64,000 bases of DNA, from NCBI GenBank assembly GCA_965205865.1, contig CBDBHR010000024.1, positions 32,001 to 96,000 of the forward strand, given 5' to 3'. Origin of the DNA: a bacterium (lineage in GTDB: Bacteria; SAR324; NAC60-12). A program made the position numbers and the translations under genes. Under the pieces are notes generated by a model, which did not search any database, was not told the DNA's origin, and worked only from the letters and a program-made list of their open reading frames with translations. Of this stretch, positions 1 to 64,000 are shown one piece after another; position 1 is the first letter of the stretch; the number at the start of each line of letters is the position of its first letter.

Positions 1-1
1 T

Positions 2-568
2 CATCATGAAAAAATCTTTTCCATCTTCGAGCCCCACACCGAGTGGATCAGCAAGGGCAAGGCGGGAGTGCCGGTGGAACTCGGACTCAGGGTCAACATC
101 ATCGAGGACCAGCATCAATTCATCCTTCACCATCAGGTGATGCGCAGGCAGACCGATGAGAAGGTGGCCGTGGAAATCGTCGAAGAAACCAAAAAACGCT
201 TCCCCGAGCTTACGGTCGTGAGTTGGGACAAGGGCGCTCACAGCCCACAGAATCAGCGTGAACTCAAAGCACTGCCGGATCTTGTCGTGCTTCCCAAAAA
301 AGGCAAGTTGAGCAAAGCAGACCGGCAGAGAGAAGATTCCCGGGAATTCAAACTCCTGCGCCGCCAACACTCTGCGGTCGAATCCGCCATCAACGCTCTG
401 GATGCGCACGGACTCGACCGATGTCCGGATCATGGAATCAAGGGGTTCGAACGCTATGTCGCTCTGGCTGTGCTTGCAAAAAACATCCACCGTCTCGGCA
501 CCGTCCTGCGTGAACAGCAAAAAGAACGGCAGCATCGTAAACGAGGACCCTACAAAAAAGCGGCCTGA
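2..568 (+). mobile_element. ISNCY/IS5-like DDE transposase, 3' part (cut by window edge); element probably ends near 755
   Basis: Frame open from base 2: HHEKIFSIFEPHTEWISKGKAGVPVELG...WDKG...RQHSAVESAINAL, motifs typical of ISNCY-type transposases. Confidence 0.85.
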
Positions 569-1122
569 ACCCAAGAGTGACTCCCCATTCTGAAACAAGA
601 GGGGAGAGGTGTGTCCAAAAATAGGGGGGTAACAAAAAATTAGGGATCCCAAAGAAAAATAGCTTCAATTCTCTAAAATATGGCTTGTTCAAAAACAGAT
701 GTTCTCGCGGATTCTACACCTCTTATTAATAAAATTGTATTTTTCTGTCAGGCACTAACTAAAATGTTAAATGTTACTCTCGTTCCGTGACGGGACGCAG
801 GCAGGACGAATTTTGGGAGGGGCGTGAATAGCGGGTGTCTATAAACAGGGTCTTGGGGTTCTTGAGAGGGAATGGTAGCACCGGATTCCATTCCAGGGAA
901 AATCTTTGGCGTGGCGGCAGATTCCAGCACGAACCAGGTTTCGCTCCACCTATCTTGCCGCGGCGCTCAAGTGGGCAAGATCTCCTGGACAAGAGAAGAA
1001 ACGTTCAATTTCTGAAGTGAAAATTCAATGCTCGATAATGATTCACAACCATTATCAAATGAAGGAATCCATTGCAAATAATTGGTAACTGTCCCCGGAT
1101 TTACATGATCTGTTGGCGGTAA

Positions 1123-1260
1123 CTGGAGGAAAAGTGGATTCCTCTGACCGCTGCCCGGCTCGAGGTGATCGATAATCAGGTCACTGCCATTCAGGATTAT
1201 ATTCATGTGGAATACCTGCTCGAAGATGCCGAAATTATCAGTCCCCCTCCTGCAGATTGA
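1123..1260 (+). pseudogene. Possible C-terminal remnant of an ECF sigma factor with SnoaL-like extension
   Basis: Startless frame WIPLTAARLEVIDNQVTAIQDYIHVEYLLEDAE*; family resemblance from memory only. Confidence 0.3.
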
Positions 1261-1328
1261 TTCTTTTCATTGAGACAGGATACCATTCTCCCTCCTACGT
1301 ATTGATATCGTACCTACAATCGGATATT

Positions 1329-1365
1329 CAAAAATCCTCCCACCCGCTGGGCCGGGAGGGAGGAA
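1329..1365 (-). terminator. Intrinsic terminator after SBP1
   Basis: Minus-strand CCTCCC...GGGAGG stem followed by ATTTTT; a related sequence follows SBP3. Confidence 0.6.
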
Positions 1366-1393
1366 AGAAGAGGGTCCATTGAGAAGAAGGGGT

Positions 1394-3286
1394 CTAAAAC
1401 CCCATTTCTTTCTTCAGCGCCTGGTCAATCCAGAGGCGGGCGAAGACGCCATTTAAGGCCATGTTGCCCATTTGCATTTCCCCGTTATACCCGATGAGCC
1501 ACGGTTGGTTCGCGTTAAACTGGGGCGCTCTCCCCGCCCAGATATACCAGTGGTTTTTGATAATGTACATATCGGCCTCGATAATCACCTTCTGCTGCTC
1601 CTCCAGGGTCGTCGCAGCATTGGCGGCTTCCACCATGGCGTCATACACCGGGTCTTGGGCATCCGTAAAGTTCAGATGAGGAGCCGCCGAGGTATTCCAG
1701 GCTAACTGCCCCAGAGGGTTCCACTCGTAGCCCGGAACCGCATCAATAATCCCATCATGAAGTTGTTTTCGTGTGTGATAAACGCCGTAAGTAGTGCCGT
1801 CGACCTCCTGAATCTCCACAGCAACGCCAATCTTACCCCAGTAGTTGGCCACTAATTCTCGAAAGGCTAAATCCCAGCGATTGAAATGGATCAAGACGGT
1901 CTTGAAGCGAATGCCGTCGGCGCCGCGCGGATACCCCGCCTCATCCAGGAGCTTCTCGGCCCCATCCGGGTCATAGGTATATTCTTGCTGAAGCGCTTCG
2001 GGCCACTCGTCAAAGGGGATGACATAGCCCTTTAAACCAATCCCATTCAACCCCATCGGTTTCCATTCGGCCCACCCCCTGAAGTAGGTCTCGTTAATGG
2101 TCTCCAGGTCCAGTGCTTTCTGCAATGCTATGCGTACCCTGAGATCGTCAAAGGGCGGCTTGCGCACGGCAGTCGCAAAAGAGGTTTCCGAGCGAAAGGC
2201 AAAGGGATGCAGCGCGATTTCGGGGTTGGTCTTCTTGAGGCTCTCTGCCTCGTCGATGGTAAATATTTGAGAGACGCCGAGGTGCCCGATGTAATCCAGC
2301 TTCCCCGAGCGCAGTGCCGCCATACGGGTGGGGTCTTCCGGCAAAATCAGGGCCCTCAACTCGTCAACGTAGGGCAAGCGGTTCTGCGGGTATTTTTCGT
2401 CGGTGCCCCAGTAGTCCGGATTCTTGACCCAGGTCATCGAGCTGCCCTCGACCCAGTCGGTCAGCATAAAGGGGCCGGTACCGACCAGGTTCCTCCAATC
2501 CTTCACATCGCCGTGTTGCCGGATGACCTCGGGGGGCTGGATAAAAACAATGGGATCGTCGAGGATCGTCAACAACGCACCGGGCTGTGGTTGCTCCAGC
2601 TTAAACACAACCGTATCTTTGTCGGTGGCGGTGATCGATTCGAATGGCAAAGCGTTGATAGCCGTAGCAAAGGTGCTCGGTTCGGTGAAGCCGCTACCCA
2701 TACCCGTGAGGCGGTGGAAGTTAAACACGATATCATCAGCTGTCAGCGCACGGCCGTTCATGGGTGCCTTGTCATGCCAGTGCACACCCTGGCGGATTTT
2801 GAAGACAATCGTGAGTGGGTCGGGCTGCTCCCAGCTTTCCGCCAGCTGCCCTCTGATGGCAAAGAGAGGCGTGAAGTTTGACTTAAAGTGGTGTTCGTTC
2901 CGATCGATTCCCCAGTTTCCGTCAGCTAACTTCTCGACAACGCCACTGTGGGCGGCGCCTGCCGGTGAACCAAACCAGGAGTCCGTATGCGGAGGCTCAC
3001 TCTTCTTGGCATAGGTCAAGGTGCCGCCATACGATGGCGCGACTACCACCTTACCGGTGCTGGGGTCGGTCACATACTTCTGAGCGGCAGCCGGACTGAC
3101 CCAAAATGCAGTCACCATCAGGATGAGGGTGAGCAGAATCGATTGAATTTTACTTATTTTATTTTTATTGATTGGCATAATTTTTCTCCTATTCAAATTA
3201 TTAAAAATAATAGTGAGGGCTGTTTTGAAACATGTTTTCACTCCCGAAAGCACGTTCTCGACGATGCTTCTGATTATTCGTTCCAT
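1394..3286 (-). CDS. ABC transporter family-5 solute-binding protein (SBP1); second in-frame start about 36 codons in
   Basis: 630 aa; signal peptide, DPSTGKVVVAPSYGGTLT, GQLAESWE, IRQGVHWH, GTGPF, NPDYW motifs. Confidence 0.93.
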   Translation of the reverse strand: MERIIRSIVENVLSGVKTCFKTALTIIFNNLNRRKIMPINKNKISKIQSILLTLILMVTAFWVSPAAAQKYVTDPSTGKVVVAPSYGGTLTYAKKSEPPHTDSWFGSPAGAAHSGVVEKLADGNWGIDRNEHHFKSNFTPLFAIRGQLAESWEQPDPLTIVFKIRQGVHWHDKAPMNGRALTADDIVFNFHRLTGMGSGFTEPSTFATAINALPFESITATDKDTVVFKLEQPQPGALLTILDDPIVFIQPPEVIRQHGDVKDWRNLVGTGPFMLTDWVEGSSMTWVKNPDYWGTDEKYPQNRLPYVDELRALILPEDPTRMAALRSGKLDYIGHLGVSQIFTIDEAESLKKTNPEIALHPFAFRSETSFATAVRKPPFDDLRVRIALQKALDLETINETYFRGWAEWKPMGLNGIGLKGYVIPFDEWPEALQQEYTYDPDGAEKLLDEAGYPRGADGIRFKTVLIHFNRWDLAFRELVANYWGKIGVAVEIQEVDGTTYGVYHTRKQLHDGIIDAVPGYEWNPLGQLAWNTSAAPHLNFTDAQDPVYDAMVEAANAATTLEEQQKVIIEADMYIIKNHWYIWAGRAPQFNANQPWLIGYNGEMQMGNMALNGVFARLWIDQALKKEMGF

Positions 3287-3344
3287 TTTGACCTTTCATA
3301 TCAGGAGTTAAAAAAGCAATATTCCCCATGAATATTACCATATC

Positions 3345-3530
3345 AAAAAAACCGATCCATTGGCTCCAGCATGGGGCAATGCACCCTGACCTTTCAATTC
3401 TCTTGAGGAATTTCCATTGGCTGAAATGAACTGAGGGGTAATTTAAGGATCTCTCCCTGAAGACTTGAGCGCCGCTTCCGCGTACGGCCCCGTCGAGATA
3501 AGATAAGGGGGAACAACCCAATGAACTTGG
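3345..3530 (-). promoter_or_regulatory. Conserved leader element, copy A (candidate cis-regulatory RNA)
   Basis: Closely matches 9592-9762; ends in a CATTG..CAATG hairpin plus U-tract before the SBP start. Confidence 0.5.
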
Positions 3531-3602
3531 GATTTGGGATTTAGGACTTGGGAACTGGGTGCTTGGAGCTTAGAACTTGGGGTGCCGGGTGCCGGGTGCC
3601 GG
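3526..3602. repeat. Degenerate 7-nt tandem array (about 11 units, e.g. CTTGGGA/GTGCCGG)
   Basis: 7-nt periodicity read directly. Confidence 0.8.
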
Positions 3603-3603
3603 A

Positions 3604-3632
3604 ATTGTACTATCATTTTAACCTCTTGTCAA
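3604..3632 (-). promoter_or_regulatory. Sigma70-type promoter of SBP1
   Basis: TTGACA-N17-TACAAT on the minus strand; position conserved in copy B. Confidence 0.8.
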
Positions 3633-3745
3633 GATATTTTTTATACTCAAAACAGGTTAATTTCAGACTTTCATGTCATCCTGACGATACGCCGAAGCGG
3701 CAAAGCGAAGGATCGCATTATTGCCATTCCGTTCCTGGAATAATA

Positions 3746-4040
3746 TTATATAATCGTTCTGCAAATGATGGTCAAGGTTTTTTTGAATAGGGCGACTCAT
3801 TCATTCATGAGTGTCTTCTGATGATCAACGAAAATACTTTTTCATTTTAAGATATAGAAGTCAACATTTTTGGCACTTTTCAATTCCCCGTTGACCGTTT
3901 CTAAAAATCCTCTGGTGAGGATATGAGGTTTTACATGACTTTCGGCTAAAAATATTAGCGAAATTGAAATAAAACCTTCAGCCAAAGGCGATTTCTTGAA
4001 AACTATCACAAAAGAAAACGAAAGACCAGCAGAAATTCTT
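3746..4040. repeat. Distal part of the duplicated upstream block (copy of about 10081-10380); a ~46-bp unit recurs at 71-bp spacing (3971, 4042)
   Basis: TATATAATCGTTCTGCAAATGATGGTCAAGG...AACTATCACAAAAGAA shared by both copies. Confidence 0.85.
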
Positions 4041-4519
4041 AAAAACCTTCAGCCCAAGGCGTTTTCTTGAAAACTATCACAAAAGAACGATGATAGCAAA
4101 ATCCTGGTAGATTTCATGATCCCCTTCAGTATCCTCTTTATATAACAATATTCAGAGGAGGTCAATCAATTTTTTTGCTCCTCTTAACTCCTCAGTGGCG
4201 AGTGCTTGTCTCATCCTGGAGTTGATCCTCGCTGCTCTCTGTGTCAGTCCTTGAAAATACTGGGCAATCCTGCCCTTCTAGGAACGAAAAGCATGGGATT
4301 CAGAGCAGATCATTTCAAGGAGTAATGAGCACTCGGCAGGCGTTTCGATGCCCCGCTGAGATAACTGGGAAAACTCTTTCAGTTCTGCTATGCTTAAAAC
4401 TTTTCTTTTTTGGAAGAAGGCCAATATCTTTTTCTCGAGGGGTTTGTCGGTTCGGTTCATTTTGACCGGAGACTCCCCTGATCTTTCAAGGGATTGCGGG
4501 GAAATCTACCAAGATGTTG

Positions 4520-4679
4520 CCTTCAGAGAGCCAGTGGCGATAACGCTGATGACATCATTGATGATTTTCCGAATTGGAAGGCAGAGGATATTGAGGCTTG
4601 TCTCGCCGATACCGCCTCCCTGGCAGAAGAACCAATCATTCCAATGGATTTAGAAGCGCAGGAAGGTACGCTATGGTGA
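4520..4679 (+). pseudogene. DUF433-family antitoxin remnant
   Basis: ASGDNADDIIDDFPNWKAEDIEACLA resembles the DUF433 C-terminus; N-terminus missing. Confidence 0.55.
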
Positions 4680-4793
4680 AAAACGGGAGAACTCTGCGTA
4701 CGATAGAAATTGAATAAAAGGAACTCATACAATCAACAAAACTGCATGATCGATTCGTTCAATATCAAAACGAGCATAGTATGATGAAGAAAT

Positions 4794-5087
4794 ATGAAAT
4801 ATCAAATTGAAATCAAACCTGGGGCACAGCAAGATCTGAGTTATTATAGCTCGTATATCCAGAAAATTATTGTAAAAGCGATTGAAAAGCATTTACAATA
4901 TGATGCCAATATTCAGACAAAGAAAAGAAAGGAGTTTCGAGAGAACCCAATAGCAGCTTGGGAATTACGAATAGGAGAATATCGTGTGTTCTATGAAATT
5001 GAGGGAAGTAATAAAGTCAATGTACTGGCTATCGGACATAAAGAAAATCATGTTTTGTTTATACGAAATGAGGAGGTGAAGTTATGA
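4794..5087 (+). CDS. RelE/ParE-family type II toxin
   Basis: 97 aa; WELRIGEYRVFYEI and VLAIGHK motifs. Confidence 0.85.
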   Translation: MKYQIEIKPGAQQDLSYYSSYIQKIIVKAIEKHLQYDANIQTKKRKEFRENPIAAWELRIGEYRVFYEIEGSNKVNVLAIGHKENHVLFIRNEEVKL

Positions 5088-5332
5088 AAACCATTGATCT
5101 AACAAAAGAAAAACATTCCATTGAAAAAATATTAAGTATGGCTAAATTAGACACTGTTCTGATTCAAGGAACTGATGGAGTCCAGTATATTTTGGAAGAG
5201 GCTGATGAATTTGAAAAAGAAGTTGCTACTTTAGGGAACAGTGAAAAATTCATGGCTTTTTTACAAAAGAGATCAAAAGAAAAGGGAGAGATATCCTTAG
5301 CGGATATGAAAAAAAATCTAGGTGTTTCATAA
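5084..5332 (+). CDS. Putative cognate antitoxin (Phd/YefM-like)
   Basis: 82 aa; ATGA overlap with the toxin, GAGGAGG SD. Confidence 0.7.
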   Translation: MKTIDLTKEKHSIEKILSMAKLDTVLIQGTDGVQYILEEADEFEKEVATLGNSEKFMAFLQKRSKEKGEISLADMKKNLGVS

Positions 5333-5348
5333 TTTTTAAACAACTTCT

Positions 5349-5545
5349 GGGACCCTTCAAAAATAGTAAAAAGTAGTTTACAGTTTGCCGCCTTTGTTGT
5401 CATTCCTGCGCAAGCAGGAATCCACCGGGCTGGCGTTCCAGTGGTAGTCACGAAGATGGATCCCCCTACGCGGGCCACCACATTCACGACGGTACGCCGA
5501 AGCGGGATGACAGAGGAACTGTAAACTGGAAAATGAAAGGTGCCC
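5349..5545. repeat. MITE-like container with nested palindromic REP/RPE-like element (5399-5510)
   Basis: Flanking AACTTCT direct repeat; inner IR AGTTTACAGTT/AACTGTAAACT; GTCATTCCTGCGCAAGCAGGAATCC...GGGATGAC. Confidence 0.55.
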
Positions 5546-5681
5546 AACTTCTAAAATAAAATTTCTAAAAAATGGATCAACCTGACTTCTTACCCGCACT
5601 TTTTCAATCGAAGCTAATCAAAAGGTTCAAAGTTCATTGCGTTATTCAAAATTTAGTGGAACGGGTAAGAAACAGGTTAAG

Positions 5682-6575
5682 CTACTCGCGCTCGCCAGTC
5701 AGGGTCGGCAGGACGTTCGCCAGAGTGATGCCGAAGTCGTGTTCCTGGACGTGTTGTAAAACCGGGAAATTCAACTTGTTCTGGCCTGCGAGACTTTTCA
5801 TCCGGTGAGGTGTGGGACTGCCGGCCACCCGATGCCAGTCGATCGGCGTCTCCGGATCGCAGGTGCGCAGCGAAACCGCGAGGCGCCGATCGTCGGTCGT
5901 CTGCGTCGCGTGTATGGTGTTGAGGCTCAGCAGCAGCAGGTCGCCGACCCCCACCTCCGGAGTCTCCATGACATCCTCGATTTCGAGGTTCTCCTCGTGC
6001 CAGAGGACCCCACTCCAGTCGGAAAAGTACAAGGTGCCCCCATCACGAAGCGCGAACAGTCTACTCGCGCCCGAGCGCTGACAGAGGTTGAACACTCGCG
6101 GCGACTTCTCGCGAAGCCGATCCCAGGGAATCACGCGCAGTCCTGCCTCGGTGGGGGAAGGCTTGACCAACGGAATCCAGTAATTGAGATGAGTCCGATT
6201 GTACTCGGTCAGGTAGAAGTGATCGTGATCCTGATGCCAGCGATTATTGGCTACCGGCGTCTGGAGATAGAGGATTTGATAGAGCGCGGCCTTGGCTCCG
6301 GTGACTCTCTGAGCAAATTCTTCCATCCGCGGACCTATTCTTTGGAAGGTCTCTCGTCGTCCCATTGCGTTAGCACGCAGCGCTCCCGTTTGACCGGTAA
6401 CCGGCTTGTCGCCAAGGTGCTTCGCCGCATGCTTGGTTTTCGTTAGTGGGGCATAGTCTGGGCTGGCATCGAATTCTGCCACGAGGAAGTCGATCTCATC
6501 ACGGCTCAGAAATTCCGGGATAACGCAGAAGCCCCGTTTCTCGAGCGAGGAGGCTATCGTCTTGAAATTGGTCAT
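5682..6575 (-). CDS. PhyH-family 2OG-Fe(II) dioxygenase
   Basis: N-terminal GFCVIPEFLS, HxD (WHQD), GDLLL...H, distal RLAVS. Confidence 0.85.
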   Translation of the reverse strand: MTNFKTIASSLEKRGFCVIPEFLSRDEIDFLVAEFDASPDYAPLTKTKHAAKHLGDKPVTGQTGALRANAMGRRETFQRIGPRMEEFAQRVTGAKAALYQILYLQTPVANNRWHQDHDHFYLTEYNRTHLNYWIPLVKPSPTEAGLRVIPWDRLREKSPRVFNLCQRSGASRLFALRDGGTLYFSDWSGVLWHEENLEIEDVMETPEVGVGDLLLLSLNTIHATQTTDDRRLAVSLRTCDPETPIDWHRVAGSPTPHRMKSLAGQNKLNFPVLQHVQEHDFGITLANVLPTLTGERE

Positions 6576-6734
6576 GAGTATACCTTTCTAAAAGATTCGG
6601 TTTTTTGTGCTAAAGACACAATGAAGATGGTTGCTGACGTAGGAATGGGGCATGAAACCTCATTGTTGTGTCGTCCCTCCGGGACTACTTCTTACATACG
6701 AATCTCAAACCTATATTTACCGGAAGCATAACGG

Positions 6735-7691
6735 TTATTCATACCTCACCCGTGGGTCCAAATAGGGATAAATCAGGTCGATGAGGAGATTGAGCCCCAC
6801 CACGCCGGTGGCGAAAAACAGGTTGACGCCAGAGATCAGCGGGTAGTCCCGGTCGGTGAGAGCATTCACCATGAGACGTCCGAGCCCCGGCAGGTTGAAG
6901 ATGTTCTCCATGATCACCGCGCCCCCGATCAGGATTGGCAACTGTAAGCCGATCAGGGAGACCACCGGGATGAGGGCATTTTTGATGGTGTGCCGGATCA
7001 CCACGATCCGCTCCTTGAGCCCCTTGGACCAGGCGGTGCGGATATAGTCCTGCCTTAAGACCTCCAGCATCATCGTGCGTGTCAGCCGCATGGTGGCCGC
7101 CGCCATCGCCGTCCCCTGAATCAGGCTGGGAATGATGAGGATGCCGAGATTCCCCAGCGGATCTTCGGAGAAAGGAATCCACTCCATCGGAGGCGACCAG
7201 CCCCACCAGATGGACGGGTAGAGCATCACCATAATGGCCAGCCAGAAGTTCGGTGTGGCCAGGCCGATGACGGCGAGGGAGCGCCCTGCGTAGTCGGCAG
7301 CGGTATCCTGACGAATCGCCGAGTAGATACCGACCGGCAGCGCGATCAGCAGCCCGATGACGATGGCCAGTAACCCCAGCTCAAGGGTGATGGGCAATCG
7401 ACGTAATATCTTCTCCTCTACCGCATCCCTGCTGCCAACCATGGAGTGGCCCAGGTTGCCGTGCAGGAGAATCCCTCCCAACCAACGTCCATACTGCGCA
7501 TAGGCAGGCACGTCCAATCCCAGCATACGCTCCAGAGCCTCACGGTCTACGTCAACCAGGAATTCCGACTTACCCAACATGGCGTCTATGACATCGCCCG
7601 GGATAAAGCGCACCGAAAAAAAGACGATGAGGCTCAAGATGAACAGGGTGGGGATGATCAGCAATAAGCGCCTGATGAGATAGGCTCTCAT
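6735..7691 (-). CDS. ABC peptide/nickel transporter permease (DppB/OppB-like)
   Basis: YLIRRLL...IPGD, QDYIRTAWSKGL (EAA loop), ENIFNLPGLG, LDPRVRY. Confidence 0.93.
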   Translation of the reverse strand: MRAYLIRRLLLIIPTLFILSLIVFFSVRFIPGDVIDAMLGKSEFLVDVDREALERMLGLDVPAYAQYGRWLGGILLHGNLGHSMVGSRDAVEEKILRRLPITLELGLLAIVIGLLIALPVGIYSAIRQDTAADYAGRSLAVIGLATPNFWLAIMVMLYPSIWWGWSPPMEWIPFSEDPLGNLGILIIPSLIQGTAMAAATMRLTRTMMLEVLRQDYIRTAWSKGLKERIVVIRHTIKNALIPVVSLIGLQLPILIGGAVIMENIFNLPGLGRLMVNALTDRDYPLISGVNLFFATGVVGLNLLIDLIYPYLDPRVRYE

Positions 7692-7700
7692 GGAAAACCC

Positions 7701-9566
7701 CTAATGCCCCATCTCTTTCTTCAGGTCCTGGTCAATCCAGAGGCGCGAGAGGATGAGACTATCCTCATTGGGTCCGAGATCGAATTCACCGTTGTAGCCT
7801 TTGATCCACGGATGGAGCGCCCACCACTGTGGACCTTTGGGACCCCATATCTGCCAATGATTCTCGATCGTGTACATATCTGCCTCTGCAATCAGCCTCT
7901 GCTGCTCCTCAAAGGTGGTCGCGGCCAGGGCGGCGTCAACCTTGGCGTCCAACTCAGGCCACTGATGTAAGGGGCGGTTCCACTGGGCGTCCGAGCGATA
8001 CCAGGTTACCGTCATGGAAGGGTTATAAGTGGTGCCCGCAATGCTGCCCATGATGCCTTCATAATCACGCGCGAATAGATCCTCGTGATATTTGGCCCAA
8101 TCCGTAATTTCATCAATCTCAAGCTCGACGCCAATCTCAGCCCAGTAGGCGGCAGCGATTTCTGAATAGCCTCCTTTCAAGCCCCCGAGGACCCTCATGC
8201 GGGTCTTGAAGCCATTGGGATAGCCCGCTTCCGCCAGCAGCTGCTTCGCCCCTTCCGGGTCGTACCGATAGCCCTTCTTGACCTCTTCGGGCCACTCTTC
8301 AAAGGGGATGTAATACCCTTTCACGCCGATCATCCCCTGGGGGGTCGGATCGGCCTCACCCTTAAAGTACGTAGCCGCAATGGTCTCCAGGTCCAGGGCC
8401 ATCTGCAGGGCCTTGCGCACGCGGAGGTCGTCAAAGGGCGGCTTGCGCACGTTTGCAGCAAAGGCATTACCCGACCGAAACCACTGCTTGTACAACACGA
8501 TGTCGGGGTTGGTCTCCCGGAGGCTATCTGCCGTGTCGATAGAAGTGATCGCACCCCCTGAAGGGCCTCTGAGATCAATCTTGCCTGAGCGCAGTGCCGA
8601 CATACGAGTGGCTTCCTCCGGAATCATCAAATATTTTAACTCGTCAATATAGGGCAAACGGTTCTGCGGGTACTTTTCGTCATGACCCCAGTAGTCCGGA
8701 TTTCGGGTCCGGGTTTCTGAGCTGCCCTCGACCACATCAGTCAGCAGAAAGGGCCCGGTGCCAGACAGGTTCCTCCAGTCCTTTGAGTCCCCATATTGCT
8801 TGATGACCTCCGGCGGCATGATGTATGTGAAGAGGTCGAGGGTGATGATGTGAAACGCGGAGAGGAAGGGCTTCTTGAGCTTCATGACAACCGTCGCATC
8901 GTCGGTGGCCGTGATCGACTCGAAGGGGATGCCATTGAGGAGGGCAGCGCCACCAAAGGAAGTCGGTCCGGCGTCGGTGAAGTCGCCCAGACCCAGCATA
9001 CGGTGAAAGGTAAACTCGACATCCTGCGCCGTCAGGAGACGGCCGTTCATCGGGGGCTTTTTGTGCCAGCGAACGCCTTGACGGATGTGGAAGATATAGG
9101 TTTTGTTGTCGGGCATTTCCCAACTTTCCGCCAGTCTCCCTGTGATGACAGACAGGGGGAACGGGTGTCCCGATTTCAAGTCCCATTCGTCTCTGGATAC
9201 TCCCCAGTTGCCGATAGCCAGCTTCTCCAAAATGCCCGTGAGTTGAGGGTCTGTCCAGTTGTAAAAGGGGTCCCAATTCCAATATTGACCTCCGGTAGCG
9301 AAGGTCAGTGTCCCGCCATATCGAGGAGCTTCCACCATTTCACTAGTGGTGGGGTCTTTGACCATCTCGGCAGCCATCGCTGCCGAACTGACCCCGAGAG
9401 CGGCCACCATCAGGGTGAGGGACAGCAGGATGGCACTGAAGGTTGATTTGCTTTTTTGATGATCCATTTTTTTCCTTTCTGCTTTTTGATTAAAAACAAG
9501 ATTTAGGATTGATTTAAAACCTGCTTTCTCTCCCGAAAGCACGTTGTCGAGGATTTCTCTACCCAT
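7701..9566 (-). CDS. ABC transporter family-5 solute-binding protein (SBP2); second in-frame start about 33 codons in
   Basis: 621 aa, paralog of SBP1 and SBP3. Confidence 0.93.
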   Translation of the reverse strand: MGREILDNVLSGEKAGFKSILNLVFNQKAERKKMDHQKSKSTFSAILLSLTLMVAALGVSSAAMAAEMVKDPTTSEMVEAPRYGGTLTFATGGQYWNWDPFYNWTDPQLTGILEKLAIGNWGVSRDEWDLKSGHPFPLSVITGRLAESWEMPDNKTYIFHIRQGVRWHKKPPMNGRLLTAQDVEFTFHRMLGLGDFTDAGPTSFGGAALLNGIPFESITATDDATVVMKLKKPFLSAFHIITLDLFTYIMPPEVIKQYGDSKDWRNLSGTGPFLLTDVVEGSSETRTRNPDYWGHDEKYPQNRLPYIDELKYLMIPEEATRMSALRSGKIDLRGPSGGAITSIDTADSLRETNPDIVLYKQWFRSGNAFAANVRKPPFDDLRVRKALQMALDLETIAATYFKGEADPTPQGMIGVKGYYIPFEEWPEEVKKGYRYDPEGAKQLLAEAGYPNGFKTRMRVLGGLKGGYSEIAAAYWAEIGVELEIDEITDWAKYHEDLFARDYEGIMGSIAGTTYNPSMTVTWYRSDAQWNRPLHQWPELDAKVDAALAATTFEEQQRLIAEADMYTIENHWQIWGPKGPQWWALHPWIKGYNGEFDLGPNEDSLILSRLWIDQDLKKEMGH

Positions 9567-9591
9567 TGGGTCTCCTTCATTTTGGAGTGAT

Positions 9592-9762
9592 CAAAAAACC
9601 GATTCATTGGCTCCAGGATTGGGCAATGAACCCTGACTTTTCAATTCTTTTGAGGATTTTCCATTTGCTGAAATGAACTTTGGTGTACTTTAAGGATCTC
9701 TCCCTGAAGACTTGAGTGTCCCCGTCGAGATGAGATAAGGGGGGACAGCCCAATGAACTTGG
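9592..9762 (-). promoter_or_regulatory. Conserved leader element, copy B
   Basis: Matches 3345-3530 apart from scattered substitutions and a 15-nt indel. Confidence 0.5.
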
Positions 9763-9933
9763 GATCTGGAAACTGGGAACTGGAAGCTTGTGAATTGGAA
9801 GCTTGTGAATTGGGGCTTGAAACTTGTTGCTTTGAGCTTGGGGCTTTGGCCTTGGAATTTGGGGCTTGGAACGAGGAACTGAGAGCTGGGTGCTTGTGAC
9901 TTAATACTGGGAACTGGGAACTGGGAACTGGGT
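9758..9933. repeat. Degenerate 7-nt tandem array (about 25 units, e.g. CTGGGAA/CTTGGAA)
   Basis: 7-nt periodicity read directly. Confidence 0.85.
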
Positions 9934-9938
9934 GTTTG

Positions 9939-9967
9939 ATCTTACTCTCATTTCAACCATTTGTCAA
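9939..9967 (-). promoter_or_regulatory. Sigma70-type promoter of the SBP2-permease unit
   Basis: TTGACA-N17-TAAGAT on the minus strand. Confidence 0.75.
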
Positions 9968-10650
9968 TATTTTTTTATACTTGAAACGGGTTAATTTTAA
10001 AATCTGTGAAAATCTGTGCAATCTGCGGATAATCTGTTACATCATTGTATGTGTAAAAACTTTTGTTCATGTACTTAATTTATATAATCGTTCTGCAAAT
10101 GATGGTCAAGGTTTTTTTGAATAGGCCGACTCATTCATTCAGGAGTGTATTCTGATGATCAACAAAAATACCTTTTCATATTGAAATACAGAAGTCAACA
10201 TTTTTGTTTGGCACTGTTCAATTCCCCGTTGACAGTTTCTAAAAATCCTCTGGTGATGATATGATGTTTCACATGACTTTCGGCTAAATAAATATGAGCG
10301 AAATTGAAATAAAACCTGCAGCCAAAGATGATTTCTCAAGAACTATCACAAAAGAAAACAAAAGACCAGCAGAAATGCTTTAACCCTCTTTGAGGCCTCA
10401 GAGGGGGTGAAGGCCTCTTTTGATCGTTGGCTCTCTTGTGAAAAACATGATGCCCTGAGGAAGGCCGCGACTTGTTTTCCTTCCCCCTCACAAGCCTGAA
10501 CTTTGCGATTGGCACCGCAGAAAAACTCGACAGAATAGACAAATTTTCTCAAAATCAACGATTCTCTCCAAAAAGGCATTCCCTCACCCAATTGAGATCA
10601 GTGCCTTACCAAGGAAGAAAAAGCAGCCGATGAGGAAACAATTTCCACTA

Positions 10651-11819
10651 GTGTGTCGCTCTTTTATTAATGTGTAAAAAAATCCTTGGTTTGCTATACT
10701 ACGAGCTGTCCTTTTTTTTGCATATATGGAGACAGCATGAGAAAAGCACCAAGTATAAAACTGACCCGGGAAGAACGGGATGAATTGGGCAAAACCGCAC
10801 GCCGTCATACCGGAGCGATGCGAGACACTCGTCGTGCGCGCATCATCCTGTTGGCTGCTGATGGCCTTAAGAATCAAGAAATTGCCAAAACGCTTGGAAC
10901 CAGCGGTAATGCCGTTGGAAAGTGGCGACGGCGCTTTGTTGAAAAAGGAATAACAGGTCTCAATGATGATCCGCGGCCTGGCAGGACACGCATTTATGGA
11001 GCGGATAAAATCGAGGAGATTGTGAAGAAAACCATTGAAGAGAAGCCTGAGGACCGTACCCATTGGAGCACGCGATCGATGGCCAAGGCAGTTGGCGTAG
11101 GCAAGACAACCGTCGGTAAAGTATGGAAGGCCCATCGCCTCAAGCCTCATCTGGAAAAAACATTTAAGTTGTCGCATGATAAGCATTTCACTGCGAAACT
11201 GAAAGATGTCATCGGTTTGTACATGAATCCTCCTGAGAAAGCGCTGGTCTTGAGCGTCGATGAGAAATCACAAATCCAGGCACTCGATCGCACCCAGCCA
11301 GGTCTGCCACTGAAACCAGGGCGCAATGGCACCAGAACTCATGATTATATCCGTCATGGCACCTGCTGTCTGTTTCTGCTTTGAATACGCAACAGGGATG
11401 CTCGCTCGCTGTGAAAAACGGCACCGACACCAAGAGTATCTGCGCTTCCTGCGTCTTATTCAAGACTACCTCGAAGCAACTGCAGGTAACTTGATCCTGG
11501 ACAATTACGCCACCCACAAACATCTTAAGGTGAAAGAATGGCTCAAAAAAACCCGCGATTTCACCCGCATTTCATTCCTACTTCCTCCTCATGGCTGAAC
11601 ATGGTGGAACGCTTTTTTGGCAAGATCACTGCAGAACGGATTCGACGAGGCGCCTTCAAAAGCGTGCTCGATTGACCGAAGCCATCCATAGTTACATCGA
11701 GACACACAATCGCAACCCAAAACCCTATGTCTGGACTAAAACTGCCGAAGAAATTATCAACAAACTCAAACCTGTCTACCAAATGACCAATAATACAATG
11801 TATTAAACAGGCAATACAC
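10651..11819 (+). mobile_element. IS630-family element; transposase (10737-11806) broken by several frameshifts
   Basis: [37 protein letters not shown] motifs; imperfect IRs GTGTGTCGC/GTGTATTGC flanked by TA. Confidence 0.88.
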
Positions 11820-11967
11820 TAGGGAAACCCTCTTTGCTTTCCTGGAGCACCTGAGGGAGGAGGTCAAATCCTCCGTGAGGCGCCTTCCTCCCGTGACTAT
11901 TTTGAAAAGAGAACCCTTTGATCAAGATTGAAAATCGTTCTTCTTTTGTCGGGTGATGGCTCACTTT

Positions 11968-12510
11968 TCAGGAGCGATTGAGTTGAGATTGAAGCTGTTA
12001 AAGCAGGCGCTGTAGCTCTTCTTTCCTTTTTCGAATCAACTCTTCTTGAGGAGTCATCTCTTGTTTGAGAAAGTTATGAGTCATGTGGATTTGACCAATC
12101 AGTTTTCCTTTTTCCAGACCTTCTTCTCGACCTTCTTCCAAACCTTGTGATTTTCCGATTTGGATCAGTTCTTTTCCGGCGACGGTTTCCTCCAATGGGG
12201 TCAATTTAAGCATGTTTTCTATCTCCTTTATCGTCAATTGAGAAAACTTCTCTACAATAGCTTAGTACTCTGTCAACGTTATGAAATCAGGGGACACGTA
12301 ACAAAAAAGTACATGTCCCCCAATTTTCAACCCGACAATAGTTGAGTGACAGGGTAATAGGTTAACAACTCGATCAAATGTCTTTTCTCAGAATCCCCTG
12401 AATCGAACCTCTCCAGCGTGTTTTTCCATTGAGGTATTTTTTCTTCCAATTCTTCTCGACTCTCCAGGACAAAAGGTTCCAAAACCATCAGCGCTTGTGA
12501 GGTTGGGTCC
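11968..12510 (-). pseudogene. Rpn/DUF2887-like gene fragment, 5'-truncated and interrupted by a ~95-bp MITE
   Basis: Frame LEEKIPQWK...LIELLT | AIVEKFSQLTIKEIENML...GLEEGREEGLEKG joins across the insertion. Confidence 0.7.
12263..12359. mobile_element. Small MITE with imperfect IRs and an internal GGGGACA palindrome
   Basis: TAGTACTCTGTCA / TGACAGGGTAATA ends; interrupts a coding frame. Confidence 0.55.
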
Positions 12511-12573
12511 TGTGCTTTTCATGAAGTTTTGTGGCAGACTGTCAGTTCATCTCTACTACATTGGTCATGATCA

Positions 12574-12602
12574 GGTGGACGCAAGTGACCTTGACGTTGG
12601 CT
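12574..12602 (+). other. Right half of an integron attC site (R' GTTGGCT at 12596-12602)
   Basis: GTGGACGCAAGTGACCTTGAC-GTTGGCT; GTTGGCT is the exact complement of the downstream R'' AGCCAAC. Confidence 0.6.
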
Positions 12603-12658
12603 GGCGAATGGGATGCTGACCATTGTAATCAGCATAAACAAAATGGAATTTTCAAATA

Positions 12659-12687
12659 TTGAACAAAGATTGGGAATCTGGTACAAT
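12659..12687 (+). promoter_or_regulatory. Cassette-internal promoter for Uma2
   Basis: TTGAAC-N17-TACAAT with TG extension. Confidence 0.6.
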
Positions 12688-12734
12688 ATCTGGTACAACA
12701 AAAGAAAAATTTAAAAACTCTAAAAAGAGGTCTT

Positions 12735-13211
12735 ATGAATTGGAAAGAGGTATGCGCAGATCCTAATTTAAGCGATTTACCGTACAAAATTGAACTCAAT
12801 GAAAGAGGACAAATTCTTATGAGTCCAGCTAGGCTTTTACATTCACTCTATCAAGCAAAAATTATTAAATTGCTAATAAAATTGATTGATCATGGTGAAG
12901 TCATCCCAGAGTTTGCTATCGCCACAGAGAAAGGGACAAAAGTACCTGATGTTGTCTGGTGCTCAGAAGAATTACTCAATCAGGTGAAGTATGATCCTGA
13001 AAGTTCAATAGCCCCTGAGTTATGTATTGAGGTTCTCTCACCTACGAACACAGACAATGAAATCGATGAAAAAAGAAATCTCTATTTCAGTTTAGGGGCT
13101 AAGGAAGTCTGGATATGTGATGAAAAAGGAGAAGTGCAATTTTACAATAAGGCTGGAAAAATAAAAAACTCAAATATGTGTCCTCCTTTCCCTGATTTAG
13201 TTAAAGTCTAG
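12735..13211 (+). CDS. Uma2 (DUF820) family putative endonuclease, integron cassette gene
   Basis: MSP...H, VPDV, APELCIEVLSP, YFSLGAKEVWI motifs. Confidence 0.9.
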   Translation: MNWKEVCADPNLSDLPYKIELNERGQILMSPARLLHSLYQAKIIKLLIKLIDHGEVIPEFAIATEKGTKVPDVVWCSEELLNQVKYDPESSIAPELCIEVLSPTNTDNEIDEKRNLYFSLGAKEVWICDEKGEVQFYNKAGKIKNSNMCPPFPDLVKV

Positions 13212-13218
13212 CCCCCTC

Positions 13219-14040
13219 AGCCAATCGGGATAGGAAGGGGTTTTTCTCCCGTCCCTCCCACACCACCCCGCATACGGGTCCGTACGGGGCGATTCCCAAA
13301 GAGTGTCGGGCCGTAGCCGGACCAGATTTGCAACCACAAACCTGTACGTTTATTCGTCCCACAACGCACCTATTTTAATCATCTCCACCGGTCGGCTTCA
13401 TCAATGTACAGAGCATATGGGATAGAGCGTTCTCTTGGGTTCGGGCCTTCACTCTCCAGGAGCTACTATGCCCTCGGCTGACTTCTGACCGCCTTCGTTG
13501 CCGATTACTCGACACCGCGCTACCTGAGACAAACGAGAAGAAGGAGAGTGATGCGCAAGAGAGGAATTAACCGCTCCTGGCTCTTCTAGTCTTCATCTCA
13601 CTATCTCCGACCGCATCACGATCAGATCTCCCCGGGTAAGAGCATGAACTTTCCCTACACAATCGCAGCATTTACCATCCTCCTTAATCCGAGTGGACAT
13701 CGCAATGTCGTGCTTGCTCGCCCCGAAGTTCAGCCTTATATGCTGTTTCTGTCCGTCGACTCGTAGGTTTGCGCTTAGGCTTCCTCCGCACGGCTCGTCA
13801 CCTCCCCGCACTTGCCCTCGGCTAGTACTTTTTAAAGTTGTAATCATAAGCTGACTAGTATACTTTTCGGATAATGTACAGGGGACTCACACCCCATAAG
13901 TTCATGCCCATGCCGGGCACACACAAGCCGCATGCAGCAGACGTCCACTACTCACTTTGACTCCGTGGATTGAGTAAAGTTTTACCGTCATCGTCGCAAT
14001 GTTTTATGGGTGGACGCTGCTGATGACTTAATTGTTAAAT
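13219..14040 (+). other. attC site (about 123 bp without the intron) interrupted by a group II intron
   Basis: R'' AGCCA|AC, L'' CATGCAGC (13931), L' GCTGATG (14019), R' GTTAAAT (14034); arms CAGCAGACGTCCAC / GTGGACGCTGCTG. Confidence 0.8.
13224..13922 (-). ncRNA. Group IIC-attC intron, ORF-less (699 nt)
   Basis: 5' GTGTGCCCGGCATGG; GAAGTCAGCCGAGGGCATAGTA; domain V GAATCGCCCCGTACGGACCCGTATGCGGGGTGGTG; 3' CCTATCCCGAT; inserted at TTGT|T of the attC bottom strand. Confidence 0.9.
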
Positions 14041-14097
14041 GCTCTGTTCACAGACAAAATTTCTTATTTATTCCCCTCTAATCCAGTAATATTATTT

Positions 14098-14126
14098 TTG
14101 ACAAAATGCACACGATGTATTACTAT
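14098..14126 (+). promoter_or_regulatory. Promoter of the toxin-antitoxin cassette
   Basis: TTGACA-N17-TACTAT; ATG only 6 nt downstream. Confidence 0.75.
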
Positions 14127-14132
14127 TAGGTT

Positions 14133-14414
14133 ATGAAAGATTTTGAATGGAACAAAGAGAAAAATGAATGGCTAAAGGAACAGCGGGACATTTCTTTTGA
14201 AGAGATTGTTTACTTTATTGAGAATGGAAGTTTGCTTGATAGTTATGAGCATCCCAATAAAAAGAAATATCCGAGACAATCAATATTTGTTGTTCAAACA
14301 GATTCTTATATTTATTTAGTTCCTTACGTTGAAGAAGATGCCTATTATTTTCTGAAGACAATCATTCCCAACAGTGAAGCAAAAAAGAAATATATGGAGG
14401 AGAACAATGAGTAA
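14133..14414 (+). CDS. BrnT-like (DUF497) toxin
   Basis: FEWNKEKNEWLKEQRDISFEE...FLKTIIP. Confidence 0.8.
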   Translation: MKDFEWNKEKNEWLKEQRDISFEEIVYFIENGSLLDSYEHPNKKKYPRQSIFVVQTDSYIYLVPYVEEDAYYFLKTIIPNSEAKKKYMEENNE

Positions 14415-14676
14415 AAAAAATTACAAGTTCGATGCCCAAGAGCAAGCAATTCTTGATTCTTTCAATCGTGGAGAATGGGTATCAAAAGGCGAAAACCTGG
14501 ATAAATACAAAGAGGTGGCAAAGAAAACCTTCGCAAAAACGCATCGGATCAATTTTCGCGTGAGTGAAAAAGATTTTAGAGGAATTCAAGTTAAAGCTAG
14601 AGAGGAAGGAATCCCCTACCAAACCTTAGTATCCAGCGTGGTTCACAAGTATTTAACAGGTCAATTGAAACAATAG
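14407..14676 (+). CDS. BrnA/CopG-like antitoxin
   Basis: RINFRVSEKDF...AREEGIPYQTLVSSVVHKY; GGAGGAG SD; overlaps the toxin end. Confidence 0.8.
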   Translation: MSKKNYKFDAQEQAILDSFNRGEWVSKGENLDKYKEVAKKTFAKTHRINFRVSEKDFRGIQVKAREEGIPYQTLVSSVVHKYLTGQLKQ

Positions 14677-14684
14677 ATTGACGC

Positions 14685-15945
14685 CATAGGTGTTCGGGAT
14701 TTTAGATCTCATGCAGCCTTTTTAAGCTCTAGGGTTTGATCGATAGGGCTTTTCGAGGTTGTTTGCCTGAGAGTTTCGAGTTCCTCGGTCAAGATTCGTT
14801 TCAGTCGCATTAACGAAGTTTCTCTGTGTTTGTAATTGGGGTCGTAGATCACATCGGCAAAAAGAAGAATTTTCCAGAGTAAGTTCTCGAATGCCTGTGG
14901 AGCAGGCTCTAGAAAAAACGGACAAAATCTTCGGCTAATAAGGCCGCGATTTTTGCGATCCGTTGAAAGGAAATCGCCAATTTCTTTTCTGGCTTGAGTT
15001 GAGCTTGTCCGATATGCAGAATTGAAGAGGAGGCGAGATGCCCGGCCAGAGAAGCCAAGAGCAGGTTTTGAATAATATAAGGATTGTTCGAGGTCATGCG
15101 CTCGGCATTCAAGGAGGATTTGTTCGATTTAAAAATCAGTTCCACTTGCCACCTCAAACGATACAGGGGGTAGAGGAGGGCAGCGGGAACCTTTAAATTG
15201 GTTAAGTAAAAGTGGTTGTGGCGTTGGCTCTTATTCCAGAAACCGATCGCCCGACAGCTCAACAGTTGCTCTTGATGGAGTTTCTCGATACGAACCTCAA
15301 TGAGGTCTTGACGCTTTTTACGAAAAGGAATGCTCATCAAGTCCTTACCGATCCGTTCCAGAGGGTAAAGCTCGTCGAATCGACTAACTGAATGCTGCTC
15401 ACGCCCAACTCTTTGAGCAGCTGCGAGCCATAACCGGCTCTTTGGCACAGGTGGCTCATCAAGTGCGAAACCGTCTCCAGCAGCAAGGTGTTCAGTCGTT
15501 TGCGCGAGAGGCGTTCCCAGAAGGCACTGCGGCTGATGTCATCTCCTAAATGCTTTTTCATCAGGCGCCGCAAGCTTTCCAGCGACGGGAGTTTGGTATC
15601 GAGTTGAAAACAGAACATCAAGTTGACGACAAAATCGTAGGGACTGATTTCAGTCCGCTTGTCCTGAGAGGGAAGAATGCGTTGAAGCACTTGTTTCATA
15701 GTGCTAAGAATGTTAATTTCTTTCATGGTGGTCTCCTGCTGATCGGGAGTGGAAACTCCCTTGGTTTTGGTATTTCAGCAAGGATACCGTCTTCAATGTC
15801 AATAGGCTATTGAAATGATGATGCGAAAAACTCCGAATACCTCTGATTCCGGAATGTAATTAACCAGTTAGGAAACTGACAGAATATTGCTACCAAATCT
15901 TTGTATATAACTGAAATTATTGAATTTAAATCCAGAACACCTATG
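14685..15945 (-). mobile_element. IS4-family element with internally deleted, frameshifted transposase (14722-15726)
   Basis: IRs CATAGGTGTTC(G/T)GGATTT; LVDST and YRLRWQVELIFKSNKS (YREK) motifs; no target duplication seen. Confidence 0.85.
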
Positions 15946-15989
15946 AGGTTGGAAGTTTATCATTTTTATGTTGGCTCACTGGAATTCCC

Positions 15990-16017
15990 TCAAAACCGGT
16001 GATCACAGACGTTATAC
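15990..16017 (+). other. Right end of an attC site (R' GTTATAC)
   Basis: CCGGTGATC-ACAGAC-GTTATAC has L'-spacer-R' geometry; left arm missing. Confidence 0.5.
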
Positions 16018-16235
16018 ATTGAGACCTGGACTAGAATGTGGGGAAGGTGAACAGACTGGAGAATGAGGATGAGTGAAGCGCAAAAGATTGATCTCATCAC
16101 GCATTAAGCGTCCTGGAAGGATGGCATAGGACTTGACATCTTTCAGGGGAGGTGATAGAGATAGAGTGCATTCTTGAGGAGCATCCTAGTGGTTTAAAAC
16201 AGTGCGATAAGAAGGACCTGATAGCAAATCTCAGC

Positions 16236-17258
16236 ATGGAAAAAGAGGGATGGATCGATGGTATGCCTCGTGATGAGCGGGGATTCTGGCACCCTGACAG
16301 AGGGACAGGCCCCCCCTAGTCCTTTGTTTGCCTGGCCACCCAAGCCCCTCGCGGCTTTCAAATACCTGTTTCGTTTCCCGGGTTACCTGTATCCGTGGCA
16401 AATCCTCTATTTTGGCCTCGCCACGGTCACGTGGCTCTACTTCCTGCCCGCCTTATCCCGCTGTGTCACCTTCCAACCAAGCTGGATCCTGGAGATGTTT
16501 GTCCGCAACCTCGTGCTGCTGGTCCTCATCTTTGGTGCCTGGCACTACTGGCTTTGGTCGCGAAAGTCCCAGGGGCTCCAGTACAAATACAACGCCGAGT
16601 GGCTGGAGACGGGAAAGCGGAAGTTCCTCTGGGGAGACCAGCTGCGCGACAACATCTTCTGGTGTTGTGTCAGCGCGGTTCCGATCTGGACGGCGTATGA
16701 AGTGCTGATGATGTGGGCCTACGCCAACGAGATGCTGCCCTACATCGATCCGCGAGAAGAGCCGGTCTACTTTATCGTGCTGCTTGTCTGTATACCTATC
16801 ATTCGACTCTTCCACTTCTACTGGGTCCATCGTCTCTTGCACTGGCCCCCCCCCTCTTCAAAAGGATACACTACATCCATCACAAAAACATCAACCCCGG
16901 GCCCTGGTCCACTCTTGCCGCGCATCCGATTGAGCACATTATTCTCTTCAGCAGTGTGCTGATTCACTGGATCGTGCCCTCGCATCCCATCCACGTGCTG
17001 ATGAACATGCATCACAACACCATCAACGCGCATCATGGGCATCTCGGCTTCCAGAAGCTGGTCCTCAAGGGAAACCTCCAGGTTGGCGGTGCCAGCAGTT
17101 ATTTTCATCATCTGCATCACCGTTACTTCGAGTGCAATTACGGAGAAACCGTCGTGCCGTTGGATCATTGGTTCGGGACCTATCACAATGGCTCTCCCGA
17201 GGCCCACGAAGCGATCCTGAAGAAGCAAGCCCAGAAAAACATGAGGCATAGTGCCTAG
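16236..17258 (+). CDS. Sterol desaturase / fatty-acid hydroxylase family protein, split by two frameshifts in C-runs (C7 at 16310-16316, C9 at 16846-16854)
   Basis: Three frames join: MEKEGW...RDERGFWHP / PLFAWPP...HFYWVHRLLH / HYIHH...HPIE...HHLHH...NYG. Confidence 0.85.
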
Positions 17259-17360
17259 AATGCAGGAATCGACTGAAACGGATGTTTGACTAGGGGCTCC
17301 TTTTGTCCGCTTACCAGATTTACGTTTCCTCTATTCTCCAGCGGGTCTTCCGTTTCCGGC

Positions 17361-17400
17361 AAAAAATTCCCTCCCACCCACTTGGGGCAGGAGGGAGGAA
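17361..17400 (-). terminator. Intrinsic terminator after SBP3
   Basis: CCCTCC...GGAGGG stem plus AATTTTTT; related to 1329-1365. Confidence 0.6.
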
Positions 17401-17424
17401 CAGGGGCGAGTTTCGAAGGAATGC

Positions 17425-19257
17425 CTAGAAGCCCATTTCTTTCTTCAGCTCCTGGTCAATCCAGAGTCGGGAGAACACCACGGTGCGGTCACTGTCGCCA
17501 ATATCGCTTTCCCCGTTGTAGCCTTTGACCCAGGGCTGGTGGGCGTGAAATTGGGGAACCCTCCCGCCCCAGAGGATCCAGTGGTTTTTTGTGGCATACA
17601 TGTCTGCCTCTCTAACCAGTCGCTGGTGCTCCTCAAGGGTGGTGGCGTTTTGCGCCGCTGCCCACAAACGGTCCATCTCGGGGTCCTGGGCACCGGTGGG
17701 GTTCCATCCGCTGGTCGAGACAAACTGGAGCAGCGCGGAGGGGTGATTTTCGTAGCCTGAGATATAGCTGATCAGACCGTCGTATTCGTGCTCACGAACA
17801 CGCGCGGCCCAATTGGCCCCATCCGTATTGATCATCTTGACCTCCACGCCAATTCTACCGAAGAACTCGATTGCCAATTCGAAGTAGCTATGATCCCAAA
17901 CCGAGATCGGCTCAAGCGTGGTCGAGAAGCGAATGCCGTCCGAGCCGCGCGGATAACCGGCCTCATCCAGGAGTTTTTCAGCCCCTGCCGGGTCATATCG
18001 ATAGAACTGCTTGATCTCCTCCGGCCACTGCTCGAAGGGCGTGACATAGCCGACCATAGCGGGCCCGAGGAATCCCTGGGGTGTGATGTCCGCCCAGCCC
18101 TGCCAGTAGGTTTTGTTGATCGTCTCCAGGTCGAGTGCCATCTGCAGCGCATGACGAACCCGGATGTTGTTCATCGGTGTCTTTCTCTGGTTCAGACCGA
18201 ACGACGTCTCCGAGCGGTACGAGTAGGGTGACAGCACGATGTCGGGGTTGGTCCGCTTGAGGCTCTCTGACTGGTCGATGTTGCTGATCTGCGAGTTGCC
18301 TAATATGGCGTTGACCTCGATGCGACCCGAGCGCAGCGCCGCCAGTCTGGTCGCCGGTTCCAGCAAGACCAGAGCCCGCAACTTGTCTATATACGGTAAG
18401 CGGTTCTGCGGATACTTTTCATCGAAGCCCCAGTAGTCGGGATTCTTTTCCCAGCTGATGGAACTGCCTTCGACCCAGTCAGTCAGCATCATGGGGCCGG
18501 TGCCAACCAGGTTGCGCCAGTCCTGCACGTTGCCATGCGCCTCGATGACCTCGGGCGGATAGACATAGTTGAGGCTGGCGACAAGAATCGTCTTGAGGGC
18601 ATCGAAGTTTAGCTTACCCAGTCGAAAGACGACGGTCGATCCTTCGGCTGTTACCGATTTGAAGTCAACATCTTTGATCGACGAGTGGTTCGCGGCTCCT
18701 GCAGTCATCTCGGTAAAACCGCTACCAAGGCCCAGCTGACGTTGAAAGTTGTATTCGACATCCTTGGGGGTCAAGGCCCTTCCGTTCATCGGGGTCTTGT
18801 TATGCCAGTGCACCCCCTGGCGGATGTGGAAGATATAGGTCAGCGGGTCGGGGATCTCCCAGCTTTCAGCCAGTTGGCCTCTGATAATCTCCGCGGGGAT
18901 GTACGTCGTTCTGAAGTTGAACACGTCACGGTCGACTGCCCAGTCCCCGATGCCAAGCTTCTCAACAACGCCGGAGGCGGCTAACGGCGCGGATCCTCGG
19001 TCCGCAGTGTCGGGGGTTTCCGGTTCAACGGTCAGCGCATAGGTGAGCGTCCCGCCGTACTCAGGTGCTGTCACCATCTTGCCGGTGCTGGGATCTTTGA
19101 CCATCTTTTTCTCAGCCGCAACGGCCGGGCCCATCCAAAAGGCAAACGCACCCAGGATGAAGGCCAGCAGCAGGGCTTGGATTGTTCTGGTTTTGCTTTT
19201 TTCCATGATTCCTCCGCTTTCGTTTAGATTTTGGTTTTGATTCATTCGACGTCTCAT
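17425..19257 (-). CDS. ABC transporter family-5 solute-binding protein (SBP3); several in-frame ATGs, the ORF-track start lies inside IS1380
   Basis: Paralog of SBP1/2; DPSTGKMVTAPEYGGTLT. Confidence 0.92.
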   Translation of the reverse strand: MRRRMNQNQNLNESGGIMEKSKTRTIQALLLAFILGAFAFWMGPAVAAEKKMVKDPSTGKMVTAPEYGGTLTYALTVEPETPDTADRGSAPLAASGVVEKLGIGDWAVDRDVFNFRTTYIPAEIIRGQLAESWEIPDPLTYIFHIRQGVHWHNKTPMNGRALTPKDVEYNFQRQLGLGSGFTEMTAGAANHSSIKDVDFKSVTAEGSTVVFRLGKLNFDALKTILVASLNYVYPPEVIEAHGNVQDWRNLVGTGPMMLTDWVEGSSISWEKNPDYWGFDEKYPQNRLPYIDKLRALVLLEPATRLAALRSGRIEVNAILGNSQISNIDQSESLKRTNPDIVLSPYSYRSETSFGLNQRKTPMNNIRVRHALQMALDLETINKTYWQGWADITPQGFLGPAMVGYVTPFEQWPEEIKQFYRYDPAGAEKLLDEAGYPRGSDGIRFSTTLEPISVWDHSYFELAIEFFGRIGVEVKMINTDGANWAARVREHEYDGLISYISGYENHPSALLQFVSTSGWNPTGAQDPEMDRLWAAAQNATTLEEHQRLVREADMYATKNHWILWGGRVPQFHAHQPWVKGYNGESDIGDSDRTVVFSRLWIDQELKKEMGF

Positions 19258-19276
19258 GATTTCTCCTTTATCAATA

Positions 19277-21028
19277 CCCAAATTGAGCGATTCTAAAAAA
19301 GGATCAGATTTTCAAGATGATTTTTTTGCCTGAGAAAGGCAATCATTCTGAAATCAGATTTTGATCATCAAATCCATGGATGTTTGAGTGAGAATGAGCA
19401 TCAAAATGCTGTTTTCAGATGTGGAAGGTCTTCATTTCTCATGTTTTGGACGCACTTATCCCCTTAAACTTTAATGTTTTTGTTTTTTAATTGAAGCGAA
19501 ACCCGTTGATCAGATTGGCGCCAATGCGTGCTGGCAGGTGGCAAATAGTTGGTCCAATTGCAAGCGCTCAAAGGTCTTTTTTGGTATTTTCAAGATCAGT
19601 TTTCCGGCATGACGAAGCAGTTTGCCTGCCGTATCAAGAAACTGGCGCCGGAAGGTATCAGCATACATCGTTACCGCAATCACTGGCTTGCTGACATCTT
19701 CTTTGAAGGATTCGAAGAGGTTATTGCCAAGCAGCATCAGATAGTACCATGCGGTATTGGAAATGAAGTCCTTGAAGGGAAGTTGTTGATGACCAAAGTT
19801 TTTCAGCGCCCGGTTGGCCAGTTCATCCTTTCCCCGTCCGTGGTACGAGCCAAGGATGCTATGAGCATCGATGCGCTTTTCTTCAGCGGCTTGGCTGAGT
19901 TGGCCATCAATGGCCTCTCCCATACCAAGGTTCGTAATGATCACGCCATCATGATCCAAACCCGGCAAAGAGAGTTGGCTATCGTGTTCAATCAAGCGGC
20001 TGTAGATCGTGCGACGAGCCTTCTTCCATGTCCCCTGCTGGCTCTTAAACTCGGTGTACTGCCAGATCTCCTTCTTGCCCGATGAAGTGAAGGTCTGCCA
20101 GTCAGTGGCTTCTTCCGCAGCATTCCTCACATTGGCATAGGACTTTCCTCCGCTTCAGCTAACCGATGTTCAGTCGTTCACAGGTTTCAAAGATTTTTTC
20201 GTCAAAAAAACCGGTGTCCATGCGCACCATGATTGGTACATCATCTCGGTATTGGCGGCGAATCCTTTTCACGATATGAACCAGCATATTCTGAACAGTT
20301 TTCCCGTGATTCGAATGTTTGCTACCTCCGCGAAAAACTGCGTCAACCATATAACGACCCCAATTCATCTGCAGGGGATGAAATCCTTTGACCATCTTGT
20401 AAGTCGGCTGGACACCATGGCGTTTCAGGGCATCATCATTATCAAGTACCATCGAATCCAGACCCAACACAATCACCGTTGGACAAGTCTTCTTCAGTCT
20501 CCAGATAAACAGTATCTGCAGCAGATGACGAAACAGGTAGACTCGTACAAAAGAGAACTTTCCAAAAAATCTTTTCACGGCATGCGAGGAGGCAAGGTCT
20601 TGCTCACTGCATGACAGCAAGGCGGCATAACCCTCGCCCCTTTTGAGGTGATCGAACCAACTGAGATGACGGCTGCTGCCGTCCATGAAAAAACAGAGGA
20701 TCTGCGCAAAAAAATCAGAGACAGCAATTCCTTTTTTATTTTTACGCATCGAACCAAACAACCTTTCGATGATCGGCATCAGCCGAATGCTTTGCAGATA
20801 CTGGGCAAACAAGGCCAATCCGGCACGACTTGTCAAGTGTTCATCGGTTGGCTGAATGGCATCAATTATCTGTTTCTTTTTATCCTGAACTGTTATATTT
20901 TTTCCCATAAAGCTCTCTACCTGTTGGGTTGTGTTAGATTTTGTGAATTTTTTTATTTTAACCACTGAAATATAACACATTTTTCCCAAGGTTGGGAGCT
21001 TTTTTTATTACGAATCGCTCAACTTAGG
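19277..21028 (-). mobile_element. IS1380-family element; transposase broken by a stop plus frameshift near 20155
   Basis: IRs CC(C/T)AA(A/G)TTGAGCGATTC; 5-bp TSD CAATA (19272, 21029); LTSRAGL, LDSMV, RMDTGF, YHGRGKDE motifs. Confidence 0.9.
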
Positions 21029-21206
21029 CAATAGTGAATTGGTTTTGATTCATTTTCGTAACTATTCAGGTCTCTGAAAAACCCGTTTAGTTAAATATCA
21101 TTAAAAAAGATTCCCGGGGAGGATCGATCGTTTTCACGTCCTCTCACGATATTGTTCAATCGATCGGGAACCCTTTCCTTCACTAAAACAACTTAACGAT
21201 GGCATG

Positions 21207-21235
21207 ATCCTAGAACAACAACAACCCAATGTCAA
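21207..21235 (-). promoter_or_regulatory. Probable original SBP3 promoter, now separated from its gene by IS1380
   Basis: TTGACA-N17-TAGGAT on the minus strand. Confidence 0.65.
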
Positions 21236-21409
21236 CTCCCCAAGGCAAAATAAATGCGGGATTCGCAAAAAAAAATCAATAAATCAACGAGGGAGGCGAT
21301 TGATTGTTATTGAAAATGTTGGAAGGCAAAGGACTGGGATTTTTCATTGACTCACGATTCAGTTGCCTTGAACTGTGTGATTTCGGGACCCCATACCTTT
21401 CAATATTAA

Positions 21410-22335
21410 GAACTTATCCTTTAATAACTTGAAAATTGGTATTTCCTGCATTATTTTTGTCATCATGTTCAACCATAAACGCATGGAGGCTATATGGCAA
21501 AAGTACAGTCGTGGGAAGTATCTGATTCATTTTGGGCCAGAGTGGAGCCACTGATACCAAAACCCAAACGTGACCCGAACAAGACCTACAAGCGCAAACC
21601 CGGTGGTGGTAGAAAGCCAATGCCTGCGCGCCAAATTTTCGAGGGAATTGTATATGTTTTGCGCACCGGTTGTCAATGGAGAGCCCTTCCCAAGGAAAAA
21701 TATGGGAGTCCTAGTGCCATCCATGCTCATTTCATGCGTTGGAATGAAGCGGGTTTCTTTTTGTCGCTTTGGCAAGCCGGACTTGCCGAATATGATGAGA
21801 TGGAAGGGATCTCCTGGAAATGGCAAAGCATAGACGGCACGACTGTCAAAGCCCCACTGGCTCAGGAAACCGTTGGTCGAAACCCGACTGACAGGGGAAA
21901 AAAAAGGGAGCAAGCGTCATTTGCTGGTTGACGGCCGTGGTGTCCCGCTGTCCCTCGTCGTAACCGGGGCGAACCGGCATGATGTGACACAGTTGGAATT
22001 GGTCTTGGAGGAAATCGTCATTGCGCGGCCTGAGGGCATTGAACAACATCTGTGCGCAGACAAAGGCTACTACGGTGAGCCAGCATCACAGATAATTCGA
22101 TCCAATGACTATGTGCCACATGTGAAAAAACGGGGTGAAGAGATTCAAGAAAAAAAAGCAAATCCCCAATACAGACCCAGAAGATGGGTCGTCGAGGTGA
22201 GCCATTCATGGTTCAACAGGTTTCGCAAGATAATGGTCCGATTCGAAAAATATAATCAAACTTATCTCGCACTGCTTCAATTGGCTGCAGCTATCATAAC
22301 TTACAGGAAAGTTAATGTTATTTAAGGATAAATTC
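21410..22335 (+). mobile_element. IS5-family element with two ORFs (21494-21931 and 21873-22325) joined at an A8 run
   Basis: 19-bp IRs GAA(C/T)TTATCCTT(T/A)AATAAC; TAA TSD; LRTGCQWRALP, IDGT, ADKGY, RWVVE motifs. Confidence 0.92.
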
Positions 22336-22693
22336 TAAATGTCGCTGCGATGCTCTCCGGCTTTGGGCAGGAGTTCGCAGTACGGGAGGGGTGGGTGGCT
22401 TCAAGATAAATTTCGGAGCGCCTTCTGCGCATGATTCGTGTTTCTTTGGGCGTAGGGAGAGATAATGAGTTGATGAATAATTCGGAAATATAATCGCAAT
22501 TTGGCGTTTTCTGACGTTTCCAGCGTCGTTTGTTGCCATGCCGTCTCATCTGCATGTTATCTACGATTGCTTTCAATTTATTAAGCATGTAAAATCACAC
22601 GTTTTGTTAAATACGAATCAAGACTATGGTCCATAAAATGAGGGGACTGCGCCCTTATCAGTCTTTCCCTATTTTGCTCATATTGGAGGTGAT

Positions 22694-23197
22694 TTGAAGC
22701 GGGAAATGGAATTTGAAGAGATCGATTGGGAAAGTTGGCAAGCCAAAGAACGGGCGACTTTGCTGTTTATCATTTTGGAGGATCAAATCTTGATGATTCA
22801 TAAAAAGGTTGGCTTGGGAGCCGGGAAAATCAATGGTCCCGGAGGGCGTCTGGAGCCAGGGGAAACTCCTCTCGAGGCAGCAATAAGGGAAGTGCGGGAA
22901 GAGATTTGCGTGACTCCGTCAGGAGTGACGAAAATGGGAGAGTTGCGCTTTCAGTTCATTGATGGGTACTCGATCCATGGCTATGTATTCAAAGCCAATG
23001 GTTATATAGGGGATCCCCAGGAAACGGAAGAAGCCATCCCTATGTGGTTTTCGGTAAACGCGCTTCCTTATGAGAAAATGTGGGCCGATGATCGGCTTTG
23101 GATGCCATTGTTGCTGGAAGGAAAATTTTTCGATGCCCGCTTTTTGTTTGAAAAGGAGAAAATGCTGGGACATCGGGTGAGGGTGATTCCTTGCTGA
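22694..23197 (+). CDS. NUDIX hydrolase, MTH1-like 8-oxo-dGTP diphosphatase
   Basis: Nudix box GGRLEPGETPLEAAIREVREE; MWADD motif. Confidence 0.88.
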   Translation: MKREMEFEEIDWESWQAKERATLLFIILEDQILMIHKKVGLGAGKINGPGGRLEPGETPLEAAIREVREEICVTPSGVTKMGELRFQFIDGYSIHGYVFKANGYIGDPQETEEAIPMWFSVNALPYEKMWADDRLWMPLLLEGKFFDARFLFEKEKMLGHRVRVIPC

Positions 23198-23352
23198 ATA
23201 TTTTTTTGTCTCATTCAAATATTCAAATCATTTGTTGTAATAATCTGGAAATAACGCTATCTCGGTTACATCCATATAAACACAGGAAAGGAGATTGCTA
23301 TTTTTACCATTGTTGAAAAGCTTCTTTTTCCCTTTTTACATAAGAGACTGTT

Positions 23353-24796
23353 ATGAATTCACTACCAGAGGGTCTGATCATTGTCAGCAAACGTGATTGT
23401 CCGACCTGCGCCTTGATTGAACCTGTTTATCACCAATTGGCCTCGGGCAAGACGCCACTGACAATTTTCACCCAGGACGACCCCGCATTTCCTTCCGGAA
23501 TGGATTGCGTGGTGGCAGATACCAGTTTGGAACATTCTTATCGACTGAAAATCGAGACGGTTCCCACGCTGATTCGGGTGGACAATGGTCGTGAGAGGGA
23601 ACGACTGGTAGGGTGGCGCAAGGAGGAATGGCAGGTCTTCACCGGGATTGCCTCGTTGGGGGAAAGTCTGCCGGATTATCGTCCGGGGTGCGGATCCATG
23701 AGTGTGGAACCTGGCATTGCAGATGAGCTTGCATTGCGATTCGGGGATACCGAGATGAATGCCCGCAGGATTCGGGTTTCAGCCATGGAAGATGAAATGG
23801 AGGCATGCTTTGACCGGGGTTGGTCCGATGGTTTGCCTGTTGTGCCTCCCACAGAAATTCGCGTATATCGCATGTTGCAAGGAACCAAGCGGGCGCCCGA
23901 TAAGGTGGTGGGAGTCATACCTCCCAACCAGATCCCTTGCACCGTGGAGAAAGTGGCTATCAATGCGGTTTTGGCAGGATGCAAACCGGAATACATGCCT
24001 GTCGTCCTCAGCGCAGTGGAGGCGGCATGCATGGAAGAATTCTGTATGCACGGGTTGTTGTGCACCACGTACTTTTCCGGTCCCATTGTGATTGTGAGCG
24101 GACCCATTGCCAAAGCAATTGGCATGAATTCGGGAATCAATGCATTGGGACAGGGGAACCGTGCCAATGCGACCATTGGAAGGGCGCTTCAATTGATCAT
24201 TCGCAATGTGGGGGGGGGGGGGACGACCCGGAAAAATAGACCGGGCCGCTTTGGGCAATCCTGGGAAATACACTTTTTGTTTTGCCGAAAATCTGGAAGG
24301 GAGTTCTTGGGATTCTCTCTCCAAAGAACGAGGATTTGAATCAGAGGCATCTACAGTCACGCTTTTTGCGGGCGACGGTACGCAAGGTGTGGCGGATCAG
24401 CTCTCCCGCGAGCCGGAATCGTTAATCCTTTCTCTGGCCCATTCGCTGCGAACTGTTGTGAACTATAAATTGGCTATGTCGGGGGATGCATTTTTGATCA
24501 TCTCACCGGAACACAGCCGGGTATTTGAACTAGCGGGATGGTCCAAGGCAAATGTAAAAGAATCAATCAATCAATTGCTCCGGCTTCCTGGCAGCGAAAT
24601 GATTCGGGGAGCCGGAGGCAATTCAGAGGGAATGCCTGAGCGCTTCGCAGACCAGGTTATTCCTAAATTCAGGCCAGGGGGCTTGAATATCGTGCGCGCC
24701 GGAGGCAAGGCAGGCTTGTTTTCCGCCATCATTGCCGGCTGGGTAGCCAGCGGGCCTACCGGCAGTATACCAGTAACCAAGGAGATTATAATATGA
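23353..24796 (+). CDS. Thioredoxin-fold (CPTC) + DGLPVVPPT-domain protein, about 480 aa, split at a G13 run (24210-24222)
   Basis: Frames join as RNVGG(G)RPG; KRDCPTC, WSDGLPVVPPT, VEKVAINAVLAGC, GNRANATIGRA. Confidence 0.82.
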
Positions 24797-25326
24797 AAGA
24801 AAAACGAATATTCCTCGATCCCACATCGGAGCATTCGCCAGCCAAACGGGATCGCATTGCTCGACCCGCGTCTCTGGAAGGCTTAACAGTGGGACTGCTG
24901 GACATTTCCAAAGCGAAAGGGAATGTCTTTTTGGATCAAGTTCAATCAGAGTTGAGTAAACGCGGACTGATGGTCAGACGGTATCAAAAACCCACTTTTG
25001 CCCGAATTGCGCCCACTGCGATCAAGCAGTCGATCACGACAGAATGTGACGTGGTGGTGGAAGCGCTGGCCGATTGAGGCTCCTGCGCATCGTGCAGTGT
25101 GCACGATATCATCGACTTGGAAAAGCGGGGTATTCCGGGAGTCTTCGTCGCTTCGACTGAATTCGAGGAGGCTGCTGCCAGTCAGGCTTCGGCATTGGGA
25201 TACGATCCGGCTCTGGTTTTAGTACCGCACCCCATTCAGGATCGGACTGACGAGGAGCTTCGGGTGATTGCGAATAATGCCATCGAACCAATTCTGGCAT
25301 CAATCAGTGCCGAAGCGACCCATTAA
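24793..25326 (+). CDS. UGSC-family selenoprotein, 177 aa, Sec at codon 95 (TGA 25075-25077)
   Basis: ORFs 24793-25077 and 25099-25326 share a frame and are bridged by ALAD-U-GSCASCSVHD; SECIS-like hairpin follows. Confidence 0.88.
25089..25107 (+). promoter_or_regulatory. Candidate bacterial SECIS hairpin
   Basis: ATCGTGCA-GTG-TGCACGAT: 8-bp stem, loop starts with G, about 20 nt after the UGA. Confidence 0.7.
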
Positions 25327-25340
25327 ATAGAGGAGAATTA

Positions 25341-25811
25341 ATGTCTTTAGAAAATGCTTTGCAAGACATGAGGAGCAAAATAGGAACAGAAACTCGCGTC
25401 AGTGATTGGGTGGAAGTCACACAGGAACGTATCAATCAATTTGCCGAAGCCACCGGAGACCATCAATGGATCCATGTGGACGTGGAGCGTGCCCAAAAAG
25501 AGTCGCCTTTCGGAACGACGATCGCCCATGGCTTTTTCACGCTTTCTCTGCTTCCTTATCTGGCAGGCTTGGGGGGCAAAGTAGGCGCGGAATATGGTGT
25601 GAAGATGGGCGTTAATTATGGCTGCAACCGACTACGATTTCCCCACCCGGTTCCCGTGGGGTGCCGATTGCGTTTGAGGACGGTACTGAAGAGTATCGAA
25701 GCCGTCGAAGGTCAGAACGCCCTGCACTTGATCAATGAAAATACGTTTGAAATCGAAGGAATCGACAAACCGGCCTGTGTGGTCGAATCCGTTTCCCGCA
25801 TGTATTTCTAG
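25341..25811 (+). CDS. MaoC-family dehydratase
   Basis: FAEATGDHQWIHVD, TIAHGFFTLSL, NYG..RLRFP. Confidence 0.92.
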   Translation: MSLENALQDMRSKIGTETRVSDWVEVTQERINQFAEATGDHQWIHVDVERAQKESPFGTTIAHGFFTLSLLPYLAGLGGKVGAEYGVKMGVNYGCNRLRFPHPVPVGCRLRLRTVLKSIEAVEGQNALHLINENTFEIEGIDKPACVVESVSRMYF

Positions 25812-25917
25812 ACGGAACAATCGAAAATTCCCTTCTTGGGAAGAGTGGGGGTGGCATGTATTGCCGTGCGCCTCGCATTTGACGCTACCCCTCCAAGAAG
25901 GAGAATTTCACTACATA

Positions 25918-26149
25918 ACCCGAGTTCGAGATAAGAATTTAATAAATTCAATATGTTATAGAATCTTCATATCTTAGAGAAACCTTGTCATTCCTGCGAG
26001 ATCCCTGCGTACGCAGGGAAGGAATCAAGAGGTATGCAGCCAGACTGAAATCCGGATCCCCGCTCCCCGCTTTCGCGAGGACAAGTTTCGCGAGGATGAC
26101 ATATAAACTAGGATACTCATATTATTAATTTCTTATCTCGAACTCGGGT
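25918..26149. mobile_element. 232-bp MITE with IS982-like ends and an internal REP/RPE-like palindrome
   Basis: 28-bp IR ACCCGAGTTCGAGATAAGAA(T/A)TTAATAA; 6-bp TSD TACATA. Confidence 0.8.
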
Positions 26150-26192
26150 TACATAAGGCGAGTAGGGAGTTTTCGATAAGATTCTATTGGTG

Positions 26193-28085
26193 TTAGAAAT
26201 GAATCTCCAGAGCTTCGAAGGATTGCAATTGAACCGGTTTGGTCAATGCTTCAAAAGTAGGCAATACAACTTTGATGTAAAACCGGACCGTTTTGATTTT
26301 GCTGTCATAAAACCTGGCTTGCGCGTTGTCTTGTAAAAATTCTGAAACATTGGTCTCCCGCACTTGTTTTTCCTGTTTGAGAACTTCGAATTTCTCTGAG
26401 GCAATCAGGGCTTGTTCCAACAAAAAGAATCCCGCTGTGACCGCAGAAAAATGCATCATGAATGGAGTTGCGAAGAGGGCCGGCCCTTCTATTCCTTTCG
26501 GTCCGAGAAGGGATTGAAGGGTCATGGCGGTTTCGGCAATTTTCTCTGCGGATTTGGCCCATTGCCGCACAACTGTTCCCAGCACAGGGTGTTCTCGATG
26601 GGATTGCGCCAATTGATGGAATTCGCCCAATTGGCTGGTGAACAATTCACCATTACGAATGATCATTTTACGTCCGAGTAAGTCCAGAGCCTGGATGCCG
26701 GTTGTGCCTTCATAAATGGCTGTAATCCGCAAATCACGGTAGAGTTGTTCCAGCGGGAAATCTTTGGTGTATCCCACGCCACCCAGGATTTGAATACCCG
26801 TACGGACGATATCCAAGCCCACCTCGGTGCTCCAGGCTTTGCACATGGGAGTGAGCAATTGCACCCGGTCATCAGCAGCTTTTCTCTCTGTTTTCTCTTC
26901 TGCGGCAACAGTAATATCCAAAAACTTGCCAGTGGCATAAAGCAAGGCTCGGATGGCTTCGACCCGGGCTTTCATGTGCATTAGGTTGAGACGTACGTCC
27001 GGGTGTTCGATGATCGCCACCCGAGTAGCATCGGCATCTCCCATTTTGCTGATATGGGCTCCCTGAACACGTTGTTTCGCATAAGCCAGAGCATTTTGGT
27101 AAGCCGCGCTGGCCACTGCCAGGGCAGAGGTTCCTACCCCCAGACGGGCGCCGTTCATCATCTGAAACATCTGTGCCATACCTTGTTGTTCCGCGCCAAG
27201 TAAATAACCGTAGCACTGGTCATCTTCCCCAAAATTCAATACGGCCGTAGCGCTACAATGGATCCCCATTTTCTCTTCCAGGTTTGCCAGCGTCACATCG
27301 TTATTTTCTGCCACGCTTCCATCGTCATCGAGGCGAAAGGCAGGAACCACGAACAGACTCAGTCCCTTAGTGCCGGGAGGCGCTCCCTTGGTGCGTGCCA
27401 GAACCGTATGGATCACGTTGGTACCCAAGTCATTGTCCCCTGATGAAATCCAGCATTTTGTCCCTTTGATCTTGTATCTACCATCTCCCGTGGGTTCAGC
27501 GCTGGTATCGCCAGCTCCCACGTCGGAACCGGCATGAGGTTCGCTGAGGCACATCGTGCCCGTAAATTCGCCACTAAACATTCTGGCAACGTATTGTTCT
27601 TTAAGCGATTCCTTACCAAATGACTCAATCAATTCGGCAGCGCCTTCGGTCAGGGCAAAATACATGGTCAATCCCATATTGCCTCCCGCTAATCCTTCAT
27701 TAATAGCCATTTGCACGAGACGGGGAGCGCCCTGTCCCCCATATTGAGCACTGGTGGATAGAGAAGCCCATCCTAATTCGTAAGCTTGGCGGTAGGGTTT
27801 ATGGAGACAAGCGGGGACAATGGCGCGGCCATTGACCATTTTGCAGCCTTGCCGGTCTGATTCGGCACGGGTAGGATTGATGATCTCGACCGCAAATTTA
27901 TGCCCTTCTTCCAATAAGAGGTTGATCGTATCCTGATCGAAGTCGGCATAACGGGGGAAGCGACTCAATTCAGCCAGATTGAGCCATTCATCGAGGACAA
28001 ATCGAATGTCTTGGGAATCGATGATTAAATCGGTGCTGCTCATTAGTTTCTCCTTGTTCTGCAGTTGCGTCTCTGTCATCATCAT
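26193..28085 (-). CDS. Acyl-CoA dehydrogenase
   Basis: TMCLSEPHAGSD, GTKCWIS, EEKMGIH, GGVGY, IYEGT motifs. Confidence 0.95.
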   Translation of the reverse strand: MMMTETQLQNKEKLMSSTDLIIDSQDIRFVLDEWLNLAELSRFPRYADFDQDTINLLLEEGHKFAVEIINPTRAESDRQGCKMVNGRAIVPACLHKPYRQAYELGWASLSTSAQYGGQGAPRLVQMAINEGLAGGNMGLTMYFALTEGAAELIESFGKESLKEQYVARMFSGEFTGTMCLSEPHAGSDVGAGDTSAEPTGDGRYKIKGTKCWISSGDNDLGTNVIHTVLARTKGAPPGTKGLSLFVVPAFRLDDDGSVAENNDVTLANLEEKMGIHCSATAVLNFGEDDQCYGYLLGAEQQGMAQMFQMMNGARLGVGTSALAVASAAYQNALAYAKQRVQGAHISKMGDADATRVAIIEHPDVRLNLMHMKARVEAIRALLYATGKFLDITVAAEEKTERKAADDRVQLLTPMCKAWSTEVGLDIVRTGIQILGGVGYTKDFPLEQLYRDLRITAIYEGTTGIQALDLLGRKMIIRNGELFTSQLGEFHQLAQSHREHPVLGTVVRQWAKSAEKIAETAMTLQSLLGPKGIEGPALFATPFMMHFSAVTAGFFLLEQALIASEKFEVLKQEKQVRETNVSEFLQDNAQARFYDSKIKTVRFYIKVVLPTFEALTKPVQLQSFEALEIHF

Positions 28086-28220
28086 ACAATGGATTTATGC
28101 AAGATTCAGTTTAAAATGAATCGACCGCTTCGACGATTTTTCCAATCTGCCGGAAATAAGACTTTCGGAAATGGAGTTGCTCCGGTCTTTTCCCCTTGGG
28201 TGTGATATTTCTGTTTTAAT

Positions 28221-29126
28221 TTGAAAATGCCCGCATCTTTTTTTTTCACTTTATGTCTTTTACTGATTTCCTTACCGTTCAACGAAGTGTTGGCAGCGGA
28301 TACGAAGGCATCGAAATCCACGATTCAATGTCCGAAATCCCCCTCACCGCGTCCGTCTTTGAGTTATAAAGAGACGTATCGAAAGATGCCCTTTCAGGTG
28401 GGAGAAAGAGCCGTTTATGAGATTTGGTTCATCGGTGGTCTGGCGGGCCATATCCTGATGGAGGTCAAAAAGCCGTTCAAGCGCAATGGTGTCTGGCATA
28501 GACATTTTTTTACTGAGTTGAAATCGGATAAATCCTATGAGAGTCTGTTTCGAGTCCATGATGAGATGACATCTATTTCAGATCCATTGGATTTCCGAAG
28601 CGTCTATTTTTTTTTCAAACAAGATGAACGGAGTTTGTTTTCTGAGCGAATTCGCCAAGAAAAACATTTGGAATTCGATCACGAACGCTGCCGTGCGCAG
28701 GAAATCATTTTAAAACAGAAAGAAACAAAGAAGCAGGAATTCAATCTGCAATACGGAGCTAAAGACAGTCTGGGAATGATTTATTTTCTACGCACCCTCC
28801 ACTATGAAATAGGTAAGCAGGAGCGTGCTCTGGTTTATTCTTCCACAAAGAACTGGTGGTTGGAAGCCACTCCAGTGGCAAAAGAAACGATTGCAGTCTC
28901 TGCAGGAAAGTTCAAGACCATCAAAATAAAATTGCTGACTTACTTTGGCAAGGAACTCGAGCAGCAGGGGGATGCGTATATCTGGATTGCCGAAACTCGA
29001 AACCGCCCCGTGGTGAAGATCCTGGGAAAGCTCGTCATTGGTAGTATCTTGTTCGAATTGGTGGAGTATGAAGCGGGCAAAAATCCGGAAATGAGCGACT
29101 CTGAAGAAGTGACTGATGAAGGATAG
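28221..29126 (+). CDS. Exported DUF3108-like protein
   Basis: Signal peptide; PFQVGE..Y, ETIAVSAGKF, IWI...RPVVKI. Confidence 0.7.
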   Translation: MKMPASFFFTLCLLLISLPFNEVLAADTKASKSTIQCPKSPSPRPSLSYKETYRKMPFQVGERAVYEIWFIGGLAGHILMEVKKPFKRNGVWHRHFFTELKSDKSYESLFRVHDEMTSISDPLDFRSVYFFFKQDERSLFSERIRQEKHLEFDHERCRAQEIILKQKETKKQEFNLQYGAKDSLGMIYFLRTLHYEIGKQERALVYSSTKNWWLEATPVAKETIAVSAGKFKTIKIKLLTYFGKELEQQGDAYIWIAETRNRPVVKILGKLVIGSILFELVEYEAGKNPEMSDSEEVTDEG

Positions 29127-29127
29127 C

Positions 29128-32100
29128 TCAATTGAGAAAACGGGTTTTCAAGATTTCTTCGAACTCTGAATTTTTCAGGCGCTCAAAGTCTGTTTCGGTC
29201 ACATAAAAATAATCGTTGACGTGTGCTCCGGTCGTAGTAATCAGGGTTTGTTGAATAGAAACACCAACTTGGTCAAAGGTCTCAGACAACTTATAAAAAA
29301 GAAGTGGCGCATCCTGAGTTGTGATTTTCACCACCCGGTAATCCCGATTTTGCCGGGTAAACGTACCCTGCTGTTGAACAACCTCATAGCCTTTGTTATC
29401 ACTTTCCATGAAATCCAAACGCAACTTTGACTGAAACGATATTGGGGTCAGGGGTTCATTGTGAAGATCCGGTAAAGTTCCCATGGTGATATTCTCTTCC
29501 AGGGTTTTGGCAAACACCATATCCTGGGTGATGCCGTTGGCTTCGAAGTAGTAACAATAGGCCACGCGTCCGTCTTCAAACAAGATCTTGTTCATTTTTG
29601 CCATACGAATATTGATATTTTGAATGCTCATCCCATAAGCGACACGATGGAGGATTTTAGGCTGATCATGGACAAAAATCAGGGTACCGATTACTTTACC
29701 ACGGGGAGTGACCACGGTGCTGAAGATGGAACGTTTTTCAAAATCGGCGAACTCCAGAAGTTTTTGTCGTAACCTATCGGGAGATTGACTCAACAAATAA
29801 CGATTGGGAAAGGTATTGAAGAACCAGTTGAGGGTGGGTTGAATATCCGCTGTCAGTTTGAGCAACGTGTCCCTGCTAACATATTGGTTGATACTTTGAG
29901 TCAATTTTTCCGTATACTGTTCGACGCCTTCCCCGTCCAGACTTCCCATCTTTAAATACCTCCAATAATTCTCCAAATCTCCTTTCACAGTCCGCAATCG
30001 TTCGTACTCTCTGGAGTTACTGGAAGATAGCGGTTCCCACAGGGTTTTGGCCAGACCTTCATTGAGGCTTCGATGAATCAACAGGTTGATTCGGGTCGAG
30101 GATTCCAGGGATTGTTTTTGATTGTCCAAATAAATATTGATCAATTCAATAGGATTTTTCATGTCCGTGGACATGCGGATTTCGATATAGGCATGGTAAG
30201 CTTCGTCAAAAAAAGTGCGCAGGTTTTTTGTATCATTAGCAGTGGTTTCACTAACGGCGCTGTAATCGGATATGTTGATGAGAAAGAGGAGGATCATGCG
30301 GATCAAGTCACGGTCCGCAATTTCAAATGAGCGTTGAAGGGCTTGATCGAAATAGGTGGAAGTCTTGCTCAATTCGCCAAAAGTCATGTGATGAAAAATC
30401 AAAAGACTGACAAGGTTGAACAACTCTTCGTCTTCATAGCCAAGACGCTCCAGGGCCTGCACGGCAATACTGGTGCCGGAATTCTGGTGTTTGGTTCTGG
30501 GATCGATTTTTCCAATATCGTGAAACAATACGCCCCACTTGAGGGCAAGCAGATGTTCGGGTCGGAGGAAATGATACAATTCCGTGTAGTTTTTCTTCAG
30601 ATACTCGAGCTCTTTGTGCGAGTTTTCCAATGCCCGCAGGGTATGGTCGCAGACAGTGTATTGATGATAACTCAGGTTGCGTAACAAAAAACGTATTTGA
30701 TTGCATTCCGGAATAAAACGTCCAATGAGAGTGTCGGTATCCCTGCTCGTGCTGGAAGGATCATCAATTTCGAACATCGTGCGTAAAGCTTGAGCGGCAT
30801 GCGGAGAGAGCATGATTTCAGAAAAGCGATTCCGTACTTCAGAACGATTGGCCTCAATGACTTCCGGCGTAATCGTGTGTACGACATTGGCCATCTCATC
30901 TTTGAGTTCGCTGGAAAGGGAGTAACCCGAGTTGCCGATATAGATAAAAAGATCCAACAGCATGGCCGGGTTATTGAAAATGAGGGAAAGCGGGATTTGA
31001 GGAAGCCCCTCGATCGCACGGATTTCAATTATTCGCTGTTTCCTCAAATTGATGGTGGCTTGAAAATTGGAAAAAGTGCGGACGATAGTGCGGTCCAGCA
31101 AACGATTGAGGATTAACTCAGACAATTCCTGTACATTAAACACGATGCGCAGGCGGAAACGGTCGAATTCATCAAAATTCTTAAAACGATTTTTCTTGAG
31201 CAAATACAGTTTTTCCAGATTGTCGGAAATAACGTTGCTCTGCCAATCCTCCAGCTTAATCCCTGCACTCTTAGCTTCCTCATCGTAATAAAATTCCTTG
31301 CTTGCTCCAACAAAATTACGCAAATCATACAACAACTCCAAAGCCTGGGACAATTCCAGCGTCTGCCGTGGGGAAAGGATACGTTTTTCAATGAGGAGGG
31401 CCAGCAATTCAGCAGTCTGGCTCGGAAAGACAGCTAAAGTGGCCGCAGCGATCCACAATGGTACTTGCAGAGTTCGCAACCCTCCAAACTCTTCCTTGAG
31501 GTCCATTTTATTCAATTCAGGCCGTCTGGCGGATTGGTAAGTATGAAGCTTGCTGAGAACGTAGGACTCATAAGGCAAGATTTCAAAAAAACACTGTTTC
31601 AGGCGTACCATCAACCCGTCACTACCCAACAGTTTCCGGCTTTCCAAGATGGAAGGAATCGTGTGGAGCATTTCTGCTTGGGTAAAGCGTGACAGGTCTT
31701 CATCGATTTCAAAATACTGGTGGGCTGTTTCAATTCCAGTCTGATTGAGTAGATGTTCGAGGCGGATGATGAACTGCTTGAGTAATTCAAATTCTCCTGC
31801 ATTGAGCCGTTGCGGGTTCAAACAGTATCCGATGTCACGGTCCGATGAAAAACTGAGTTCTCCCCGGCCATACCCTCCCCGGGCAAAAATAACCGTGCAT
31901 TCCAGAATGTGTCGCGGGTCCAGCCGCCAATCCTGAAGAAGGGTCAGCTGTTCTTGCAGTTGGGCGATTCTTTGACGATAATTTTCGATCTCTCTCTCCA
32001 GGTTATTGCGAATTTCTTGATAATAAAGACGCTCGGATACGTTTCCGGATTGTTCCGGCACCGTGTCGAGATGTTTCTCGAGGATAGAGAGTTTTTCTTC

Positions 32101-32523
32101 TTTTTCAGGAAGGACGCGTTGTTTGAATGTGAGTTCTTTTCGAGATTCGATGACTTGAATACTTTTCAGAACCGGAAGATCTTCCAGAGTAAAATCAAAG
32201 GCCACATGGATGACGCTATCCATCAGATGGGTATTTTGCGTCAAAATTTCAAAAGAATGCGCTGCTTCTAAGTTGACTTCCGCAATTTTTTTTGTCTGCA
32301 CTTTAAAATAAGAAGAAGTGACTTCACAGAAAATTTTTTCCCTTTCGACAATATAAGCGTGCAACCGAGTTTTTTCACGCCGCAGTTGCAATTGGGCTTG
32401 CCCGGCTTGCAAAAGATTTTTCAACGCGATGATATGCTTGTCTCTCAATTCTGTTTGTTCCAGTAAGCAGAATTGCCGCAGAAAGGGATAGAGTTCAACT
32501 GGCGCGTATAGATTATTCACCAA
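29128..32523 (-). CDS. glnD: GlnD-like PII uridylyltransferase/uridylyl-removing enzyme (1131 aa)
   Basis: GGYGRGEL..SDRD nucleotidyltransferase motif, DLKEEFGGLR, YHQYTVCDH...HDIGK (HD), C-terminal ACT-like segments. Confidence 0.75.
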   Translation of the reverse strand: MVNNLYAPVELYPFLRQFCLLEQTELRDKHIIALKNLLQAGQAQLQLRREKTRLHAYIVEREKIFCEVTSSYFKVQTKKIAEVNLEAAHSFEILTQNTHLMDSVIHVAFDFTLEDLPVLKSIQVIESRKELTFKQRVLPEKEEKLSILEKHLDTVPEQSGNVSERLYYQEIRNNLEREIENYRQRIAQLQEQLTLLQDWRLDPRHILECTVIFARGGYGRGELSFSSDRDIGYCLNPQRLNAGEFELLKQFIIRLEHLLNQTGIETAHQYFEIDEDLSRFTQAEMLHTIPSILESRKLLGSDGLMVRLKQCFFEILPYESYVLSKLHTYQSARRPELNKMDLKEEFGGLRTLQVPLWIAAATLAVFPSQTAELLALLIEKRILSPRQTLELSQALELLYDLRNFVGASKEFYYDEEAKSAGIKLEDWQSNVISDNLEKLYLLKKNRFKNFDEFDRFRLRIVFNVQELSELILNRLLDRTIVRTFSNFQATINLRKQRIIEIRAIEGLPQIPLSLIFNNPAMLLDLFIYIGNSGYSLSSELKDEMANVVHTITPEVIEANRSEVRNRFSEIMLSPHAAQALRTMFEIDDPSSTSRDTDTLIGRFIPECNQIRFLLRNLSYHQYTVCDHTLRALENSHKELEYLKKNYTELYHFLRPEHLLALKWGVLFHDIGKIDPRTKHQNSGTSIAVQALERLGYEDEELFNLVSLLIFHHMTFGELSKTSTYFDQALQRSFEIADRDLIRMILLFLINISDYSAVSETTANDTKNLRTFFDEAYHAYIEIRMSTDMKNPIELINIYLDNQKQSLESSTRINLLIHRSLNEGLAKTLWEPLSSSNSREYERLRTVKGDLENYWRYLKMGSLDGEGVEQYTEKLTQSINQYVSRDTLLKLTADIQPTLNWFFNTFPNRYLLSQSPDRLRQKLLEFADFEKRSIFSTVVTPRGKVIGTLIFVHDQPKILHRVAYGMSIQNINIRMAKMNKILFEDGRVAYCYYFEANGITQDMVFAKTLEENITMGTLPDLHNEPLTPISFQSKLRLDFMESDNKGYEVVQQQGTFTRQNRDYRVVKITTQDAPLLFYKLSETFDQVGVSIQQTLITTTGAHVNDYFYVTETDFERLKNSEFEEILKTRFLN

Positions 32524-32727
32524 AAACTTCCTTCAAGGATGGTGGAATATAAATGCGGGATTTGGTAAAAACGAACATGAAAGCCACAAAATCAGAGGGA
32601 AATTTCACCAAAAACCGACTGGAGATAAAATCGATTTTAACATATAATCATTCCAATAGAAATTGAATCGATGTTATTTGTCGGGAGCAGATCCCATCCC
32701 ACTGGAAACTTATTTGAGGAGTGATTC

Positions 32728-33417
32728 ATGGTTGCAAAAGATTTGGATATTCATAGGGATTTGGAGGAAGGCGATTTGAGCCTGGACGATCCGGATATGA
32801 GCGAATTGGATGATGTCACAAGCATTAAATTCGATTTTGACGAAGAGGAGGAACTTATTGAACTGCTGGAAGAAGAAGCCGTCGATGATGACGATGGAGT
32901 CGATTTTACGATGAAAATTGCTATGAAAATGGAGGAATCGCCCTCTGAAATCACGTTTGATCAGACGGACTCAGACGATGTTAAAAACTTGCTGAATGAA
33001 AAAAAGCCGGATTTCTCTTCAAATAAAGACGGCGCTTTGACAGTCGGGCCGGATGAAAGCGAAAGCCAATCCGACGTCATGGGAAATGAAATTTCTTTGG
33101 ATACGGAAATAGGAGAAGTAGAGAGTGCCGAAGGCTTTCCGCAACCCCAATCCACAGAAGCAGGTTCTTTGGTTTCGGGAATGGGAAAAGAATTGCTTCT
33201 GAGCATTCAGCATGAATTGGTAGTGGAATTGGGACGAGTCCGCATGAGCGGCTTTGAAATCGCAGAATTGACTTATGGCAGCGTGGTTGAATTGGAAAAA
33301 ATTGCTGGTGATCCGGTGGATCTGGTCATGCAGGGAAAAGTGGTGGCTTATGGAGAAATCGTGCTGATCAATCACAAGAAATTAGGAATCCGTATTATTG
33401 GCATCAACCAGGACTGA
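32728..33417 (+). CDS. FliN-like SpoA-domain protein with acidic N-terminus
   Basis: LVVELGR...GSVVELEK.AGDPVDL...VAYGEIV...GIRI. Confidence 0.75.
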   Translation: MVAKDLDIHRDLEEGDLSLDDPDMSELDDVTSIKFDFDEEEELIELLEEEAVDDDDGVDFTMKIAMKMEESPSEITFDQTDSDDVKNLLNEKKPDFSSNKDGALTVGPDESESQSDVMGNEISLDTEIGEVESAEGFPQPQSTEAGSLVSGMGKELLLSIQHELVVELGRVRMSGFEIAELTYGSVVELEKIAGDPVDLVMQGKVVAYGEIVLINHKKLGIRIIGINQD

Positions 33418-33434
33418 ATCGAAGGTCGAACCTC

Positions 33435-34382
33435 ATGACGGTTGAAATAAACGAGTCGATAGAACTATACGAATTCACTGGCGCCGAGTTGGAGATAGGA
33501 CGTTTCCCTTGGATGGATACTGTTCTGCAGCGTTGGGCGCATTTACTGGAATCAACGCTTTTTGAGCAATTGGGCGTGGCTCTTGAAATCGAAACGCCCC
33601 CGGTCGAATGGATGCGGTTTGAGCAATTTTATACAGGCATCACTCAGCGTCAACCGCTTTATATTTTTGATTCACAAACCCGAGGGCAAGGCATCATCGC
33701 AATCGGCAATAAATTCGCCCATGCCTGTCTGCATCAAAATGATGAAAATCGTCTACGCAATCTGCCTGACTCCTTTCCAAATCTCCACTCCGGAAATCAT
33801 AAAAAACTCCATCACATACTGCAATGCGCGCTGCAGGACTTTGAGAAAAGTTGGACCGGGATTGCGCAGTTCGAATTGACTTTGATTCGCATGACTTCCC
33901 ATCGCTTTCGAGCAAGAATCATGATGTCTCTTGAAAAATGCGTGATCGCCAAACTGGTGTTCCATGGACATGGCTTTTCTACGGATTTGACTTTGTGTTT
34001 CCCTTACTCGAGTCTGGATACGATCTTTCAAAAGTTGGCACGGAAAAAAGTCTTGCCCCCCCAATCAATGAATCACTATTATTCAGAACTACAGGAACAT
34101 TTCTATCAGAAACTCAAAGAGAAAAAATATGAAATGGTAGCCGAGTTCGGCACTGTGGAAGCGACTGCCCGGAAAACTATTCAACCAGGAAAGGTGTTGC
34201 CACTAAATTCCCGTGTGGACAATAAACTGATCCTCAAAATCAATGGCCAGCCCATCCTGATTGGTGATGTGGGACAAGTGGAAAATAATTATGCAGTAAG
34301 GATTTTTGGGAAATACGAAACAAAGGAAGAAACCAACAATCCTGCTCGCAAATTCACTACAATTCAATGGCCTGAAGCTTGA
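33435..34382 (+). CDS. FliM-like flagellar switch protein (divergent)
   Basis: YEF...RFPWMDTV, LCFPYSSL, C-terminal SpoA-like segment. Confidence 0.7.
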   Translation: MTVEINESIELYEFTGAELEIGRFPWMDTVLQRWAHLLESTLFEQLGVALEIETPPVEWMRFEQFYTGITQRQPLYIFDSQTRGQGIIAIGNKFAHACLHQNDENRLRNLPDSFPNLHSGNHKKLHHILQCALQDFEKSWTGIAQFELTLIRMTSHRFRARIMMSLEKCVIAKLVFHGHGFSTDLTLCFPYSSLDTIFQKLARKKVLPPQSMNHYYSELQEHFYQKLKEKKYEMVAEFGTVEATARKTIQPGKVLPLNSRVDNKLILKINGQPILIGDVGQVENNYAVRIFGKYETKEETNNPARKFTTIQWPEA

Positions 34383-34452
34383 TAGCCTTTGACTCAACCG
34401 CCCTCCCCGGGAAGCGGTCGTCCAGGATTCATGTCGTCATCTTGCCGGATCT

Positions 34453-35313
34453 ATGCCTTTCACGATCCTTCATATTTCCGATCTTCATTTCCATGCCCTA
34501 CCCCGTGGTAGAAAAGAATGGGCTTCCAAGCGAGCTTTGGGAGCTGCCAATATGCTGTTGAGAAAGCGCTGGTTTTATCCTTTAGCACGGGCAGAAAAAC
34601 TCGTACGTACGCTGCAGGAGTACCAATGGGACCACCTCGTTATCAGTGGGGATGTGACAAACCTGGCCTTGGAGGAGGAATTTCAGACCGCATCTCGAGT
34701 GCTGAAACCCCTTTTGAAAGATCCCGAAAAAGTGACGATCGTTCCAGGAAACCATGACCGGTATGTGAAGGAAGTCGACCAATACGATCTTTTCCACCAG
34801 TATTTTGGCGCCTTTTTTGTCCGGCAGACCGGCATTAAAGCGCAACCTTTAACAGAAGACTGGCATTTGGTTGGATGGGACAGCACCCATCCGAATGACT
34901 GGCTCACCGCGTCTGGCACCGTAAAGCGCGAAACGCTATTGGCAACGGATGATTATATCCGGAATCAATCCAATCGTACGCGATTCATCCTGGTTAACCA
35001 CTATCCCCTCTGGTTTCCTGCGGGACACGCCATCAAGCCATCCCATGAACTCCACAACTTAGCCCACGTCCTGCATTGGGTGAAACAGCAATCACGGATT
35101 GCGGTATACCTACACGGACATGTCCATCACAACTGGTCTTATTGTATGCGGCGGCGTGACAGCAACCGTCAAAGCAGACCATTGTATCTGGTCAATTCGG
35201 CGTCATCAACTGCCAAACCGTCCCATTGGGATAGTACCAATTCTCGCCAATCCGCTTTCCACCGGATTCATCTGGCCGGTCCACAAATCGATATAGAAGC
35301 ATTGGATTTTTAG
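34453..35313 (+). CDS. Calcineurin-like metallophosphoesterase
   Basis: HISDLH, SGD, PGNHD, HGHVH. Confidence 0.92.
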   Translation: MPFTILHISDLHFHALPRGRKEWASKRALGAANMLLRKRWFYPLARAEKLVRTLQEYQWDHLVISGDVTNLALEEEFQTASRVLKPLLKDPEKVTIVPGNHDRYVKEVDQYDLFHQYFGAFFVRQTGIKAQPLTEDWHLVGWDSTHPNDWLTASGTVKRETLLATDDYIRNQSNRTRFILVNHYPLWFPAGHAIKPSHELHNLAHVLHWVKQQSRIAVYLHGHVHHNWSYCMRRRDSNRQSRPLYLVNSASSTAKPSHWDSTNSRQSAFHRIHLAGPQIDIEALDF

Positions 35314-36371
35314 TATCTTTTGCCGAGCGAAGACGACGCGGGATCGTGTAGGAAACATCGTACTCGATGCTGTGGATTGATTTGAAAAAAAGGTGGTCGT
35401 TGCCGGACGCAACGCTCTTGCCGGAATGCGCACCTTTCATAAAACCGGCATCCTTCAGGCAAGTTGCCAAAAGTTGGTACATTACCGGGAATAGGCGTCA
35501 ACTTCCCAACCACTCCACCGTCCGTGCGCTTTTCCTGGGGACGGGATTGTTGCAAGGCTCGCGTGTAAGGATGAGCTGGTGACGCAAACAAACGTTCCGT
35601 GGGCGCCGATTCGACAATCTCACCCGCATACATGACCAAAATACGATCCACCAGATAACTCACCACGTCCAAATCGTGGGAAATGAAAAGCAAAGCCATT
35701 TGAGACTCAGTACGTAATTCTTTCAACTGTTGCAGGATTTGAGCTTGGATGGTGACATCCAGTGCCGTGGTGGGTTCATCGGCAATGAGTAGTTGGGGAT
35801 TGCAGGCCAGAGCCATGGCAATCATCACCCGTTGTCGCATACCTCCCGAGAGTTGATGGGGGTAGTTTTGCGCGCGTTGTTCCGGGGAGGGGATGCCAAC
35901 TTTTACCAACAACTCGATGATTGTTTGTGTTTCGCTCTTCCGGCGGCTTCGGTTCGCTGAATCGGCAATACTCCTCGATCGAGAATGTTCCCTCAGGATT
36001 TCGCGGATTTGATCTCCCACCCGCATGACTGGATTCAACGCAGTCATGGGTTCTTGAAAAATCATAGCAATTTCCCGGCTTCGAATTTTGCGCATTTGCT
36101 TATTTGTGAATGGAAGTAAATTTTTGCCATTCCAGCGAATTTCTCCCTCTATTTGCAGGAGGGGAGGCGTAGGAATCAACTGCAAAATGGCTAAGGCGGT
36201 CATCGATTTTCCACATCCAGATTCCCCCACGATGCCCAGGGCGGCTCCATCATCAAGAGAAAAAGAAATCTGATCCAGAACCTGGATTGGGGAGTTTTCG
36301 ACGGCAATCGTCCGCCGAAACGGTGAACCGGAAGAAAGATAAAGACTGAGATTGTGAATTTGCAGGCTCAT
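35310..36371 (-). CDS. Peptide ABC transporter ATP-binding protein (DppD/OppD-like)
   Basis: [30 protein letters not shown]-terminal Cys cluster. Confidence 0.95.
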
Positions 36372-37183
36372 GAATGGGTTTTTGGGTCAAAAAAGTCACG
36401 CAACGCGTCTCCCAATACATTGCAAAGCAACACCACCAGCATGATGGCCAATCCCGGAAAAATGGAAACGAAAGGCGCTTCGATCAGAACGTCCTTGCCT
36501 TCGGAGAGCATTGTTCCCCAGCTTGGAGTTCCGGGAGGCACTCCCAGTCCCAGGAAACTGAGACTGGATTCCGCAATTATAGCGCCTGCCAAGTTGAAAG
36601 TAGCTTGTACAATGACGGGTTGCATGATATTGGGCAGAATATGACGCGCCATCGTTTGTTTGTCAGAAATGCCGGAGGTCCGGGCAGCAAGGATAAAATC
36701 TTGCTCTCTCACAGAAAGCACTTGACCGCGGACTAACCTTGCATAACTGACCCATCCCTGGACGGTCAAGGCGATTATCACATTGTTCAAATTGGGACCC
36801 AGTACCGCTACAAGGGCTATAGCCAATAAAAGCCCCGGAAATGCGAGTAGAATATCGACGATGCGCATCAACAGGTTATCCAGCCATTTTCCGTAATATC
36901 CCGAGATCAACCCTATTGCCGTACCAAAAACTCCGGAAATGCAGATGACCCAAAATCCAACGTACAAGGAAATACGTCCTCCAAAGAGGAGACGGCTCAA
37001 AATGTCGCTCCCGTTTTGATCCTGACCCAGAGGATGTTCCCAGGAAGGAGGGCGCATTTGTTCACTGAGAGAAATGCTTTCCGGGTCATATGGGGCAATC
37101 CAGGGAGCCAGCAGGGCAGGAACCACAAATGCGAGGAGCAATGTCAAACTGAGCCAGAATATTCGGGGATTGCGCCACATCAT
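36368..37183 (-). CDS. Peptide ABC transporter permease (DppC/OppC-like)
   Basis: HPLGQD, ARLVRG, LSFLGLG, GDALRD. Confidence 0.95.
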   Translation of the reverse strand: MMWRNPRIFWLSLTLLLAFVVPALLAPWIAPYDPESISLSEQMRPPSWEHPLGQDQNGSDILSRLLFGGRISLYVGFWVICISGVFGTAIGLISGYYGKWLDNLLMRIVDILLAFPGLLLAIALVAVLGPNLNNVIIALTVQGWVSYARLVRGQVLSVREQDFILAARTSGISDKQTMARHILPNIMQPVIVQATFNLAGAIIAESSLSFLGLGVPPGTPSWGTMLSEGKDVLIEAPFVSIFPGLAIMLVVLLCNVLGDALRDFFDPKTHS

Positions 37184-38100
37184 TGCAAACGGACCCTGGG
37201 ATCGATGAAAGCGTAGGAAAGATCAGTGAACAGATTGATCAAAACATAACTGCAGGCAATGAACATCACACATCCTTGCACCAGGGTGTAATCGCGGGTT
37301 TGAATCCCTTCAATGAGGAGCAAACCCAAACCAGGCCAATCGAAAATGTACTCTGTGATGATGGCTCCGGACAAGAGCACGCCCACTTGCAGTCCAATAA
37401 TCGTGATCACCGGAATGAGTGCGTTTCGGAATGCGTGCCGAAAAACAATTTGAAATTCGGAAATGCCTTTGGCAGTGGCGGTGCGAATATAGTCGGCTCC
37501 TAGAGTCTCGATCACTGAGGATCGCGTGATGCGGGATAGAATGGAAGCCAAGGCGGTGCCCAAGGTAATGGCAGGCAGGATTAAATGCAATAACGTTCCT
37601 CGTTCGTTGACTGGAAGCCAGTCCAGTTGAATGGCAAAGATCAAGATCAGCATTGGCCCCAACCAAAAATTAGGAATGGAAACGCCAAACAGTGAAAAAA
37701 GCATAGCAGTCGAGTCTATCCAGCTTCCCCGCTTAACCGCCGATATCAATCCCAAGGGAATGGCCAGCGCGATGGCGATAATCATTGCTCCGACCATCAA
37801 TTCAACAGTTGCGGGAAAACGTTCTAATATTGCGCTCAATACTGGTTCCCGGCTGTGAATGGAGTCACCCAAATTGCCGGTGAACAAGCCTTGCAGGTAG
37901 CTTGAATATTGTTTGTAGAGCGGCTGATTCAATCCCAACTGTTCGCGCAATTGCGCTTTATCTGTTGAAAACGCCGAGTCCCCCAACATCAATTCCACCG
38001 GATCTCCGGGGATGAGATGGATCAAAAAAAAGACAAGCGTGGTTACCCCTAATAGAACGGGAAAGAGCAGTAGTAAACGCCGGATGATAAAACTGATCAT
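37180..38100 (-). CDS. Peptide ABC transporter permease (DppB/OppB-like)
   Basis: Start MISFIIRRL at 38100; IPGDP, DYIRTATAKG, DPRVR. Confidence 0.95.
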   Translation of the reverse strand: MISFIIRRLLLLFPVLLGVTTLVFFLIHLIPGDPVELMLGDSAFSTDKAQLREQLGLNQPLYKQYSSYLQGLFTGNLGDSIHSREPVLSAILERFPATVELMVGAMIIAIALAIPLGLISAVKRGSWIDSTAMLFSLFGVSIPNFWLGPMLILIFAIQLDWLPVNERGTLLHLILPAITLGTALASILSRITRSSVIETLGADYIRTATAKGISEFQIVFRHAFRNALIPVITIIGLQVGVLLSGAIITEYIFDWPGLGLLLIEGIQTRDYTLVQGCVMFIACSYVLINLFTDLSYAFIDPRVRLQ

Positions 38101-38175
38101 AGTCAACTCCGTTCGTCTTCGCTCACGCTTAGGAACAAACCTTAAATAACCTGTAATTCTTCCAATGGTGTGAGC

Positions 38176-38252
38176 AAAATTGGGGGACATGTACACCGCT
38201 GCGCATCCCAACTCTACTGTTTTATACCTGCTGTTACGTGTCCCCTAATTTT
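38176..38252. repeat. REP-like palindrome related to 12283-12327
   Basis: AAAATTGGGGGACATGTAC...GTTACGTGTCCCCTAATTTT. Confidence 0.6.
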
Positions 38253-38411
38253 GCGTATCCATACTTCTAACTTATTTAAATTTCATTCCTTAAATACCTG
38301 GAGGAAAGAGGATCAACACCGGAAAGTGAGAGAATTCAAATATGATCCAGGGCACTGGAAGAAGCATTTTGACGAAGGGCCTCTCCGCATGCTTTGGTGT
38401 CACTCATCTAT

Positions 38412-39032
38412 TTATGGAATCCATGCCCACGGTGTCTTTTTCCGGTAATTGGTCTCAAAGGTGGTAATCAGACTTTCATACTGAAGGGTCCAGCCTATGT
38501 CGTCCATTCCCTTCAATAGACGCTCTTTAGTAAAGGGATCGATTTCAAAATCAAAATTCCGTCCGCAGGGGGTTGCCACCTGTTGTTGTTGCAGATCTAT
38601 CGTGAGTCGACATCCCTCATGCGCTTCTATTTCTTGGAAAAGCATTTCTACTTGAGCAGTGGGCAGTGCGACTGGAAGAATACCGTTTTTGAAGCAGTTG
38701 TTGTAAAAAATATCAGCAAAGCTGGGAGCGATGATGGAATGGAATCCATACTCCAACAAGGCCCAGGGCGCATGTTCGCGGCTGGAGCCACAACCGAAAT
38801 TTTCACGAGTGACAAGAATTTGGGCACCTTGATAGCGGGCATGATTGAGAGGAAAATCCTGGTTGGGTTGCCTCCCTCCATCGTCCAAATAGCGCCAATC
38901 ATGAAAGAGGTGCTGTCCAAATCCGGTACGTTCTATTTTTTTCAGGAATTGCTTGGGGATGATCTGATCGGTGTCCACGTCGATACGATCCAGTAATGCC
39001 GCCAGAGCAGTCAGGGTTGTAAAGGCTTGCAT
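38412..39032 (-). CDS. leuD: 3-isopropylmalate dehydratase small subunit
   Basis: [26 protein letters not shown]. Confidence 0.97.
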
Positions 39033-39235
39033 GGTTTAATTCCTTTTCATGAGGGAACGAAAATTAATTACCAGCCCCCTTTTTGTCGAATGGGGGAATG
39101 AGTTTTAATTGCAAATTTCCCTCCTGGAAGGGGTAGGGGCGGGTTTCTTGGCGAACATCTCAAATTTGACCGTCCCCTTCACTCCCCGGAAAGGATTCTT
39201 GCTACTAACGGGAGAAACGAGTTTCCAGTCGGACA

Positions 39236-40633
39236 CTACTCGAAAGAGCGAATGTCCGCGAAATGGCCGGTAACTGCGGCAGCTGCCGCCATCAGGGGGC
39301 TGACAAGGTGGGTTCTTCCACCTTTGCCCTGACGGCCTTCAAAGTTTCGATTGCTTGTCGAGGCGCACCGTTCCCCGGGTTTGAGTTGATCGTCATTCAT
39401 GGCCAAACACATAGAACATCCTGGCTGTCGCCACTCAAAACCGGCATTTTTAAAAATTATGTCCAATCCTTCCTCTTCCGCCTGTTGTTTGACATGACCA
39501 CTTCCCGGAACAATCATGGCATTGACGGTGGAGGCAACCATTTTGCCTTTGACAAATTGAGCAACTGCGCGCAGGTCTTCGATACGTGAGTTGGTGCAGG
39601 AGCCAATGAAAACCTGGTCAATCGTAATAGTATTGATTGGCGTGTTGGGCTGCAAGTCCATGTATTTCAAAGCCGATTCGATGGCTTTTCGGCGCTCCGG
39701 GTCTTCTATTTCGGCAGGGTTCGGGACTTTTCCATTGATATCCGTCACCATCCCCGGATTGGTGCCCCAGGTGACCTGAGGCAATATTTCCTCAGCCGTC
39801 ATCTCCACGACCGAATCAAAATGAGCATCTTTGTCAGAGAGAAGTTGTTGCCAGGATTCCACGGCCCTGACAAATTGGTCCCCCCGGGGAGCAAAGGGAC
39901 GTCCACGCAGATACTCGAATGTTTTTTCATCCGGCGCAACCAACCCGGCGCGCGCGCCCGCTTCAATAGTCATGTTGCAGAGCGTCATGCGAGCTTCCAT
40001 GGAGAGATGGCGAACTGTTTCTCCCGCATATTCAATCACGTAACCCGTTCCTCCCCGGGTACCGATTTTTCCGATCAGGGCTAGAATGATATCCTTGGAA
40101 GTGACGTTGTCACTCAGACCTCCATTGACCTGAACCAACATGGACTTGGCTTTTTTTTGCTGCAGGGTTTGTGTGGCCAGCACATGTTCCACTTCGGAAG
40201 TACCAATCCCAAAAGCCAAAGCCCCAAAAGCGCCATGGGTGGAAGTGTGCGAGTCTCCACACACGATGGTCAATCCCGGCAAGGTCAACCCTTGTTCCGG
40301 CATAACGACATGCACGATACCTTGTCTGACATCTCCTAAATCGAACAAGCTAATGCCAAAATCTTTGCAATTATGCCGCAGCGTTTCCACCTGTTTTGCA
40401 GAAATCGGATCTTGAATTGGCTTGTCCTGATCGATTGTCGGTACATTATGGTCTTGGACGGCAAAGGTGACTCGGGGGCGACGGACCTTCCGCTGGGCAA
40501 GCCGCAACCCCTCAAATGCCTGAGGTGAGGTCACTTCATGAACGAGATGCCGGTCAATATACAGAATGGCGTTTCCATTCTCTTCATGAACTACATGAGC
40601 ATCCCAAATTTTTTCAAACATGGTTTTTCTCAT
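39236..40633 (-). CDS. leuC: 3-isopropylmalate dehydratase large subunit
   Basis: [37 protein letters not shown]. Confidence 0.98.
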
Positions 40634-40769
40634 TTTTCTCTCTTCTCGGGTAATCGTGAAAGTTGGGTTGCATCTACAAAACGTCAGTGTATTTCAGGTT
40701 TCCGTGAGGAAGGGGGGACAATGACAAATAGAGATTTGTAATTAGCATTTATAATAAAATCAAAGTAAT

Positions 40770-40798
40770 ATTGTAGCCCATTCGAACAGGATTCTCAA
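40770..40798 (-). promoter_or_regulatory. Probable leuCD promoter
   Basis: TTGAGA-N17-TACAAT. Confidence 0.55.
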
Positions 40799-40859
40799 TG
40801 AAATAACTCGGGTAACCGGCCTGTTCATTGCTTCAGACTGGCAGGAAAATTTACGCAAG

Positions 40860-41642
40860 ATGAATAAAGTCATTGTTTCTTTTCTTATACTGGGTGGGCT
40901 CCCGGCATTGTATTGGATCTGGCTGTTTTACACTTCCAACCGCTATAAGCGCTCCAGCATCAAGCTGTTGGTTTTGCTTTTCTTGGGGGGGATGTTGTGC
41001 GGTCTACTGGCTTTGACTCTCAATCACATCATCGAAAAATACACGATATTTTGGTCAGGAGCCCAGGAAACTGTATTCCTGCTGAACATGTTCCCGCCGA
41101 TTCCGTTGTATCGTCTGGGATTTTGGCTGATGGTTGGTTTCAATGAGGAATTTGCAAAATTGGTCGTGCTTCTTCTTCTTGCCTATCCATCTCGGGATTT
41201 TCAAGAGCGATTTGACGGGGTGCTTTATGCAGCTGTAGTCGCCTTGGGATTTGCCACTATTGAAAATGCATTTTATATAAAGCAGTATGGCATGTCGATA
41301 TTGATCACCCGCACGTTGATCACACTCCCCACCCATATTTTCATGAGTGCTATCATGGGGTATTTTATGGCACAATCTCAATTTGCCCTCAAGCAGGCCT
41401 CCGGAAGGGAATTGATATATTGGCCTTCTATCCGACTTATTATACTAGGCTGGGCTATTGCGGCTCTCCTTCATGCCAGCTACGACAGCCTTCTTTCACT
41501 GAATTTGAATGAATTGGCATACGCTCAATTATTGATTATGGGGGCAGTGACGATTTACCTCAGACGTCGATGTCTTCAGCAATCCGAATTCGCCCCTTCC
41601 GTTGCAGGTAGCCCGGCAGCGGTGTCTCATAAGAACGGTTAG
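40860..41642 (+). CDS. PrsW-family intramembrane metalloprotease
   Basis: EEFAK, GFATIEN, H, LHASYD motifs. Confidence 0.9.
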   Translation: MNKVIVSFLILGGLPALYWIWLFYTSNRYKRSSIKLLVLLFLGGMLCGLLALTLNHIIEKYTIFWSGAQETVFLLNMFPPIPLYRLGFWLMVGFNEEFAKLVVLLLLAYPSRDFQERFDGVLYAAVVALGFATIENAFYIKQYGMSILITRTLITLPTHIFMSAIMGYFMAQSQFALKQASGRELIYWPSIRLIILGWAIAALLHASYDSLLSLNLNELAYAQLLIMGAVTIYLRRRCLQQSEFAPSVAGSPAAVSHKNG

Positions 41643-41693
41643 GATCAAGATCATTTTCACCGGATCTCGAGATTTCTAAATTGGCGCGGATGC

Positions 41694-41804
41694 TCAAAAA
41701 TGATTGGAACCGTGGTTTTCCTTCCAATGTTCATCCAAGACAAACGCGACCACTCCTAATACGCAAGCACCTGCAGTAATGGCAAGAATTACCGACAATA
41801 CCAT
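41694..41804 (-). CDS. Small single-pass membrane protein (36 aa)
   Basis: GGGAGA SD; MVLSVILAITAGACVLGVVAFVLDEHWKENHGSNHF. Confidence 0.5.
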   Translation of the reverse strand: MVLSVILAITAGACVLGVVAFVLDEHWKENHGSNHF

Positions 41805-41923
41805 CGAAAGTCTCCCGAATATTTTTTTTGAAATACGCCAAGCTCGATGTCCCTGAATTATGGACACGGTACCGGTCGAAATTTTCCGAATACTCAACAA
41901 TATCACGATGCCCCTCGGAGGGG

Positions 41924-43057
41924 CTAACGGGAAGTGCTATACTCTTTCAAGGTCTCCAGGGAAGCCATCAGGATATTGTGTAGTCGAGGACGGAATGTTT
42001 GCATTTCCGCCAGTTTTCTTTCACGCGAAATATGCACCCGGTTGGTCAAGGCAATGACAGCAATCCGGGACGGAATATTTATCCAGACCGAGGTTCCTGT
42101 GAATCCGGTATGTCCGATGCTTCCTGGAGGAAAAAGGCCCCCGCAACTCATATTCCCTCCGCTTTCTCTCTTCATATCCCATCCCAGACCTCGTGGGTCG
42201 ACATTTGGTGGATTGTGATTGTTTACCATGCTTCGCACCGATGAGGGGGATAGCACTCGCGCACCTTCCAGTTCACCTTCATTAAAAATCATTTGACAAA
42301 AGCGGTAGATTTCCAACGCCTGGGAAAAAAGCCCGGCATTGCCTCCTTCTTCTTCAAAAATGTAGCAGTTCTCATCATGCACGACTCCCCGTAATAGTTT
42401 GTTGCGGAAGGGACAATATTGAGTCGGGGCGATGCTGGCTTCCTCAATAATTCTCAGAGGTCTGAAACAAGTTGAATGCATTCGAAGTGGTTTAAAAATA
42501 TGAGTCTCGGTAAACCGAGCCAGACCCTGATGGGTCAGGCGATTAATGATTTCCCCCAATATGAGAAAGCCCAAGCAACTATAGACCATCTGCCGGCCAG
42601 GGAGACCTTCAAGAGGAATGGAGATAAGCTGTTGCCATGCGTCTTTTTTATTTGTGGCATCTTCGTAGAGATTTGCCCATGCCGGCAATCCCGAAGTATG
42701 GGTAAGCAAATGCCGAAGGGTGACGTTGCCTTTCTCTTCAGTTCCGAATTCCGGAATGAATGCCTCCACAGGATCATCCAGGTTCAGCAAGCCCTGCTCT
42801 TGTAGAATCATGATTGCAGTGGCAGTGGCGATTGGTTTGGTCATCGAGGCAATATCAAATATCGTGTTGAGGGGAAGAGTTGGCGCGTTTTTACCAATTT
42901 CCAACTTTCCCCAGGTCTGATGCAGGAAGATTTCTCCCTGTGCCGCAAATAAGAGCTCAATGCCGGGAAACACGCCTTCACGCAGTTGCTGCCGGATCAA
43001 ATCTTCCAGGTAATGATACCAGGTCCGCATGAAATCGACTTTGATGATATTGCCCAT
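41924..43057 (-). CDS. Serine hydrolase, beta-lactamase class C/AmpC-like family
   Basis: SMTK, LLTHTSG, YSC, VHDEN, GHTGFTGT. Confidence 0.92.
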   Translation of the reverse strand: MGNIIKVDFMRTWYHYLEDLIRQQLREGVFPGIELLFAAQGEIFLHQTWGKLEIGKNAPTLPLNTIFDIASMTKPIATATAIMILQEQGLLNLDDPVEAFIPEFGTEEKGNVTLRHLLTHTSGLPAWANLYEDATNKKDAWQQLISIPLEGLPGRQMVYSCLGFLILGEIINRLTHQGLARFTETHIFKPLRMHSTCFRPLRIIEEASIAPTQYCPFRNKLLRGVVHDENCYIFEEEGGNAGLFSQALEIYRFCQMIFNEGELEGARVLSPSSVRSMVNNHNPPNVDPRGLGWDMKRESGGNMSCGGLFPPGSIGHTGFTGTSVWINIPSRIAVIALTNRVHISRERKLAEMQTFRPRLHNILMASLETLKEYSTSR

Positions 43058-43308
43058 GAGCAGGATTGGGATGGAAAAGACTGCGCAGGTGGAAGGGCTT
43101 CTTATTTATTGGAATAATCGAACTAATGCTACTAAATACAGGCATGTTTGTCATCTGAAAAGTCATTCTTTGATTGTCAATGATGGTGGAAAGTAATTCT
43201 TATTTCCATTGCGGTTTGTTCAATTCGATATATATGTGTTAATGTACTTAACCTTTCGTCGTCCTATTCTCGGGGAAGCGCTAATAATCAACTCAACTTG
43301 AAAATTTC

Positions 43309-44373
43309 ATGAAGGTCCGAGACGCCATTTTGAAATTGGGAAACTACGCCCCTCCCCTGGAAGGGCGCAATCCAAACGATTATCTCCTGTTGGATTTCAA
43401 TGAATCTCCCGTACCTCCTCCATTGCACGTGATTGATGCCTTGGTGGAATTTATTCAGGACAATCGTCTGCAAACGTATCCTTCATATGGAGTCTTTTTG
43501 GAGCAGTTGGCAGGATATGCTCAGGTACCGGCCAATCAGCTGATTTTAACGAATGGTTCGGACCAAGCCATCGATATAATTCTGCGGGCTCTTTTGAATG
43601 AAGGGGACGAAATGATTCTGGCCAAACCAGGATTTGCCATGTTTTTTCAAGTAGCCGGCACACTGGGAGTTCGGGTGGTTTCTCCGGAGTATCGATCTGA
43701 CATGAGTTTTCCTTATGAAGAAATTGCCGATGCCGTGACTCCGCAAACCCGCTTGATTGTAGTGATCAATCCCAATAATCCCACAGGGACCCTGGTGAGC
43801 GCGGAACAAATCCGAAAGTTGCTGGAGACTTTTCCTGAGATTGCAGTGCTGGTGGACGAGGCTTATTTCGAGTTCACCCGGCAGAGCAGTTCCAATCTTC
43901 TGACAGATCATGAAAACCTGATCATCACCCGCACTTTCTCAAAGGCCTTAGCCCTTCCCAGCCTCCGTCTGGGATATGCCATTGCGCGCAAATCTTTTAT
44001 CGAGCACCTTTATAAAATTCGCGGGCCTTATGATGTCAATATGATCGCACTGGTGGCGGCGCGTGCGCAGTTTGCTCATCCTCAACCCTGGCAGCGGATT
44101 GTCCGGGAAATCATCTGTGAGGCCAAACCCACTTTGGAACGCTTTTTTGAAGCGCGCGGAGTTGCTTATTTTAAAGGAGCCGCCAATTTCATGCTGGTGG
44201 CCCCTGACGACGTCGAAGGCGCTATTGACTATTTGAAAGCCCACAAAATTCTGGTGCGCCCCATGCGACCTCCCATTGCCCACACTTTTCGCATGAGTAT
44301 CGGGACCTCGTCACAGACCCGACAATTCATAGAGACCTTCACGGACTTCTTGAATAACCATCATTCCCACTAG
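43309..44373 (+). CDS. hisC: Histidinol-phosphate aminotransferase
   Basis: NGSD, NPNNPTG, VDEAY, RTFSKA...RLGY. Confidence 0.85.
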   Translation: MKVRDAILKLGNYAPPLEGRNPNDYLLLDFNESPVPPPLHVIDALVEFIQDNRLQTYPSYGVFLEQLAGYAQVPANQLILTNGSDQAIDIILRALLNEGDEMILAKPGFAMFFQVAGTLGVRVVSPEYRSDMSFPYEEIADAVTPQTRLIVVINPNNPTGTLVSAEQIRKLLETFPEIAVLVDEAYFEFTRQSSSNLLTDHENLIITRTFSKALALPSLRLGYAIARKSFIEHLYKIRGPYDVNMIALVAARAQFAHPQPWQRIVREIICEAKPTLERFFEARGVAYFKGAANFMLVAPDDVEGAIDYLKAHKILVRPMRPPIAHTFRMSIGTSSQTRQFIETFTDFLNNHHSH

Positions 44374-44499
44374 AATTCTCCTTTCCTCGGGGGACATGAC
44401 ATACTGACCAGAGGCGAGGGGTGGGATATTTTGATCTTGTTTTTGGACCGGAGTCGTGTCAATTTGAAAGCTTTCCTACTTTACGGATATCCCTGTCAG

Positions 44500-44573
44500 G
44501 GCGACGTAGCCAAGCGGTTAGGCAGAGGTCTGCAAAACCTTGAACACCGGTTCGAATCCGGTCGTCGCCTCCA
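44500..44573 (+). tRNA. tRNA-Cys (GCA)
   Basis: GGCGACG/CGTCGCC acceptor, anticodon loop CTGCAAA, GGTTCGAATCC, CCA end. Confidence 0.97.
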
Positions 44574-44586
44574 CTCCATTGCAGAT

Positions 44587-44673
44587 GCCTGGGTGGCGAA
44601 ATTGGTAGACGCACAGGACTTAAAATCCTGCGGAGCTTGCTCCGTGCCGGTTCGATTCCGGCCCTAGGCACCA
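44587..44673 (+). tRNA. tRNA-Leu (TAA)
   Basis: GCCTGGG acceptor, loop CTTAAAA, long variable arm, CCA end. Confidence 0.97.
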
Positions 44674-44903
44674 TGTATGAGCCGATAGCTCTTGACACTC
44701 TGAAATACTCCGAAAAACTTGTTTGAGACACCCTCTGGTATTAAAGGGAGTCCCAAGCAATCAGAAATTTAAAAAAGAAAGGAGAAGGACAATTCCATTT
44801 GATGCCGTGCCGTTCTGGGAGAGCACTTACATTTTTAACACCTGGAACTCTGTAATTTTTCAGAAAGTAAAACCAAGCGAATATTGGGATTTAAGAGTAA
44901 ACT

Positions 44904-45890
44904 TCAGCCATGCATTTTCTTCATTCGTTCCTGCATGGCCCGCATCGCTTCGTCCGAACCATCATTGAAGGTGCCGAATAATTTATCCCAGGGAACTGCC
45001 GGGTTCCCGTAATTGCATTCGAAGTAGCGATGGTGCAGGTAGTGAAAGTAATTCCCCAATTTCATCTCAGACCTATTGACCTTGATTTTTTCGTATCCGC
45101 AGTGGCCCCAAGTCGGGCTCACTCCAGTATGCATCAAATGGAAACTCGCATGTATAGGATGCGACGGGATGATCCAATGGAGGAGTACTCCGGAAAAGTA
45201 GATCAGGTGTTCGATAGGATGCATCGAAAGTCCTGACCAAGGGCCGGTATTGGTGTTCTTGTGATGCAAATAGTGGGCTGACTTATAAAGCGGTTTCCAA
45301 TGTGTCAGTCGGTGAGCAAAATAGAAATGGTGCTGTCGGATATGCGGAATAGCCAGAAACAAGAGTACCATGTATAATGGAGAATCCAGCCATTCTATCG
45401 GGAAAAGGACATATTCATTGGCAAACATCCAGTATGTTATTGCCTCATATATTGTCCAGATTCCACAACCACTGACAATACCCCAAAACATATTGTCCCA
45501 GGTTTGGTCACCAAAAAGAAATTTGGAACTATTGGTTTCAGGCCATTTTGGATTGAATTTAAACCGGATTCCCTGGGCTTTTTGGATGTAAAGCCGAAAA
45601 TGCGCAATGCCGACTACCAAGACAAGGAGGGCGACGTTTCGAAAGTAAAGCGTGAGGACCCAGTCCAATTCAAAGGTCTGCATGCGCGCAAGGTCCGGGG
45701 TGAGGAAAAACCAAACAACAAGCCCTAGTCCAGCGTGAAAAAGGTTGACAGGAGCGAGCAAAAAGTTCTTCAACCATTTAAGTATAGTCAAAAATCGAGG
45801 TGGCCAGTCATACATAGTCCCGTTTGATTTGATCAGATTGGGCTTCCAATGATCCTGCATCCGACTATCGTTTAATGTTGTATCCGTCAT
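44904..45890 (-). CDS. Sterol desaturase / fatty-acid hydroxylase family protein
   Basis: HFYFAHR..H, HYLHH, MHPIEH, HYLHH..NYG; intact paralog of 16236-17258. Confidence 0.92.
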   Translation of the reverse strand: MTDTTLNDSRMQDHWKPNLIKSNGTMYDWPPRFLTILKWLKNFLLAPVNLFHAGLGLVVWFFLTPDLARMQTFELDWVLTLYFRNVALLVLVVGIAHFRLYIQKAQGIRFKFNPKWPETNSSKFLFGDQTWDNMFWGIVSGCGIWTIYEAITYWMFANEYVLFPIEWLDSPLYMVLLFLAIPHIRQHHFYFAHRLTHWKPLYKSAHYLHHKNTNTGPWSGLSMHPIEHLIYFSGVLLHWIIPSHPIHASFHLMHTGVSPTWGHCGYEKIKVNRSEMKLGNYFHYLHHRYFECNYGNPAVPWDKLFGTFNDGSDEAMRAMQERMKKMHG

Positions 45891-46220
45891 GAAAATTCTC
45901 CTCTTAATTGGAAGTACCTTAAAACGTTATTATGGAAGTTCAGTCGCTATTTACTGACAAAAATTCGAAATATCCTTTTAACTGGAAACTACGATTATCA
46001 AAAACTTAACAACAATTTACATGATCTACAAGTGAATGAACACGATATTCAAAAAAAATCTCTTTGAAATTTATTTTAAAATCAAAATTGTGTTTTCAGA
46101 ACTTCTTTCCGGAATAATTATTATTATGCGCTTCTCTTTTCGGATTTGATGCTTCTCATTCTAAATGTATCTTCCTGGTAGCATACATTTTTTATACTTT
46201 TCACCATTCCAAGTATCACT

Positions 46221-47453
46221 TTGGCGACTGTATCCCTAAAAAAAATATCCATTCGGCATTTACTTTTTCCTTTCTATTTTCCCGCATTGGTAATGAGTGT
46301 CAGTCGCGGAATGGTTTTTCTCATTGTGCCACTCTATGCCCTTGATCTGGGGGCAAGAGCGGGTGGCGCCGGTTTTGTTTTCGCGCTCATAGGACTCGGT
46401 GTGTTGATATCCGATGTCCCAGCCGGATTCACGCTCAAGCGATTTGGCGAAAGGCGGTTGATGGTGATTGGGCTGGTGCTCATCGGGTTTGCAGGAATCG
46501 GAGCCGGATTGAGTCAATCTTTAAATTTGCTGGGGATGGCCACCTTTGTCTATGGAGTGGGAACCGGCGTCTGGTTTTTGGCACGCATAAACTATCTTAC
46601 GGAAAACATAGTCATTGGCCAAAGGGGACGCGCAATGGCGATGATGGGCGGCATTGAACGCATTGGAATGTTTGCCGGTCCTGCTGTAGGCGGTGTTATT
46701 AGCAAGTATTTTGGATTTCAAACGACTTTTTTGATCTCTGCCTTTATAATCGCTATCGAAATCGTATTCATTCTGGTTGTCCTGCCTGCTGATAAGAAAG
46801 GTTTTGCTATTGTTCAGCCTCGCAGAATTCTCTCCCTCATTCCAAATATGCTGGTAGAATACCGGCAGATCTTCCTCACTGCAGGTATGGTTTCCGTAAC
46901 TTTACAAATGGTCCGGGCAGGACGTCAATTGCTGCTTCCTCTGTGGGGAGAACATATCGGTTTGGATACCGCCGAAATTGGCTTCATCTATGGCTTATCC
47001 TTTGCGGTAGATATGTCTTTGTTTTATTTGGCGGGCACTATTATGGACCGCTTCGGCAGAAAATGGGCAGCTGCGCCTTGTCTCCTCATTTTATCTTCCA
47101 GTCTCATCCTGCTTCCCATGTCTCAGGATTTTATTTCATTACTGCTGGTGGGAATCTTGGCCGGCGTGGGCAATGGATGTGGCGCAGGGATTATCATGAC
47201 TTTGGGGGCTGATCTTTCTCCCCGCAAAAACCGCAGTGAATTTTTAGGAGTGTGGCGATTGATTGGAGACGCTGGTGGAACGGTCGGCCCTTTAATCATT
47301 GGGGGAATAAGTAAATTGTTTTTACTCGGTATTGCTTCGATCCTCACGGGAGGTATCGGTTTGATTGGAGCCGTTATACTGGTCTTTTATGTTCGCGAAA
47401 CAGCGGTCAAAGTAGAGAAAATATTTATTTCCGAAAAAGATCGTACAAAATGA
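46221..47453 (+). CDS. MFS transporter
   Basis: About 12 hydrophobic segments; G..MDRFGRK motif A. Confidence 0.9.
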   Translation: MATVSLKKISIRHLLFPFYFPALVMSVSRGMVFLIVPLYALDLGARAGGAGFVFALIGLGVLISDVPAGFTLKRFGERRLMVIGLVLIGFAGIGAGLSQSLNLLGMATFVYGVGTGVWFLARINYLTENIVIGQRGRAMAMMGGIERIGMFAGPAVGGVISKYFGFQTTFLISAFIIAIEIVFILVVLPADKKGFAIVQPRRILSLIPNMLVEYRQIFLTAGMVSVTLQMVRAGRQLLLPLWGEHIGLDTAEIGFIYGLSFAVDMSLFYLAGTIMDRFGRKWAAAPCLLILSSSLILLPMSQDFISLLLVGILAGVGNGCGAGIIMTLGADLSPRKNRSEFLGVWRLIGDAGGTVGPLIIGGISKLFLLGIASILTGGIGLIGAVILVFYVRETAVKVEKIFISEKDRTK

Positions 47454-47599
47454 GTAAATCGTAATTCAGAACAGTAAGACCGTAGTACCCCTCCGGAAAT
47501 TGAAATGAAAAAAAAGATTGGATCCACTTCAACATTTTTCTCAATTTCCTCCCAAAAGGATTTTGAACTAGTAAAAGTTCTCGCGAATCCCTATTATTC

Positions 47600-47676
47600 T
47601 GGTGCGCCCAGGAGGAATCGAACCCCCAGCCTTCGGAACCGGAATCCGACGCTCTATCCGATTGAGCTATGAGCGC
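47600..47676 (-). tRNA. tRNA-Arg (CCG)
   Basis: GCGCTCA/TGGGCGC acceptor, loop TTCCGGT, CCA end. Confidence 0.96.
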
Positions 47677-47714
47677 ACTTCAATTTAAAGTAAATTTTTT
47701 CTCTCATGGCATCG

Positions 47715-49577
47715 TTATCGATCCAGATGAAATTGGGAAGCATCTTCCATAAAGCGATACATGCGGGGGAGCAACTCCAGAGGATTGTCCAACAACCCTT
47801 CCACCAACAAGACGTTGTTGAATAATTGTTCCACATACTCCTTTAAAAAAGGGGAATCCTTGTCCTTTTTCAGCAGGCGGGCCATGTTTTGAATGAGGGC
47901 GTGATTGGGATTGATTTCCAGATTCCTCTTGGAAATTTCAAAATCCTTGTTGACCGCTTTCATCATCTTCTCCATGTGGGAACTCATGCTGTCTTTCGGA
48001 TTGATCAAAGAACAAGGACTACCAACCAATCTTTTGGACTGGATTACATCAGCAACTCTGTCTCCCAACTGTGCTTTGATATATTCGATGATTGTTTTGG
48101 CTTCGTCTTTTGAAAACTCATCGTGGGTATTGTTTTTTTCTTCTACGTTGATATCAGCTTGAGAAATACTCTTGAGGGGCTTCCCCTGATACTCTCTCAA
48201 TTCCATCATAAGAAAATCATCAACATGGTCATACAGATAGAGCACTTCCAATCCATTTTCTTTAAAATATTCCAAATTGGGATTGTGCAGGATGGCATCC
48301 CGAGAAGGTCCGATAACGTAGTAAATTTCTTTTTGTTCCTCCCGTATTCGCTTTTGTACGTCTTCCAGCGAAGTAATTTCTTCGGCAGTTTCAAAAATCG
48401 AAGAATTGAAACGCAGTAATTCCACCAGCTTTTCACGGTTGCTATATTCCCCACTGACCCCTTCTTTGAGGAAAATGCCAAATCTTTTCCAAAATTGGTT
48501 GTATTTTTCCACATTGGATTCCGCCAGGTTCCGCAGTTCTTTCAAGAATCTTGAAACCAAGCTTTTTTTGATTTTCTCCAGCAAGGCATTATGATGAATG
48601 CTTTCCCGCGATACATTCAAAGGCAAATCTTCCGAATCCACGACCCCTCGCACAAAACGCAGGAAAGGCGGCAGCAGGTTTTTGTTTTCACTCTGAATGA
48701 AAACGCGTTGCGCATATAAGTTGATGCCCGTACTTTCCCGGGCGTAAAGCACTTCATTGCCCACTTCCTCGGGAATAAAAAGCAAAGCAAAATATTGAAT
48801 GGGCGCATCTATGGAAAGATGTTGGGAAAAAAAAGGAGCCCTATAATCATGGGAAAGCTGTTTATAAAACTCATCATAATCAGATTGTTCAATTTCGCTT
48901 TTGGCCAGAGTCCAAAGTGCTTTGACTCGATTTACGGTTTTGTCTTTCAGGATGACGGGAAAAGGAATGTAATCCGAATATTTTTTTATGATAGTCTCCA
49001 AACGAAAATCACTGCAAAATTCGTGTGCGTCGTCTTTCAGAAACACTTTGATCGTGGTGCCGCGATTGGACATTTCAAGAGGACGCAATTCGTATTGTCC
49101 GCTTCCCTGTGAACTCCATTGCCAGCCTTGTTCATCCTCGAGAAAGGAGCGGGTTTCCAAAACAACTTTTTTTGCAACCATGAATACTGAATAAAATCCC
49201 ACCCCAAACTGGCCAATCAAATTGTTTGCCTTGTCTTGATCCTCTTTGAGCGTCTTCAGAAACTGCAAAGTACCGGAACTGGCAATTTTTCCGATATTAT
49301 CTATGATTTCTTGACGTGTCATTCCAATACCGGTATCGGTGACGATCACCGTTTTTTCTTTGTCATCGAAGGAAATTTTAATTTCCAGTTCACAGTCTTT
49401 TTCCAAAACGTCTTCGGTGGTAAGAGCCATGAATTGCATTTTACTCAAGGCATCCGAGGCATTGGAAATCAATTCTCTCAGGAAAATTTCGCGTTCGGTG
49501 TATAAAGAATGCGCGAGAATATCGAGGATTTTTTGCATCTCCGCTTGATATTCGTGGACTTCCTTATTTTCGCTCAT
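47715..49577 (-). CDS. htpG: Chaperone HtpG (Hsp90)
   Basis: FLRELISNASDA, DTGIGM, IGQFGVGFYS, PLNVSRE. Confidence 0.98.
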   Translation of the reverse strand: MSENKEVHEYQAEMQKILDILAHSLYTEREIFLRELISNASDALSKMQFMALTTEDVLEKDCELEIKISFDDKEKTVIVTDTGIGMTRQEIIDNIGKIASSGTLQFLKTLKEDQDKANNLIGQFGVGFYSVFMVAKKVVLETRSFLEDEQGWQWSSQGSGQYELRPLEMSNRGTTIKVFLKDDAHEFCSDFRLETIIKKYSDYIPFPVILKDKTVNRVKALWTLAKSEIEQSDYDEFYKQLSHDYRAPFFSQHLSIDAPIQYFALLFIPEEVGNEVLYARESTGINLYAQRVFIQSENKNLLPPFLRFVRGVVDSEDLPLNVSRESIHHNALLEKIKKSLVSRFLKELRNLAESNVEKYNQFWKRFGIFLKEGVSGEYSNREKLVELLRFNSSIFETAEEITSLEDVQKRIREEQKEIYYVIGPSRDAILHNPNLEYFKENGLEVLYLYDHVDDFLMMELREYQGKPLKSISQADINVEEKNNTHDEFSKDEAKTIIEYIKAQLGDRVADVIQSKRLVGSPCSLINPKDSMSSHMEKMMKAVNKDFEISKRNLEINPNHALIQNMARLLKKDKDSPFLKEYVEQLFNNVLLVEGLLDNPLELLPRMYRFMEDASQFHLDR

Positions 49578-49850
49578 AGGTTCAACTCCTTTTCAATGAT
49601 AATTTATGCAATGAACAACATATGTAAAATGGTGTATTTTGATGAAATTTTAAAACTCTTTTTCATGATCCTCCAGGTCAAGAAAGTCTTTCGACATGCG
49701 GGTCACACTCCAAGACAGAGCAGGAAGATCCGTATCAATTGTATCATGAGTCCAAGAACAGAACCCTGGCAATTGTTTGGGTAGTTTAATTATGAAGATA
49801 CTTCCCAAACTGGGGAATGAGAGAGCGGAAAGATTGCTATGAAACGCAGT

Positions 49851-50117
49851 TTATGCGAGTTTCTTGTTCACCGCCCGCATGAGGCGTGACTTTTTCCGGG
49901 CCGCTGTTTTAACATGTAAAACACCTTTGGATACAGCCTTGTCAATTGTTTTTTGGATACGACTGTATGCACTTTTTATTTGTTTCGCCTCGCCATCTTC
50001 CAGCAAGTCTATAAATTTCCTGATGGTCGATCGTAGATTTGCACGCAAGGGACGGTTACGCAGATTTTGTTTGGCTGTTTGACGAATGCGTTTCAACGCG
50101 GATTTATGATGTGCCAT
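49851..50117 (-). CDS. rpsT: 30S ribosomal protein S20
   Basis: KSALKRIRQ, DKAVSKGVLH..AARKKSRL. Confidence 0.96.
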   Translation of the reverse strand: MAHHKSALKRIRQTAKQNLRNRPLRANLRSTIRKFIDLLEDGEAKQIKSAYSRIQKTIDKAVSKGVLHVKTAARKKSRLMRAVNKKLA

Positions 50118-50125
50118 TTTCTTTC

Positions 50126-50485
50126 CTATAAGGCGTTTATGAAATGTTCAACTCTTGGTGATCGATTGGGGAACAGTTGAATAGCAATTACATCAAAACG
50201 GGGTTGAAATTGGTACAAATGCTTTTCATGCATGTACCACAAACCGAGTTGACGCATTTTCTTTATTTTTCTGGCCGTGATAGAAACTGTTGGATGGAGG
50301 TCAGCGCTTCCACTCCGTGTTTTCACTTCACAAAAAATCAAATACTCCCCTGTACGGGCAACAATATCAATCTCTCCCACTTTGCAGTAAAAATTACGCT
50401 CTATGATGAGATAATTTAATTGCTGAAGGAAGGCGCAGGCGAGATCCTCGCCCAATTGTCCTGTCTGCCGACGTGTTTTCGTCAT
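50126..50485 (-). CDS. yraN: YraN (UPF0102) family protein
   Basis: G.LGEDLA, GEIDIV, EVKTR, RFDVI; ATGA overlap with rnhB. Confidence 0.9.
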   Translation of the reverse strand: MTKTRRQTGQLGEDLACAFLQQLNYLIIERNFYCKVGEIDIVARTGEYLIFCEVKTRSGSADLHPTVSITARKIKKMRQLGLWYMHEKHLYQFQPRFDVIAIQLFPNRSPRVEHFINAL

Positions 50486-51177
50486 GGAGACATTGTTCCA
50501 AATAAATGCAACTGCCGCTGCAGCTTTCGTGAGGGTGGCGATCCACAAAAACAGCGGAAAGTTCGGCGATGAATGGGACTGAGCCCATGGGTTTCAACCG
50601 CCTTTCTGTGTTGCAGGGTTGCATATCCTTTGTGCTGCCCGAATCCCCATTCAGGGTAGATTCGGCCAAATTCTGTCATGATCCGATCCCGAGTGACTTT
50701 TGCCAGAATGGAAGCCGCCGCAATACTGTACGACTTTTCATCTCCTTTGACGATTGTTTGTCCCTCAATGTCAACTGGCGGGTATTGGTTTCCGTCTGCC
50801 AGCACATAGTGGGGATGGACCTTCAATTCCTTGAGAACACGTTTCATTCCGAGCAGGGTTGCTTGTAAGATATTGATCTGATCTATCTTTTCCGGGGAGA
50901 TAGATACAATTCGATAGGCCATTGCTTCCTGACGAATGACATCAAACAAACGATCTCTTAACACTGCAGACAATTTTTTGGAATCATTCAAGGGATGATT
51001 GCAATCCCATTTTTCGCCTAAAATGACCGCTGCAATCACTACGGGCCCGGCAATCGGGCCCCGTCCTGCTTCATCCACACCGGCAACGTGTTGATATCCT
51101 CGCTTCCAAGCTTGTATTTCCAACTCAAGACTTGGGACGGTGCGTGATTTTTTCAGCAATTCTTGCCGCTTTTCCAC
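50482..51177 (-). CDS. rnhB: Ribonuclease HII (start uncertain: GTG 51177 or TTG 51123)
   Basis: [36 protein letters not shown]. Confidence 0.95.
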
Positions 51178-51493
51178 GAAGTTTTCTCAAGTAGTACAAT
51201 TTGGCGCGGCGCACTTTTCCCACTTTCAATACCTTGATACTTTCAATTCGTGGAGAATGCAACGGAAAAATACGTTCCACTCCAAATCCCTGGGTCATTT
51301 TTCGTACTGTGAACGTTGCTTTGTTGTTTTGATCCCCTCGATGCTTGCGGATTACTACCCCTTCAAAGGCTTGAACCCGTTCTTTTTCACCCTCGATGAT
51401 GCGATAATTGACACGCACCGTACAACCTGGTCGAAACTCAGGAAGGTTTTCACGCAATTGAGACTGTTCAACAATTTTCATCAATGGATTCAT
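51125..51493 (-). CDS. rplS: 50S ribosomal protein L19
   Basis: [27 protein letters not shown]. Confidence 0.97.
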
Positions 51494-51517
51494 AAGACGG
51501 TTCTCCTAATAAAGGGT

Positions 51518-52210
51518 TTATATATCATTCAATAAATCCGGCCTTTGTTTCCTGGTACGCATGTAGGCTTGTTCTTTACGCCAGTTTTCAATTTGCTGGT
51601 GGTTACCAGAGACCAGGATTTCCGGCACTCGTTCTTCGTCAAAGACACTGGGGCGAGTATATTGGGGGTATTCCAATAATCCATGGGCAAATGATTCCTC
51701 TTCAGAAGACTCGCAATTGCCTAATACATCCGGAACTAAGCGACTGATCACCTCGATCATCAACATGGCAATTACTTCTCCTCCCAGGCAGATAAAATCT
51801 CCTCCGGAAATTTCCTCATCGACATAGTGCCGAATGCGCTCATCAAATCCTTCATACCGACCGCAGACCAACAATAACACCTGATCCATCGTGCTCAACG
51901 TGCGGGCTTTTTCCTGATCAAAAGGCGTACCCTGGGGGGTGAGTAGGATTTTATAAGTACGGAGCTGTTGCTTTTTATAATAAGAGTCTCGGGCTGCCAG
52001 TGCCTGATAAATTGGTTCCACACGAAGCAACATACCCGCCCCTCCTCCATAGGGAGCGTCATCCACTTTCTGATGCTTGCCTAAACCGTGCTGGCGATAA
52101 TTGTACAAATCGACCCGGATGCGCCCTGTTTGAACTGCTCGGTTGATCAAGCTTTCCCTCAGAAATGAAGAAAATATTTCTGGAAACAGCGTCAAAACCC
52201 CAAACCGCAT
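51518..52210 (-). CDS. trmD: tRNA (guanine37-N1)-methyltransferase
   Basis: TLFPE, VDDAPYGGGAGM, CGRYEG.DER, PQYTRP. Confidence 0.97.
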   Translation of the reverse strand: MRFGVLTLFPEIFSSFLRESLINRAVQTGRIRVDLYNYRQHGLGKHQKVDDAPYGGGAGMLLRVEPIYQALAARDSYYKKQQLRTYKILLTPQGTPFDQEKARTLSTMDQVLLLVCGRYEGFDERIRHYVDEEISGGDFICLGGEVIAMLMIEVISRLVPDVLGNCESSEEESFAHGLLEYPQYTRPSVFDEERVPEILVSGNHQQIENWRKEQAYMRTRKQRPDLLNDI

Positions 52211-52222
52211 GACCAGTTCCTC

Positions 52223-52777
52223 TCAATCTATCAGACCCGGGATCGGATCAATTTGGATGAGTTTGCCAACAAGGTCCACTCTTTTAACAATATGGGGAAC
52301 AGCAGGAACCAAAAACTCCCGGGGTTCCCTGGCAACACAATAAACGTCGTTGGCCCCCGTTTGCAAAACACGGGACACTTCCCCTAAACTAGCGCCAGCC
52401 AAATCGACAACTCGGCATCCGATCAAATCATGAACAAAATATTCACCTGCATCTAAAGGTCGCAACTGAGAATCTTCCAGAAAAACCCGGTGTTTGCAAA
52501 ACAACTCTGCCTGATTGCGCTCGCCAATTTGGGCGAATCTGACAATCCAGTGATTTTTATGGAAGCGGATTTGTTCCACTTGGCAGGGCAGCAGCTTTTC
52601 TGCGTCTTCCATGAATAAGCGTTCGACCTCCAGGTAATATTGCGGAGTGTCGGTGTGCGGCTGAATTTTAAGTTCCCCTTGGATTCCGTGTACATTGACA
52701 ATCGTACCAATCCAAGTAAAGCCCTCATAATCCGGAGCATTTTGCGCTTTATGCCTCGGACGCTTCGGTTTGCGCAC
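52223..52777 (-). CDS. rimM: Ribosome maturation factor RimM
   Basis: HGIQGE, DLIG, TGANDV; conserved gene order. Confidence 0.93.
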
Positions 52778-53009
52778 CTTCTACTTCTTTCATGAGTTTT
52801 TGAATACGCTCGGTTGGCTGCGCACCAACGGAAATCCAGTACTTGACCCGCTCCAGATCCATTGTCACCTTTTTCTCTTTAGTTAAGGGAGCATAAGATC
52901 CGATTCTCTCAATACGTCGTCCGTCGCGTTTGGCACGGGCGTCTGCAACAACAATGTGATAATAAGGTTTCTTTTTTGCTCCCTTTCGAGCCAAACGAAT
53001 TTTTACCAC
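52749..53009 (-). CDS. rpsP: 30S ribosomal protein S16
   Basis: VKIRLAR.GAKKKP, RDGR.IE, GAQPT. Confidence 0.96.
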
Positions 53010-53037
53010 GGTATTCTCTTTCAATTAGGGTTTAAAA

Positions 53038-54378
53038 TTAACGAGGCATCAAATTTTGCATCATTTGCATTGCTTTACGGGGATTGTTTGTTTTGGACAA
53101 TTTATTCATCATTTTTCGCATTTGGGCAAATTGTTTGAGCAGCCGGTTCACCTCTCGCACATGGGCGCCGCTTCCCTTAGCAATTCTGGAACGGCGAGCG
53201 CCATTGATGATGTTATGGTTTTTACGCTCCTCTCGGGTCATGGAAGAGAGGATCGCGTCAGTACGGACCAACTGTTTTTCATCCAGATTGGCGTTTTTCA
53301 TCATCGAGCTATCCATCCCGGGCAACAAGCCCATTAAATCTTTGAGCGAACCCATCTGCTGCATCGCTTGCAACTGAGCCCGAAAATCTTCCAAGGTGAA
53401 TTCATTTTTTCTGATTTTGTTTTGCAGTGTCAAGGCCTCTCGTTCGCTGTATGTCGACTGGGCCTTTTCGATAAGGGAAACCATATCTCCCATTCCCAGA
53501 ATCCGCGAGGCAATTCGATCGGGGTGAAAAGGCTCCAAATTTTCTAAATTCTCACCGATTGTGATGAATTTGATTGGTTTTTGAGTGATCGCACGAATCG
53601 AAAGAGCCGCTCCACCGCGGGCATCGCCATCCATTTTAGTCAAAATGATGCCACTCACCGAAAGTCGGTCGTTGAAGGCTTTGGCCATGTTCACCGCATC
53701 TTGTCCCGTCATGGCATCTGCGACAAAAAATATTTCATGAGGAGCAATCGCCGCTTTCAAACGATCGAGTTCTTCCATCAAATCCTCGTCTATGTGTAAC
53801 CGTCCTGCCGTATCGATCAAAACATAGTCCGACCCGTGATTTTTTGCATCTGCAAGCCCGGCTCGGGCAATCTCTACCGGATCTTGTCGCGTAGTGGCAG
53901 GGTAATAAGGAAGTTCCAGTTTATCGGCCAAAACAATCAACTGCTCGATGGCAGCGGGGCGGTAAATATCTGCCGGAATCAGATAGGGATGATGTCCGTT
54001 GGCGTGACAGAATTTTGCCAGTTTTCCAATCGTCGAGGTTTTCCCGGAGCCCTGAAGCCCTATCAACATGATGATCGTAGGAGCCTCTTCAGCACTGGCC
54101 AATGAAACATTCCGCTCTCCCATCAGTATTGCCAATTCATCATTGACGATCTTTATGAATTGCTGCCCCGGGGTCAAACTGCCCTGGACCTCCTCACCAA
54201 CTGCGCGGGCCTGTACTGATTTCAAAAAAGCTTTAACCACCCTGAAATTGACGTCGGCCTCCAAGAGCGCCATTTTGACTTCGTTCAACGCAACCTGAAT
54301 GTTGCCGTCATTCAGCCGACCACGACCTTGTAGTTTGCGGAATGTCCCAGTTAATTTTTGTGATAGATTTTCAAACAT
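53038..54378 (-). CDS. ffh: Signal recognition particle protein
   Basis: GLQGSGKT, DTAGR, TKMDGDARGG, M domain. Confidence 0.98.
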   Translation of the reverse strand: MFENLSQKLTGTFRKLQGRGRLNDGNIQVALNEVKMALLEADVNFRVVKAFLKSVQARAVGEEVQGSLTPGQQFIKIVNDELAILMGERNVSLASAEEAPTIIMLIGLQGSGKTSTIGKLAKFCHANGHHPYLIPADIYRPAAIEQLIVLADKLELPYYPATTRQDPVEIARAGLADAKNHGSDYVLIDTAGRLHIDEDLMEELDRLKAAIAPHEIFFVADAMTGQDAVNMAKAFNDRLSVSGIILTKMDGDARGGAALSIRAITQKPIKFITIGENLENLEPFHPDRIASRILGMGDMVSLIEKAQSTYSEREALTLQNKIRKNEFTLEDFRAQLQAMQQMGSLKDLMGLLPGMDSSMMKNANLDEKQLVRTDAILSSMTREERKNHNIINGARRSRIAKGSGAHVREVNRLLKQFAQMRKMMNKLSKTNNPRKAMQMMQNLMPR

Positions 54379-54504
54379 TGTTGTTTTGACAGAGGATGAG
54401 TTGCAAAATCCAGTATCCTGGTTGACTTTGCAATAACTGTCAAGTTGTTTTTGTGAATCGGGCAGGCAATTGCTGCTGAAGCGAATGCGGACTGGAGAAG
54501 AGGG

Positions 54505-54954
54505 TTAACTGTCGGTGTTTGGTTTAATGACCAGGTTCAACCCCACATTCATTTCCTTAAGTCGGGCAATGACAGGAATGAGCGCGCTGTATTTGGCATT
54601 TTCGTCAGCTTCCACATCGACAAATACCGGACCATTTTTAGTGGCAGTCCACTCAAGGACAGTCTGTTGAAATTTGTCCCAATTTTGTCCGGAAAGCCCC
54701 TGGCCAATTTTTTCATCATTGGCATAAATCACACCACTGCGATCTATCAAGACCCTCATAGTCTTTTCCAAAGGAGCTCCGTCTTGTTGATAAGAATCTT
54801 GGGGCAAATCGATCTGAATCATCTGATTGATGATCGGAGCCGTGATCATAAAGATGACCAACAATACAAGGAGCACATCAACAAAGGGAGTGACATTGAT
54901 ATCACTCATTGCTTCATCTTCACCTCGAAATCCTGAAATCATGATACTACCCAT
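54505..54954 (-). CDS. tolR: TolR/ExbD family protein
   Basis: DINVTPFVDVLLVLLVIFM.TAP. Confidence 0.85.
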   Translation of the reverse strand: MGSIMISGFRGEDEAMSDINVTPFVDVLLVLLVIFMITAPIINQMIQIDLPQDSYQQDGAPLEKTMRVLIDRSGVIYANDEKIGQGLSGQNWDKFQQTVLEWTATKNGPVFVDVEADENAKYSALIPVIARLKEMNVGLNLVIKPNTDS

Positions 54955-55652
54955 TCCATACGGTTACCCAATTCCAAAGAAAAATTTTGCATTAAATCGC
55001 TGGCCTGCCGCGATGAATGCCGGTAATAATTGTAAGCCATCAACGCGGGAATTGCCGCCAAGAGTCCGGCAGCAGTCGCCACCAAGGCTTCTGAAATTCC
55101 GGGAGCTACTACTGCGAGGCTGGTGACCCCGCTGACCCCGATACCCTGAAAGGCGTCGATGATACCTAAAACAGTTCCAAACAACCCGATAAAAGGTGCT
55201 GCACTGGAGATGCTTGCCAAAGGAGAAAGTCTTTGATTGAGCAGGGAATACTGCTGATTGATATTGAGATCAGAAATGCGAGTGAGCCGTTGATTTAAAC
55301 GGTCTAGAATCTCCTTGGAAGAACGGTATTTGGTCCGCTGATTCTTCACTTTTTCCCGAAAATTCACAATTTCCTGATACGAGGATTCAAAAATACGAGC
55401 TAAGGGAGAGAATCGAAATTGCAGTGCTGAATTGTTAATTTGTTCCAATTTGGATTCTTTGTGGAAAACCTCTAAAAATTTGTCATTTTCACTAGCAATT
55501 CGGCGAAATTGAAACCATTTGAGGAAAATGATAGCCCATGAAATTGAAGACATGAGCAGGAGAACGACCAGCACTAGGTGCGTGATCCAACTTCCCTGGA
55601 GGATCAAGCCAAATATTCCTTTTTCATCAAATAAGCCGACAATCGATTGCAT
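54939..55652 (-). CDS. tolQ: TolQ/ExbB family protein
   Basis: APFIGLFGTV.GI, VAPGISEALVATAAGL. Confidence 0.88.
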   Translation of the reverse strand: MQSIVGLFDEKGIFGLILQGSWITHLVLVVLLLMSSISWAIIFLKWFQFRRIASENDKFLEVFHKESKLEQINNSALQFRFSPLARIFESSYQEIVNFREKVKNQRTKYRSSKEILDRLNQRLTRISDLNINQQYSLLNQRLSPLASISSAAPFIGLFGTVLGIIDAFQGIGVSGVTSLAVVAPGISEALVATAAGLLAAIPALMAYNYYRHSSRQASDLMQNFSLELGNRMEWVVS

Positions 55653-55736
55653 GCTTGTTCAAAGATGATGTTCTGTGATGGAAAAGACTTCGCCACGCGT
55701 AAATGCATTGACAAAATATCCATGGTTCATGCAGGA

Positions 55737-58643
55737 TCAGAAGCGCGTAAAGACTACACGTCTATTTTTTCCATGACAATTTTCCTGAATGCAATCAGGC
55801 CGCTCCATTCGCTCTTCCCCAAAACTTATGATTGAAAATTGCTCGAAATCGGAACCCAAGGCAATTAAATAGTCCAATACCGAGTTGCCACGACGTTCTC
55901 CCAAAGCCAGATTGTATTCATTGGTTCCCCGATTGTCTGCGTGACCTTCCAACTGAATCTTGATATGCGGATTTTCTTGGATCCATTCGAAATTCGCTTT
56001 GATATCCTCTATGAATTGGGATTGGATTCTACTTTTATCGAATTCGAAATAAATGATGCGCAATTCGGGAATGGATTCTGAAGTAGATTCCGGTGGAGCT
56101 TCCACTAAAGGTTTGGCAAGCGCCGTTGGTTGCTGCTGTTCAACCATTGCTATTGCTTCTTCAGTGACTTGGACGACCTCTTCCGCATCCGCCTCCTGTG
56201 TTGATAAAGCCAAGGCATCCTCTCCAGCAACTCCTGCTTCTGATTCGCCCGGACCCATCTCAGAAGAAGCCACAGCATCTTCGCCGGAAATTCCTGCTTC
56301 TGATTCACTCGCTTCCATCTCGGAAGAAGCCACGGCATCTTCGCCGGAAATTCCTGCTTCTGATTCACTCGCTTCCATCTCGGAAGAAGCCACGGCATCT
56401 TCGCCGGAAATTCCTGCTTCTGATTCACCTGCTCCCATCTCAGAAGAAGCCACGGCATCTTCGCCAGCGCTGACACCCAATGCTGATTCGCTTAGACTTT
56501 CTTCAATCGAAGCTAGTTCTTCCTCACCAATGGCAATACCCGGTTTGGAGTCTTCGAGTTCCGTCTCTGTCGAAGCGAGGGCCTCCTCTCCTATGGCTAC
56601 TTCGGGCGTGGTGTCCGTTGAACCCACTTCGGTTGAAGCCAGTGCCTCCTCTCCTACGGCTACTCCGGGCGTGTCGTCCGTTGAAGCCACCTCGGTTGAA
56701 GCCAGTGCCTCCTCTCCTACGGCTACTCCGGGCGTGTCGTCCGTTGAAGCCACCTCGGTTGAAGCCAGTGTTTCCTCTCCTACGGCTACTCCGGGCGTGT
56801 CGTCCGTTGAAGCCACCTCGGTTGAAGCCAGTGTTTCCTCTCCTACGGCTACTCCGGGCGTGTCGTCCGTTGAAGCCACCTCGGTTGAAGCCAGTGTTTC
56901 CTCTCCTACGGCTACTCCGGGCGTGTCGTCCGTTGAAGCCACCTCGGTTGAAGCCAGTGTTTCCTCTCCTACGGCTACTCCAGGCGTGTCGTCTGTTGAA
57001 GCCACCTCGGTTGAAGCCAGTGTTTCCTCTCCTACGGCTACTCCGGGCGTGTCGTCCGTTGAAGCCACCTCGGTTGAAGCCAGTGTTTCCTCTCCTACGG
57101 CTACTCCGGGCGTGTCGTCCGTTGAAGCCACCTCGGTTGAAGCCAGTGTTTCCTCTCCTACGGCTACTCCAGGTGTGTCGTCCGTTGAAGCCACCTCGGT
57201 TGAAGCCAGTGTTTCCTCTCCTACGGCTACTCCGGGCGTGTCGTCCGTTGAAGCCAGTGTTTCCTTTCCTACGGCTACTCCGGGCGTGTCGTCCGTTGAA
57301 GCCACCTCGGTTGAAGCCAGTGTTTCCTTTCCTACGGCTACTCCGGGCGTGTCGTCCGTTGAAGCCACCTCGGTTGAAGCCAGTGTTTCCTTTCCTACGG
57401 CTACTCCGGGCGTGTCGTCCGTTGAAGCCACCTCGGTTGAAGCCAGTGTTTCCTCTCCTACGGCTACTCCGGGTGTGTCGTCCGTTGAAGCCACCTCGGT
57501 TGAAGCCAGTGTTTCCTCTTCTACAGCTTTTTCAGTCGAAGCCAAATCTTCAATACCGGTAAAGTCCATTGAGGGCTTCTTCGCACCCATTTCAGTGGTT
57601 GCCGGAGCATCTTCTCCAGAAGCAACACCAGGCATGGACTCTGACGACTCTATCTCAGTCGAAGCCATTGTATCCTTACCAACATCAATACCTGTCGCTG
57701 GGTCGGTTGGCTCCATCTCAGCCGAAGCCAGAGCATCTTCACCAACTGCTACGCCGGGTGTGGATTCGGTTGATTCCATCTCAGTGCTCCCCAGAGCATC
57801 CTCAGTAATGGCAACATCCGGTATCGTCTCCATTGTTTCCATCTCAGTGGAAGCTACGCCCTCTTCAGCGGCACCCGGTAAGGAATCTTTTAATCCTTTT
57901 TCTGTGGATACCAGAGCATTCTCACCAGCGGCAATACCCGACCCGGTATCTACGGTTATCCTTTCGGTTGAAGGCATAGAATCTTTTTCAGCAGTTTCCA
58001 CCGCGGAGTCTGCGGGTCCCGTCTCCGCAGAAGCCAAAGTATCCTCGTCAACAACCGGCAACGAATCTTCCCCCCCAATCTCAATCGATGCCAGTGAATC
58101 CTCGGCAACTGCAGCATCGGGAGCAGATTCCATTGCACCCACCTCAGTGGAAGCCAGAACGTTCTCATCAGCTCCGCCCGGCGCAGTGTCCATTGTATCC
58201 ACTTCAGTAGAAGCCAGAGTGTCGTCACCTACGGTAACTCCAGTGGCGGAGTCCATTGCTCCCACTTCAGTGGAAACCATAGTATCCTCTTCAGCAGCCC
58301 CTGGGACGGAGTCTTTTTTTGCCAACTCAGTGGCAGTCAAAGCATCCTCATCCGGAGTAGCGCCGGATTCAGTTGCGGCTGAGGTTGCCGAAGGTTCTTT
58401 GGCAGCCAGATCTGCTTCGCTCGAATCCATGGTTTCGCCGGCAACGCTTCCTTCTACCTTTGCCAATGAGGAGCTATCCGCAATATCTTGTTCCTTGCTC
58501 GTCATTTCAGTTGCCTCAGGCTGTATATGCTCTACGATTTCAGCTTCTTGCTCTGTTTTTGGAGAAATCAATTCCGTGATTGTGTCACATCCAATCATTG
58601 TCAGTGAGAGTCCCAACACACAAATTGAAAGTTTGATTTTCAT
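55737..58643 (-). CDS. Pal/OmpA-C-terminal-domain lipoprotein with ~800-aa acidic repeat linker
   Basis: Lipobox MIGC; C-terminal YFEFDKS...EGHADNRGTNEYNLALGERR...SFGEER...NRRV. Confidence 0.88.
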   Translation of the reverse strand: MKIKLSICVLGLSLTMIGCDTITELISPKTEQEAEIVEHIQPEATEMTSKEQDIADSSSLAKVEGSVAGETMDSSEADLAAKEPSATSAATESGATPDEDALTATELAKKDSVPGAAEEDTMVSTEVGAMDSATGVTVGDDTLASTEVDTMDTAPGGADENVLASTEVGAMESAPDAAVAEDSLASIEIGGEDSLPVVDEDTLASAETGPADSAVETAEKDSMPSTERITVDTGSGIAAGENALVSTEKGLKDSLPGAAEEGVASTEMETMETIPDVAITEDALGSTEMESTESTPGVAVGEDALASAEMEPTDPATGIDVGKDTMASTEIESSESMPGVASGEDAPATTEMGAKKPSMDFTGIEDLASTEKAVEEETLASTEVASTDDTPGVAVGEETLASTEVASTDDTPGVAVGKETLASTEVASTDDTPGVAVGKETLASTEVASTDDTPGVAVGKETLASTDDTPGVAVGEETLASTEVASTDDTPGVAVGEETLASTEVASTDDTPGVAVGEETLASTEVASTDDTPGVAVGEETLASTEVASTDDTPGVAVGEETLASTEVASTDDTPGVAVGEETLASTEVASTDDTPGVAVGEETLASTEVASTDDTPGVAVGEETLASTEVASTDDTPGVAVGEEALASTEVASTDDTPGVAVGEEALASTEVGSTDTTPEVAIGEEALASTETELEDSKPGIAIGEEELASIEESLSESALGVSAGEDAVASSEMGAGESEAGISGEDAVASSEMEASESEAGISGEDAVASSEMEASESEAGISGEDAVASSEMGPGESEAGVAGEDALALSTQEADAEEVVQVTEEAIAMVEQQQPTALAKPLVEAPPESTSESIPELRIIYFEFDKSRIQSQFIEDIKANFEWIQENPHIKIQLEGHADNRGTNEYNLALGERRGNSVLDYLIALGSDFEQFSIISFGEERMERPDCIQENCHGKNRRVVFTRF
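56225..56465 (-). repeat. Coding tandem repeat, 60-nt unit x4 (GEDAVASSEMEASESEAGIS)
   Basis: Identical text recurring at 56281, 56341, 56401. Confidence 0.92.
56590..57521 (-). repeat. Coding tandem repeat, 63-nt unit x15 (EETLASTEVASTDDTPGVAVG); one unit is 48 nt
   Basis: GCCAGTG recurs every 63 nt from 56638 to 57205, then 57253, then every 63 nt to 57505. Confidence 0.95.
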
Positions 58644-58816
58644 ATCGCACCTCATTATTGATAATTTGTAATTCCCGTCTTTTTTTTCAGACGATTCTTT
58701 AACTACTATAAAAATTCCAAGGAGGGTAATAACAGATCCATGTTCAGACTATTCCTCCAGCGTAACAATAAGGTCATTCCCTACTTTTTTCATACAAAAT
58801 AAACTTTATTTATCGC

Positions 58817-60412
58817 ATGTCAAAAACAAAAACTGAAGATAAATCTTCTGAATTCGTCAAAAACAAAATCAAAAAGCCTTGGATGCCTCTCTGTATAATG
58901 ATTGCAACAGCCATCCTCTTAATAATTTGGATCGGGATTCGCTATACGGTCTCCCTTTCCCATCTCCATCTGGAATGGCTGGTGGTCGCCTCAGCAGGCT
59001 TAGCCAGCTGGTGCTGGTACCGTCATTTGAGATTTATTGCAGCTACTCTTCTCATAGGGGGAGCGTTTTTGGCTCATCAGTTGTTCATTACACTCCCACT
59101 CTGGCAACAAAAACTCGAAAATGCCAAGTCTGCTTCTCCCACTGTATGGGTCCGTGGACAAATTGTACAGGCCATCGAGGACGGAAAGGATGTCCGCGTC
59201 CATTTGGCTCCTGGAGAATTATTCTTTCAAGAGAAACATCAAGAGTTTTTTGAGATCTCGGTGCTGCTGTTATCGAAGAGCCGATCCATCAAATCCTTTT
59301 ACCATCGTCGTCCTATTCAATTCAGCGGTATTATTGCGAGAACCGACCTGCAAAACCAACGACTTACTGTTTCGTTGAAGCAAGTTCTTTACCATACGAG
59401 CTTTTTTCCTCCTCATTCGTGGTTTTATTTTGGACAAATCGTACACCAGCACCTGAGAAACCGGGCAGCTTTTTACCTGCCACCAGAAATTTTTTCCCTC
59501 TATTCTCCTTTGATTTTGGCAAAATTGGTTTCTCGTTCTGAATCCCATCAATTGTTCAGAGCTACAGGTTTGGCTCATCTTCTGGCCATCAGCGGGCTTC
59601 ATATCGGTTTATTATATTGGTTGGGGCTGACGTTTTTCAGACAAGTTGGCCGTTTTTCCCCGCGGATTTTGCTATCGATTCATTTTTTAGATTTTTGCCA
59701 ATTTCTGACCTTGGCAGGGTTATGGTTATATGTGGCATTGATAGCATTTCCTGTCCCCGCTCTGCGGGCGTTGGTCATGCTTACCATATTGGTCGTGATT
59801 CGCTGGCTGGGACAGTTGCAAGCCCCTTTGTATGCTCTTCTGAGCACAGCTTTTTTGTTCATATGTTGGCAATCCGCGATCATATACGACCTTTCCTTTC
59901 AGCTTTCATTTGTCGCCGTTCTTTATATAATTTTGATTTTACCTTTTTTAAGGAATACTTCAAGAGAGGTCTCCTACTGGCAGTTAGTGGGCATATACAT
60001 ATGGAATAGCGTTTGGGTCACTGCATCCGTTCTCGTTGGTATTTGGCCGATTCTAGTAACTCGTTTTCATCAGCTCTCTCTGGAAGTGTTTTGGTTGAAT
60101 ATCATCATGGTGCCCATGTTGGCATTTCTAATATTGCCGGTTTGTTTTACGGCTTTTTTCATCAGCCTCCTCCATTGGCAGGCATTGCCTTTCGGTTTCT
60201 GGGAAAAAGCTGCCTTTCAAGGAGTGGAGTGGGTTTTAAGATTATGGCTGGAAACTTTAAGCAGTGTTCATGACTGGGGAGGATGGGCAACTATTCACAT
60301 GGATTTGCATTGGAGTGGCTGGCAGTACGGATTATATTATCTCAGCACGATATTGCTGTATAGGGTGCTGCTATGGTTTGCGCGCTTGCGGTCAAAAGAA
60401 GGGACCCTATGA
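58817..60412 (+). CDS. comEC: ComEC/Rec2 family competence protein (no C-terminal metallo-beta-lactamase domain apparent)
   Basis: TGLAHLLAISGLHIG, RALVM, SFQLSF. Confidence 0.85.
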   Translation: MSKTKTEDKSSEFVKNKIKKPWMPLCIMIATAILLIIWIGIRYTVSLSHLHLEWLVVASAGLASWCWYRHLRFIAATLLIGGAFLAHQLFITLPLWQQKLENAKSASPTVWVRGQIVQAIEDGKDVRVHLAPGELFFQEKHQEFFEISVLLLSKSRSIKSFYHRRPIQFSGIIARTDLQNQRLTVSLKQVLYHTSFFPPHSWFYFGQIVHQHLRNRAAFYLPPEIFSLYSPLILAKLVSRSESHQLFRATGLAHLLAISGLHIGLLYWLGLTFFRQVGRFSPRILLSIHFLDFCQFLTLAGLWLYVALIAFPVPALRALVMLTILVVIRWLGQLQAPLYALLSTAFLFICWQSAIIYDLSFQLSFVAVLYIILILPFLRNTSREVSYWQLVGIYIWNSVWVTASVLVGIWPILVTRFHQLSLEVFWLNIIMVPMLAFLILPVCFTAFFISLLHWQALPFGFWEKAAFQGVEWVLRLWLETLSSVHDWGGWATIHMDLHWSGWQYGLYYLSTILLYRVLLWFARLRSKEGTL

Positions 60413-60436
60413 ATTTGAACATCAGAAAAGAGAAGC

Positions 60437-61039
60437 ATGTATCGACTGTATGAGATGCCGGATTCGAGCAACTGTTACAAAGTTAGATTGACGCTGACTC
60501 AATTGGCTGAAGAATTTGAAAGAATTCATGTCGATATTCTCAATAAAGAATCCCGAACGCCGGATTTTCTGAAGAAAAATCCAAATGGCCGGATTCCGGT
60601 GCTGGAGTTACGGCAAGGGGTCTATCTGCCGGAGTCGAATGCTATTTTATGGTACCTGGCAGAAGGGACGGAACTGATGCCCAAAGATCAACTGGAACAG
60701 GTGAGGGCGCTACAATGGATGTTCTTTGAACAGTATAGCCATGAGCCGCATATTGCCACATCTCGTTTTTGGATCACAATCCTGCAGGCCGAGGCCGAAT
60801 TTCAAGAGGAACTGAAAAAAAGAAAGCCAGAGGGATACGCTGCATTGAATGTGATGGAATCTCATTTGTCCATTCATGACTTTTTTGTGGCAGGCCGCTA
60901 TTCTATCGCCGATATCGCTCTATATGCTTACACTCACGTGGCCCACGAAGGGGGATTTGATTTGAAGAGGTATCCTCGTATTAGAGATTGGTTACAACGA
61001 ATACAGGTCCAGCCACGCTATATTGCCATCGACGCGTGA
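60437..61039 (+). CDS. Glutathione S-transferase
   Basis: SNCYKV, NPNGRIPVL, ESNAIL, SIADIAL. Confidence 0.93.
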   Translation: MYRLYEMPDSSNCYKVRLTLTQLAEEFERIHVDILNKESRTPDFLKKNPNGRIPVLELRQGVYLPESNAILWYLAEGTELMPKDQLEQVRALQWMFFEQYSHEPHIATSRFWITILQAEAEFQEELKKRKPEGYAALNVMESHLSIHDFFVAGRYSIADIALYAYTHVAHEGGFDLKRYPRIRDWLQRIQVQPRYIAIDA

Positions 61040-61146
61040 AAATAAGGGCAGCACCAAAAGGCCAAAGAAATCTGAAAAGGCGTAAAACAACCTTTGTTTA
61101 AAACTTGACAAATATTCATTTATGATAGTGCCTCGAGAAAGAAATT

Positions 61147-62454
61147 ATGCTCAAATTACTTGTAATCGCCGATGATCTGACAGAGGCCAACGAAGTGGCA
61201 GTACAGTTTGCCAAAAAAGGGATTGCCACATTGGTGGTTGCGGATTGGCAGCATGACTGGAAGGTCCATTCTGATGAATTCCAAGTAGTTGCCATAAATA
61301 CGGAATCACGTCATGTATCTGTAAAAGAAGCGCAGAAGCGTATGAACATTGTGTTGGACGTCGCCATTTGCTGGCAGATTCCTTATTGCTATAAAAAGAC
61401 AGATTCGACTCTGAGAGGCAACATTGCAGCGGAATTGGACATTTTGAGGAAGCGCCTAGGAGCAGGCAGGATTATGTTTATTCCAGCAAATCCTTCAATG
61501 GGACGAACAGTCGAAAAGGGAATGATTTTCGTGCAAGGAAAACCCTTGGCAGGGAGTGATTATGCAAAGGATCCTTTGGAACCTTGCCGGGAAAACAGTA
61601 TTATAAGGAAGTTCCGGCGCCAACTTGATGCTCCTTACCATCTGATAACCCGTGACATTTTAGAAAAACATCATACGGGTCGACAATATTCTTTTGCAGA
61701 TGAAGGGTGTTATGTATTCGATACTGGCAGCGAAGAGGAATTATTTCAGATAGGAAGATTGCTGTGTCGAGAGATGCAAATAAGAGTTCTGGCAGGCTCC
61801 GGTGGTTTTGCGACAGTTTTGCCCGTATTCATTGAATTTAAGAATAAGCCCACTCATTCACTGAAAAAGTCAAATCGACGACTTTTCATCAATGGCAGTT
61901 TGAATCCTGTTGCCCATCGACAAATTCAGTGGGCGCGTTCTCGATCGATTCCGGTTGGGATACTTGAAAAACTCGGATTCAATCGTGAAGAATGCAGATT
62001 GACAGACGATCATTACCCCTTGTCAAACTGGTTGCGGGAAGTCTACAAAAAAAATAAAATGGCCGTCTTAACGACTCCTTCTCCTGAGAAGTTGAGAGAT
62101 TCGTCTATTGCATTTCACGGTGAGGGTGTAAAGTGGAACGAGTATTTGGGATCACTCATTGCTTCACTTTTTCAAGATATCCAAATTGAAGTACTGGTGA
62201 TCTTTGGAGGTGATACGGCGTTTGCCGTTTTGAAGGCTTTACAACTGAAGCGCATAGAAGCTTTGAGTGAAATCGTACCAGGAGTGGCTCTTCTCAAATC
62301 GCTGAATAGCGTCAACAACCCCCTTTACTTAGTAACCAAGCCTGGCGGATTTGGTGAAGAGAACAGTATCGGGACAATTGAAAGTTTTTTTCAAGGAAAA
62401 TCAAATGAAGCCAATTGGGATCACCATGGGAGACGCCAACGGGGTCGGCCCTGA
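61147..62454 (+). CDS. Four-carbon acid sugar kinase (DUF1537, DtnK/OtnK-like)
   Basis: IADDLT, TESRH, KKTDSTLRGN, GGDT, TKPGGFG. Confidence 0.9.
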   Translation: MLKLLVIADDLTEANEVAVQFAKKGIATLVVADWQHDWKVHSDEFQVVAINTESRHVSVKEAQKRMNIVLDVAICWQIPYCYKKTDSTLRGNIAAELDILRKRLGAGRIMFIPANPSMGRTVEKGMIFVQGKPLAGSDYAKDPLEPCRENSIIRKFRRQLDAPYHLITRDILEKHHTGRQYSFADEGCYVFDTGSEEELFQIGRLLCREMQIRVLAGSGGFATVLPVFIEFKNKPTHSLKKSNRRLFINGSLNPVAHRQIQWARSRSIPVGILEKLGFNREECRLTDDHYPLSNWLREVYKKNKMAVLTTPSPEKLRDSSIAFHGEGVKWNEYLGSLIASLFQDIQIEVLVIFGGDTAFAVLKALQLKRIEALSEIVPGVALLKSLNSVNNPLYLVTKPGGFGEENSIGTIESFFQGKSNEANWDHHGRRQRGRP

Positions 62455-63373
62455 AATTGTCTTGAACGCATTCAGGAAAAATGAATTGCCAAAAGAGGTG
62501 TTGGTCATTGGCGATTATTCCATTTTGGAATACTGCAATCGTCGTTTGAAACTGAAGGTACCGTTGTGTCGCATACAATCGCCCGAACAAATTCAGCCTC
62601 ATTTTTTGAATATTTACGATCAAGGACTGCTAACCCCCGACGACTTGAAGATTGGTCGAATCTCTAAAGTCGTAGGAAGCGCCAGTCTTGCTTACGTCAG
62701 ACGAGCCACTCAAATGTGTCTCGATCAACAGTTACGGGCCTTGGCGACTTTGCCTGTCAATAAAGCTGCCATCCAATTGAGCGAACCCGATTTTTCCGGG
62801 CACACCGGATGTCTCGCCGATTGGTGTGGCATTTCCAATTACTCGATGATGTTGGTCTCGCAGGCCTTGATTGTCAGCCACCTTTCCACTCATGTATCTC
62901 TTAGAAAAGCCATTGAGTTGGTTAAAAAAAAGAAAATCCTGGAAGTGATCCAATTGACGCATGAAGCCCTCTTAAAACTGAGAAGGCAACAACGGATTGC
63001 GGTGGCCGGACTCAATCCCCACGCGGGAGAAGATGGAGCTTTTGGAGATGAAGAATTGGAGGAAATTATTCCCGCCATCGAGGCGGCGCGTGAACGGGGA
63101 TTTGAGATCACCGGACCCTTTCCCCCGGATACGATTTTTCGGGAAGCCAATATAAAATTCGACGCTATTGTTGCCATGTATCACGACCAGGGACATATTC
63201 CGGCAAAATTGATTGATTTTAAAGGTGCAATCAATGTGACCTTGGGACTCAATATCACGCGAACTTCGGTTGACCATGGTACCGCATATGACATTGCTTA
63301 TCAAAATCTTGCTTGGACCGAAAGCCTGCGAGATGCGGTGAAGTTGGCTATCCGCTTATCCGATGGAAACTAG
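62405..63373 (+). CDS. pdxA: PdxA-family 4-phospho-sugar-acid dehydrogenase (PdxA2-like)
   Basis: ITMGD.NGVGPE, GLNPHAGE, MYHDQGHIP, RTSVDHGTA. Confidence 0.92.
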   Translation: MKPIGITMGDANGVGPEIVLNAFRKNELPKEVLVIGDYSILEYCNRRLKLKVPLCRIQSPEQIQPHFLNIYDQGLLTPDDLKIGRISKVVGSASLAYVRRATQMCLDQQLRALATLPVNKAAIQLSEPDFSGHTGCLADWCGISNYSMMLVSQALIVSHLSTHVSLRKAIELVKKKKILEVIQLTHEALLKLRRQQRIAVAGLNPHAGEDGAFGDEELEEIIPAIEAARERGFEITGPFPPDTIFREANIKFDAIVAMYHDQGHIPAKLIDFKGAINVTLGLNITRTSVDHGTAYDIAYQNLAWTESLRDAVKLAIRLSDGN

Positions 63374-63616
63374 AAACTCCCGGACTCATTCCATAGATAT
63401 TTGATTAGCTTGAATATAAGACCGGGATTGGCCGGAGCGCATAGAAAACTTGCGGAATCTCCCGGAATGGGCGAATATCCTCTGCCAGTTCAAAAAGAAA
63501 TCCATGGACGGAGTTGTCCAATCGGATTAAAACTGCCCAAAAAAACCAAAAAAGCGGGTCATTGCCAAAGAGGTGGGATGGGCAACGTAATTTTTACCTT
63601 CAATAAGAGATGATTT

Positions 63617-64000
63617 ATGAATTCAGAAAAATTCACCTTGAGCCATTCGGATTTAATAGAATTAAAACGATGGAACACGCCCACGATTTATAATGGATGG
63701 GAAATGATCACCAAGTATGATCGTACCAAGGACGCTATCAATCTGGAAGAAACCAAGGATTTTATGCCACAAATGGGTCCGATGGTGGGTTATGCAGTGA
63801 CCTTGCAATTCAAGGCCGGTGATGGGCAGTACCAAGCGGCGAACCGTAATAATGTAATTCAATATCGCGAGTATATGGCCTCGCTTCCCGGTCCAAAAAT
63901 TGTGGTTGTGCAGGATTTGGACAAACCGGCAACGATCGGTTCATTTTGGGGAGAAGTAAATGCCAATATTCACCGTAGTTTAGGGTGCGTGGGTACCATC
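63617..64000 (+). CDS. RraA/HMG-aldolase family protein (runs off window end; absent from ORF track)
   Basis: Open frame MNSEKF...NTPTIYNG...MVGYAVT...IVVVQD...FWGEVNANIHRSLGCVGTI. Confidence 0.8.
   Translation, partial: MNSEKFTLSHSDLIELKRWNTPTIYNGWEMITKYDRTKDAINLEETKDFMPQMGPMVGYAVTLQFKAGDGQYQAANRNNVIQYREYMASLPGPKIVVVQDLDKPATIGSFWGEVNANIHRSLGCVGTI

Follow-up and report, generated by a model that had tools for sequence, protein, structure and literature searches.

How can a group II intron which does not encode a reverse transcriptase (RT) be present in several copies of one genome, and how does it come to occupy an attC-like site in an assembly in which no integron integrase is found? These questions are raised by a 699-nt element on the minus strand of the window (the whole stretch of 64,000 nt that was analysed), which belongs to contig C24 of a 4.74-Mb assembly of 30 contigs that is 91.9% complete. 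The probable answer is that the element is a class C intron of the attC-targeting type which is structurally complete, whose RT/maturase was deleted from domain IV, and which cannot copy itself and is moved in trans by its relatives.

Bacterial ORF-less introns have been described in genomes which also contain related RT-encoding introns (PMC4424553). The ORF-less TeI3 introns of Thermosynechococcus elongatus, as presented by Mohr, Ghanem and Lambowitz (2010, PMC2882425), have one deletion in common and are mobilised by the RTs of the TeI4 introns. Group IIC-attC introns (S.ma.I2 type) were defined by Leon et al. (2010, PMC3001079) and Sonbol and Siam (2021, PMC7923331). According to the definition given in the latter paper, they insert at TTGT/T within the R″ box of the attC bottom strand, in the orientation opposite to that of the cassette genes. 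HYERs (Liu et al., Science 2024, as cited in PMC11754743 and PMC12990946) are described as ORF-less class IIC introns which cleave RNA and single-stranded DNA, the length of HYER1 being 637 nt.

Structure of the Intron

Read on the minus strand, the element (13922-13224) begins with GTGTGCCCGG and closes with CTATCCCGAT. It is preceded by ...GCGGCTTGT, of which the last bases before the insertion point are GGCTTGT, and followed by TGGCTGAGG. Its 5′ end, GTGTG, lies at 13922-13918 and its 3′ end, CCCGAT, at 13229-13224. A group II intron is expected to start with GUGYG, to end with AY and to have a bulged A 7-8 nt from its 3′ end; here the RNA starts with GUGUG, GAU is found at 13226-13224, and A13231 is bulged.

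Three Rfam models match the element on the minus strand: group-II-D1D4-3 over the full model (13641-13807, 109.8 bits, E = 1.4e-21), group-II-D1D4-1 (13444-13519, 53.7 bits) and Intron_gpII, which describes domains V and VI (13224-13294, 38.4 bits, local E = 9.8e-6). The last score is just under the Rfam gathering score of 40, which counts against a functional intron moved in trans, but full-length relatives score 37-39 bits with the same model, likewise below the gathering score, and the low value is therefore a trait of the lineage. An earlier note on this DNA, made from the sequence alone, had proposed a 699-nt minus-strand intron with these termini and with domains V and VI; its coordinates proved exact, and the Rfam matches bear it out.

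Domain V has a CGC triad, an upper stem of 4 bp and a 2-nt bulge. When 11 related 3′ ends are aligned, 90.5% of the cells of domains V and VI are paired and 8 of the 25 pairs are changed on both sides; none of 500 shuffles reached the pairing or the covariation score. The minimum free energy (MFE) fold of the whole 699 nt has a six-domain layout (z = −2.57, 0/20 shuffles as good). The element is a group II intron ribozyme, as identified by its conserved domains I-IV and its domain V/VI core (Table 1).

Inspection of the ORFs inside 13224..13922 finds no RT gene, and the longest ORF within the intron has 84 aa. Traces of such a gene are present in domain IV. In its upstream part there is a GGAG-ATG sequence, with the ATG at 13380-13382 (minus strand), followed by 10 codons and a stop. 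Towards its 3′ side, CCGGCTACGGCCCG (13307-13320) shows homology to the final codons (PATAR) of the RT gene in full-length relatives; about 45 nt of the intron are homologous to the 3′ end of that gene, with a one-base frame slip and with the stop codon gone. Since both ends of the RT gene are left, the gene was cut out of domain IV.

Table 1. Features of the window around the intron, and copies and derivatives of the intron elsewhere in the assembly.
Feature	Position	Strand	Basis or remark
Uma2-family gene	12735..13211	plus	Pfam PF05685, 62.5 bits; ends 12 nt before the intron 3′ end, convergent with the intron
attC-like site, left part	13219..13223	plus	first five bases of R″ (AGCCA/AC), severed by the intron
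ORF-less class C group II intron, whole element, 699 nt	13224..13922	minus	Rfam, termini, no RT ORF, MFE fold
Domain VI, bulged A at 13231	13227..13259	minus	Rfam, alignment of 3′ ends
Domain V, CGC triad, GACC loop, UG bulge	13262..13293	minus	Rfam, alignment of 3′ ends
Domain IV remnant, ~150 nt	13293..13443	minus	sequence reading; 3′ part homologous to the end of the RT gene in full-length introns
Domains II-III, other intron lineage, ~65% identity to the full-length family	13444..13622	minus	Rfam D1D4-1 match at 13444-13519 and alignments
Domain I, intron nt 1-300	13623..13922	minus	99% identity to resident full-length introns; abrupt drop after nt 300
EBS1, ACGA in the window copy	13708..13711, in hairpin loop 13703-13718	minus	loop conservation in aligned introns
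attC-like site, right part	13923..14040	plus	last two R″ bases, L″, loop, L′, R′ GTTAAAT at 14034-14040
Two overlapping small ORFs, weakly BrnT-toxin-like and CopG-antitoxin-like	14133..14676	plus	Pfam 21.9 and 22.6 bits, both under the curated cut-offs
Full 699-nt copy	C24 (window)		100% identity to the window copy
Full 699-nt copy	C23:180923-181621		99.7% identity to the window copy
Full 699-nt copy	C10:71543-72241		99.4% identity to the window copy
512-nt mini-intron minus its nt 325-507 (without domains II-III)	C28		internally deleted copy
Decayed mini-intron copy, same domain IV	C3		struck later by a 237-nt repeat (MITE) and a 1.76-kb IS
3′ fragment of the mini-intron family, degenerate end	C29		fragment
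713-nt element, full-length form with a clean deletion that fuses nt 1-576 to nt 1808-1950	C28		separate RT-deletion derivative

An attC-Like Target

An attC site lies behind a gene and has an imperfect palindrome, roughly 57-141 nt long, framed by R″ and R′ boxes. Without the intron, the site of the window is 123 nt long, starts 7 nt after the stop codon of the Uma2 gene and consists of an R″ box (AGCCAAC, which fits RYYYAAC at 6 of 7 positions), an imperfect palindrome and an R′ box (GTTAAAT, which fits GTTRRRY at all 7). The intron is inserted at TTGT/T within R″, which it splits as AGCCA/AC, in the position also taken by the integron-borne introns described below, and it is antisense to the Uma2 and BrnT-like genes that adjoin it. 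The insertion is thus of the IIC-attC kind. On the minus strand, the hairpin formed by the right part of the site ends 11 nt before the insertion point. The BrnT- and CopG-like ORFs sit on the far side of the site, with a sigma-70-like site at 14098-14126.

Two observations speak against an attC. The energy of the hairpin is within the range of shuffled sequences (z = −1.46, 17 of 200 shuffles fold as well), and an inverted-repeat search and a reading of the flanks found no second attC and no cassette array around the window site. The comparison with a related genome (G060), in which a cassette array stands beside an integron integrase gene (IntI, 350.9 bits), points the other way. The three attC sites of that array, of 86, 60 and 97 nt, have the motif ACAA..GCAT.CAGC.GAC ... 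GC.GCTGATG..GTT in common with the window site: their boxes read RYYYAAC-AAA.GCAT.CAGCGGAC ... GCCGCTGATG..AC-GTTRRRY, and the matching boxes of the window site read AGCCAAC-AAGCCGCATGCAGCAGAC ... GCTGCTGATGACTTAATT-GTTAAAT. The left-box pattern has 3 matches in the 14.3-kb array of G060, none in seven other loci and 3, all of them chance-like, in the whole 4.7-Mb genome to which the window belongs. The earlier proposal of an insertion at TTGT/T that splits R″ on the attC bottom strand agrees with the AGCCA/AC split and with these boxes.

The right-hand 114 nt of the site recur once in the genome, on contig C26 (95.6% identity), where they are preceded by another ORF and carry a full-length intron; the similarity extends from the insertion point to the GTT of R′ and no further. 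These are the two attC-like sites of this type in the genome. They lie on different contigs and both are occupied by an intron, and motif searches for unoccupied sites of the same type gave chance-like matches only.

No integron integrase was found in this assembly: the best match to TIGR02249 has 43 bits, for a cut-off of 265, and matches of the same weak kind occur in all 14 control genomes. An integrase above the cut-off is present in 8 of the 64 genomes of the order, all of the same family, and in the only other genome of the genus there is an integrase fragment of 122 bits that contains an internal stop. From the box matches, we conclude that the target is an attC of the family's type which now stands as an orphan. 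The idea put forward in the earlier note, that the intron locks the Uma2 cassette against excision, is reasonable in principle, but moot in an assembly without an integrase.

Copies of the Intron and Resident Full-Length Relatives

A BLAST search of the assembly with the element, of the kind which the earlier note had recommended, recovered copies with the same deletion on C23 and C10, at different sites and again at TTGT/T (Table 1). The three copies of this mini-intron, as it is called hereafter, differ at only 5 of their 699 positions. To either side of the intron their flanks have nothing in common, beginning with the very first flanking base, and the copies therefore result from separate insertions, not from duplications.

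The family also has damaged members (Table 1), and further intron fragments lie on C28 and C26. The repeat which struck the copy on C3 has dozens of copies in the genome; this decayed intron carries the same domain IV as the intact ones, so that the deletion of the RT gene is not recent. The 713-nt element of C28 derives from the full-length form, which indicates that clean RT deletions recur in this genome. The genome is intron-rich, with 38 domain V/VI matches at E values up to 0.001.

The insertion sites share a target motif. The intron is preceded by TTGT in 10 of the 10 elements that keep their 5′ end and followed by T in all 10 that have a canonical 3′ end. Folding of 8 sites showed that most have a hairpin whose end lies about 9-12 nt before TTGT, and pairing of the R-box kind across the insertion point is seen at several other sites of the family. 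At the site of the 713-nt element, where a sugar-kinase gene ends, the hairpin is minimal. The genes beside several sites are small genes of the toxin-antitoxin or Uma2 type.

The search for an intact RT was also successful. Three full-length relatives are present in the same genome, on C25, C15 and C26 (1953, 1953 and 1950 nt, respectively), each with an open frame of 453/454 aa for an RT/maturase with a YADD motif, an RVT_1 match of 125 bits and a GIIM (maturase domain) match of 44 bits. They are referred to as helper introns in what follows. A non-autonomous intron moved in trans is expected to leave just this signature, with three copies that have the same deletion at differing sites and three relatives whose RT gene is intact. 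These comparisons of sequence support the earlier suggestion of a non-autonomous, possibly trans-mobilised intron.

The copies might instead have spread at the DNA level, by integrase-mediated movement of cassettes or by homologous recombination in place of retrohoming. This is very improbable. It could draw on the 114-nt attC-like repeat that the window and C26 sites have in common, and on domain I, which is homogenised between the mini and full-length copies (see below) and shows that some recombination occurs. However, the intron in one of the sites with this repeat is a mini-intron and that in the other a full-length one, the flanks of the three full mini-intron copies are unrelated, and the assembly has no integron integrase.

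Target Recognition and Changes in the Window Copy

The sequence by which the intron would recognise its target lies in domain I. The hairpin loop GCACAACA at nt 205-220 (GCACAAxA) is kept in six of six aligned introns, two of which come from class 1 integrons, and all six are inserted at TTGT. ACAA in this loop is the complement of TTGT and constitutes EBS1. Class C introns recognise their target by a short IBS1-EBS1 pairing (3-4 bp) and by IBS3, while a DNA hairpin upstream of the insertion point takes the place of IBS2. The window site agrees with this in that EBS1 (ACAA or ACGA) pairs with TTGT, a T (IBS3) follows, and there is a hairpin upstream of the insertion point.

EBS1 is ACAA in the C23 copy, in all full-length copies and in the integron-borne relatives, and ACGA in the window and C10 copies, which have a G at nt 214. 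ACGA still pairs with UUGU by means of a G·U wobble. As G214 is common to two copies that occupy different sites, the variant has moved at least once after it arose. A second change, from G to C at 13251 (nt 672), is private to the window copy and breaks one pair of the 12-pair helix of domain VI. With a wobble in the EBS1-IBS1 pairing and one broken pair in domain VI, the window copy may itself be weakened, and both changes count against its being mobilised in trans.

Could the intron be an inactive relic, that is, a member of a family which moved formerly, but in which splicing and movement have ceased for this copy and perhaps for every other, leaving a scar between the Uma2 gene and the attC-like hairpin? 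Beside these two substitutions, the visibly decayed members (the C3 copy with its MITE and IS, the 512-nt copy without domains II-III and the C29 fragment) would fit such a history, as would the search for spliced forms and promoters described below. Against it speak the near identity of the three full copies, the movement of the G214 variant and the intact state of the helper introns, and one mismatch in a 12-bp helix and a G·U pair are mild changes. We regard a relic as unlikely, although it is the most serious of the alternatives. The earlier note had held that a single copy with broken domain I/EBS pairings and no splicing would have to be read as a decayed relic; there are three full copies, and the EBS1 of the window copy is altered yet still pairs.

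The contigs of four public runs (two of unstated kind and two metatranscriptomic) were searched for joints that skip exactly 13224-13922, as expected of ligated exons or of an empty site, and none was found. This counts for a relic and against mobilisation in trans, weakly so, as contigs only were searched. One contig (13623-14259, run X4) bridges the occupied 5′ junction, and the 3′ junction is crossed by 27 nt only. The stretch 13287-13575, which is specific to the mini-intron, is found unchanged in contigs from two RNA libraries that belong to one study; carry-over of DNA is possible in these libraries, and the contigs are therefore not counted as a sign of expression. A scan with the sigma-70 consensus found no promoter upstream on the intron strand within 13100-14200, which weighs on the same side as the missing joints. 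A consensus scan inside the intron gave no outward promoter like that of S.ma.I2 (2 sites in the whole region, for 1.5 expected).

A Chimeric Intron

The mini-intron and the full-length introns are not related in the same way along their length. Nucleotides 1-300 are 99% identical; from nt 301 the sequences cannot be aligned by BLAST, save for a conserved block of 18 nt. In global alignments, domains II-III are about 65% identical to those of the full-length family, and identity rises to about 90% in the last 68 nt. The position where identity falls, nt 300, is the end of domain I. The strands of domain V differ in a compensatory manner, with CGCCCCG/CGGGGUG in the mini-intron versus CGCCACU/AGUGGUG in the full-length form, which indicates two functional lineages, not decay.

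By these alignments the mini-intron is a chimera, with domain I from the helper family and the remainder from another lineage. The clean deletion of the RT gene, as suggested from the sequence alone, thus holds in part: the gene is gone and both its ends are left, but the intron does not derive from a resident full-length intron by simple deletion. A search of 64 genomes of the order and 88 of the class for an intron that has an RT and could be the parent of the 3′ two-thirds found none, which is a point against mobilisation by the resident helpers. In addition, domains II-IV are only about 65% identical to those of the helper, so that recognition by the helper protein is not assured.

A second genus of the same family (genome G048) also has an ORF-less intron, of 639 nt, together with a full-length one. 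Within G048, domain I of the two forms is 91.7% identical, compared to 85.7-87.3% between the domains I of this genome and those of G048. Domains II-III of the full-length lineages are 78% identical between the two genomes, and these lineages are orthologous. In both genomes domain I is closer to that of the resident partner, which we read as an exchange of domain I between helper and parasite. It is conceivable, though we would not put it above a tentative proposal, that the ORF-less intron is a long-lived lineage which stays compatible with its helpers by repeatedly taking over their domain I. Domain I both recognises the target and provides the docking site of the protein. Template switching during reverse transcription and gene conversion at the DNA level are possible routes of exchange, considering the patterns seen in these two related genomes.

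The G048 intron also bears on another alternative, in which the ORF-less class C RNA is, as in HYERs, its own hydrolytic endonuclease acting on DNA or RNA, possibly with a role in the host or in defence, and has no need of a helper RT. The architecture and size class are those of HYERs, and the 639-nt relative suggests that the protein-less state persists. But new genomic copies require reverse transcription, which is beyond RNA alone, the sites of the copies fit retrohoming, and the neighbourhood gives no hint of a defence or host role beyond the toxin-antitoxin-like genes. This makes such a function improbable.

Relationship to Other Class C Introns

Among 72,556 plasmid records, the best matches of the helper RT are RTs with 44-49% identity. 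Three of these plasmid RTs, examined in detail, lie antisense in cassette arrays of class 1 integrons (the IMP-26, VIM-2/fosE/aadA1 and arr-2 arrays). Their introns, which occupy attC sites, are flanked by ...AATTGT and TAG..., and have in common with the mini-intron family the TTGT/T site and the 5′ 46 nt (86%). They end in ...CTACCCGAT (a CTAxCCCGAT end), as the mini-intron family does. The helper RTs end in ...HYPATAR in two copies and in ...HYPAKAR in the third; none of the three integron-borne RTs has the PATAR ending, which, by these sequences, is apparently a trait of the lineage of this genome and not of the class. The PATAR remnant seen in the earlier reading of domain IV is thus homologous to the end of the resident RT gene, as that reading implied, but the three integron-borne RTs give no support to its being typical of IIC-attC RTs.

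Three more distant RTs (34-41% identity) belong to introns located immediately behind perfect hairpins that carry runs of T, as is the habit of class C introns of the terminator type. The 5′ sequences and the targets of these introns differ from those of the mini-intron family. The set of Rfam matches is the same in all the introns that were compared (helper, integron-borne and terminator-type). In a maximum likelihood tree of 14 RTs, in which the class labels of the reference RTs are drawn from insertion contexts and not from a curated list, the helper, the three integron-borne and the three terminator-type RTs form one clade (support 99/98), apart from the 5 other RTs; inside the clade the tree gives no firm order of the three kinds. 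By its target and its RNA features, the family works like IIC-attC introns and resembles them; the RT tree does not decide on its membership.

Proposed Route of Mobilisation

In the reading that we favour, mobilisation in trans, the RNA of the mini-intron would be spliced and held by the RT/maturase of the full-length relatives of the same genome, and would reverse-splice into single-stranded DNA. Insertion would take place 9-12 nt after a bulged hairpin, at TTGT/T, where EBS1 ACAA would pair with IBS1 and where IBS3 is T. The inserted RNA would then be copied into DNA. We infer splicing, the dependence on the helper, retrohoming as the route of copying and the mode of exchange of domain I from the arrangement of the copies and of their sites.

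Comparison with Known Systems

The closest parallel is that of TeI3. In the account of Mohr, Ghanem and Lambowitz (PMC2882425), as here, one ancestral deletion in domain IV has left remnants of the N- and C-terminal ends of the ORF in all copies, the copies occupy different sites with good EBS/IBS pairing, and related RT-encoding introns are present in the same genome. By the same account, TeI3 and TeI4 are chloroplast-like IIB introns with long targets, whereas the window intron is of class C and has a target of 4 + 1 nt after a hairpin. There are 17 intact copies of TeI3, compared to three here. Mobilisation in trans was worked out experimentally for TeI3; for the window intron it is deduced from sequence. 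Unlike TeI3 as described there, the ORF-less form of the window joins domain I of its helper to a diverged body.

With IIC-attC introns, the window intron shares the TTGT/T site in R″ of the attC bottom strand, the EBS1 loop, the ...CCCGAU end and a helper RT that is 44-49% identical to theirs. It differs from them in that it has no RT gene and starts with GUGUG, theirs being GUACG. Its host has neither an integron integrase nor a cassette array, and the intron has no outward promoter by consensus scan.

HYERs and the window intron were compared by description only. Both are class C ribozymes of about 640-700 nt with no protein-coding region and with a short target-recognition sequence. Unlike HYERs as they are described, the window intron has clear helper introns, and its copies at several sites point to retromobility.

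Publications already exist both on class C introns that lack an ORF (HYERs) and on ORF-less introns mobilised in trans (TeI3), so that the window intron adds a neat example to a known kind of element. A literature search found no paper naming an ORF-less IIC-attC intron; earlier papers on IIC-attC introns or HYERs may describe some. Its most interesting features are the sharp chimerism of domain I with the helper and the orphan attC context.

Significance

The intron shows cleanly, in nature, how a class C intron that targets attC lives as a parasite of its full-length relatives, in a genome where annotation based on ORFs misses it. As compact programmable nucleases, class C ribozymes without an ORF are of practical interest, as in the case of HYERs, and a family which comes with its target sites and with natural variants of EBS1 is a useful data point in this respect.

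As for the target, sites of the attC type can outlive the integrase as orphans, and the occupancy of both sites by introns would block any future excision of a cassette. The sharp chimerism of domain I hints at how helper and parasite remain matched. If the exchange of domain I is true, an autonomous ribozyme-retroelement and its parasite would be exchanging a module, much as SINEs share their tail with a partner LINE.

Derivatives and arrays of the intron

The 699-nt mini-intron of the window is not the only ORF-less derivative in this intron family. Contig C28 of the same genome (G000) carries a second, independent one of 713 nt, which corresponds to the full-length, RT/maturase-encoding intron with nt 577–1807 cleanly deleted. 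It has inserted into a gene for a pfkB-family kinase, at the gene's extreme end, and the stop codon of that gene now lies within the intron.

Copies of this intron family also adjoin other introns. In G048, a genome of a related genus, two loci (L031 and L023) carry them head to tail: at L031 the 3' end of one intron (...CCCGAT) is followed by a single T and then by the GTGTG of the next, while at L023 the same two ends are joined without any intervening base. It is as if domains V and VI (DV/DVI) of one intron had provided the hairpin at which the following one inserted. On C29 of G000, a 3' part of the mini-intron begins immediately 3' of DV/DVI belonging to a different group II intron, an arrangement that points to another intron nested within domain III of this copy.

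Domain IV of the decayed mini-intron copy on C3 contains a MITE-like repeat (about 237–340 nt) present in dozens of copies throughout G000. Part of the adjoining 1.76-kb insert is also found there in many copies; G000 is thus crowded with small mobile elements.

Coordinates of the features
Feature	Location	Strand
Frame-broken transposase gene, helix-turn-helix domains	window 10686-11806	+
MITE-like repeat, one partial copy in window	window 11461-11793 (C24:43461-43793)	
Frame-broken transposase gene, DDE_Tnp_1 fragment	window 14909-15726	-
MITE-like repeat in domain IV of decayed mini-intron	G000 C3:81424-81660 (outside window)	
713-nt ORF-less derivative of full-length intron	G000 C28:366703-367415 (outside window)	
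3' part of mini-intron, from nt 459	G000 C29:727953-728269 (outside window)	
Head-to-tail introns, L031	G048 C152:68-805	
Head-to-tail introns, L023	G048 C177:5-402	

The attC-like locus and integron integrases

In the window, the block formed by the Uma2 gene, the intron and the BrnT-like ORF is bracketed by the frame-broken transposase genes. Past the stop codon of the antitoxin-like ORF, the stretch CATGCAGCC (14690–14730, + strand) is similar to L'' in the attC-like site that holds the intron. Between this stretch and the DDE_Tnp_1 fragment no partner half is present; the stretch may represent a second attC that has been truncated.

In several of the family's genomes (G038, G046, G062, G020, G035 and G044), integron-integrase matches are split or partial and do not reach the cut-off; in the sole other genome of the genus, the match is a 122-bit piece containing an internal TAG. 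This pattern suggests that the integron integrase has been lost repeatedly in this bacterial family.
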